Shown in pieces: positions 1 to 32,216 of a stretch of 32,216 nucleotides of DNA. The notes under the pieces were generated by a model. It did no database searches, was not told where the DNA came from, and worked only from the letters and a program-made list of their open reading frames with translations. The stretch is from an uncultured Candidatus Saccharibacteria bacterium (lineage in GTDB: Bacteria; Patescibacteriota; Minisyncoccia; UBA6257; UBA11618). The position numbers were made by a program, and so were the translations under genes. The stretch is from NCBI GenBank assembly GCA_964368235.1, contig CAYIZY010000002.1, positions 1 to 32,216 on the forward strand, written 5' to 3'. Positions within the stretch are counted from its first letter, which is position 1; every line of letters begins with the position of its first letter.

Positions 1-131
1 ATACCCTCTTCAACTCTTTTCGGAGAGCGAATAATTCTTTTCACTAAACTTTCTGATATTTGATACTGGAGCATTTTGTGCTTACTATGGCTAGTCCAAT
101 GATAATACTTGTCATCTTTTGGAAGTCGCAT
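1..131 (-). CDS. hypothetical protein, N-terminal part only (gene runs off the left window edge)
   Basis: ATG at 131-129 on the minus strand opens MRLPKDDKYYHWTSHSKHKMLQYQISESLVKRIIRSPKRVEEG.. with no stop before position 1. It is missing from the ORF track because it is truncated. No family is assignable by eye. Confidence 0.3.
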   Translation of the reverse strand, partial: MRLPKDDKYYHWTSHSKHKMLQYQISESLVKRIIRSPKRVEEG

Positions 132-185
132 GTTGCAAGACTATATTATTTATTGTAGTTGTTCAAATAAGCGGTAGCATGGTAC

Positions 186-425
186 TTAAAATTTATAAGT
201 ATTTTCTTTTCTTTTATCAATTTTTATGATGAAAATTTCTTTATTTATCACTTGATAAATAATTCTAATTCCGCCTTTTCGGACTCGGAAAATATTTTCT
301 AATCCTTTTAATTTTCTAATATCCAAATTATTAAAACGCCCCAATTGGAGCGCTTTAATAATATTTTTTATTCGTTCTTTTTCTTTAGGAATTAGTTTAT
401 TTAATGCCCTATCAATTTTATCCAT
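186..425 (-). CDS. type II toxin, RelE/ParE superfamily
   Basis: 79 aa. The segment ..LKGLENIFRVRKGGIRIIYQVINKEIFIIKIDKRKENTY is the usual RelE/ParE core pattern. It lies 2 nt downstream of a Phd/YefM-like gene in the classic antitoxin-toxin order. Confidence 0.8.
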   Translation of the reverse strand: MDKIDRALNKLIPKEKERIKNIIKALQLGRFNNLDIRKLKGLENIFRVRKGGIRIIYQVINKEIFIIKIDKRKENTYKF

Positions 426-427
426 AA

Positions 428-649
428 TTAAAGTTTTGTAAGTAATTTTTTTGCAAGAATACCTCTCTTATTAATCTTAGTAAAATCAACTATCGTTTCC
501 CACAATCCATCGTCTTCATCAACAGAAGAAATTTTAAATAATGGTTTAGATCTTTTTACAACTATAAAAAATTCTCCTTTTTCAATTAAAGAAGCGTATT
601 TTTGCATATTTCCTCTTAATTCTTTTAATCCCACAATATTATTTTTCAT
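428..649 (-). CDS. type II antitoxin, Phd/YefM-like
   Basis: 73 aa. The N-terminus IVGLKELRGNMQKYASLIEKGEFFIVVKRSKPLF fits the Phd/YefM pattern. It is directly upstream of the RelE-like ORF and has a palindromic operator in its promoter. Confidence 0.75.
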   Translation of the reverse strand: MKNNIVGLKELRGNMQKYASLIEKGEFFIVVKRSKPLFKISSVDEDDGLWETIVDFTKINKRGILAKKLLTKL

Positions 650-656
650 ACATTTT

Positions 657-687
657 AAGTTTATCTTAAGATAAACTTTATTGTCAA
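657..687 (-). promoter_or_regulatory. toxin-antitoxin promoter with a 22-bp perfect palindromic operator
   Basis: AAGTTTATCTTAAGATAAACTT (657-678) is a perfect palindrome. On the minus strand it fills the spacer of TTGACA (687-682) - 18 nt - TAAACT (663-658), which ends 8 nt before the antitoxin ATG (649). This is the usual layout of autoregulated type II TA operons. Confidence 0.55.
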
Positions 688-733
688 ATTAAAAAAACTG
701 ACAAAACGACGAGTGGCTTACTGATGGCTTCTC

Positions 734-3058
734 TTATTTCCCATGACATTTCTTATATTTCTTACCCGAACCGCAAGGACAAGGGTCATTTCGGCCGGTG
801 CCAGAATATTGTTTCGATTCAGAATTGCGGATTGCGAATTGAGGATTATTTTCAATTCGTAATTCGGAATCCGCAATTTTAGAATCGTTTTCAATTTTCC
901 ATTGTTCAAAATTCTCCATCATTTCTTGATAGAGCTTATGTCCCTCTCGACGATATTCCACTAACGGATCATGCTGTCCATATGCGCGCAAACGAACTGA
1001 TTGCGAAAGATGTTCCATGTCGTCCAAATGGGTCATCCAGAAGAAATCTAGCGCCTGCAAAATTTGCGGATTGGCATTAGTCTCCAACATTTCTTGTCTC
1101 ATTTTATAAACCGCCTGCCGTTGCTTGTTTAAAACATCGTCATAATCGAGCAAGTGCTTGCGAGCATCAAAATTCATTCCTTCAATTTTTGACTGGGCCT
1201 GTAAAACCGCCCGAGTAACCATGCCCGATTCAATTGGCTGATCTTCCGGCACTTTCAAGCTGGTCATTAAATTCTTAATTCTTTCTCCGCCAAAAACCCT
1301 CATCAAATCATCTTCCAATGATAAATAAAATTGACTAGACCCCGGATCACCCTGCCGAGCGGCGCGACCGCGCAGCTGATTATCAATGCGCCGCGCTTCA
1401 TGACGCTCTGTGCCAATAACATGCAACCCCCCCAAATCACGAACTTTCTGCCCGTCCAAAATTTCCGGCGGATTGCCACCCAAAATAATGTCCACTCCAC
1501 GGCCGGCCATGTTTGTGGCAATCGTAATCGCGCCGGGCTTTCCAGCTTGGGCAATAATCGCCGCCTCCCGCTCATTGTTTTTAGCATTTAAAACTTCGTG
1601 TTTGATACCTCGGCTATTTAATCGACGAGAAAGTTCTTCATTCTTTTCAATGGAAACTGTACCCACCAAAAGTGGCTGACCGGCTTCATTTTTTTGTTTA
1701 ATCTCTTTAATAATCGCCTCGTATTTTGCATCTAAATTTTTATAAATTAAATCCGGAGAATCTTTTCTAATATTTTGTCGGTTGGTTGGAATACTAACCA
1801 CTTCCAGTTTGTAAACCTTATCGAATTCTTCAGCTGAAGTTTGAGCGGTACCGGTCATACCAGCTAATTTTTTATATAAACGGAAGTAATTTTGGATGGA
1901 CACTTGCGCATAGGTACGGCTTTCGTTTTGTACTGCCAAGCCCTCTTTGGCTTCGATAGCCTGGTGCAATCCGCCAGAATATCTTCGCCCATGCATTAAG
2001 CGACCGGTAAATTGGTCGACAATTATAATCTCACCATCTTTGACGACGTAATCTTTATCGAGCTGAAATAATCCCTGTGCCTGCAAACACTCCTGAAGGT
2101 AGTGAGTTAGGCGCATATTTTCCGGAGCGTAAATATTTTCTACCTTTAATTCTTTTTCAACCTTATCAATACCGCTTGCAGTAATATCGGTTGACTTTAA
2201 TTTTTCATCAACAATATAATCAACGTCTTTTTCCAGTCGCTTCACCAGATGACTAAATGTTTTGTAATATTGGCTCGATTCTTGGTCGGGAGCAGAAATA
2301 ATAAGCGGTGTGCGCGCTTCGTCAATTAAAATACTGTCTACTTCGTCGATGATTGCAAAGTAAGGTTCTCGCTGGACCTGCTGGTCTTTTGAATAAGCTA
2401 AATTGTCACGTAAATAATCAAAACCAAACTCGTGGTTTGTACCGTACAAAATATCCGCTTGATAAGCTTCTTTTCGGCTAATCGGTCGCAAAAATTCTTC
2501 TTGCACTAAAAACGATCCTGTTGTGTCTCGCTCTTTATCAATTAAAGTTTCGGCATTTATTGGGATGAATTTCTGATCATATAAAAGCGCGCTGTCGTGG
2601 ACAAGACAAGCTACTTTTACGCCTAAGGCGTAATAAACCTGACCCATCCAAACTGTGTCTCTTTTGGCTAAATATTCGTTGACAGTGACAACATGCGCTC
2701 CTTTGCCAGCCAGCGAATTTAAATAAACAGGCGCTGTCGCTACCAAAGTCTTACCTTCCCCAGTCATCATTTCGGCAATTTTTCCCTGATGCAAAACAAT
2801 ACCACCCATCAGCTGGACATCGTAGTGTCGCTGTTTGAGCGTGCGCTTGGCCGATTCGCGAACTAAAGCAAAAGCTTCAGGTAAGGCTTCGTCTAAAGAT
2901 TTTCCTTCAGATTGAATTTGTTTTTTTAATTCTTCACTTTTAGAGCGCAGCTCAATATCCGTCAAATCCTTAACTGTTGTTTCCAAATTATTAACTTGTT
3001 CCACTACCCTTTCCAGCCCTTTTACCGGACTAAAAAGCTTTGAGAATATATTTAGCAT
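734..3058 (-). CDS. secA: preprotein translocase ATPase SecA
   Basis: 774 aa. Motor motifs MMTGEGKTLVATAP (Walker A) and IIDEVDSILIDEARTPLIIS are present, with TGTAQTSAEEF and LRGRAARQGDPG. The C-terminal zinc finger is CPCGSGKKYKKCHGK. Confidence 0.97.
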   Translation of the reverse strand: MLNIFSKLFSPVKGLERVVEQVNNLETTVKDLTDIELRSKSEELKKQIQSEGKSLDEALPEAFALVRESAKRTLKQRHYDVQLMGGIVLHQGKIAEMMTGEGKTLVATAPVYLNSLAGKGAHVVTVNEYLAKRDTVWMGQVYYALGVKVACLVHDSALLYDQKFIPINAETLIDKERDTTGSFLVQEEFLRPISRKEAYQADILYGTNHEFGFDYLRDNLAYSKDQQVQREPYFAIIDEVDSILIDEARTPLIISAPDQESSQYYKTFSHLVKRLEKDVDYIVDEKLKSTDITASGIDKVEKELKVENIYAPENMRLTHYLQECLQAQGLFQLDKDYVVKDGEIIIVDQFTGRLMHGRRYSGGLHQAIEAKEGLAVQNESRTYAQVSIQNYFRLYKKLAGMTGTAQTSAEEFDKVYKLEVVSIPTNRQNIRKDSPDLIYKNLDAKYEAIIKEIKQKNEAGQPLLVGTVSIEKNEELSRRLNSRGIKHEVLNAKNNEREAAIIAQAGKPGAITIATNMAGRGVDIILGGNPPEILDGQKVRDLGGLHVIGTERHEARRIDNQLRGRAARQGDPGSSQFYLSLEDDLMRVFGGERIKNLMTSLKVPEDQPIESGMVTRAVLQAQSKIEGMNFDARKHLLDYDDVLNKQRQAVYKMRQEMLETNANPQILQALDFFWMTHLDDMEHLSQSVRLRAYGQHDPLVEYRREGHKLYQEMMENFEQWKIENDSKIADSELRIENNPQFAIRNSESKQYSGTGRNDPCPCGSGKKYKKCHGK
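822..879. repeat. imperfect palindromic element lying in frame in the secA C-terminal linker
   Basis: AATTGCGGATT (823-833) pairs perfectly with AATCCGCAATT (868-878). The inner arm GCGAATTGA (834-842) pairs with TCAATTCGT (852-860, one G-T). There is a 7-nt bulge at 861-867. The element encodes ..SELRIENNPQFAIRNSES.. between the helical domain and the zinc finger. Confidence 0.7.
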
Positions 3059-3655
3059 TTATTCCAAGTATCCATCTAAATTTACATCGTAAAGAATCGC
3101 CTCTTGCACTAAGCGATAATTTATTAACTCATCTTTTTTAAACCAATATTTTATTTCTTTTTCAGCATCTTCTTTATTACCTGAAGCATGGATAAGATTT
3201 CGCACCGAACGACCATCTAAGTCAGAAACTTCATAAGAATCAATTGTAAAATCCCCGCGGATTGTACCTACGTCAGAAGTCAAAGGTTCGGTGCTGCCAA
3301 CTAATTTTCTGACAATACCAATTGCATGAATCCCCTGCCAAACCATCGCCACCACCGGGCCAGAACTCATGTAAGATTTCAATCCCTTCAAAACAAGCTC
3401 TGTGATTTTTAGAGGATCGGTAGATGGCGGCGTCTTGCCTTTTTTCAAATAAGATTCGATTGTTTTTTGCCCGGTAATCATTCGCCAGTTTGGATCAAGA
3501 TTATAATGCTTATCAATAAAGCTTGATGTCGGAACCATCATCTTTAATCCAACTAATTTTAAACCGCTTCTTTCAAAGCGCCTTACAATTTCCCCAATAA
3601 GAGTTCTCTGCACACCATCAGGTTTTATAACAACTAATGTTCTCTCCTTCCTCAT
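3059..3655 (-). CDS. ndk: nucleoside diphosphate kinase with two internal insertions
   Basis: 198 aa. Motifs ERTLVVIKPDGVQR, GPVVAMVWQG and GTIRGDF are present, with the catalytic His in NLIHAS. The stop abuts the secA ATG (TAAATG) and the start overlaps the aspS stop (TAATG). Confidence 0.9.
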   Translation of the reverse strand: MRKERTLVVIKPDGVQRTLIGEIVRRFERSGLKLVGLKMMVPTSSFIDKHYNLDPNWRMITGQKTIESYLKKGKTPPSTDPLKITELVLKGLKSYMSSGPVVAMVWQGIHAIGIVRKLVGSTEPLTSDVGTIRGDFTIDSYEVSDLDGRSVRNLIHASGNKEDAEKEIKYWFKKDELINYRLVQEAILYDVNLDGYLE

Positions 3656-5046
3656 TATTTTTTCTTAGTTTGTTTTTTGATTTCTAATCCTAACTCATCT
3701 AACTGCTTTTTGTCTACCTCGCTGGGCGCTTCCATCATCAAATCACGACCATCGCCAGTTTTAGGGAAAGCAATTACCTCACGGATATTTGGCTCATTCA
3801 TGACAATCGCCATAAAGCGATCTAATCCCATTGCAATACCACCTTCTGGTGGCGCGCCATAAGAAAACGCCTCGATCATGTGACCAAAATTATTTTTAAT
3901 TCTCTCCTCATCCATACCTATAATTTCAAAAACTCTTTTTAACGCCTCTGGTTTAAAATTACGAATACTACCTCCGCCAATTTCATATCCGTTAAGCGCC
4001 AGGTCATATTGGGTAGTTAAAATTTTATCGATATTTTTTTTAGATATTAATAAGTCCATATGCTCATCTTTGGGTTTAGAAAACGGATTGTGCGTAAAAG
4101 TATAGCCGCCTTCTTCAGTTTCCTCAAAAAATGGGAAATCAATAATCCAACAAAATGCGAGTTCAAATTTATCATTTTTATCTTTACGCAAATCTGGTTT
4201 ATCAGAGTTATATTTTTTCATCGCTTCGGCATGAGTTAAACGAGGAAAAGGTTTTTGGGTAATTTTATGCTCTGGAAATAAAACTTCTACCATTTTTATA
4301 TAAAGATCTTCGATTAAATCCATCACATCTTCCCTTTCAGCAAAACTAATTTCCAAGTCCAGTTGTGTAAATTCTGGCTGACGATCGCCTCGAGTATCTT
4401 CATCGCGAAAGCAACGGGCGATTTGAAAATATCTCTCCAAACCAGAAACCATAAATAACTGCTTATATTGCTGAGGAGACTGAGGTAAAGCGTAAAACTT
4501 TCCTGTCTGAATTCTGGAAGGAATTAAATAATCCCTCGCCCCTTCTGGTGTGGATTTAGAAATGATTGGCGTTTCAATTTCAATAAAATCTTGTTTAGTT
4601 AAATGGTTACGTATAAATTCATTAACCGCATAGCGCATACGTAAATTTTTCTGCAATCTAGCGCGGCGTAAATCTAAATAGCGATATTTCAGTCGCGATT
4701 CTTCACCAATTTCATAGCCATCAGTGTCAATAGAAATTGGCAATGTCTGCGCTTCATTTAAGACCTCTAATTCTTTTACAAGCACTTCGTGATGGCCATT
4801 GGGAAGATTTAGATTGACCATTTTTTCTGGACGCTTATTCACCGTGCCAGTAATTTTTATAACCCACTCTGGGCGCAATTTTTCCACCTCTGGAGTGACT
4901 TTGGTAAAAACACATTGGACAATACCGCTTCGGTCCCGCAAATCAATAAAAACAATCTTGCCGTGATCTCGCCTCACAGAAACCCAACCCTTGAGCACTA
5001 CTTCTTTGCCCTCGTGATGCGCAATGTCATTAGCTAAAATTCTCAT
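3655..5046 (-). CDS. aspS: aspartyl-tRNA synthetase, bacterial type but lacking the GAD insertion domain
   Basis: 463 aa. It has an N-terminal OB fold, motif 2 FRDEDTRGDRQPEFTQLDLE and motif 3 GGIAMGLDRFMAIV...IREVIAFPK. SDKPDLRKDKNDKFELAFCWIIDFPFFEE joins directly what flanks the roughly 130-aa GAD domain in E. coli AspRS. Confidence 0.95.
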   Translation of the reverse strand: MRILANDIAHHEGKEVVLKGWVSVRRDHGKIVFIDLRDRSGIVQCVFTKVTPEVEKLRPEWVIKITGTVNKRPEKMVNLNLPNGHHEVLVKELEVLNEAQTLPISIDTDGYEIGEESRLKYRYLDLRRARLQKNLRMRYAVNEFIRNHLTKQDFIEIETPIISKSTPEGARDYLIPSRIQTGKFYALPQSPQQYKQLFMVSGLERYFQIARCFRDEDTRGDRQPEFTQLDLEISFAEREDVMDLIEDLYIKMVEVLFPEHKITQKPFPRLTHAEAMKKYNSDKPDLRKDKNDKFELAFCWIIDFPFFEETEEGGYTFTHNPFSKPKDEHMDLLISKKNIDKILTTQYDLALNGYEIGGGSIRNFKPEALKRVFEIIGMDEERIKNNFGHMIEAFSYGAPPEGGIAMGLDRFMAIVMNEPNIREVIAFPKTGDGRDLMMEAPSEVDKKQLDELGLEIKKQTKKK

Positions 5047-5055
5047 GAGAAAATT

Positions 5056-5916
5056 CTACCATTTTTGAACACTTATATTCAAATTCCCTTCCTCTAATAC
5101 TGCTTTTATCGTTCCATTTTGGTCAGTGCGGAAGATTTGGGCGCCGCTGGATTGCAAGCGGCTAAGTAGAGCTGGTTTGGGATGGCCATATGGATTGCGC
5201 GCTCCAACACCAATCACAGAAATTTGAGGCCTTACTGCGCGAAGCCACTCATTACTGGCAGAATTAGCCGAGCCATGATGGCTGACTTTCAATAAATTCG
5301 CGGTTAAATCTTTATAGTCCCGCATCAAATTTTTCTCCACCTTAAAATTTATATCACCGGTAAATAGCCCTTTAAAATTTTCCTTCTCTAACATAAAGAC
5401 AAGGGTATTATCATGCATGTCTTTTTGACCAGTTTTTTCCGGCGAAAGAAAATTTAAAACCAGATCTTTGTATTTTACTTTGTCCCCCTTTCCCAAATTA
5501 ATATGTTTTATATTTTCTTCTGCTAAAACTTTTTTAAAATAATCATATTGGGAAATTGTATGATCATGTCCACTGTCAATAAATACTCCCACGTCATAAT
5601 TCTTTAAAACATCGGTAAGGCCTCCAAAGTGATCTAAGTGCGGATGACTCAAAATAACTAAATCAATATAACGATCTGTTGGCGACATTACTTTTGATAA
5701 ACTCTCCAAAACTTTTGCGTCCGGGCCGCCATCAACTAAAATATCTACGCCATCAATGGTAATTAATTCACTATCACCTTGCCCAACATCCAAAAAATAC
5801 ATTACGACAGCTTGCCCTGAGTCGGATCGAAGGGAAGGAAATAAAATCCACCCCCACAAAACCAAATCAAAAGTAACCGCCAAGCATGCTAGTAACTTTA
5901 ATGACCGCGAGTTCAT
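5056..5916 (-). CDS. comEC: ComEC C-terminal part: TM helix plus metallo-beta-lactamase domain
   Basis: 286 aa. Motifs FLDVGQGDSELI and LSHPHLDHFGG plus a later KVSHHGS give the MBL fold typical of the ComEC/Rec2 C-terminus. It has its own ATG and an N-terminal hydrophobic helix. It overlaps the upstream ComEC ORF by 50 nt in another frame. Confidence 0.85.
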   Translation of the reverse strand: MNSRSLKLLACLAVTFDLVLWGWILFPSLRSDSGQAVVMYFLDVGQGDSELITIDGVDILVDGGPDAKVLESLSKVMSPTDRYIDLVILSHPHLDHFGGLTDVLKNYDVGVFIDSGHDHTISQYDYFKKVLAEENIKHINLGKGDKVKYKDLVLNFLSPEKTGQKDMHDNTLVFMLEKENFKGLFTGDINFKVEKNLMRDYKDLTANLLKVSHHGSANSASNEWLRAVRPQISVIGVGARNPYGHPKPALLSRLQSSGAQIFRTDQNGTIKAVLEEGNLNISVQKW

Positions 5917-7177
5917 ATGTGAGCAGTATATTTACCAACCAACCCAATGGCAAGCTTAAATAATAAGAAATAAAGCCAGCGGCGCCAGTCAAAAACCCCA
6001 AACCCATTGTCAAAGGAATAAAAAGCGCGATTAAAGGATTAGAAATAATTCCCCAGGGCGAAGCATAACCTAATTTCAAAAACAAAACCGGCAAAACCAC
6101 TGCCTCCGCGGAAACAGTCGTTAAAATTTCATCCTTAAGCCAAAGTTTCTTCTTTAATAATTTTGGAAGGTAACCTTCCAAAATTGGTTTTAAATAAACA
6201 ATTCCCATCAAGGCTAAAAATGAAAGCTGGAATCCCAAATCAAAAACTAAAACTTTTGGATTAAACAAGACCATAATCAGAGCAGCAGTCGTGATTGCAT
6301 TACGAATATTAAATAACCTTCCAGATTGCTCAGCTAAAATGACAATAAATCCCATAATCGCCGCACGAATAATAGAGGCCTCAGCGCCGGTCATTAATAC
6401 AAATAAAATAATCGAAAAACAAGTCAAAAAAATTGCTCTTCTTCGAGATACAAACAATAGAAAAAAAGCTCCTAGATAATTAACGATAATTAAAATATTA
6501 AAGCCGGAAAGCGCCACTAAGTGCAAAGTTCCACTTTGGCGAAATTGCTCTTCCAGTTCTTTAGAAAATTCCGAGCGACCTCCTACTGTTAATCCAGAAA
6601 GAAAAACCGCTTGATTATAAGGTAAAACTTTTTTTAAATTATTTTCAAAATCATTTCTTATTTTCAACAAATACTTTTTAATTAACCAGCCTCGTCCACT
6701 TTCTATTAATTTAATAGATGGCTTATAAACAACGCCATTTATAAACTCTGACTTACTTTTACTTATTTTACCTTCAACTTTTATATAATCTCCATAATTA
6801 AAAGCTGGGTAGCGAAATGTTTCTATTTTCAGTTTTATTTCTGGTGAATCTGTTTTAACTGTGAGCTCTTGCCCATTAATTTTCGGATCAACTTTTTCCA
6901 CAGTTGCATGAAATTTAATTTTTTGATCAAAGACTGGAGTGGGATGTTTTTGAAAATAATCAAAAACATGAAAATAAATTGCGCCAAGTAAAATAAAGAG
7001 GACTAAAAAAATACGGCCCGCCCGGAGCCGTAACAATATTCCCAAAATTAAAGTCGCTACAAAAATCCAAATAATCTTATAAGAAAAAAGTTGTGTTGCC
7101 GAACCCAATAATACACCAAGCAAGAAAAAAGAGCTCGTCCAGAAAAATAAATCGTGCAATGGAAGTTTTTTAACCAT
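5867..7177 (-). CDS. comEC: ComEC N-terminal part: OB-like DUF4131 region plus polytopic competence channel domain
   Basis: 436 aa. N-terminal TM helices are followed by a soluble beta-rich segment (KFHATVEKVDPKINGQELTV..) and then many TM helices with GTLHLVALSGFNI, the ComEC competence-domain signature. It ends with TGA at 5869-5867. Confidence 0.85.
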   Translation of the reverse strand: MVKKLPLHDLFFWTSSFFLLGVLLGSATQLFSYKIIWIFVATLILGILLRLRAGRIFLVLFILLGAIYFHVFDYFQKHPTPVFDQKIKFHATVEKVDPKINGQELTVKTDSPEIKLKIETFRYPAFNYGDYIKVEGKISKSKSEFINGVVYKPSIKLIESGRGWLIKKYLLKIRNDFENNLKKVLPYNQAVFLSGLTVGGRSEFSKELEEQFRQSGTLHLVALSGFNILIIVNYLGAFFLLFVSRRRAIFLTCFSIILFVLMTGAEASIIRAAIMGFIVILAEQSGRLFNIRNAITTAALIMVLFNPKVLVFDLGFQLSFLALMGIVYLKPILEGYLPKLLKKKLWLKDEILTTVSAEAVVLPVLFLKLGYASPWGIISNPLIALFIPLTMGLGFLTGAAGFISYYLSLPLGWLVNILLTYELAVIKVTSMLGGYF

Positions 7178-7190
7178 TCAGAAGATGGTA

Positions 7191-7619
7191 TCAGGAAGGC
7201 GTCCCAGAAGCCAAGCGAAAAATTACCTCTTGTAATTTTTTAAAACTTTCGTCATCAGATAAGAAATCCAAAGGCTTGCCATTTAGTTCTAAATTCGGTG
7301 ATTGCAGCCATTGTAAAATAAATTCCCATTTCGCAACATCGCTCAAGGCACCAAAAAGCCAATTTAAACGGTTAAATCGCCCATGAACCCTCTCAAACTT
7401 TTCTTGAAAAATTTGACCCCCATTCCACATAATTCCGGGAAAATCTATTGTGCTTATATCAAGCAACTCCGATATTTGTTTTCCTTGATTAATAGTAAAA
7501 TCAGAACAATTAAATAATTTTTGGAGGAATATACGAAGTCTCTCGCGCCATTCTTTTTTTGGTTGAGCAATAAAAAATTCGACATCATTATGCCAATCTT
7601 TCTGTTCGTAGTCGTTCAT
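7191..7619 (-). CDS. hypothetical protein with a DUF2384 (Xre/MbcA/ParS antitoxin C-terminal) like domain
   Basis: SD AAAGGAGAAAAATA precedes the ATG at 7619, and the track start at 7688 adds 23 aa with no SD. The C-terminus WLQSPNLELNGKPLDFLSDDESFKKLQEVIFRLASGTPS resembles the DUF2384 toxin-binding domain. The central FTINQGKQISELLDIS is HTH-like. Confidence 0.5.
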   Translation of the reverse strand: MNDYEQKDWHNDVEFFIAQPKKEWRERLRIFLQKLFNCSDFTINQGKQISELLDISTIDFPGIMWNGGQIFQEKFERVHGRFNRLNWLFGALSDVAKWEFILQWLQSPNLELNGKPLDFLSDDESFKKLQEVIFRLASGTPS

Positions 7620-7650
7620 TATTTTTCTCCTTTTGTAATGTCCCAGGTTC

Positions 7651-7679
7651 AAAATAGCAGTTTTAAAAACTTTTATCAA
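7651..7679 (-). promoter_or_regulatory. candidate sigma70-type promoter of the DUF2384-like gene
   Basis: On the minus strand TTGATA (7679-7674) - 17 nt - TATTTT (7656-7651) lies about 30 nt upstream of the SD/ATG. Confidence 0.4.
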
Positions 7680-7680
7680 T

Positions 7681-7727
7681 ATCATCACTTATGACGATCG
7701 TCACAAATAAAGACCTGCTGTGGATAA
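7681..7727 (-). repeat. 47-nt intergenic repeat, copy A (12-nt palindrome TGACGATCGTCA plus TTATCCACA 9-mer)
   Basis: 40 of 47 positions are identical, without gaps, to the reverse complement of 16022-16068. Blocks TGACGATCGTCACAAA (16/16) and TGCTGTGGATAA (12/12) are shared. Confidence 0.85.
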
Positions 7728-8816
7728 CTAATATTTGATGATTCCGCCGCCAAGCATTTCGCCAGTTTTTGAATAAAAGACAGCCGATTGACCGGGGGCA
7801 ACAAATTTTTGAGCCTTATCGAAGATAAGGCGAAACCCTGAGTTCGTCGAAGGGTTGCGGATTAAAATAGCTCTTGCAAGAGGTTGGCGGTAACGCACTC
7901 TAGCAAAAATAGATATTGGATATTGGATATTGGATATTGGATTTATTATATTTATATTTACTAAACTAACTTCTTTTCGATATAGAGCTTTGTTATTTTT
8001 GCCTTCAGCAACAATGATTGAATTTGTTTTTATATTTTTTTCGGCAATATATCTTGGCTTGGCTGAACCACCAATTCCTAATCCGTGACGCTGTCCGATT
8101 GTATAAAAATGGGCGCCATTGTGTTCACCAATTTTTTCTCCGACCATATTTAAAACGACCCCCTTTTTTTTCGGAAGGTAACCTTCCAAAAATTCTGGCA
8201 GAGAAACTTGGCCTAAAAAACAAATCCCTTGCGAATCTTTTTTCTCCGCCGTAATCAAGCCAAATTTTTTTGCCATTTGGCGAACTTGAGGTTTTGTATA
8301 TTCGCCGATTGGGAATAGGCAGTACCTTAATTGTTTTTGAGTCAGTGTCCAGAGAAAATAGGATTGGTCTTTATTTTTGTCTTTTGCAGAAATTAACGAA
8401 TAACGAATCTTTTTCGTATTAAATTCGTTATTCGTTAATAAACGCACATAATGCCCGGTCGCTACATAATCCGCGCCTAATTCCAAAGCCCTCTTTAAAA
8501 AAATCCCGAATTTAATTTCCTTATTGCACATCACGTCCGGATTGGGCGTCAGGCCATTTTTATAACCATCAATCATATACTGGACTACCTTCTCTTTATA
8601 TTCTTTTTCTAAATCAAAAACATAAAAAGGAATTTTTAACTGCTCGGCCACGCGGCGCGCATCATCAGCATCTTGCTCACCACACCCATTTACGTTGTAA
8701 GATTTAATAAAAATACCCACAACATCAAAACCACGCTTTTTTAAAAGCGCCGCTGTTACTGAAGAATCCACTCCTCCACTCATTCCTACAAAAACTTTAC
8801 TTGCTTTCTTTGTCAT
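7728..8816 (-). CDS. mnmA: tRNA-specific 2-thiouridylase MnmA
   Basis: 362 aa. It has the PP-loop VGMSGGVDSSV, ATGHYVR, NKDQSYFLW, the GICFLG cysteine and the C-terminal APGQSAVFY...GGGII. Confidence 0.95.
   Translation of the reverse strand: MTKKASKVFVGMSGGVDSSVTAALLKKRGFDVVGIFIKSYNVNGCGEQDADDARRVAEQLKIPFYVFDLEKEYKEKVVQYMIDGYKNGLTPNPDVMCNKEIKFGIFLKRALELGADYVATGHYVRLLTNNEFNTKKIRYSLISAKDKNKDQSYFLWTLTQKQLRYCLFPIGEYTKPQVRQMAKKFGLITAEKKDSQGICFLGQVSLPEFLEGYLPKKKGVVLNMVGEKIGEHNGAHFYTIGQRHGLGIGGSAKPRYIAEKNIKTNSIIVAEGKNNKALYRKEVSLVNINIINPISNIQYPISIFARVRYRQPLARAILIRNPSTNSGFRLIFDKAQKFVAPGQSAVFYSKTGEMLGGGIIKY
7912..7943. repeat. tandem heptamer (GATATTG x4 plus a partial unit) inside mnmA
   Basis: GATATTG GATATTG GATATTG GATATTG GATT was read directly at 7912-7943. 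It translates on the minus strand as NPISNIQYPIS. Confidence 0.9.
8392..8439. repeat. 17-bp perfect inverted repeat in frame inside mnmA
   Basis: ATTAACGAATAACGAAT (8392-8408) and ATTCGTTATTCGTTAAT (8423-8439) are exact reverse complements separated by 14 nt. They encode LLTNNEFNTKKIRYSLIS between GHYVR and NKDQSYFL. Confidence 0.9.
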
Positions 8817-8850
8817 TTTTCGTTAATATAATAACACACAATTATATATT

Positions 8851-9426
8851 ATGTCACTTAATTATAATGATTTACGTATCGGCACAACTTTCATTTTTGA
8901 AGGCGCTCCTTATGAAGTGCAGGAATTTGCTTTTTTAAGAATGCAGCAAAGAAAGGCCGTTTCCCAGGTGAAAATGAAAAATTTGATAAACGGGAAAATT
9001 ATTACACGAAATTTCCACCAAAATGAAACCTTTGAAGAGGTGGAAATTATCCGAGAGACTGTAAAATTTTTATATGCCAACCATAGCCAATTTTGGTTTT
9101 GCGCTAAAGACAATCCCAGCCAGAGATTTTTCCTAACGGAAGAAGTGGTTGGCCAACAGGGTTTATTTTTGAAACCGAACACCAATGTTGACGCTCAAAA
9201 ATTTCAAGATAAGATCATTAATATTCTCGCGCCAGTAAAAATGGAACTGAAAGTAAAAGAAGCGCCACCCAGCGACAAAGGCAATACTGCCCAGGGCGGC
9301 TCCAAACAAGCCGAACTGGAAACCGGAGCCAAAGTTTCTGTGCCACTCTTCATCAACACCGGAGACGTCATCCGGGTTAATACCCAAACTGGGGAATACG
9401 TGGAGAGAGTGGAGAAATCAAACTAG
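8851..9426 (+). CDS. efp: elongation factor P
   Basis: 191 aa. It has the EF-P length and three-domain pattern: N-terminal LRIGTTFIFEGAPYEVQEF and C-terminal GAKVSVPLFINTGDVIRVNTQTGEYVERV. The usual PGKG loop is replaced (see findings). Confidence 0.9.
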   Translation: MSLNYNDLRIGTTFIFEGAPYEVQEFAFLRMQQRKAVSQVKMKNLINGKIITRNFHQNETFEEVEIIRETVKFLYANHSQFWFCAKDNPSQRFFLTEEVVGQQGLFLKPNTNVDAQKFQDKIINILAPVKMELKVKEAPPSDKGNTAQGGSKQAELETGAKVSVPLFINTGDVIRVNTQTGEYVERVEKSN

Positions 9427-9446
9427 AACTTTTACAAGGAGATAAA

Positions 9447-9779
9447 ATGATTCCTACATGGATCTTCCCAGTTTTAGGAATTATTATTGTTGTTTTAGGT
9501 GTATTATATTTTGTCATTATGTTTTGTAATACGCGGAGAGAGAAAAAAGCTAGAAAAGAGGGAAAAGAAAGCGAAAGAATTCAGTTTGATTCGGAAGAGG
9601 CTAATAAAATGGCCGATTTGATGATAGAAGAAGAGCCCGAAATCTATAACTCGGCTCAATCAGAAGCCAAGAGATTGGGAATATCAGTAGAAGATATATT
9701 AGACAATACTGAACATAGAGACTATAAAAGAATGCCGATAGTAGATTGGGAATTAGCTATTATTAAAAGCAGGAAATAA
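9447..9779 (+). CDS. small membrane-anchored hypothetical protein
   Basis: SD AAGGAG lies upstream. There is one N-terminal TM (WIFPVLGIIIVVLGVLYFVIMF) followed by a charged tail, and the gene is followed by a terminator. Confidence 0.6.
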   Translation: MIPTWIFPVLGIIIVVLGVLYFVIMFCNTRREKKARKEGKESERIQFDSEEANKMADLMIEEEPEIYNSAQSEAKRLGISVEDILDNTEHRDYKRMPIVDWELAIIKSRK

Positions 9780-9807
9780 GCAAAATGAGTCGCGGCGCTC
9801 ATTTTTA

Positions 9808-9850
9808 CCCCCTCACCTAATAACGATATTAGGTGCGGGGGTTTATTTTC
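9808..9850 (+). terminator. rho-independent terminator after efp and the small ORF
   Basis: CCCCCTCACCTAATA (9808-9822) pairs with TATTAGGTGCGGGGG (9827-9841) with one mismatch, then TTTATTTT follows. It sits between convergent genes. Confidence 0.7.
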
Positions 9851-11399
9851 CAAGAGATTTTTTAATCGCCTCCTTTAATTGATCAACATTTACTGGCTCT
9901 TTTGGTGGATGTGGCGGCTTGGGAACAGAAATGTTTGGGGGAAGATATGGTGAATGCGGACTAGAAGAATTAGATGAATATCTCGGGGAATCAGAATGAT
10001 GTCCAGAACCAGAATATCTGGAATTAGAATATCTCTGCTCACGCGGCCTTAAAGCTTCAGAAAGCGGTTTTTCGTCTCTTCGGACAATTCTATCATGAGC
10101 CGATTTCTGGCTGTCAACCAACCACTCGCTGGCAATTTTTTCCTCAACAACACTTTTAGAAATCGCGTATTTAAGACGAGTATTTTCAATAATATCTTTT
10201 TTAAATGATACGAGTGGCCTTACAAAAGGACTTAAGGTTTGCGCCGAAAAAGGCCGTGAAGCCAGACCGTCAATCATCAATTTGGCATATACATTATATT
10301 TAGCCAAATTAACTAAATCTTGCGGTTCGAATTCTGGCATAAATTCTTTCTCTAAAAATTCTGCGTCTTCAGCGCCAACCCGAAAAATAATCATCGTGCC
10401 AACATTGCCAAAAATTGCCGATCGAATAGTTGTTTTCCCCGTTTCATCTAATTGATCTAAATATTGATTGGCTAATGTTAAACACAGACGGTACTTTCTT
10501 GCTTCAGATAAAATATTAGCAAAAGAGTCGGTAGAGAAATTTTGAAATTCGTCTACGTACAAATAAAAATCGTTACGCTCTTTTTCTGGCACATCGACGC
10601 GGGACATCGCCGCCAGCTGCAATTTGGTAATGATCATCGCGCCCATCAAAGCCGAATTATCTTCACCAATTTTTCCCTTTGATAAATTGACAATCAAAAT
10701 CTTTTTTTCATCCATTACTTTTCTAATATCAATGGAGGATTGTGGCTGGCCTAAAATATTCCTAATTAATGGATTAGAAATAAGTTGACCAACTTTATTC
10801 TGAATGGCAGCCGTTGCTTCTGTTTCAAATTTTTGACTGTAACGGGCAAACTCATTAACCCAAAAACTTTTAATGACAGGGTCCTTTAAATTTTCGACAA
10901 CCCTTTTTCGATAATTCGGGTCGTTTAACATCCTCATAATTCCCAAAAGCGTTGTGCCCGGAAATTCCAACAACGCCAATAAGGTATTGTTTAAAATATA
11001 TTCCATACGAGCTGACCAGGCATCTACCCAAATTTTCTTAAAAACACCCATAATGCCAGAGGCGACCAAATGACGAAACTCGCTACTTACTTGCTCCAGC
11101 GGATTAAAAGCAATCGGAAATTTAGTATCAGACGGATCAAAATAAATAACATCATCAAGCCGCTCTTCAGGAATGAAATCTAATATTTTTTCTGCCGACT
11201 CACCATGAGGATCCAAAAAAGCCACGCCATTTCCAGCCCGAATATCATCAATAATCATGTTTTCTAATAGGGTGCTTTTTCCAACACCAGTTTTTCCAAG
11301 GACATAAATATGACGACGGCGATCATCCGTTTTAATACCAAACTTTCTCTTCTCATTACGAAAATTTGTTAAACCGAAGTATGTTATATGTTCATTCAT
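9843..11399 (-). CDS. P-loop ATPase of the TraD/TraG/VirD4 (type IV coupling protein-like, FtsK/HerA superfamily) type, without TM segments
   Basis: 518 aa. It has Walker A GKTGVGKST and Walker B-like FYLYVDEFQNF. No hydrophobic N-terminus is present. The C-terminal tail is low-complexity and Ser/Pro/Tyr-rich (RYSNSRYSGSGHHSDSPRYSSNSSSPHSPYLPP). Confidence 0.7.
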   Translation of the reverse strand: MNEHITYFGLTNFRNEKRKFGIKTDDRRRHIYVLGKTGVGKSTLLENMIIDDIRAGNGVAFLDPHGESAEKILDFIPEERLDDVIYFDPSDTKFPIAFNPLEQVSSEFRHLVASGIMGVFKKIWVDAWSARMEYILNNTLLALLEFPGTTLLGIMRMLNDPNYRKRVVENLKDPVIKSFWVNEFARYSQKFETEATAAIQNKVGQLISNPLIRNILGQPQSSIDIRKVMDEKKILIVNLSKGKIGEDNSALMGAMIITKLQLAAMSRVDVPEKERNDFYLYVDEFQNFSTDSFANILSEARKYRLCLTLANQYLDQLDETGKTTIRSAIFGNVGTMIIFRVGAEDAEFLEKEFMPEFEPQDLVNLAKYNVYAKLMIDGLASRPFSAQTLSPFVRPLVSFKKDIIENTRLKYAISKSVVEEKIASEWLVDSQKSAHDRIVRRDEKPLSEALRPREQRYSNSRYSGSGHHSDSPRYSSNSSSPHSPYLPPNISVPKPPHPPKEPVNVDQLKEAIKKSLGK

Positions 11400-11401
11400 T
11401 G

Positions 11402-11480
11402 TTTTGGATTTTGGATATTAGATTTTGGATTTTAGGTTTTTTAATCGTCCCAACATCCAACATCTAAAATCTAACATCTA
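11402..11480. repeat. imperfect palindrome built from TTGGAT/TTAGAT-type 7-8 nt units
   Basis: The left arm is TTTTGGATTTTGGATATTAGATTTTGGATTTTAGG. The reverse complement of the right arm is TAGATGTTAGATTTTAGATGTTGGATGTTGG. They share a 9-nt perfect core TTAGATTTT with transition mismatches around it. The element fills the gap between two minus-strand genes. Confidence 0.5.
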
Positions 11481-12707
11481 TTCTACAGGCAGTGTAGAAG
11501 GTGGCGTACCTTTTTTAGCTTCTACTCGCTGTAATCCAGGCGCTTCCACTATAGAGCTTGGATAATGATAAATAGTTGCCAGTTCTTCAATATTTAACAT
11601 CGAAAACTTATTTTTTGGAAAAACCCTATAACGGTAACGCTCAAAAAGACGTCTTTTCTTAGCCCAAATGCCTCGTTGCTTAAAAGGTTGACGACCGATT
11701 GTTAATGTTGGTTTATCAGGCTTGATTCCATTCATATTATGAGTATTGAATTGGCGGAAAAAACCTAGAAAACTGGTAATTATAGAGCCGCTAAAAACAT
11801 CTTTCCTGGCAATATACATCCATCGCATACCGGTCTCAAAAGCTAATTTTCCTACTTTTATTTCCATCGCCTTAACAACATCGGACTCGCCAGGCGTTAA
11901 TCTTATTACTTCCTTTTTTTCCTCTTTTTCTTCTTCCCAGACGGGCTGTTGGAATGGTGATAAAAATAAATTATTTAAAAATTCCCCACTCTTTTTTATG
12001 TAATTGGCTTTCTTTTCAGGTTTTGTCCTTTTAGCTTCTTTGGCTATCACTTTTTTAGCCTCTTTAGTCCACTCGGCATCAGTTGGCCTAATTAAAATTT
12101 GAAACCAAACCATCTCCCCTTCTTTTAATTTAGATAAAGCTTCCAACAAAACAGCCATTGTATCGGCTCGCTCTTCTTTCTCAAGTGGTTGGTTCCAATA
12201 AGACCAGACACGAATTGGAAAAGCGTCTTTATTGGCTAAAATCATTTCCGCCCCAAAAAGATTGTAAGTATTATTCGGCACAACACTGGGAAGAATATTT
12301 GTATAATCATCAACTAGATCAATTTCGGCATCGGAATACTGGGAATAAACTGCCGATTCGAAAAGATGACGATGGTTTTTCTGGGTTCTAATGTAGAAAG
12401 CGACGCTACCACCAGCGGCAGCAATCTCAAAAGATGTCCAGTCCTCAACCATTCCCTCCCAATAAATTTGGGATAGGCGAAGACCATGGGAAAAAGTGGA
12501 GTAGGCAGCGCTGAATATCTGTTCCATTGCCAGGGGCGTCCTAGGATTGTCTTTAGGAACACGTATCCGAAGGGTGATCCATTTCATATTCATAATATAG
12601 GAAATACGAATATAAAATAACCAAAATTTTAAAAATATGAAAAACAAAATAACCGGAATCACCAGCCACCAAATATTAGACCAAATATTGTAAATTACTG
12701 CAATCAC
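11478..12707 (-). CDS. membrane-anchored hypothetical protein, upstream partner of the TraD-like ATPase
   Basis: 409 aa with a GTG start. An N-terminal TM (IWWLVIPVILFFIFLKFWLFYI) is followed by a large soluble domain. It lies 78 nt upstream of the ATPase gene on the same strand. No family is recognised by eye. Confidence 0.65.
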   Translation of the reverse strand: MIAVIYNIWSNIWWLVIPVILFFIFLKFWLFYIRISYIMNMKWITLRIRVPKDNPRTPLAMEQIFSAAYSTFSHGLRLSQIYWEGMVEDWTSFEIAAAGGSVAFYIRTQKNHRHLFESAVYSQYSDAEIDLVDDYTNILPSVVPNNTYNLFGAEMILANKDAFPIRVWSYWNQPLEKEERADTMAVLLEALSKLKEGEMVWFQILIRPTDAEWTKEAKKVIAKEAKRTKPEKKANYIKKSGEFLNNLFLSPFQQPVWEEEKEEKKEVIRLTPGESDVVKAMEIKVGKLAFETGMRWMYIARKDVFSGSIITSFLGFFRQFNTHNMNGIKPDKPTLTIGRQPFKQRGIWAKKRRLFERYRYRVFPKNKFSMLNIEELATIYHYPSSIVEAPGLQRVEAKKGTPPSTLPVE

Positions 12708-12714
12708 TAACTAA

Positions 12715-13713
12715 TTATACTTCGCGGACAGTATAGCGTCCATCTCCTAGACGCATAAAGTGCTTCTTGCTTTGAAGATTCAAAATTAAAGTATTTTCTT
12801 TAAAATCCCTTTTTTCGTTAACAAGCTTAATCAAATCCTTTGTGGTTTGAGGGCCATGCTTTGATAAAATTTGAGTAATAACTTCTTTGCATGTTCCAGC
12901 CATCAAATTAAATTCTCTCAAGCCATAAACTCCTCTTCCAACTAAAACAAAACGATCGTCTTTAATTAATTCATTATGAACAGTTTGCACATTGGTATTT
13001 TTTTCCTTGCGCAAATTATTAACAACACGAGCTAATTCCGTAAAATGCATTGGTTTTTGCGCTTTTTTCAAAACCAAGAAAGCCCAATCTCGAGCTGTTT
13101 TTGGGTTAATATGGGCCCACTCTTTTAAACCGAAATCTCCATAACCATTGAAAGAGAATTTTTTAGATAAGGAAAGATAATTTTCTGCAAATAGAGCTTT
13201 CATTTCTTGTTTCCAATCTTGTTCGACCACAAGAACTTGTGTCAAATTATCAATAAAAGAATTGGCCTTTTGATAAACAGAATCATTAACATACCAAAAA
13301 GCGTGAAAATCATTATCGGCCAGACGATATTTTAACTGATCACTTATTTCCAATAAGAATTTGATTTGATTACCAGTTTGCTCTAAGTCAGAACTTAAAA
13401 AATCCTCCCTGCGAACACCACCTAATTTATTTAAATGATTAACAACAAATTCTATGAAAGATTTATAATCTTTTTGGTCTAGTTTACTTTTTACCGAAGC
13501 TAAAGCCAGGCTTTCAATTTGACGAATTCTCTCTCGAGTAACGCCATATTTATCGCCAATCTCTGCTAAAGTCATAGGGTTATTATTTTTTAAACCATAA
13601 CGACTTTCAACAACCTCTTTCTGTCGAGAAGGTAAATCAGCTAGTAAAATGCTCACTAATTTGTCTACAAGCATCTTTTTCATATTTATTATATATAGTG
13701 TAACATTTGACAA
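12715..13713 (-). CDS. sigma-70 region 4-like HTH protein with HARE-HTH-like C-terminal domains
   Basis: LPSRQKEVVESRYGL...MTLAEIGDKYGVTRERIRQIESLAL is a sigma region 4 motif. PMHFTELARVV...DDRFVLVGRGVYGLREF and ...MRLGDGRYTV look like HARE-HTH modules. The true start may be the ATG at 13683 (MKKMLVDKL). Confidence 0.65.
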   Translation of the reverse strand: MSNVTLYIINMKKMLVDKLVSILLADLPSRQKEVVESRYGLKNNNPMTLAEIGDKYGVTRERIRQIESLALASVKSKLDQKDYKSFIEFVVNHLNKLGGVRREDFLSSDLEQTGNQIKFLLEISDQLKYRLADNDFHAFWYVNDSVYQKANSFIDNLTQVLVVEQDWKQEMKALFAENYLSLSKKFSFNGYGDFGLKEWAHINPKTARDWAFLVLKKAQKPMHFTELARVVNNLRKEKNTNVQTVHNELIKDDRFVLVGRGVYGLREFNLMAGTCKEVITQILSKHGPQTTKDLIKLVNEKRDFKENTLILNLQSKKHFMRLGDGRYTVREV

Positions 13714-13743
13714 TAACTATGTCAAATAATTCATTTTTTCTTC

Positions 13744-13819
13744 ATCCCGTTAGAAACAGATCGCTTGGTTCTATAAAATTACATATCTCATAATACACGA
13801 TCGCGGTTTCTAACGGGAT
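13744..13819. repeat. 14-bp perfect inverted repeat with a 48-nt spacer, straddling the secF stop codon
   Basis: ATCCCGTTAGAAAC (13744-13757) and GTTTCTAACGGGAT (13806-13819) are exact reverse complements. The right arm encodes the secF C-terminal residues NPVRN. Confidence 0.85.
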
Positions 13820-14666
13820 TCACTAAAACCAATAATGGGCTGGCTACGAAAATAGAAGAATAGGTGCCGACCACCACCCCCACTAAAATTACTACGATGA
13901 AGCTTCTAAGCGAATCTGCGCCCAAAAAGTAAAGCGCTAAAAGTACCAAAATCAAAGTTAAAGAGGTATTAATGGAACGGGCAAAAGTTTGGACAACGCT
14001 TTTATTAACTAGATTGGAAAAATCAAAATTAGTGCCTTTTTCTAATCGAAGATTTTCCCTAATACGATCAAAAACAACAATAGTGTCGTGTACTGAAAAG
14101 CCCATAACGACTAAGATGGCGACTATAAAATTAACTCCGATTTCTGCTCCATACAACCAACCAAGAATCGCCATTAATCCGGCCGGGATAAGAGCGTCAT
14201 GAAAAAGTGTCAGCAAAGTTATAAAACCATATTTCCAGGAACTAACTGGATGAGAAACTTTTCGGAAAGCAAAAGCTATATATAATGAAATACCAAGAAG
14301 GACAAATAAGAAAGCCCAAATAGCCTTTTGTTTTAATTCTTGTCCAATAGATGATCCGATTGTTTCAAAACTCAACTCTACCGCCTCCGAATCTTTCTCT
14401 TTTATTTCTTTGAAATATTTTTGGTGATCGGCTTCAGATAATTCTGGCAACCGAACAATAAAACTATTATTGCTTCCATTAGTAATAATAGTATCTTTAG
14501 GTAAAATTGTTTGAAGATTTTCCTGTTTAACGCCGTTAATTTCCCATTGCGTACCACCCTTAAAATCAATACCCTCCTTCAAGCCAAAAGTGACTAGGGC
14601 CACAATAGCGGCAACAATCAGTAATAAAGATAAACCAAGAAAAATATATTTATTTTTTATAATCAT
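13788..14666 (-). CDS. secF: protein translocase subunit SecF
   Basis: 292 aa. It has an N-terminal TM, a periplasmic loop with GIDFKGGT, and the C-terminal six-TM SecD/SecF domain (GFSVHDTIVVFDRIRE). It overlaps secD by 4 nt. Confidence 0.93.
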   Translation of the reverse strand: MIIKNKYIFLGLSLLLIVAAIVALVTFGLKEGIDFKGGTQWEINGVKQENLQTILPKDTIITNGSNNSFIVRLPELSEADHQKYFKEIKEKDSEAVELSFETIGSSIGQELKQKAIWAFLFVLLGISLYIAFAFRKVSHPVSSWKYGFITLLTLFHDALIPAGLMAILGWLYGAEIGVNFIVAILVVMGFSVHDTIVVFDRIRENLRLEKGTNFDFSNLVNKSVVQTFARSINTSLTLILVLLALYFLGADSLRSFIVVILVGVVVGTYSSIFVASPLLVLVNPVRNRDRVL

Positions 14667-15895
14667 TGTTTTGCAAAAACTTTTAATACTGTTCGAGTAA
14701 CAATAATTGCGCTAAACATACTAATAATTACACCCAATAAAAGTGTCAACGCAAAACCACGAACAAAACTGGTCATAAAATAATATAAAATAACAGATGT
14801 TAAAATCGTGGAAATATTTGAATCACGAATTGATGGCCAGGCTCGGCGAAAACCCTCTTCAATAGCTGCGGTATTAGAAACACCTTTTTTAATTTCTTCT
14901 TTTCTTCTTTCAAAAATCAAGACATTGGCATCTACTGCCATGCCAATAGAAAGAATAAAACCAGCAATACCGGCCAGCGTCATTGTCACACCGAATAATT
15001 TATAAACCGCCAAGGTAAGAAATATATAAATTACCAAAGCAAAAGCGGCGGCCAAACCATACCAATGGTAATAAGCCAACATAAAAATAATGACCAATAT
15101 CGTACCAATTAATCCAGCCCAAATAGTTTTATTTAAGGAGTCGGCTCCAAGGCCGGCGCCAATCGTTTGTTGATTGACTAAAGTAATAGGGGCGGGCAAA
15201 GCTCCGGCATTAAATCTCTCCACCATTTGACGAGCCTCAACAACTGTAAAATTACCAGTGATACTTGCCTTTCCTCCAGAAATTCTCTCCTGAACAACCG
15301 GCATTTCAATTAATTGGTTATCTAAAAAGATTGCGACTGGTTTGCTGATATTTTTTGCCGTTAGCTCTTCAAAAATTTTTGCCCCCTCATCATTAAAAGA
15401 AATGGTAACGCTTGGACGGCCAGTGGTTGGATCAAAAACTAATTGCGCACCAGACACATAGCGACCATTGAGATTGGTAAAAATAAATTTAGGATTATTT
15501 GGATCGGTAGCATCAACTTCGGCAAAGTTTAGGAAAGGAGTTTCTCCAATTTCTTTTATGGCTTCTGAAACGTCTTTAATTCCAGCTAATTCTACCACTA
15601 AACGATAATTTTCACCGGCCTTAGAAGTAAAAACCTGGGGCTCACTGACACCAAAAAGATTAACTCTTTTTTCAATCACATCACGCAAACCATTAACGAC
15701 TGATTCACGATCGGTAGACTGAATGCCAGTCAAATCAACTTGATAGACCAGATGACTGCCACCAACTAAATCTAAGCCGAGACGCCAATTACGAAAATTA
15801 TAGTTTTTATCAAAAATTGGCGGATAAACAAAAACCGCTGCTAAAAGCGTCACTGCCACCACAAGAATTAAAACGTAAACATTTCTTTTACGCAT
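14663..15895 (-). CDS. secD: protein translocase subunit SecD
   Basis: 410 aa. Motifs LGLDLVGGSHLVYQVD and VSEPQV, plus the C-terminal TM bundle with GMAVDANVLIFERRKEE, are present. Confidence 0.93.
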   Translation of the reverse strand: MRKRNVYVLILVVAVTLLAAVFVYPPIFDKNYNFRNWRLGLDLVGGSHLVYQVDLTGIQSTDRESVVNGLRDVIEKRVNLFGVSEPQVFTSKAGENYRLVVELAGIKDVSEAIKEIGETPFLNFAEVDATDPNNPKFIFTNLNGRYVSGAQLVFDPTTGRPSVTISFNDEGAKIFEELTAKNISKPVAIFLDNQLIEMPVVQERISGGKASITGNFTVVEARQMVERFNAGALPAPITLVNQQTIGAGLGADSLNKTIWAGLIGTILVIIFMLAYYHWYGLAAAFALVIYIFLTLAVYKLFGVTMTLAGIAGFILSIGMAVDANVLIFERRKEEIKKGVSNTAAIEEGFRRAWPSIRDSNISTILTSVILYYFMTSFVRGFALTLLLGVIISMFSAIIVTRTVLKVFAKQ

Positions 15896-15984
15896 ATATA
15901 ATGAATGCTTAGAAGATAACAGAAAAGAATTTGGGCGTCAAATTATCGTAAAGAACTACAGGATTTTAGATTAAATCTTTTGCA

Positions 15985-16012
15985 CCTCCGTCAGACGGGG
16001 GCTTTGTTTTTT
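15985..16012 (+). terminator. orphan plus-strand intrinsic terminator in the secD/pilM intergenic region
   Basis: CCTCCG (15985-15990) pairs with CGGGGG (15996-16001) around the loop TCAGA, then CTTTGTTTTTTG follows. The one non-Watson-Crick pair is G-U on the plus strand but C-A on the minus strand, so the structure favours the plus strand. No plus-strand gene lies upstream. Confidence 0.4.
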
Positions 16013-16021
16013 GATTAAAAC

Positions 16022-16068
16022 TTATCCACAGCATGTCTTCTTTTGTGACGATCGTCACGTTTGATGAT
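16022..16068 (+). repeat. 47-nt intergenic repeat, copy B (14-nt palindrome GTGACGATCGTCAC plus TTATCCACA 9-mer)
   Basis: It is the reverse complement of copy A (7681-7727) at 40/47 positions. It lies 9 nt downstream of the pilM-like stop codon. Confidence 0.85.
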
Positions 16069-16077
16069 GCGAGTTTT

Positions 16078-17604
16078 TTAAGATTTCTTCTTCACCTTCA
16101 TACTCATCTGAAAAGATACCCTCTCTCCTTCCTTAACAATCTGCGATAACGGCAAAGAGACATTTTCAAAATTTGGATTTTTAATCAACCTGTTTTTGAA
16201 ATTGATTACTTCAACTTCGCCACTGCCCGATCCGCCAATCAACATAGAAAGAGTTATGGGGTCAAAATGTAATCTACTGATGTTTATATTTTTCCCCGCC
16301 GTCAACCAAATTTGGTTTATTATAGAAAGCCATTTAGAACTATAGCCCTTGGCTTTAATCGCTTGCGCAACTAAATTATTAAAATCTTTTATCGTCTCTT
16401 GAAGATTTTTTAAGTCTTTTGGAATAATAATATTAGCAGTCATATTCAAGCGGTTAGTTAAATTATTATTTATTGAATATAAAAACCAAATTACCAACAA
16501 GCTACTAGCTAATAAAGTGCCGAAGGTGGCGATAAAAACATTGCGCCAGGTACTAACAAAATACAAAATTTTATTACGATGATATTCCTCCTTTGTTCCT
16601 AAACTAGTCAAGCTAATCAAATTATCTTCTGCTCTAGTTAAGAGCCCTCTCAAGGCGCCACCCAAAACAATTAAAGAAGTATTGTCAGTAATTGGGAATT
16701 CGCTTTTATTTAAATTTAGATTCTGAACATTCAAATTTAAACCCTTAAGAACATTGTTTATCTCTTCAACTTCATTAGCGCTAATCAAAATCAGGTTTGA
16801 AATAACTTCTCCCCAACGGCCATAATAGAAATTAATAATTTTTTGAATTTCCGAAGAAATTGATCCGCTAGCACTATTTTGCCAAGAAACAAAACGGTTA
16901 AAATATAAATTTCCGTTTTTTAAAATAATAAAATCTAAACCTTCATTACTGATAAAGAGTACGATTTGTGGTTTAGTCAAATCTATTCCCACCGACATTT
17001 TTTTTACAACCCTTGCCAAAGACAAGGCAGAAAATTCCAACGCCACAACAGAAAATCCCCCTGCCCTAAGCGCCTTTAAATATTCTTCAGAAATTTCTGA
17101 ACTTATAAAAGAACCCAATAATTCCAACTGACTATCATTGCCAGCGGCCAATTCCTCCCCCACCAATTGCCAATCGGAATAAACATTTTTAACGTCGATT
17201 GGGGAAATCATTTGTAAATTTAACCTTGCCGCTTCATCAATTTTATTTAAAGCAAGGTAGGGCAGATTAAAAATTTGGGTATAGACACTGTTGGCGCCAA
17301 TAGTCACGATTGCCGGAATTAATTTTTTCCCAATACTAAAATGAAGAATGCTTTGTTTAGGGAAACTATTTTCAACTTGTTGATGAAGCTGCGCCAGCGC
17401 AATAATCAAATTTTTTCTATCTTTAACAATTCCATTTTCTACAATACCTGGTGGCAGGCGAAGTGAGGCAGAGTTGATTTTTTTGTCATCAATGCGCAAA
17501 AAACGTAAAAAAGTATCAGAAATCTCCAGACAACCTATTGGGTGATTAAAATTTAAATGGTTAGTGATTTTTTTAAAATTAAATTTCATCAGATTCATTA
17601 ACAA
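16078..17604 (-). CDS. type IV pilus assembly protein, PilM-like actin-fold domain fused to a TM/PilN-like C-terminal part
   Basis: 508 aa. PilM-type segments are present (LEISDTFLRFLRID, LPPGIVENGIVKDRKNL, AGGFSVVALEFSALSLARVV). A single TM (VFIATFGTLLASSLLVIWFLY) in the last third is followed by a soluble tail. Confidence 0.65.
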   Translation of the reverse strand: MLMNLMKFNFKKITNHLNFNHPIGCLEISDTFLRFLRIDDKKINSASLRLPPGIVENGIVKDRKNLIIALAQLHQQVENSFPKQSILHFSIGKKLIPAIVTIGANSVYTQIFNLPYLALNKIDEAARLNLQMISPIDVKNVYSDWQLVGEELAAGNDSQLELLGSFISSEISEEYLKALRAGGFSVVALEFSALSLARVVKKMSVGIDLTKPQIVLFISNEGLDFIILKNGNLYFNRFVSWQNSASGSISSEIQKIINFYYGRWGEVISNLILISANEVEEINNVLKGLNLNVQNLNLNKSEFPITDNTSLIVLGGALRGLLTRAEDNLISLTSLGTKEEYHRNKILYFVSTWRNVFIATFGTLLASSLLVIWFLYSINNNLTNRLNMTANIIIPKDLKNLQETIKDFNNLVAQAIKAKGYSSKWLSIINQIWLTAGKNINISRLHFDPITLSMLIGGSGSGEVEVINFKNRLIKNPNFENVSLPLSQIVKEGERVSFQMSMKVKKKS

Positions 17605-18020
17605 GTAAAACTGGTGGATGCGACGATCTCATCGGTAGATAATAATTTTAATTCGCCGGTGTTTTTATTTATCTCAACAACGCTTCTTAATTGTCGATAT
17701 CGCCCCAGTGAACATCCGGTGGAAATGATTTCCTTTTTTAGAGTGTCGGAATTGCTCAAAAGAACATTTATCACAACTTGGTTTTTGTTGTCACCCGTTG
17801 GATCATAACCAGAAGAAGGATTAAAATTATTATCTCTAATCAAGCGTAAAACGGCATCTTGCGTCCCAGTTTTAGCTAATAAAAAAGCATCAGAGCTTAA
17901 CTGAAGATTGTAATTACTACGCGTTAAAAGATAAACAACCATTGAGCCAGTCAAAGCAATTACCGCCAATAAGCCGCCGAGCATCAAAACTGTTGGAATA
18001 ACAACTACACCTTTTCTCAT
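17598..18020 (-). CDS. small TM-anchored protein, PilX-N/minor pseudopilin-like
   Basis: 140 aa. It has an N-terminal hydrophobic helix (VVVIPTVLMLGGLLAVIALTGSMVVYLL) without a canonical G/E5 prepilin site. It is translationally coupled within the pilus-like operon. Confidence 0.45.
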   Translation of the reverse strand: MRKGVVVIPTVLMLGGLLAVIALTGSMVVYLLTRSNYNLQLSSDAFLLAKTGTQDAVLRLIRDNNFNPSSGYDPTGDNKNQVVINVLLSNSDTLKKEIISTGCSLGRYRQLRSVVEINKNTGELKLLSTDEIVASTSFTC

Positions 18021-18958
18021 GGACTATAGTTAATTATAACATCCTCTACGATTGGACTATAGGTTTGATAAATATCGGTTCGCAAAAAAACTTTATAGCG
18101 GAAATATCGCTTATTAACATGGCCTTTTATTTCCTTAAAAATACTTGGTCCAGTTGGTCGATAAAATGTACTTGCTGTTTGATCGTCACCAACAAAAGTC
18201 CACGGACCAGCATCGCTATTAGACGAAGCGATCTGAAATTCAACAATCGTACTACTATCAACAGAATTACCTTTCCACATAATAGAATTTAAAACTACGC
18301 CATCAATACTGCCGCTGTCTAAAACGCTTGAAGTAAGATTAGCAGATTGCACAGTAGATCCAGCGGAAGTTTTTACTTTATAAGTATATGCTGTAGTATT
18401 CGTATTATTTCCTCCGCAAGCGCCGGTGTCAGTATAGCCATTAGCATCGGTGTCACAATTACTCTTATTAAAACTTATCCAGCCAACAACATCATTCCAG
18501 GCCCAACCGGAAAAATCACCGCCATCAATGTTTACTCCATAAGGAAAAGGACTTTCCTGCACCCCTCCCATATTTGGATCGTGATCATTAGTATAACGAA
18601 AACTGATCCAGCCAATATTTTCACTCCAAGCCCAACCGGCCAAATTTCCACTAAAATCATTAGTGACATTATATGGAATGTTGCAGTTGCTTCCTAACGG
18701 GCCGGTAGCGCAATCAAAAGAAATATTCCCAATCGCCGAAGAATTGGCGTAACCCTCAATTTTATTTCCCCTTACCATTACTGAATTGGTGCCGTAAAAA
18801 TCTATCCAGCCAGTTACGTCATTCCAAGCCCACTTATCAACCGAATCTATATTAGTTGCTCCTTCTGCGCTATTAAAAATTAAAAAAGCAAGTGGAAAAA
18901 TCAAAAACAATAATTTTAAATTTAAAATTTTAAATTTTAAATTAATTTTAGTATCCAT
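18017..18958 (-). CDS. secreted repeat protein (W-x-W-x-x-x-x-G-W-I-x-F repeats) of the pilus-like operon
   Basis: 313 aa with a signal peptide ending ..FNSAEG. There are three clear repeats: WAWNDVTGWIDF, WAWSENIGWISF and WAWNDVVGWISF. The C-terminal beta-rich domain ends ..RYFRYKVFLRTDIYQTYSPIVEDVIINY. Confidence 0.7.
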   Translation of the reverse strand: MDTKINLKFKILNLKLLFLIFPLAFLIFNSAEGATNIDSVDKWAWNDVTGWIDFYGTNSVMVRGNKIEGYANSSAIGNISFDCATGPLGSNCNIPYNVTNDFSGNLAGWAWSENIGWISFRYTNDHDPNMGGVQESPFPYGVNIDGGDFSGWAWNDVVGWISFNKSNCDTDANGYTDTGACGGNNTNTTAYTYKVKTSAGSTVQSANLTSSVLDSGSIDGVVLNSIMWKGNSVDSSTIVEFQIASSNSDAGPWTFVGDDQTASTFYRPTGPSIFKEIKGHVNKRYFRYKVFLRTDIYQTYSPIVEDVIINYSP

Positions 18959-19622
18959 TTATTTTAATCGCTCCCTTAACTCCGCTAGATCCACCGTCGG
19001 CCACAGCAGTAGCAGTGTCGTATTTTGTAACGTCAATATAAGAACTCGATTGGCCACTCCCACCAGACCAATCAGTTTGTCTAATAGAAGTATTACGAGT
19101 TCGCGTTATATATTGTGATAATTTTAGATCGTAATTTTTCTCAGCCATTGTCCACTTAACAATAATCGTTGCTTTTTGAGTGGATTGATCTTCAGTAGAA
19201 CCACCGGTGCAACTTCCCGATTGAACTCCAAAAATTGACCCATCACTTAAACGACAAATATTTTCCAGAAAAAAATGACGGGTATAACTTATGTTGGAGA
19301 TAGAAATAGCTTCCTCACCAGAACGCCATTCTAAAGGCGTCCCAATTAAATAATATTTGTTAGCTGATCCTTTGTTTAAATTATAAAATCCTCTTGTTGC
19401 GGCACAGCTACCAGAAGATACGCAAAACCATTTTGATTCAGCATAGATTGATAAATTTTCTGCCAACTCTTGAACTAAAAAGGTTGCTGTTTGACGTTCT
19501 TTGTTGCGAGCATTTCCAAGACTGCTAATACTTAAAAGATTACTGGCTCCCAAAATAAAAATACCGGCAATCGTAGCGCCAATTATAACTTCAATAAGAG
19601 ATTGACCAGATTGCCGATTCAT
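18948..19622 (-). CDS. prepilin-type N-terminal cleavage/methylation domain protein (pseudopilin)
   Basis: 224 aa. MNRQSG/QSLIEVIIGATIAGIFILG has Gly at -1, Glu at +5 and the hydrophobic helix of type IV pilins. There is a QTDWSGG motif near the C-terminus. Confidence 0.75.
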   Translation of the reverse strand: MNRQSGQSLIEVIIGATIAGIFILGASNLLSISSLGNARNKERQTATFLVQELAENLSIYAESKWFCVSSGSCAATRGFYNLNKGSANKYYLIGTPLEWRSGEEAISISNISYTRHFFLENICRLSDGSIFGVQSGSCTGGSTEDQSTQKATIIVKWTMAEKNYDLKLSQYITRTRNTSIRQTDWSGGSGQSSSYIDVTKYDTATAVADGGSSGVKGAIKINGY

Positions 19623-19638
19623 TATTTTTATTATAACA
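19623..19638 (-). promoter_or_regulatory. extended -10 promoter giving an essentially leaderless pseudopilin mRNA
   Basis: On the minus strand TGTTATAAT (19638-19630) is followed by exactly 7 nt (AAAAATA) and the ATG at 19622. There is no SD. Only 27 nt separate the gene from tRNA-Ser. Confidence 0.5.
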
Positions 19639-19649
19639 TATAGGGAAAC

Positions 19650-19740
19650 GGTGGGGTGGCCGAGAGGTTTAAGGCGGCGCTCTTGAAAAGCGTTATGCCC
19701 TTTAAAGGCATCGTGAGTTCGAATCTCACCCCCACCGCCA
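19650..19740 (+). tRNA. tRNA-Ser (anticodon UGA), CCA encoded
   Basis: The cloverleaf was read by hand: acceptor GGTGGGG/CCCCACC, anticodon stem GCGCT/AGCGT with loop CTTGAAA, long variable arm (ATGCC..GGCAT), T-arm GTGAG-TTCGAAT-CTCAC, then discriminator G and CCA. Confidence 0.93.
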
Positions 19741-19749
19741 GGCCCATTT

Positions 19750-19778
19750 AAACAAAAAGAGTCCCGCTAGTGGGACTC
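19750..19778 (-). terminator. rho-independent terminator of the deiodinase-like gene
   Basis: On the minus strand GAGTCCC-ACTAGC-GGGACTC is followed by TTTTTGTTT. The stop codon TAG lies in the loop. Confidence 0.65.
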
Positions 19779-20471
19779 GCAATAATTCTTTAACCATAGA
19801 CGAACTTCATCAGGATGATAACCAAAGGGGCCGATGCCGCCTTTATAGGCAATTCGCCCATCCTTATCAATAATATACAATCTCTCAGGCCAAGCCGCAT
19901 AGCAATCATTGGCTTGATTAGACATCGTGTCCACGGCAAGTGGTAAAGTAAAACTAAATCGTTTAGCAAAATCTTTTGCAATACTTAGTCGTTGACTCAT
20001 GTCGCGAGGCTGAAGATAACAAATTCCTTCCATTTCATTAACCGGCATTTGCCATTCGTCGGTCGGGTGAGCTTCTTTAATATAAATAGTTAGGAAATCA
20101 ACTTTATCTTTATAGTCCTCGTAAAGCTGTTTCAGGTAACCTACCTGATCTCTAAAAGGTGGTCAGGTAAAGCTGCCGAAATTCAACACGAGAGGCTTCT
20201 TGTCTTTATTAAAATAATTAGAGAGGGAAATAGGCAAATCGGTTTTTAAGTCAATCAAATTAACATCGTTATAAAAATCACCCACTTTAAGATCGCCCTC
20301 ACTCATTTGTAACATTACTTTTTGCATTTGATTATTTTGATGCGGAAGCTTTGGAGTCTGAAGACGTTGAATTTCAACGTTCTTTTTCATATCTGGACGG
20401 TAAAGAGCATATACCATCATACCAATAAGACAAATCAATACAAAAAAGAAAATCCAAAGCTTCTTTTCCAT
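19767..20471 (-). CDS. iodothyronine deiodinase-like thioredoxin-fold protein with in-frame TGA (candidate selenocysteine) at codon 103
   Basis: Track ORFs 20163..20471 and 19767..20048 share one frame and the 38 codons between them are open. The read-through product carries LVLNFGSFT-[TGA]-PPF, EAHPTDEW and PERLYIIDKDGRIAYKGGIGPFGY. It has an N-terminal TM anchor. Confidence 0.75.
20132..20148 (-). promoter_or_regulatory. candidate bacterial SECIS hairpin
   Basis: In the mRNA, UCAGGUA-GGU-UACCUGA (7-bp stem, GGU loop) begins 14 nt after the UGA at 20165-20163. Confidence 0.35.
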
Positions 20472-20548
20472 TTTATTCTCCTTTCAAGTTTTCAAAAACA
20501 AGCTAATTTCAGTGTTTTATATTTAAATCAATTTGTCAAAAAAAATTT

Positions 20549-20585
20549 GATATAAAATTAAAATCCGCCCTAAACATGGACGGAT
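20549..20585 (-). terminator. rho-independent terminator of the 111-aa gene
   Basis: On the minus strand ATCCGTCC-ATGTTTA-GGGCGGAT forms an 8-bp stem with one G-U, followed by TTTTAATTTT. The stop codon is inside the stem-loop. Confidence 0.55.
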
Positions 20586-20905
20586 ATCTCAATCTCTTGG
20601 GCTCTCCCTTCTTCTTCTATTTTTTCTTTTGCTGGTTTTAGTAATTTAATAATATTATCTTTATTGAAATATTCTTCTCTCATTACTAAAAAAATAGCGG
20701 CGGATTTTACTATCTCGGCATATTGAATTAAACTGGCGCCAACAATTTTCTTTCCCTCTCGAAGAAAAAATATTCGATCAGCAAGCGCTCCGTATTCTTG
20801 GAGGTTAAGCTGCCGACCAATAGAACAAGATCGCAAAAGATTATTTAAATTTTTTAAATTCCTTAAAGCGCGGCGCAGCTTTTTAGCAAAAATCCTTTTT
20901 GTCAT
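20570..20905 (-). CDS. hypothetical protein
   Basis: 111 aa. A strong SD (AAAGGAGGTGG) precedes the ATG at 20905. It has a basic N-terminus and no recognisable family. Confidence 0.6.
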   Translation of the reverse strand: MTKRIFAKKLRRALRNLKNLNNLLRSCSIGRQLNLQEYGALADRIFFLREGKKIVGASLIQYAEIVKSAAIFLVMREEYFNKDNIIKLLKPAKEKIEEEGRAQEIEISVHV

Positions 20906-20968
20906 TAACCACCTCCTTTCAAGTTCCTGAATTAATTATATGCAATTAAAATTAAACAGCTTGTGGAT

Positions 20969-21005
20969 AAATAAAATTAAAACGCCGGGATAAAATCCTA
21001 GCGTT
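20969..21005 (-). terminator. rho-independent terminator after the second vWA gene
   Basis: On the minus strand AACGCTAGGAT-TTT-ATCCCGGCGTT forms an 11-bp stem with one mismatch and one G-U, followed by TTAATTTTATTT. Confidence 0.5.
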
Positions 21006-22005
21006 TCACATTTAATATACTTATTGTAAAAATAATAATCGCCGCTAAAGCAAAAAACCAGTGATAGATAAACACTGAAACGTAGTTGATCTGATCTTTG
21101 CCGGCCTTTCTGTTTTTGAAAATAATTTCTGACAAAATTTTTGATAATTCTTCTTTTTGACTGAAATTTCTATATACACCATTTCCCTGGCTGGAAATAT
21201 TTTTAAGAACATCTTCGTCTAATTGAGAATAAAGAGTCTTGCCATTATTATCTGTCATAAAACCGGCGGGGTTTCCTGACTGATCTCTTTTTATCAACGG
21301 CGTGACCAATCGATCACCGATGCCGAGCGAGTGTATCTGAAATCCCTTCTGAACAAGATTACTTATTTCTTTCTGTAACAAAGCCCTATTCACCAAAAAA
21401 CCATCTTCCTTGCCGCCATCAGATAAAACAACAATTAAATTAAATTCGTTTTTTCCAAAAGATTTAATCGCTGAAAATACATTTGCTAAATCAGTCCCAG
21501 GAGACATTACCGATTCAAAATTAACCTCTTCCAACAGCGCCAAAAAGGCGGAATAATTACGAGATGGCGGACAATAAAAAGTATTCGGATCACCGGCAAA
21601 AGGCACAAGCGCCACATCATAAATTCCATCCAAAGACTTATAAAAATCTCCTACCCACTCCTTGGCAGCCACTAAGCGATTGGGCTTAACATCCTCTGCG
21701 AAACTCATTGACAGAGAAACATCCAACAAAAAAATAATTCGGACATTTGGATATTCCTTTTTGGAAACCGTCTTTAGGTAATAAGGTTTTGCCAAACCAA
21801 AAATTATAAGAGCTAGTGACAACACAAACATCACGCCGGAAATTATTCTTGTCCGGAGAGTAGGCAGATTGCTGTTAAATTTAAAAATATTGGCCTTTGG
21901 CGAATTGATAAATCGGGAAAAGACAATCCAGGAATAAATAAACAAAAAACAGACAATTGGCAGGCACAACAGCAACCAAAGACAATTCGGTTCCAAGAAA
22001 TTCAT
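20998..22005 (-). CDS. BatA/BatB-like membrane protein with vWA domain
   Basis: SD AAAGGAGATTTT precedes the ATG at 22005 (MNFLEPNCLWLLLCLPIVCF, a BatA N-terminal type helix). It has the MIDAS motif DVSLSMS and a C-terminal TM (FFALAAIIIFTISIL). The 18-aa track extension is translated terminator sequence. Confidence 0.8.
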   Translation of the reverse strand: MNFLEPNCLWLLLCLPIVCFLFIYSWIVFSRFINSPKANIFKFNSNLPTLRTRIISGVMFVLSLALIIFGLAKPYYLKTVSKKEYPNVRIIFLLDVSLSMSFAEDVKPNRLVAAKEWVGDFYKSLDGIYDVALVPFAGDPNTFYCPPSRNYSAFLALLEEVNFESVMSPGTDLANVFSAIKSFGKNEFNLIVVLSDGGKEDGFLVNRALLQKEISNLVQKGFQIHSLGIGDRLVTPLIKRDQSGNPAGFMTDNNGKTLYSQLDEDVLKNISSQGNGVYRNFSQKEELSKILSEIIFKNRKAGKDQINYVSVFIYHWFFALAAIIIFTISILNVKR

Positions 22006-22036
22006 AAAATCTCCTTTCTTGGGATCCGGATCCAGA

Positions 22037-22072
22037 CGAAAGAAAAACCCCTGCATCAACGCAATGCTGGGG
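22037..22072 (-). terminator. terminator/attenuator hairpin between the TPR gene and the second vWA gene
   Basis: On the minus strand CCCCAGCAT-TGCGTTG-ATGCAGGGG forms a 9-bp stem with one mismatch, followed by TTTTTCTTTCG. It starts 1 nt after the TPR gene stop. Confidence 0.55.
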
Positions 22073-22073
22073 T

Positions 22074-22772
22074 TTAAAATTTTCCTTTGCGAATTCCCTG
22101 TCCGGCAGATTTTTGAGGCAACTGCCTAAGCATTTGCCCGGTGGGCATAGTAGCCCGTGTCAATAATTGGCTTCTATTAGTGATCAAAATTTCCACATTA
22201 ATTTCCGTATCAATATCTCTAGGTTTAGCCAGTAAAGCTTTTTTAAATGACTGAACAGTCTGATTAAATATTTCTATTTTTTCTTCATCTACTGCTATAA
22301 ACTGTAATACTCTATAATAAATTTCCCCTTTGGTATAATGCAAGCAGTGATTATATTTATCATCCCCCTCAATTTCCTCCAAGCGGTCAATAATTTCTTT
22401 GGCTTTTTTATAAGAAGCCATCGACTGCTGAAAATAAGATTCGATTAACGGATTAGTATCGTCTGGACTAATTGCTGATCGTAAACTTACGGCTCTAGCC
22501 AAATAATCTTCAGCCTCTTCAAAGCTGGATACAGCTTGCTTAAAGTTGTTGATTAGCCTGGCCTTCCGCCGAGTATCTTCTGGCAATTTATCAATTTCTT
22601 TATCGTTCAATCTCTCTTCTACATTTTTATAAAATTTATGTACCAGTTCTGTTTGTTCAATATTTTTATTCTTCGCAATCCTTTTCTGCTTAACAAAGTT
22701 TATGTGGGATAGCCCCAAATAAACTGAAACGAAAATCAGCAAAATAGCTAGAAAAGCTATTATAATTCTCAT
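22074..22772 (-). CDS. TM-anchored helical-repeat (TPR-like) protein, BatC-like position
   Basis: SD AAGGGGG precedes the ATG at 22772 (MRIIIAFLAILLIFVSVYLGL). The remainder is all-helical with TPR-like A/Y/K periodicity (YLARAVSL.., SYKKAKEII.., SFKKALLAKP). The track start at 22874 overlaps the upstream gene. Confidence 0.5.
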   Translation of the reverse strand: MRIIIAFLAILLIFVSVYLGLSHINFVKQKRIAKNKNIEQTELVHKFYKNVEERLNDKEIDKLPEDTRRKARLINNFKQAVSSFEEAEDYLARAVSLRSAISPDDTNPLIESYFQQSMASYKKAKEIIDRLEEIEGDDKYNHCLHYTKGEIYYRVLQFIAVDEEKIEIFNQTVQSFKKALLAKPRDIDTEINVEILITNRSQLLTRATMPTGQMLRQLPQKSAGQGIRKGKF

Positions 22773-22789
22773 GAGAACCCCCTTAATAA

Positions 22790-23878
22790 TTAAATTTCTG
22801 TCAAAGAACGACTTATTGTATTTCTTATCACGATATAAATTAATAGTAAAGCAAATCCGGTACCAGCGAACCATTCTGCATATGATCTTTTTTGGTGGCG
22901 ATCAATTATCTTATACTCTCCGGCTTGTTGATTAATAATTTCCTGATAGGAATTGTTAATTTTTTCCTGATTGAAACCACTAACAATAATCCCATTCCCA
23001 CCTGTCAATTTAATATAATTTAATAATTCAACATCTATTAACTCTACTGAAATAAGATAAAACCTGATGCCCATTTGCCGGCAAAGTGAAAGCAATTTAA
23101 AAACTGACATGACATTTCTGTCACCAGTGATAGGAAATATGCCATCTGTAAAGGCAATTATTGAAGAACCTGATATCTGCTCCTTAATAATAGGCATCTT
23201 ACTTGATGAAGAATAAGAATTTTCCAGACTAAAAGCTCCCGTACTTCCTTTTAGTCTGGCTCCTAAATTAGCAAACTCCTCATCCGACAAAAAAGATCCA
23301 CCAGATTCCTTATTCTTTTTTAAAATTAAATTTACACTGGCCCAAATTGCCTTGTTCATCTCTGTGCCTGAGTTAAGAGGCGGCCGAACTCTCCAGTCAA
23401 TTTGAAACATTTTATGTCTGATAAAATCATAATCTTCAACAAAATAAGAAACCACAAAGGGGTCATCCGAAAAAACAATCATACTAACGGAATCCTTACT
23501 GCTATCCGATCTTTTCAAATTTTCCAAAGTTTTTAAAAAAAGATCATTCGCTTTCAGTAGGGTTGTTAATTTCTTTCCCACACCATTCTTTTCATCATCA
23601 CCAACCATTGAACCCGAACCATCATTAACTAAGACATACTTATGGGTAATTAATTTCTTAAAACTTTCTTTATAACCTACTCTATAATCTACAGCCGCCA
23701 TTACAATTAGTACCCAGCCAATCCATTTCAAAAAAGAAGTAGGGGCTATTTTCTTAGCCCCTATAATCGCCTTCAAGTAAGAGTGCCGAAGAAAATATTT
23801 TGGCCTGCGCCATATCAATAAAGGCAAAACTAGCAAAAACAATAACAAAAACCACGGGTGTTCAAAGTTTTCAATCAT
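22790..23878 (-). CDS. BatA/BatB-like membrane protein with vWA domain
   Basis: 362 aa. The N-terminus FEHPWFLLLFLLVLPLLIW is BatA N-terminal type. It has the MIDAS motif DGSGSM and a C-terminal TM (FAGTGFALLLIYIVI). Confidence 0.8.
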   Translation of the reverse strand: MIENFEHPWFLLLFLLVLPLLIWRRPKYFLRHSYLKAIIGAKKIAPTSFLKWIGWVLIVMAAVDYRVGYKESFKKLITHKYVLVNDGSGSMVGDDEKNGVGKKLTTLLKANDLFLKTLENLKRSDSSKDSVSMIVFSDDPFVVSYFVEDYDFIRHKMFQIDWRVRPPLNSGTEMNKAIWASVNLILKKNKESGGSFLSDEEFANLGARLKGSTGAFSLENSYSSSSKMPIIKEQISGSSIIAFTDGIFPITGDRNVMSVFKLLSLCRQMGIRFYLISVELIDVELLNYIKLTGGNGIIVSGFNQEKINNSYQEIINQQAGEYKIIDRHQKRSYAEWFAGTGFALLLIYIVIRNTISRSLTEI

Positions 23879-25289
23879 TGGCCAACTCCTTTCGCTGACA
23901 AATTAGAATAAGAGACTTGATATTTGATATCAAAATCTCCATATCTTCAGAGCTGGGACGATCTTCATCTCGGTAAACTCTCTCCAATTCATTAGTAATA
24001 TCTTTTAAGAGCCTACTTGAAGTTAAATCAAAATGCTCCACAACGATTTTCAATTTTGATTCCATGTTTTGGTAATTTATTTTCCAATTAGGAATTGATA
24101 ATCTGGTAGAAGCAACCAAATTATTCAAATAAATATCGCTATCTATAACAATAGAATCTTTCTCCATCGATTTTATCCAATCAAGAACGGGTATCAAGAG
24201 GAAATGGTAGGAAATTAATACGGCCAAACAAAAACTAATCAAAGAAGCAATCGGCCGATAAGTCTCCCAATAACTAATAGTAGGTAATGCCGTATTAGAA
24301 ATAAGAAGCGAACTAGAATATTGATGGACCGGCTGAATATCCTCAATCGGAGGATCTATACCTTTCAACACACTGCTAATTTGAAATTTGCAGCCTTTAG
24401 TAGAAAATTGTTTTTCCGTCTTGCCGCTGCCGCTTATTTCGCTATAGGGAATTTTAATCTCTGGAAACGTAATTTCGCCTGTTTCTAAGTAAATAAATGG
24501 CCAAACAAAACTGACAATTCTCTCCATGTCTTTTTCTGTTTCAGTAATAACTGGCTTGTCCGCCCAGAACCAAATATCATCCGATAAAGCAAAGTCACCT
24601 TCGCCTAATTGGGGCATCAAATCTTTCAAGATAGTAATCTTTTTATCAAGAATGTGAATGTCGAGATGGAGAAATCTTTTATCTCCCAAACTATCAAGAC
24701 CCCCCGAAGTAACATACATGAAAACCTGCATTGACTCGTATATAGGATGAAACAATGGACGCGCCCATTTTACATAAGCAGAATCTTCGGCAATCAAATT
24801 TGCCAAAACAAAAATATTAGATGGCACTTTCAAATTACCAACAGACAATTCATAGACCCTGGGCGAAATTTCTGCCAACCTGATAATAGAAAAGTTTCCA
24901 AAATTGGCCAATCTTTTTTTTAAGAGATCAATTTCAACAGGTGACTTCGTTTCTAAAATTATAGAATTTCCTGGAATACATTCCTGGCCCTTCCACACAA
25001 TTACTGGCAAAACTCTCTCCGGAAAACTATTTAAAACCGACAAAACAAAATTTAGATATCCATCTTCAATAAAATCGATAACGAAATTTCCATTATCCAA
25101 TCTTTCAAATCCAGTAATACCTTCAAATTTACTTAATTGAGCAATTAGCAATTTATCAGGCTGAATAAATATTTTCGGACGCAATTCTAATCCAATCGCA
25201 ATACCTTTTTCGTCATAGCAATAAAAATCTCCTGAACGATAAGTAGTCTTATCCATCAAACACAGGAGACTGGCGAGTAAAAAAGTCAT
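23871..25289 (-). CDS. exported hypothetical protein with a C-terminal TM anchor and cytoplasmic tail (BatD-like topology only)
   Basis: 472 aa. It has a signal-like N-terminus (MTFLLASLLC), a large beta-rich ectodomain, a TM (IASLISFCLAVLISYHFLLIPVL) and then a helical tail of about 100 aa. It overlaps the next vWA gene by 8 nt. No motif is recognisable by eye. Confidence 0.45.
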   Translation of the reverse strand: MTFLLASLLCLMDKTTYRSGDFYCYDEKGIAIGLELRPKIFIQPDKLLIAQLSKFEGITGFERLDNGNFVIDFIEDGYLNFVLSVLNSFPERVLPVIVWKGQECIPGNSIILETKSPVEIDLLKKRLANFGNFSIIRLAEISPRVYELSVGNLKVPSNIFVLANLIAEDSAYVKWARPLFHPIYESMQVFMYVTSGGLDSLGDKRFLHLDIHILDKKITILKDLMPQLGEGDFALSDDIWFWADKPVITETEKDMERIVSFVWPFIYLETGEITFPEIKIPYSEISGSGKTEKQFSTKGCKFQISSVLKGIDPPIEDIQPVHQYSSSLLISNTALPTISYWETYRPIASLISFCLAVLISYHFLLIPVLDWIKSMEKDSIVIDSDIYLNNLVASTRLSIPNWKINYQNMESKLKIVVEHFDLTSSRLLKDITNELERVYRDEDRPSSEDMEILISNIKSLILICQRKELAND

Positions 25290-25329
25290 TCTATCTCCTT
25301 TCGGATTTCAAAGACGCTATCCCGATAGT

Positions 25330-25364
25330 AAAACAAAAAAACCGGTCCGACAACGGTCGGACCG
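25330..25364 (-). terminator. strong rho-independent terminator after the DUF58 gene
   Basis: On the minus strand CGGTCCGAC-CGTT-GTCGGACCG forms a 9-bp perfect stem, followed by GTTTTTTTGTTTT. It starts 2 nt after the stop codon. Confidence 0.8.
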
Positions 25365-25366
25365 AT

Positions 25367-26212
25367 TTAAACAATGTTTCTCAAAAAATATTTTATCAAA
25401 GGCATTAAAAACCTATCAGAATTAATATCAACAAACAAAGGCTCGCAATGACCATGACGAAGATTGTTTTCTAAATCTTCCCCAAAATAAATTTTGTTTT
25501 TAGAGGCCTTAATTAAAGCCGAAGATCTATTTGATTCAGCGTCTAAAAACCTGGCTTCAAAAGGTAAATCTTCCAACTGCCATTCGTTGTCGTCAATAAG
25601 GGCTAAAGCCAACAAACAATTATTCGATCCCACAGATAATTTCCTTAACGCATTTACAAAATCATTCCCCACCTCGAAACAAAAATCAGAAATTAAAACT
25701 ATAAGAGAATTGTTTAGATTCAAATTAATTACTCTTTCAAATGCCGATCGCCAGTCGGTGCCGTATTGCCGTGGCTCTTCCAATAAATAGAGAATGTTCG
25801 CGACTTCCTTTTCATTAACGGTTAATTCAATAAAATTGGTAATTGACTGGTCAAAAGTTAATAAACCTACTTTATCGCCAACATTTCCTGCCAAATGAGT
25901 CAGGTAAGCGCCGGCGGCGATTCCAACTTCTATCTTTAGTCTGTTTGAACCATAAAATTGAGATTTACTGACATCTAAAAGAATAAAAATATTCATGGAT
26001 TTTTCTGTGCTGCAGGCCCGCGACATAACGCGACCAGCTTTTAGACTAGCGGCGCTATCTAAACGCTTATCACCCGGAACATAATCCCTAACAGTGTCAA
26101 TTTCACCAACCACGTCTTTTAGCAAACTGCGATGAATACCAGAACCGAATTGGTTGATCGCTTTTTTAACTAAAGGGTCGAGTAAATGAAATCTATTTCT
26201 TTTCTTTTTCAT
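25367..26212 (-). CDS. DUF58 family (vWA-like) protein
   Basis: 281 aa. It has the DUF58 signature VRDYVPGDKRLDSAASLKAG and the vWA-like ILLDVSKSQ. ATGA overlaps moxR, the canonical MoxR-DUF58 pairing. Confidence 0.85.
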   Translation of the reverse strand: MKKKRNRFHLLDPLVKKAINQFGSGIHRSLLKDVVGEIDTVRDYVPGDKRLDSAASLKAGRVMSRACSTEKSMNIFILLDVSKSQFYGSNRLKIEVGIAAGAYLTHLAGNVGDKVGLLTFDQSITNFIELTVNEKEVANILYLLEEPRQYGTDWRSAFERVINLNLNNSLIVLISDFCFEVGNDFVNALRKLSVGSNNCLLALALIDDNEWQLEDLPFEARFLDAESNRSSALIKASKNKIYFGEDLENNLRHGHCEPLFVDINSDRFLMPLIKYFLRNIV

Positions 26213-27306
26213 GATGAGATTGCCTTTTCAACAAGAGTTTTGAGAACATATTCTCTCAATTTTGTTTTATTTTTATACTTAGTATCGTCTCTGCTTATTA
26301 ACGTGTAAACAGCTGATTCTTCAAGCATCAGTCTAATGCGTAAAACATCAGCGGCAACACTATAAACATCTCTAGGCAAAATATAGGCCCGGCGATTCCA
26401 AACCGCCTCCATCATTGCCGCTCCAACTAAATGCAACATCGCTCGATCATTGACTGGAGGACTTTGTTTAAACAACTGCTCTGTGAGCAAACTCAATTCT
26501 TCAGCAAAAAGATTATATCTTTCCGGATGATTGGCTAGATTCATAACCTTAACGCAACAGCTTTTTGCCTCATCAGAAATATAAAAGTTTGATTCGTCAA
26601 AAAAAAATTCTCTTACTTCATTTATTTGGTCAATTTTAGCCAACGGTTTAAATAATCTTGGTTCGAAATTTCTAGTTCGAGATTCAATAAGAAGTTTTTC
26701 CGCATCAGATGTTTCTTGAGTAATTAAACAAAACATAAATCGATCAGACAAAGCCTCTGCTAATTCTGAAGTTCCTTTTTGTTCGGTCGGATTTTGAGTG
26801 GCCAAACAGAAAAACGGCTTAACCAATTTATAAGTTTTACCCCCAATAGTAACATCACCTTCAGCTAAAGCCTGATTAAAAGCAGCCTGGACTTTTGGTG
26901 GCCACCGATTTATTTCATCAGCTAAAAGGACATTGCAAAAGATTGGCCCTTTAATCGTTTTTACGTCACCAGTCAATAAAATAAATTCACAACCAGTAAT
27001 ATCGCTTGGTATACCATCAGGTACGCCTTGCACGCGATTATTTTCACCGGCCAATAAACAAGAAATCGCTTTACATAAAACCGTTTTGCCAGTTCCAGTT
27101 GGCCCTTCGCATAAAATATGACCAGAGCCTAAAAATCTTGTTCCGGAAGAATCAAAATCTCTTTGCCCCACGGCAAACAATCCTTGCACCACTCTTCTAA
27201 TAACATGCTTTTGACCAACCATAATCATAGACAATCCATCTTCAATAGGTTTAATAATATTAGTAAAATAATATTCATGTTTGTTTGTCCAAGTGCTTTT
27301 TGACAT
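26209..27306 (-). CDS. MoxR-family AAA+ ATPase
   Basis: SD AAAGGAGAAG precedes the ATG at 27306. It has Walker A GPTGTGKT, Walker B LLADEINR, and QNPTEQKGTSELAEALSDRF typical of MoxR (AAA_3). Confidence 0.93.
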   Translation of the reverse strand: MSKSTWTNKHEYYFTNIIKPIEDGLSMIMVGQKHVIRRVVQGLFAVGQRDFDSSGTRFLGSGHILCEGPTGTGKTVLCKAISCLLAGENNRVQGVPDGIPSDITGCEFILLTGDVKTIKGPIFCNVLLADEINRWPPKVQAAFNQALAEGDVTIGGKTYKLVKPFFCLATQNPTEQKGTSELAEALSDRFMFCLITQETSDAEKLLIESRTRNFEPRLFKPLAKIDQINEVREFFFDESNFYISDEAKSCCVKVMNLANHPERYNLFAEELSLLTEQLFKQSPPVNDRAMLHLVGAAMMEAVWNRRAYILPRDVYSVAADVLRIRLMLEESAVYTLISRDDTKYKNKTKLREYVLKTLVEKAISS

Positions 27307-27385
27307 TATTCTTCTCCTTTTGGGTTGTAAAAGGTCTGTGTCCATACTACACTAAAATTAGTTTTCTTTGAAAAGGGGGTGAGTC

Positions 27386-28411
27386 ATGATTTTGAATTTA
27401 CTACTTGCTCTGTTACTGGGAAATAATAATCATTCAACTGTATTAATAGATCTTTCCTACTATGAACATAGAAAAGACGATGATGGAGTTCAGTATCATT
27501 TTAAAAATTGGATAAAAAGCACGGGATTTATATATAAAGACGAAGACGGAATATGGATTTTGAGCGCTGCACATATTATTCCTTACGATTCTAATCATTT
27601 GGTTGAAGGTTCAACTTTTGCCTCTTTTAATCCAGAGCTAAAACACGATCCAGAAAAAATAGAATTCGTTGCCTATGATAGAAAAATAGATATATCATTA
27701 TTTAAATTTGTTGACCAAGAATCAGTAAAAAATCTGCCTTATGTAAAGTTAGGCTCATCTGAAGATTTAGAAATAGGACAAGAAGTACTAGCTATCGGCC
27801 ATCCGTGGCCTATAAAATTCGCGACCACAAAAGGACACATTAACAGTGTAAGTTTTATTGGCTTTGCGATACATGAAGATCAACCAAATTTTTTAGTTCA
27901 TAGTTGTATGATTAATTCTGGCAGTTCCGGCGGGCCATTGTTTAATTTGCTTAATGAGGTAATTGGAATAAACGTAATGAATTTTGAGAGACCCAATGTT
28001 TTTAATTTAGCTGTACCAATTGATGATGTAAAATTTCTTCTGCCAAAACTTAAAAAAGGCGGGGAGATAAAACACCAAAAAGTTGGTCTAATTGGTTTTG
28101 CCCATAGCTTTATGCTATCTGATGAAGATTTAATTGATTTAGATATCGATCCGAGACCAAAAATAAAAGGTATTATAATAATCGGGGTCAAAGAAGATTC
28201 TCTACCCAATATCGCAGGATTTCAAAAAGGCGACATAGTTATTTCCTGCAACGGAAAAAAACCAAAAGACTTAGTTGATTTTTTTAAAATGGTTTATTTG
28301 AAAGCTGAACCTTATGAAATTTTAAAAATAGAAATTGACCGATACGGACAGACAATAATCTTGCCTCTTTTATTATTTGATCCACTAGAAAAAGAGGTGG
28401 AAATTGATTAA
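27386..28411 (+). CDS. HtrA/DegP-type trypsin-like serine protease with one PDZ domain
   Basis: 341 aa. The catalytic triad contexts are SAAHII, IDISLFKF and NSGSSGGPLFN. The C-terminal PDZ is GIIIIGVKEDSLPNIAGFQKGDIVISCNG. It has a short hydrophobic N-terminus and is divergent from moxR. Confidence 0.85.
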   Translation: MILNLLLALLLGNNNHSTVLIDLSYYEHRKDDDGVQYHFKNWIKSTGFIYKDEDGIWILSAAHIIPYDSNHLVEGSTFASFNPELKHDPEKIEFVAYDRKIDISLFKFVDQESVKNLPYVKLGSSEDLEIGQEVLAIGHPWPIKFATTKGHINSVSFIGFAIHEDQPNFLVHSCMINSGSSGGPLFNLLNEVIGINVMNFERPNVFNLAVPIDDVKFLLPKLKKGGEIKHQKVGLIGFAHSFMLSDEDLIDLDIDPRPKIKGIIIIGVKEDSLPNIAGFQKGDIVISCNGKKPKDLVDFFKMVYLKAEPYEILKIEIDRYGQTIILPLLLFDPLEKEVEID

Positions 28412-28415
28412 ATAT

Positions 28416-28447
28416 TAAAAAATCTGCCGCGGATGGCAGATTTTTAT
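28416..28447. terminator. bidirectional terminator between convergent genes
   Basis: AAAAAATCTGCC-GCGGAT-GGCAGATTTTTAT has a 7-bp GC-containing stem flanked by an A-run and a T-run. Confidence 0.7.
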
Positions 28448-28448
28448 A

Positions 28449-29057
28449 TTAATTAGCTCTTTCAGCATATTTAAAATTTCTTTTTTCTTGTTCTAGGTCA
28501 GAATTACATACATGTCCATAACCACAGGCGTGGATATATTCATGAATAGATACAAAGTGATGATAATTGGGATGTAGTGTAACAAAAATCAAATCCGTAT
28601 TCGGTTCATACATTCCAATCAGCCACATTGCGCCCTCTTTATAAGTTCCGTCTTTATCACAAGTATAAGCATTAGGGTGCCAAAAATAAGTGAATCCATC
28701 TGAATTAATAACCGGCTTTAAGGGAAAACTAAATTTCAATCCATTAATCTCTCGCGTATTTTGTCTACTATCTCTCATTTTTTGTCGGGCAAGGGGAAGT
28801 TCCTTTTCTATCTCCAAAAAAATTTCTATACATTCATTATAAAAACGATTATTATCCATCGGAATATTGGTCAAACTAAATCCTAAACGAGAATATAATT
28901 TTAATCGCTTATTATTGTCATAAAGATCATATTTTATCATTTCAGCAACACGATTTCCGTTTTTGTCTTCAATCCAATCACCGATAATCTGATATTTATT
29001 TAGTTCATTAAGGCCGTCAGAAAAAATCAAAACAAAAAACAGCGAAGAAGCGATCAT
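28449..29057 (-). CDS. small exported protein with zincin motif HEYIHACGYGH (HExxHxxGxxH)
   Basis: 202 aa. SD AAGGAG lies upstream and the N-terminus is signal-like (MIASSLFFVLIFS). An HExxHxxGxxH motif sits 20 aa from the C-terminus. No Met-turn is visible, so metzincin membership is uncertain. Confidence 0.55.
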   Translation of the reverse strand: MIASSLFFVLIFSDGLNELNKYQIIGDWIEDKNGNRVAEMIKYDLYDNNKRLKLYSRLGFSLTNIPMDNNRFYNECIEIFLEIEKELPLARQKMRDSRQNTREINGLKFSFPLKPVINSDGFTYFWHPNAYTCDKDGTYKEGAMWLIGMYEPNTDLIFVTLHPNYHHFVSIHEYIHACGYGHVCNSDLEQEKRNFKYAERAN

Positions 29058-29115
29058 TTGAAAACTCCTTATTTATTTGTGAAGCTAAACTATTTTCACC
29101 TTATCTCTTTAATTG

Positions 29116-29817
29116 CTAAAAATCAATACAAGGATTTTCATCTTCTGAATTAGAAGACTCGCTAAACAATCCAAAAGCGCTTTTAGTAGAAATTTTTTTA
29201 CATTGAGGAACGGTCAGCGCAAATTTTTTTAGTTTTTCTGGAGAATTAATACGACATGAATCATATTCAAATATCTTTTTAGGATAAGAAGGGCCTAAAA
29301 CTTCCTGACAATTGGCTCTCCTCTTACCGCATTGAGGAACGGGTATCGGCCTAACAGGACAATTAGGAGTTTCTTCTTCGCATCTGTTCCATTTTATTAT
29401 TTTTCCGCGAGAACAACGATGATCTACGACACACTCCCCCGGATGGGGACATTTTTTAGCTTGATAATTTTTATCAACGCAGACCATCCGCGAGGAACCC
29501 GGTTTGTTGCCTACGAATTGCTTGCAAATTTCTCCTTCATTACACGTACTGCCGTCATCTCCCCCTCCCCTCCAACTGGGAAAAGTACAACTCTTAAAAG
29601 GGGGTTTATTAGGATGGCACTGCAACAAACTACTATCTTTGATCTTGCACTTTACCTCCTCTGATTGACTGCCACATGACTCACCAATAACACCGCCTTC
29701 CGCTTTACATATTTTGGGTAATTTACATTCAATACGATAACCATGAGTAGCAAAAGAAGTATTCACAGAAAACAAACAAATTAATAGAAACGAAACTGTA
29801 AAAAATAATCTTTTCAT
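29116..29817 (-). CDS. secreted cysteine-rich hypothetical protein
   Basis: 233 aa. The signal peptide is MKRLFFTVSFLLICLFSVNTSFA. There are 19 Cys in the mature part, spaced every 5-15 residues. No family is recognised. Confidence 0.7.
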   Translation of the reverse strand: MKRLFFTVSFLLICLFSVNTSFATHGYRIECKLPKICKAEGGVIGESCGSQSEEVKCKIKDSSLLQCHPNKPPFKSCTFPSWRGGGDDGSTCNEGEICKQFVGNKPGSSRMVCVDKNYQAKKCPHPGECVVDHRCSRGKIIKWNRCEEETPNCPVRPIPVPQCGKRRANCQEVLGPSYPKKIFEYDSCRINSPEKLKKFALTVPQCKKISTKSAFGLFSESSNSEDENPCIDF

Positions 29818-29845
29818 TAATATAATTATATCACAAAATTATCCA
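29815..29845. repeat. 31-bp perfect direct repeat, copy 1 (contains an extended -10 promoter and the ATG of the Cys-rich gene)
   Basis: CATTAATATAATTATATCACAAAATTATCCA is identical to 30815-30845. On the minus strand it reads TGGATAATTTTGTGATATAAT-TATATTA-ATG. Confidence 0.95.
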
Positions 29846-29972
29846 CACACTAACTTTTGCGGCCGCAAGAAATGGGATAGTGAACAAGTTTAAATTTTTT
29901 TGTCAAAATTGGCTTTTTGGCGATGAGCTGCTAACATTCCTACCAGTCGTACCTTGAAAGGGGGAATCGATT

Positions 29973-30608
29973 ATGGAACGCTTTATTTTTAACGTCGAGC
30001 ATTGGCGGCGATTTTATCGAGCCAATATTTCTCGAACGCTCGTCGAGTTGGCGGCGATTTTTCCCTGGAGCGACGAGGTGCTCAATGGGCCGTGTCCCTT
30101 CAATAAAAACAAGCGAGTCAAAGAAACCCACCTCGCTTTTTTTGGTATGCCCACATTGATCAAGAAGCGATTAACGGTAATGGCACTCCAGCGCCTGCAT
30201 CCGCCTTCGGATCAACCAAGATTCTATTTTAGTCACAATCCTGAATATGCGCAGTGGCCTTATGCTAATGAAACCACCTGTGAAGCGCGTTGGCATCTAG
30301 TGTTAAAAAATATTGTGCCTGGTTCGACTCAAACTACCGCTCGCCATCAAGAGGCGTTGTTGCCATTCGAATACGAAATACCCACCACCATTGAAGAGGT
30401 TACCAAAGACATTCTTTGTTTTAAACTGACTCGAGCTAGACCCAATCCTCGATTATGGGCCAGATGTCGGGAAAAGCGTAGCGATGATCACTTGGCTTGC
30501 GCTGGACATTTTAATCGGAATGGCTTGGGCATCAGTTATTGGTGTGGCGCGGCCATCAATGGAGTGGGCCTGGGCGCTTCTCGAAAATTAGAATCTCGGT
30601 TAAGTTAA
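29973..30608 (+). CDS. hypothetical protein (Trp/Arg-rich, compositionally foreign)
   Basis: 211 aa. SD AAAGGGGG lies 8 nt upstream of the ATG. G+C is clearly higher than in all neighbours. No motif is recognisable by eye. Confidence 0.6.
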   Translation: MERFIFNVEHWRRFYRANISRTLVELAAIFPWSDEVLNGPCPFNKNKRVKETHLAFFGMPTLIKKRLTVMALQRLHPPSDQPRFYFSHNPEYAQWPYANETTCEARWHLVLKNIVPGSTQTTARHQEALLPFEYEIPTTIEEVTKDILCFKLTRARPNPRLWARCREKRSDDHLACAGHFNRNGLGISYWCGAAINGVGLGASRKLESRLS

Positions 30609-30713
30609 GACGGACTGTTTCCTAAATAGATAATCTTTAACAAAGAAGACTGAAAGTGTCTTTAATAATCGCAATGCCACCAAAAACTGTGGCTGCGGCG
30701 AGTCCTTTGGCGT

Positions 30714-30750
30714 TTAAAAAACCTGGCAAAAACTAGGTTTTTGATTTTTA
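30714..30750. terminator. bidirectional-looking terminator inside the insert
   Basis: AAAAAACCTGG-CAAAAA-CTAGGTTTTTGATTTTT has a 7-bp stem with one mismatch, with an A-run upstream and a T-run downstream. Confidence 0.5.
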
Positions 30751-30814
30751 GCCTCCCAATAACTGTTTAAAAAATTGTTCCTTGCTCTACCTCCCATGGG
30801 AAAGATCATTTTTA

Positions 30815-30845
30815 CATTAATATAATTATATCACAAAATTATCCA
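30815..30845. repeat. 31-bp perfect direct repeat, copy 2 (4 nt from the 3' end of tRNA-Ala)
   Basis: It is identical to 29815-29845 and the copies start exactly 1,000 nt apart. Here the ATG is followed at once by TAA. Confidence 0.95.
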
Positions 30846-30849
30846 TTAG

Positions 30850-30920
30850 TGGACCTAAGGAGAATCGGACTCCTGCCTCGCCCATGCCATGGGCGCGTAA
30901 TACCACTTTACTATAGGCCC
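30850..30920 (-). tRNA. tRNA-Ala (anticodon GGC), no encoded CCA, atypical T-loop
   Basis: The fold was read by hand: acceptor GGGCCTA/TAGGTCC with the Ala identity pair G3-U70, D-arm GTAA/TTAC, anticodon stem CGCCC/GGGCG with loop ATGGCAT, and T-arm AGGAG-TCCGATT-CTCCT. The T-loop has C where the near-universal U55 is expected. Confidence 0.75.
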
Positions 30921-30939
30921 AAAATCAATAAATTACATA

Positions 30940-30973
30940 ATAACAAAAAAGCGCAACCTTTTCCAGTTACGCT
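30940..30973 (-). terminator. rho-independent terminator of the 223-aa gene
   Basis: On the minus strand AGCGTAAC-TGGAAAAG-GTTGCGCT forms an 8-bp stem with one G-U, followed by TTTTTTGTTATT. Confidence 0.65.
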
Positions 30974-30976
30974 TAT

Positions 30977-31648
30977 TTAATTAAATACTTTTGTATAAAC
31001 AGTATTATAAATTTTAACTCTTAAACATTCTCTAGTTTTAGATATTTTCTTTTCCTTGTCTTCCCTGGTATATTCACCTCTTACTTTAAAAATTGATCCT
31101 GGTAATTTAGTTGGCCCAATATACCGCCCAACCCATCGCACCTCAATAATAAATTCTTCCTCTGCCAAAACTTTTCTTTTAAATTCTATAACTTGTTTCT
31201 CGTCAGAAAAAAAATAAAGATCAATTAATATTTCAGCCGCCCGTTTGTTTAAAAATCTTACCCTTTCTTCCGAACCCACTCTTTTCAACTCTCTTTTGGC
31301 AAAAAATCCTAGTTTTTTAATAAAATCTTCAACCTTCCTCAAATCCTTTTCATTTTCAAAAATTTTAATAGCGCCATCTCTAACGAGAAAATAGAAAAAT
31401 GAAATACTTACTTGGGCTAGAACATGCTGTTGTTGAATGCAAGTAATATAAGGCACTGGATATTTCGTATAACAATAATCTCGTCTTGGTACGCGCACGC
31501 GACATTTAATAGATTTATTTTCTGCCGAATAATCTAAAATTTCTAATATACACATACTCCATGCCTTATAAATTTTTCGCAAAATAAAAAGTGATTGCTG
31601 AGTTAAATCTTCAGGTAACTTCCAAGAAGTTCTTTTTGGTTTTCTCAC
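30977..31648 (-). CDS. hypothetical protein
   Basis: 223 aa with a GTG start 5 nt after SD GAGGAGG. It has no TM and no family recognisable by eye. Confidence 0.6.
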   Translation of the reverse strand: MRKPKRTSWKLPEDLTQQSLFILRKIYKAWSMCILEILDYSAENKSIKCRVRVPRRDYCYTKYPVPYITCIQQQHVLAQVSISFFYFLVRDGAIKIFENEKDLRKVEDFIKKLGFFAKRELKRVGSEERVRFLNKRAAEILIDLYFFSDEKQVIEFKRKVLAEEEFIIEVRWVGRYIGPTKLPGSIFKVRGEYTREDKEKKISKTRECLRVKIYNTVYTKVFN

Positions 31649-31664
31649 AAAAACCTCCTCTCAA

Positions 31665-31693
31665 TTGTTAAGATTCCTCTTTTAGGGTATAAT
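31665..31693 (+). promoter_or_regulatory. candidate promoter of the tRNA-Arg/tRNA-Ser pair
   Basis: TTGTTA (31665-31670) - 17 nt - TATAAT (31688-31693) lies about 20 nt upstream of tRNA-Arg. Confidence 0.5.
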
Positions 31694-31714
31694 ACTGCTA
31701 TAATTTTATAAAGA

Positions 31715-31786
31715 GCCCCTGTAATTCAACGGACAGAATAGTCCCGTCCTAAGGGAAAAATCCGAGTTCAATTCTTGGCGGGGGCA
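31715..31786 (+). tRNA. tRNA-Arg (anticodon CCU)
   Basis: The fold was read by hand: acceptor GCCCCTG/CGGGGGC (one G-U), D-arm ATTC/GAAT, anticodon stem GTCCC/GGGAA with loop GTCCTAA, T-arm CCGAG-TTCAATT-CTTGG, and discriminator A. Confidence 0.8.
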
Positions 31787-31802
31787 CAGGGAAAAATCCC
31801 AA

Positions 31803-31892
31803 GGTGGGGTGGCCGAGAGGTTTAAGGCGGCGCTCTCGAAAAGCGTTTGGGGAGAAATCTCCTCGTGAGTTCGAATCTCACCCCCACCGCCA
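31803..31892 (+). tRNA. tRNA-Ser (anticodon CGA), CCA encoded
   Basis: It is identical to the tRNA-Ser at 19650-19740 except for anticodon position 34 (loop CTCGAAA) and the variable arm. Confidence 0.93.
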
Positions 31893-31902
31893 ATTTTCAA
31901 AA

Positions 31903-32212
31903 TTAGGATTTTGGGCGATTGTTGCCTCGCCCCGCCAGTGTTTCTTCAAATTCTTGATATGTTGTTGTTATTTTTATTAACTTTACTGCCAATGGTAATA
32001 ATTTAAATCTTAAAATCTGTGATGGTCTTTCTCTTTCTGTGCGGGCATTTTTGAAAATAATATGATTAAATCCTTCAGCAGTAAAATGGACAAGTTCGCC
32101 ATTAAAGGCGGGGCAAGAAAATGTGGTAATTTTAAGTTCTAATATCGTTCACTACCTCCGCATTGCACAAGTTCACAAACATATGAGACTTTTCGGCAAA
32201 ACGAAAAGTCAT
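31903..32212 (-). pseudogene. possible frame-disrupted small gene
   Basis: ATG at 32212 opens MTFRFAEKSHMFVNLCNAEVVNDIRT, then TAA. One frame over, an 80-codon open frame continues (ILELKITTFSCPAFNGELVHFTAEGFNHIIFKNARTERERPSQILRFKLLPLAVKLIK...) to TAA at 31905-31903, with no ATG/GTG/TTG near its beginning. Confidence 0.25.
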
Positions 32213-32216
32213 GAAA

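Follow-up and report, generated by a model that had tools for sequence, protein, structure and literature searches.

The question raised by this locus is what a GC-rich segment of about 1 kb beside a tRNA-Ala(GGC) gene encodes, and how it came to lie between two identical direct repeats. The window, that is, the whole stretch of DNA analysed, comprises 32,216 nt of a 39-kb contig from an uncultured Candidatus Saccharibacteria bacterium. With confidence a little better than even, we regard the segment as the result of a horizontal transfer that brought one gene, for a solitary and probably frozen variable protein of the diversity-generating retroelement (DGR) type, into a variable site by tRNA-Ala(GGC), with the crossover placed in a promoter. 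It is an ordinary gene gain at a variable tRNA-adjacent site and not a new kind of mobile element. The features referred to below are as follows.

28449-29057, minus strand: orf202, conserved left border of the variable region
29116-29817, minus strand: gene for a Cys-rich 233-aa protein whose N-terminus resembles a signal peptide, resident in the variable region
29797-29845, no strand: direct repeat copy 1, exact core 29815-29845 plus imperfect left extension 29797-29814
29815-29833, minus strand: putative leaderless promoter and start of the Cys-rich gene as read from the sequence, with extended -10 TGATATAAT (29833-29825), 7-nt spacer and ATG (29817-29815)
29846-30796, plus strand: inserted segment between the repeat copies
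29859-29866, no strand: palindrome GCGGCCGC, 14 nt inside the left junction, around which a weak hairpin is centred
29973-30608, plus strand: 211-aa homologue of a Patescibacteria DGR variable protein, solitary and without the family's N-terminal ~70 aa
30480-30587, plus strand: counterpart of the variable repeat (VR) according to alignments, residues S170-K205, ending GLGASRK
30717-30750, plus strand: terminator-like hairpin (30717-30742) and T run downstream of the 211-aa ORF, -14.6 kcal/mol
30797-30845, no strand: direct repeat copy 2, exact core 30815-30845, with ATG at 30817-30815 (minus strand) and then TAA
30849-30920, minus strand: tRNA-Ala(GGC), whose 3' end (30849/30850) is the right border of the variable region
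30977-31648, minus strand: orf223, conserved right flank

The window contains two exact copies of the 31-mer CATTAATATAATTATATCACAAAATTATCCA and no more (29815-29845 and 30815-30845), lying 1,000 nt apart as the first-pass annotation had reported. Searching the window at up to three mismatches gave no third site, and none of 100 shuffles contained any match. The right edge of the repeat is sharp. To the left it continues imperfectly, with 41/45 identical positions over 45 nt and 43/49 over 49 nt (29797-29845 versus 30797-30845). Identity is therefore uneven along the repeat, the core being 31/31 and the left arm 12/18. Uniform decay of an original 49-bp duplication is unlikely because all six mismatches are confined to the leftmost 18 nt. 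The 13-mer 30801-30813 near copy 2 matches 29801-29813 at 12/13 positions as a reverse complement and at 10/13 directly. No inverted repeat pairing the two ends of the insert was found.

The minus-strand sequence of the repeat is TGGATAATTTTG-TGATATAAT-TATATTA-ATG, an extended -10 with an ATG 7 nt later. In copy 1 this ATG opens the Cys-rich ORF and in copy 2 it runs straight into TAA, in agreement with what had been described earlier. A TATAAT-N6-7-start arrangement was also detected at the window genes 18948-19622 and 11478-12707. In the related locus L064, TGGATAAC...TGGATTATAAT-N7-ATG directly follows tRNA-Ala, and in L058 a Cys-like gene is preceded by GGATAAT...TGTGATATTAT-N6-ATG. The repeat is homologous to the promoter of the locus in these two relatives. 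Judged by its sequence, it appears to be the extended -10, leaderless promoter native to the interval that separates tRNA-Ala from the region's first gene, together with the start codon.

Related genomes were located via the neighbouring protease. Homologues of orf202 (46-61% identity) lie beside the protease gene in L058, L061/63 and L064-66, and those of orf223 (72-76%) beside tRNA-Ala(GGC) in L061, L064 and L066. Three relatives share the gene order protease, orf202, variable part, tRNA-Ala(GGC), orf223. The tRNA-Arg and tRNA-Ser genes are arranged as in the window in L058 and L064 and are rearranged in L061, where tRNA-Arg is on the opposite strand. Similarity of the window to L058, L064 and L066 begins at 30848/30849. 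The variable part consists of three small ORFs in L064, of an R-M system in L061, and of a Cys-rich-like gene, Band_7, a 334-aa ORF and GIY-YIG in L058. The DGR-type gene is absent from the equivalent site in all three. The site between orf202 and the tRNA-Ala 3' end is thus a variable one, and the claim that the segment adjoins tRNA-Ala can be extended to a site that holds different genes in three relatives and this gene in none. Since the relatives are only 65-80% identical in the flanking proteins, they show the variable site and not the pre-insertion (empty) allele.

The Cys-rich protein had no homologues among 5.8 billion proteins and no matches in GTDB species genomes. Its C-terminus weakly matches the gene at the same position in L058 (39% over 77 aa), and its GC3 of 0.29 is host-like. 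The GC content was 0.44-0.49 inside the insert and 0.30-0.36 outside. The 211-aa ORF, the only insert ORF longer than 63 aa, has a GC3 of 0.46, the highest among the 27 window ORFs (the rest range from 0.21 to 0.43). The segment is therefore compositionally atypical, as had been noted. However, its reading as foreign DNA is weakened by comparison with the protein family described below, in which GC exceeded that of the host by 0.12 on average and by more than 0.05 at 33 of 43 loci. Since this excess is a family trait in almost every host, it is by itself weak evidence for recent arrival.

The 211-aa ORF, previously assigned to no known family, is homologous to the variable (target) protein of Patescibacteria DGRs. 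It is preceded at 8 nt by AAGGGGGA. A total of 28 homologues were detected, which cover >95% of the ORF at 34-54% identity, and a family HMM matched it with E = 5e-87, the match beginning at position 71 of 287. The closest homologue, P0002 (54% identity), came from the same aquifer sample and is followed downstream by bAvd and RVT_1. Among GTDB species genomes, 39 family loci were identified, nearly all labelled as Patescibacteria lineages; no member on a phage or plasmid was found in IMG/VR, INPHARED or PLSDB.

The family context is that of DGR cassettes. Avd and reverse transcriptase (RT) genes lie ~0.5-1 kb downstream in 15 of the 39 genome loci and in the metagenome loci L004 and L069. At 14 RT-linked loci the VR is followed at a distance of ~500 nt by a copy resembling a template repeat (TR), the mismatches being chiefly at A. 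In L004, 14 of the 15 positions that distinguish the TR (7239-7346) from the VR (6739-6846) are TR adenines. The C-terminal ~35 residues of the family are hypervariable and end in a conserved G-x-G-A-S-R-K. DGR variable proteins bind ligands, and their C-terminal ~35 residues are rewritten by adenine-specific mutagenic reverse transcription from the TR. In the alignments, an element of ~300 nt sits upstream of the TR.

No Pfam, NCBIfam or PDB sequence match was found for the 211-aa ORF. The AF2 model of the protein (pLDDT 88.5, pTM 0.88) gave weak Foldseek matches in PDB, all with E >1, headed by EgtB, SenA and OvoA (FGE/C-type-lectin-like) and also including TaqVP 5vf4, Mtd 1yu2 and the lectin CEL-I. 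A recombinase, nuclease or HUH fold, for which a check on a predicted model had been proposed, was not what this comparison returned. The absence of a domain match, the DGR context and the C-type-lectin/FGE-like character of the weak fold matches led us to reject such a role.

The gene in the window stands alone. Neither RT nor Avd was detected in the window by tblastn with the L004 proteins, neither RVT_1 nor bAvd appears in the Pfam annotation of the other genes of the 39-kb contig, and the remainder of that contig consists of housekeeping genes. A cognate TR would match GGNCTGGGCGCTTCTCGAAA. No TR for the VR-equivalent region was found in the window, where the best other copy reached 59/132, the random level; the scope of this absence is the 39-kb contig. 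Most RT-linked and several solitary copies carry ...GCSTCCCGGAAGTTCTGAACCTTGA...GAGGGCTTG.CCCTC... at the end of the VR, whereas the window gene has GCTTCTCGAAAATTAGAATCTCGG... and no hairpin. The post-VR element CCCGGAAGTTCTGAACCTTGA...GAGGGCTTG.CCCTC, common to most RT-linked copies and missing from the window gene, may be a target-recognition signal. No remnant of the missing N-terminal domain was found upstream of the ATG in any frame, and short N-terminal forms also occur elsewhere in the family (P0003). The window gene is most likely a "frozen" variant, as suggested by the absence of DGR machinery on one contig.

An alternative concerning function only, which is compatible with insertion, is that the gene is still an active remote target, diversified in trans by a cassette elsewhere in the genome whose TR is cognate to 30480-30587. 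Non-adjacent and remote targets of DGRs are known (PMC5758913), and, of the family loci with sufficient flanking sequence, about half have no adjacent RT. The window codons at the variable positions of the family are NNT/NNC (CAT, AAT, AGT, TAT, TGT, GGC, ATC) and resemble products of AAY mutagenesis. Moreover, the DGR cassette L004 comes from the same sample, as does P0003 (L067), which is likewise solitary and short, and contig coverages are in a similar range (14/12.2/7.5, 11.6/7.3 and 14/8.1). However, the L004 TR fits the window VR poorly (<70/108, where its own VR reaches 93 and P0003 reaches 88), and the conserved VR 3' end with its following element is absent. In addition, the VR was identical in two assemblies compared base by base and in the Logan contig, and the protein cluster has a single member. 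We consider continued diversification in trans unlikely.

With regard to how the gene arrived, the origin that we favour involves a single crossover within promoter sequence, between the chromosome and a circular DNA carrying a copy of it. The crossover would have been driven by a site-specific recombinase acting in trans or by short-homology recombination. It would have left one promoter copy on the Cys-rich gene and the other (ATG-TAA) beside the tRNA, and the acquired gene would depend for its expression on a Shine-Dalgarno site that it brought along and would stop at a terminator likewise its own, of which the hairpin and T run listed above bear out the earlier description. A crossover within the promoter that duplicated it is the most likely step. 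The uneven identity of the repeat (31/31 beside 12/18 on the left) would fit a crossover core beside diverged arms. The better reverse-complement match of the 13-mer near copy 2 (12/13 versus 10/13) is not explained by a simple crossover. Counting against this origin are the lack of a recombinase on the contig, the lack of further matches to the 31-mer in JGI metagenomes and IMG/VR, and the position of the repeat outside the tRNA gene.

Alternatively, DNA of a related strain with the order DGR-type gene, promoter, Cys-rich gene might have replaced part of the variable region, the join falling a few codons into the gene that stood first in the resident region, so that the two repeats would be the resident and the incoming promoter. 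Such a replacement is in agreement with the wholesale differences in gene content between relatives, with the promoters resembling the repeat at this locus (beside tRNA-Ala in L064 and on the Cys-like gene in L058), and with the diverged stretch near copy 2, which resembles a decayed or rearranged gene start. However, 31/31 identity is unexpected under it, the L064 and L058 promoter versions differing by many substitutions and indels. The GC3 values of 0.29 (Cys-rich, host-like) and 0.46 (DGR-type) argue against joint arrival, and the donor arrangement was not seen. Segment replacement is, in our judgement, improbable.

A stronger version of the insertion origin would treat the 1,000-bp unit (969 bp plus one repeat copy) as a minimal recombinase-less mobile cassette that ferries ready-made DGR-type binding proteins between Patescibacteria, entering via a promoter-embedded att-like site by tRNA-Ala and leaving a working promoter on both sides. 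If true, DGR targets would be exchangeable modules in their own right. Hints come from three other family copies flanked by repeats: L028 (89 nt, 83%), L040 (~430 nt, 77%, the alaS 3' end) and L027 (~105-111 nt, 71%, around a whole cassette). General flanking of family genes by direct repeats was not established: such repeats were detected at 2/34 real versus 4/220 control positions at E < 1e-5, and at 6/34 versus 17/220 at E < 0.01. The non-coding flanks of the insert showed no DNA similarity to other family loci, and thus there is no evidence of the unit having moved more than once. We regard the cassette idea as doubtful at best, with perhaps a slim chance of being correct.

A duplication of the target site by a staggered cut was also considered, either transposition-like or by target-primed reverse transcription, for example as a retro-copy of a variable-protein mRNA made by a DGR RT or another RT. 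It would account for a single gene flanked by a repeat and for a 5'-shortened gene lacking the first ~70 codons of the family; family members are neighbours of reverse transcriptases, and duplications from target-primed reverse transcription vary in length. The direct repeats abut the inserted segment as those of insertion sequences do. However, insertion-sequence duplications are usually 2-15 bp, and the 31-49 bp observed here far exceed those known for prokaryotic transposases. No transposase was found for the insert, it lacks terminal inverted repeats, and fill-in would not yield the imperfect extension. Between the left junction and the ORF lie 127 nt that are unrelated and include a separate Shine-Dalgarno site, and 64 nt separate the terminator from the other junction; an mRNA copy would not have such ends. 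The short N-terminal forms elsewhere in the family likewise weaken the argument from 5' shortening. The repeat is not a transposon target duplication, and an origin by staggered cut in general is very unlikely.

The concern that the arrangement is an assembly artefact, raised by the repeat length, was followed up in replicates R1 and R3, whose contigs match the window across both junctions in the same arrangement. Default k values of metaSPAdes are 21, 33 and 55, none of which equals 31. The two replicates had been assembled separately with metaSPAdes v3.13 (PMC8672522); given two independent assemblies with the same arrangement, a k = 31 artefact is unlikely. That the assembler threaded a free 1,000-bp circle, or DNA of a different genome in which the 31-mer also occurs, into a chromosomal site that is in fact empty is the least probable explanation: although the spacing is exactly 1,000, the Logan assembly (k = 31), and only that one, broke at the 31-mer to give a 1,029-nt contig corresponding exactly to 29816-30844, and the integrated form is identical to a circle plus an empty site in a k=31 graph, the replicate assemblies show the identical arrangement, the gene is present on four contigs of 20-50 kb, the repeat runs on imperfectly for 18 nt past the exact core, and a 1-kb circle without a replication gene is implausible.

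The insertion can be compared with several known systems. As in DGR variable proteins of the Patescibacteria, the 211-aa protein is homologous to proteins in target-TR-Avd-RT cassettes, has ~35 hypervariable C-terminal residues in its family, lacks a Pfam or NCBIfam domain and has a GC above that of the host, as at most family loci. In contrast to them, the 39-kb contig lacks RT, Avd and TR, the VR 3' end and following element show no conservation, the family's first ~70 residues are absent, and the gene stands alone between duplicated promoter copies. The nearest relatives among known systems are the targets of a Patescibacteria-restricted lineage of cellular DGRs, which has been described as "clade 2" (Roux et al., 2021; PMC8144416) and as the "CPR set" (Wu et al., 2018; PMC5758913), and CPR DGR targets without a recognisable Pfam domain have been reported (PMC8144416).

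The reading of the repeats as attL/attR has support in that direct repeats flank the insert; tRNA overlap, an integrase, a second example of the 31-mer and conserved ends are absent. It is one possible mechanism, not an established one. With tRNA-associated islets and integrase-less cis-mobilisable elements the locus shares atypical repeat-flanked DNA beside a tRNA, variable content and no integrase inside. It differs in that the repeat lies 3-4 nt past the tRNA 3' end, is the promoter of a neighbour and has no other site copies. The search of other genomes for the 31-mer beside tRNA-Ala, suggested earlier, was carried out in JGI metagenome contigs and IMG/VR, and gave zero matches in both. 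Among 120 metagenome loci that share the 5' half of this tRNA-Ala, none contained a family gene or the flanking genes of the window. Classical integrative elements that target tRNA genes have an att core that overlaps the gene's 3' part, whereas the repeat here ends at 30845, wholly outside the tRNA gene. No recombinase or integrase was found in the insert or among the gene families recorded for the 39-kb contig, in agreement with the first-pass annotation.

The elements e14 and phage 21 integrate into the 3' end of icd and bring a replacement copy. L040 resembles them, a ~430-bp, 77% identical and still-open copy of the alaS 3' end flanking a 2.3-kb insert with the family gene. The window would be a 45-49-bp version of this, in which the duplicated stretch holds a promoter and the beginning of a gene, not its end. 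Its repeat is much shorter and corresponds to a 5' end, and an integrase is absent at both the window and L040.

If our reading of the window gene holds, a DGR variable-protein gene persists after separation from its mutagenic machinery, fixing a "frozen" binding specificity in an ultra-small groundwater bacterium. This bears on how DGR-rich Patescibacteria exchange and retire such genes. Modular, recombining DGR targets were proposed by Roux et al. (2021; PMC8144416), and the locus fits that picture without constituting a new class of element. The analysis also gives a family assignment to a protein without a Pfam or NCBIfam match, and indicates that a GC higher than that of the host is a general property of the family and not a marker of recent transfer.

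Some smaller features were also recorded. The hairpin centred on GCGGCCGC has a predicted energy of -6.3 kcal/mol (z = -1.2) and is not significant. The minus-strand 31-codon ORF described earlier does exist, its coordinates being 30714-30809, one base away from those first given. At two other family loci, L023 and L037, a tRNA gene lies within ~200 nt downstream of the family gene.

The 31-mer CATTAATATAATTATATCACAAAATTATCCA was present in two exact copies in the window (29815-29845 and 30815-30845), 1,000 nt apart, and no further site was detected in the window, or in 100 shuffles, at <=3 mismatches. The repeat finder extended the match leftward to 45 nt (41/45), and a direct count of 29797-29845 against 30797-30845 gave 43/49 identical positions, with all six mismatches in the leftmost 18 nt. 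The right edge was sharp, whereas 18 diverged nt adjoin the identical 31-nt core on its left side. A single foreign-looking gene lies in a variable site and is bounded by this duplication. The smaller features reported by the first-pass annotation were likewise recovered, as was the position of copy 2 beside tRNA-Ala(GGC).

Features of the insert and its right border
29859-29866: NotI-type palindrome
29973-30608: 211-aa ORF, preceded by a Shine-Dalgarno (SD) sequence
30714-30809: 31-codon antisense ORF, one base off the first-pass coordinates
30717-30742: terminator-like hairpin
30849/30850-30920, minus strand: tRNA-Ala(GGC), 3-4 nt from repeat copy 2

Since the Cys-rich gene left of the insert had no homologues in 5.8 billion proteins or in the GTDB species genomes, relatives were found via a protease gene located 1.4 kb to the left. 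Three contig groups qualified (L058, L061-63 and L064-66), with flanking proteins 65-80% identical to those of the window. The relatives displayed the order protease (+), orf202 (-), variable segment, tRNA-Ala(GGC) (-), orf223 (-). The tRNA-Arg and tRNA-Ser genes were arranged as in the window in L058 and L064 and were rearranged in L061, with tRNA-Arg on the opposite strand.

Gene content between orf202 and tRNA-Ala
Window: Cys-rich gene and the 1-kb insert
L064/L066: three small ORFs
L061: restriction-modification system
L058: weak Cys-rich homologue, Band_7, 334-aa ORF and GIY-YIG gene

The DNA similarity of the window to L058, L064 and L066 began at the 3' end of tRNA-Ala, and none of the relatives carried a gene of the type found in diversity-generating retroelements (DGRs). 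The insert locus is a classic variable site adjoining a tRNA gene. In L058, the closest Hainich relative, an 85-aa GIY-YIG protein (14838-15095) adjoins the 3' end of tRNA-Ala (15209-15280), and an IS200/IS605-type Y1 transposase (L058:18948-19640) is located 3.7 kb away. Both are possible agents of turnover at the variable site.

Read along the minus strand, the repeat is TGGATAATTTTG-TGATATAAT-TATATTA-ATG, an extended -10 with the start codon seven bases on, a spacing that would imply a leaderless mRNA. L064 carried TGGATAAC...TGGATTATAAT-TACATTT-ATG directly after tRNA-Ala, leading into a secreted-protein gene, and the Cys-rich-like gene of L058 was preceded by GGATAAT...TGTGATATTAT-AAAGAC-ATG, so that the ancestral order was tRNA-Ala, promoter and first gene. 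The repeat is the native predicted promoter of the variable site, and the window insert sits between two copies of it. A TATAAT 6-7 nt before the start without a Shine-Dalgarno sequence was seen in the window at 18948-19622 (-), 11478-12707 (-) and 29116-29817 (-), the last being the 233-aa Cys-rich gene. Other window genes had strong GGAGG sites, so that the genome seems to be a mix of leaderless and SD-led genes.

Searches of Pfam, NCBIfam and PDB sequences with the 211-aa ORF returned no match. Among 5.8 billion proteins 28 homologues were identified, mostly of ~280 aa; when aligned, they were hypervariable over the C-terminal ~35 residues, which close with a conserved G-x-G-A-S-R-K, and the window protein had no equivalent of the N-terminal ~70 residues of the longer homologues. 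Downstream of the closest homologue, P0002 of locus L004 (54% identity, from the sample of the window), come a bAvd gene and an RVT_1 reverse transcriptase (RT). In L004 a 107-108-nt repeat joins the C-terminal coding region (6739-6846) with a copy 500 nt downstream. Because 14 of the 15 differences fell at adenines of the downstream copy, this pair represents the DGR signature: the gene holds the variable repeat (VR), and the downstream copy is the template repeat (TR). Scanning the GTDB species genomes with the family alignment gave 39 family loci, nearly all labelled as Patescibacteria lineages. Avd (minus) and RT (plus) were located 0.5-1 kb downstream in 15 of these 39 and in the metagenome loci L004 and L069, and 14 of the RT/Avd-linked loci had a TR-like copy ~500 nt past the VR with mismatches mainly at A. 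No family member was found in IMG/VR, INPHARED phages or PLSDB plasmids. The 211-aa ORF resembles, and by homology belongs to, the Patescibacteria DGR target family; the earlier label of unknown family can be dropped, as homologues sit in TR-Avd-RT cassettes.

The AlphaFold model of the 211-aa protein was confident (pLDDT 88.5). A recombinase, nuclease or HUH fold had been considered in the first-pass annotation; Foldseek against PDB instead gave weak matches (E above 1) led by FGE/C-type-lectin-like domains (EgtB, SenA, OvoA), and the same list (E above 1) included the DGR variable proteins TaqVP and Mtd. A C-type-lectin fold is expected for DGR targets (PMC8144416), and these weak matches are consistent with such a fold, without proving it.

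The GC contrast of the insert was real (0.44-0.49 against 0.30-0.36 outside), and GC3 of the 211-aa ORF (0.46) was the highest among 27 window ORFs. The insert had been called compositionally foreign, but the contrast is not specific to a recent arrival: gene GC exceeded that of the flanks by a mean of 0.12 in 43 family loci and by more than 0.05 in 33 of them, which makes the contrast a trait of the family. Although in keeping with the horizontal mobility that has been described for DGRs (PMC5758913), it gives no specific evidence of a recent event at the window locus.

Neither RT nor Avd was found in the window, and no TR, the best copy of the VR-like stretch reaching 59/132. The other 6.8 kb of the contig encoded housekeeping genes. 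The family HMM match to the window protein begins at position 71 of 287, and no remnant of the N-terminal part was present upstream in any frame. Most RT-linked copies and several solitary ones shared a conserved sequence that covers the end of the VR and ~70 nt beyond it (...CCCGGAAGTTCTGAACCTTGA...GAGGGCTTG.CCCTC...); in the window copy this sequence and its hairpin were missing and unrelated sequence was found instead. The TR of L004, the only DGR seen in the sample of the window, fitted the window VR at <70/108 positions, its own VR at 93 and that of P0003, a second solitary short copy, at 88. Base-by-base comparison showed no difference in the window VR between two assemblies, and a Logan contig had the same VR. 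On these grounds we take the window gene for a variable protein that has been retired or 'frozen': on this contig it lacks three things expected of a functional DGR target, namely a TR, an RT and the element after the VR. That an unlinked cognate DGR elsewhere serves the gene seems unlikely given the misfit of L004 and the invariant VR.

P0003 (227 aa; L067:128-811, L068:193-876), also N-terminally short and from the same sample, is located beside khpA and trmD. Its VR differed from the L004 TR at 13 adenines and 7 other positions, and it is therefore a former or drifting remote target of the L004 DGR. The contigs of L004, L067 and the window had similar coverages across replicates and thus may belong to one genome. 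In most family loci the VR-end stretch across the stop codon, CCCGGAAGTTCTGAACCTTGA..CTTGAGGGCTTG.CCCTC..CTTGAGCCTTCGGCGCGAAATTTTTTT (e.g. L019:6620-6700, L022, L024, L040), contained repeated CTTGA motifs and a GAGGG/CCCTC hairpin common to RT-linked and some solitary copies. It probably serves as the target-recognition region of the DGR. A different post-VR hairpin, CGCATAATCGCGAAGCGATTATGCG, was seen in three paralogues from a single MAG (L025, L032, L034).

We infer that the duplication arose by a single crossover at the repeat. The chromosome would have recombined, inside the repeat sequence, with a circular DNA carrying a copy, either site-specifically with a recombinase supplied in trans or through short homology (Campbell type). 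Such a crossover would explain why the core is identical, why the arm on one side has diverged and why the opposite edge is sharp. Equally, it would explain why the insert has neither transposase nor terminal inverted repeats, and a repeat length far above transposase duplications. Several observations count against it: no integrase was found in the insert or on the contig, the 31-mer site had no second copy in JGI metagenome contigs or IMG/VR, where the search for it in other genomes came back empty, the non-coding ends of the insert matched no other family locus, and the repeat does not overlap the tRNA gene. The proposed attL/attR-like insertion beside a tRNA gene stands in part, in that the repeats flank a segment at a variable site and no recombinase was found, but not as to tRNA overlap. 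The insert is similar in kind to integrase-less islets at tRNA-adjacent sites, and differs from tRNA-targeting integrative elements in lacking tRNA overlap and an encoded integrase. Replacement by a segment bringing its own promoter copy seems unlikely given the 31/31 identity of the two copies, and a staggered-cut or retro-copy duplication seems very unlikely given the repeat length, its imperfect extension and the lack of a transposase and of terminal inverted repeats. That a recombinase-less cassette moves DGR-type genes via a promoter-embedded att-like site is very doubtful.

Mis-assembly had been suspected from the k-mer-like repeat length, and a Logan assembly (k = 31) did break precisely at the repeat, with a 1,029-nt contig that corresponds to 29816-30844. 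It is nevertheless unlikely, as the separately assembled R1 and R3 contigs both cross both junctions. The window belongs to contig Hain_H51_01um_R1_579 (38,998 nt; Hainich aquifer well H51, 0.1-um fraction), and each replicate was assembled separately with metaSPAdes v3.13 (PMC8672522). The R1 contig equals the window exactly; in the R3 contig a single base, far from the junctions, is different. A k=31 graph gives the same picture for an integrated insert and for a circle beside an empty site. That the arrangement is real and integrated is supported by the SPAdes contigs and by the 18 nt over which the repeat continues imperfectly.

The 13-mer 30801-30813 beside copy 2 equals the reverse complement of 29801-29813 beside copy 1 at 12/13 positions (direct 10/13; chance of the 12/13 match ~4e-5 for AT-rich 13-mers). 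It is quasi-palindromic, and the three direct differences sit exactly on its three non-palindromic positions. A very small inversion or a templated change would give such a pattern, and the site could be operator-like. The quasi-palindrome at 29801-29813 covers codons 2-5 of the Cys-rich gene.

Repeats also flanked other family copies. In L040 (Liptonbacteria MAG) the 3' ~430 bp of alaS were doubled (4469-4899 and 6773-7203, 77% DNA identity, the second copy still an open frame) around a 2.3-kb insert, in which a family gene with a frameshift accompanies a 171-aa ORF. This resembles integration into a gene 3' end by an element that brings a replacement copy, although the L040 insert contained no integrase. 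An 89-nt repeat in L028 (83% identity; 37-125 and 1647-1735) surrounds a solitary gene and includes the terminator of the neighbour gene, and a ~105-111-nt repeat in L027 (71% identity; 5395-5498 and 8599-8705) surrounds a whole target-Avd-RT cassette. The excess over control positions in the same loci was not significant (2/34 vs 4/220 at E < 1e-5), and therefore no general rule of repeat-flanked family genes is claimed. Elsewhere in the window, a 29-nt direct repeat (90% identity; 7916-7944 and 11404-11432, 3.5 kb apart) encloses an EF-P gene, a 110-aa ORF and a VirD4/TraG-like gene.

Outside the window, a ~300-nt conserved non-coding element was located between the variable-protein gene and the TR of Patescibacteria DGR cassettes (L004:6930-7240; also L018, L019, L021, L027, L030, L031, L033, L039, L041, L043, L044, L051 and L069), with the shared motifs TGCTAATGCAG, CCAGAATA, TAGCGTGCGA, GAACTTCTTGC and CTGCTCCCGAATAAAAT. 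Searches with three loci gave no Rfam 15 match at E <= 0.1, and the nearest described class is the RT-1 to RT-19 motifs (Weinberg et al. 2017, PMC5737381). RNAalifold predicted 8 helices with 64 pairs, and two-sided compensatory changes were present in 45 of these pairs; 96.5% of cells were paired against 43-51% with slid partners, and 0/500 shuffles reached the observed values. The element is a candidate for a structured 5' portion of the template RNA of the DGR.
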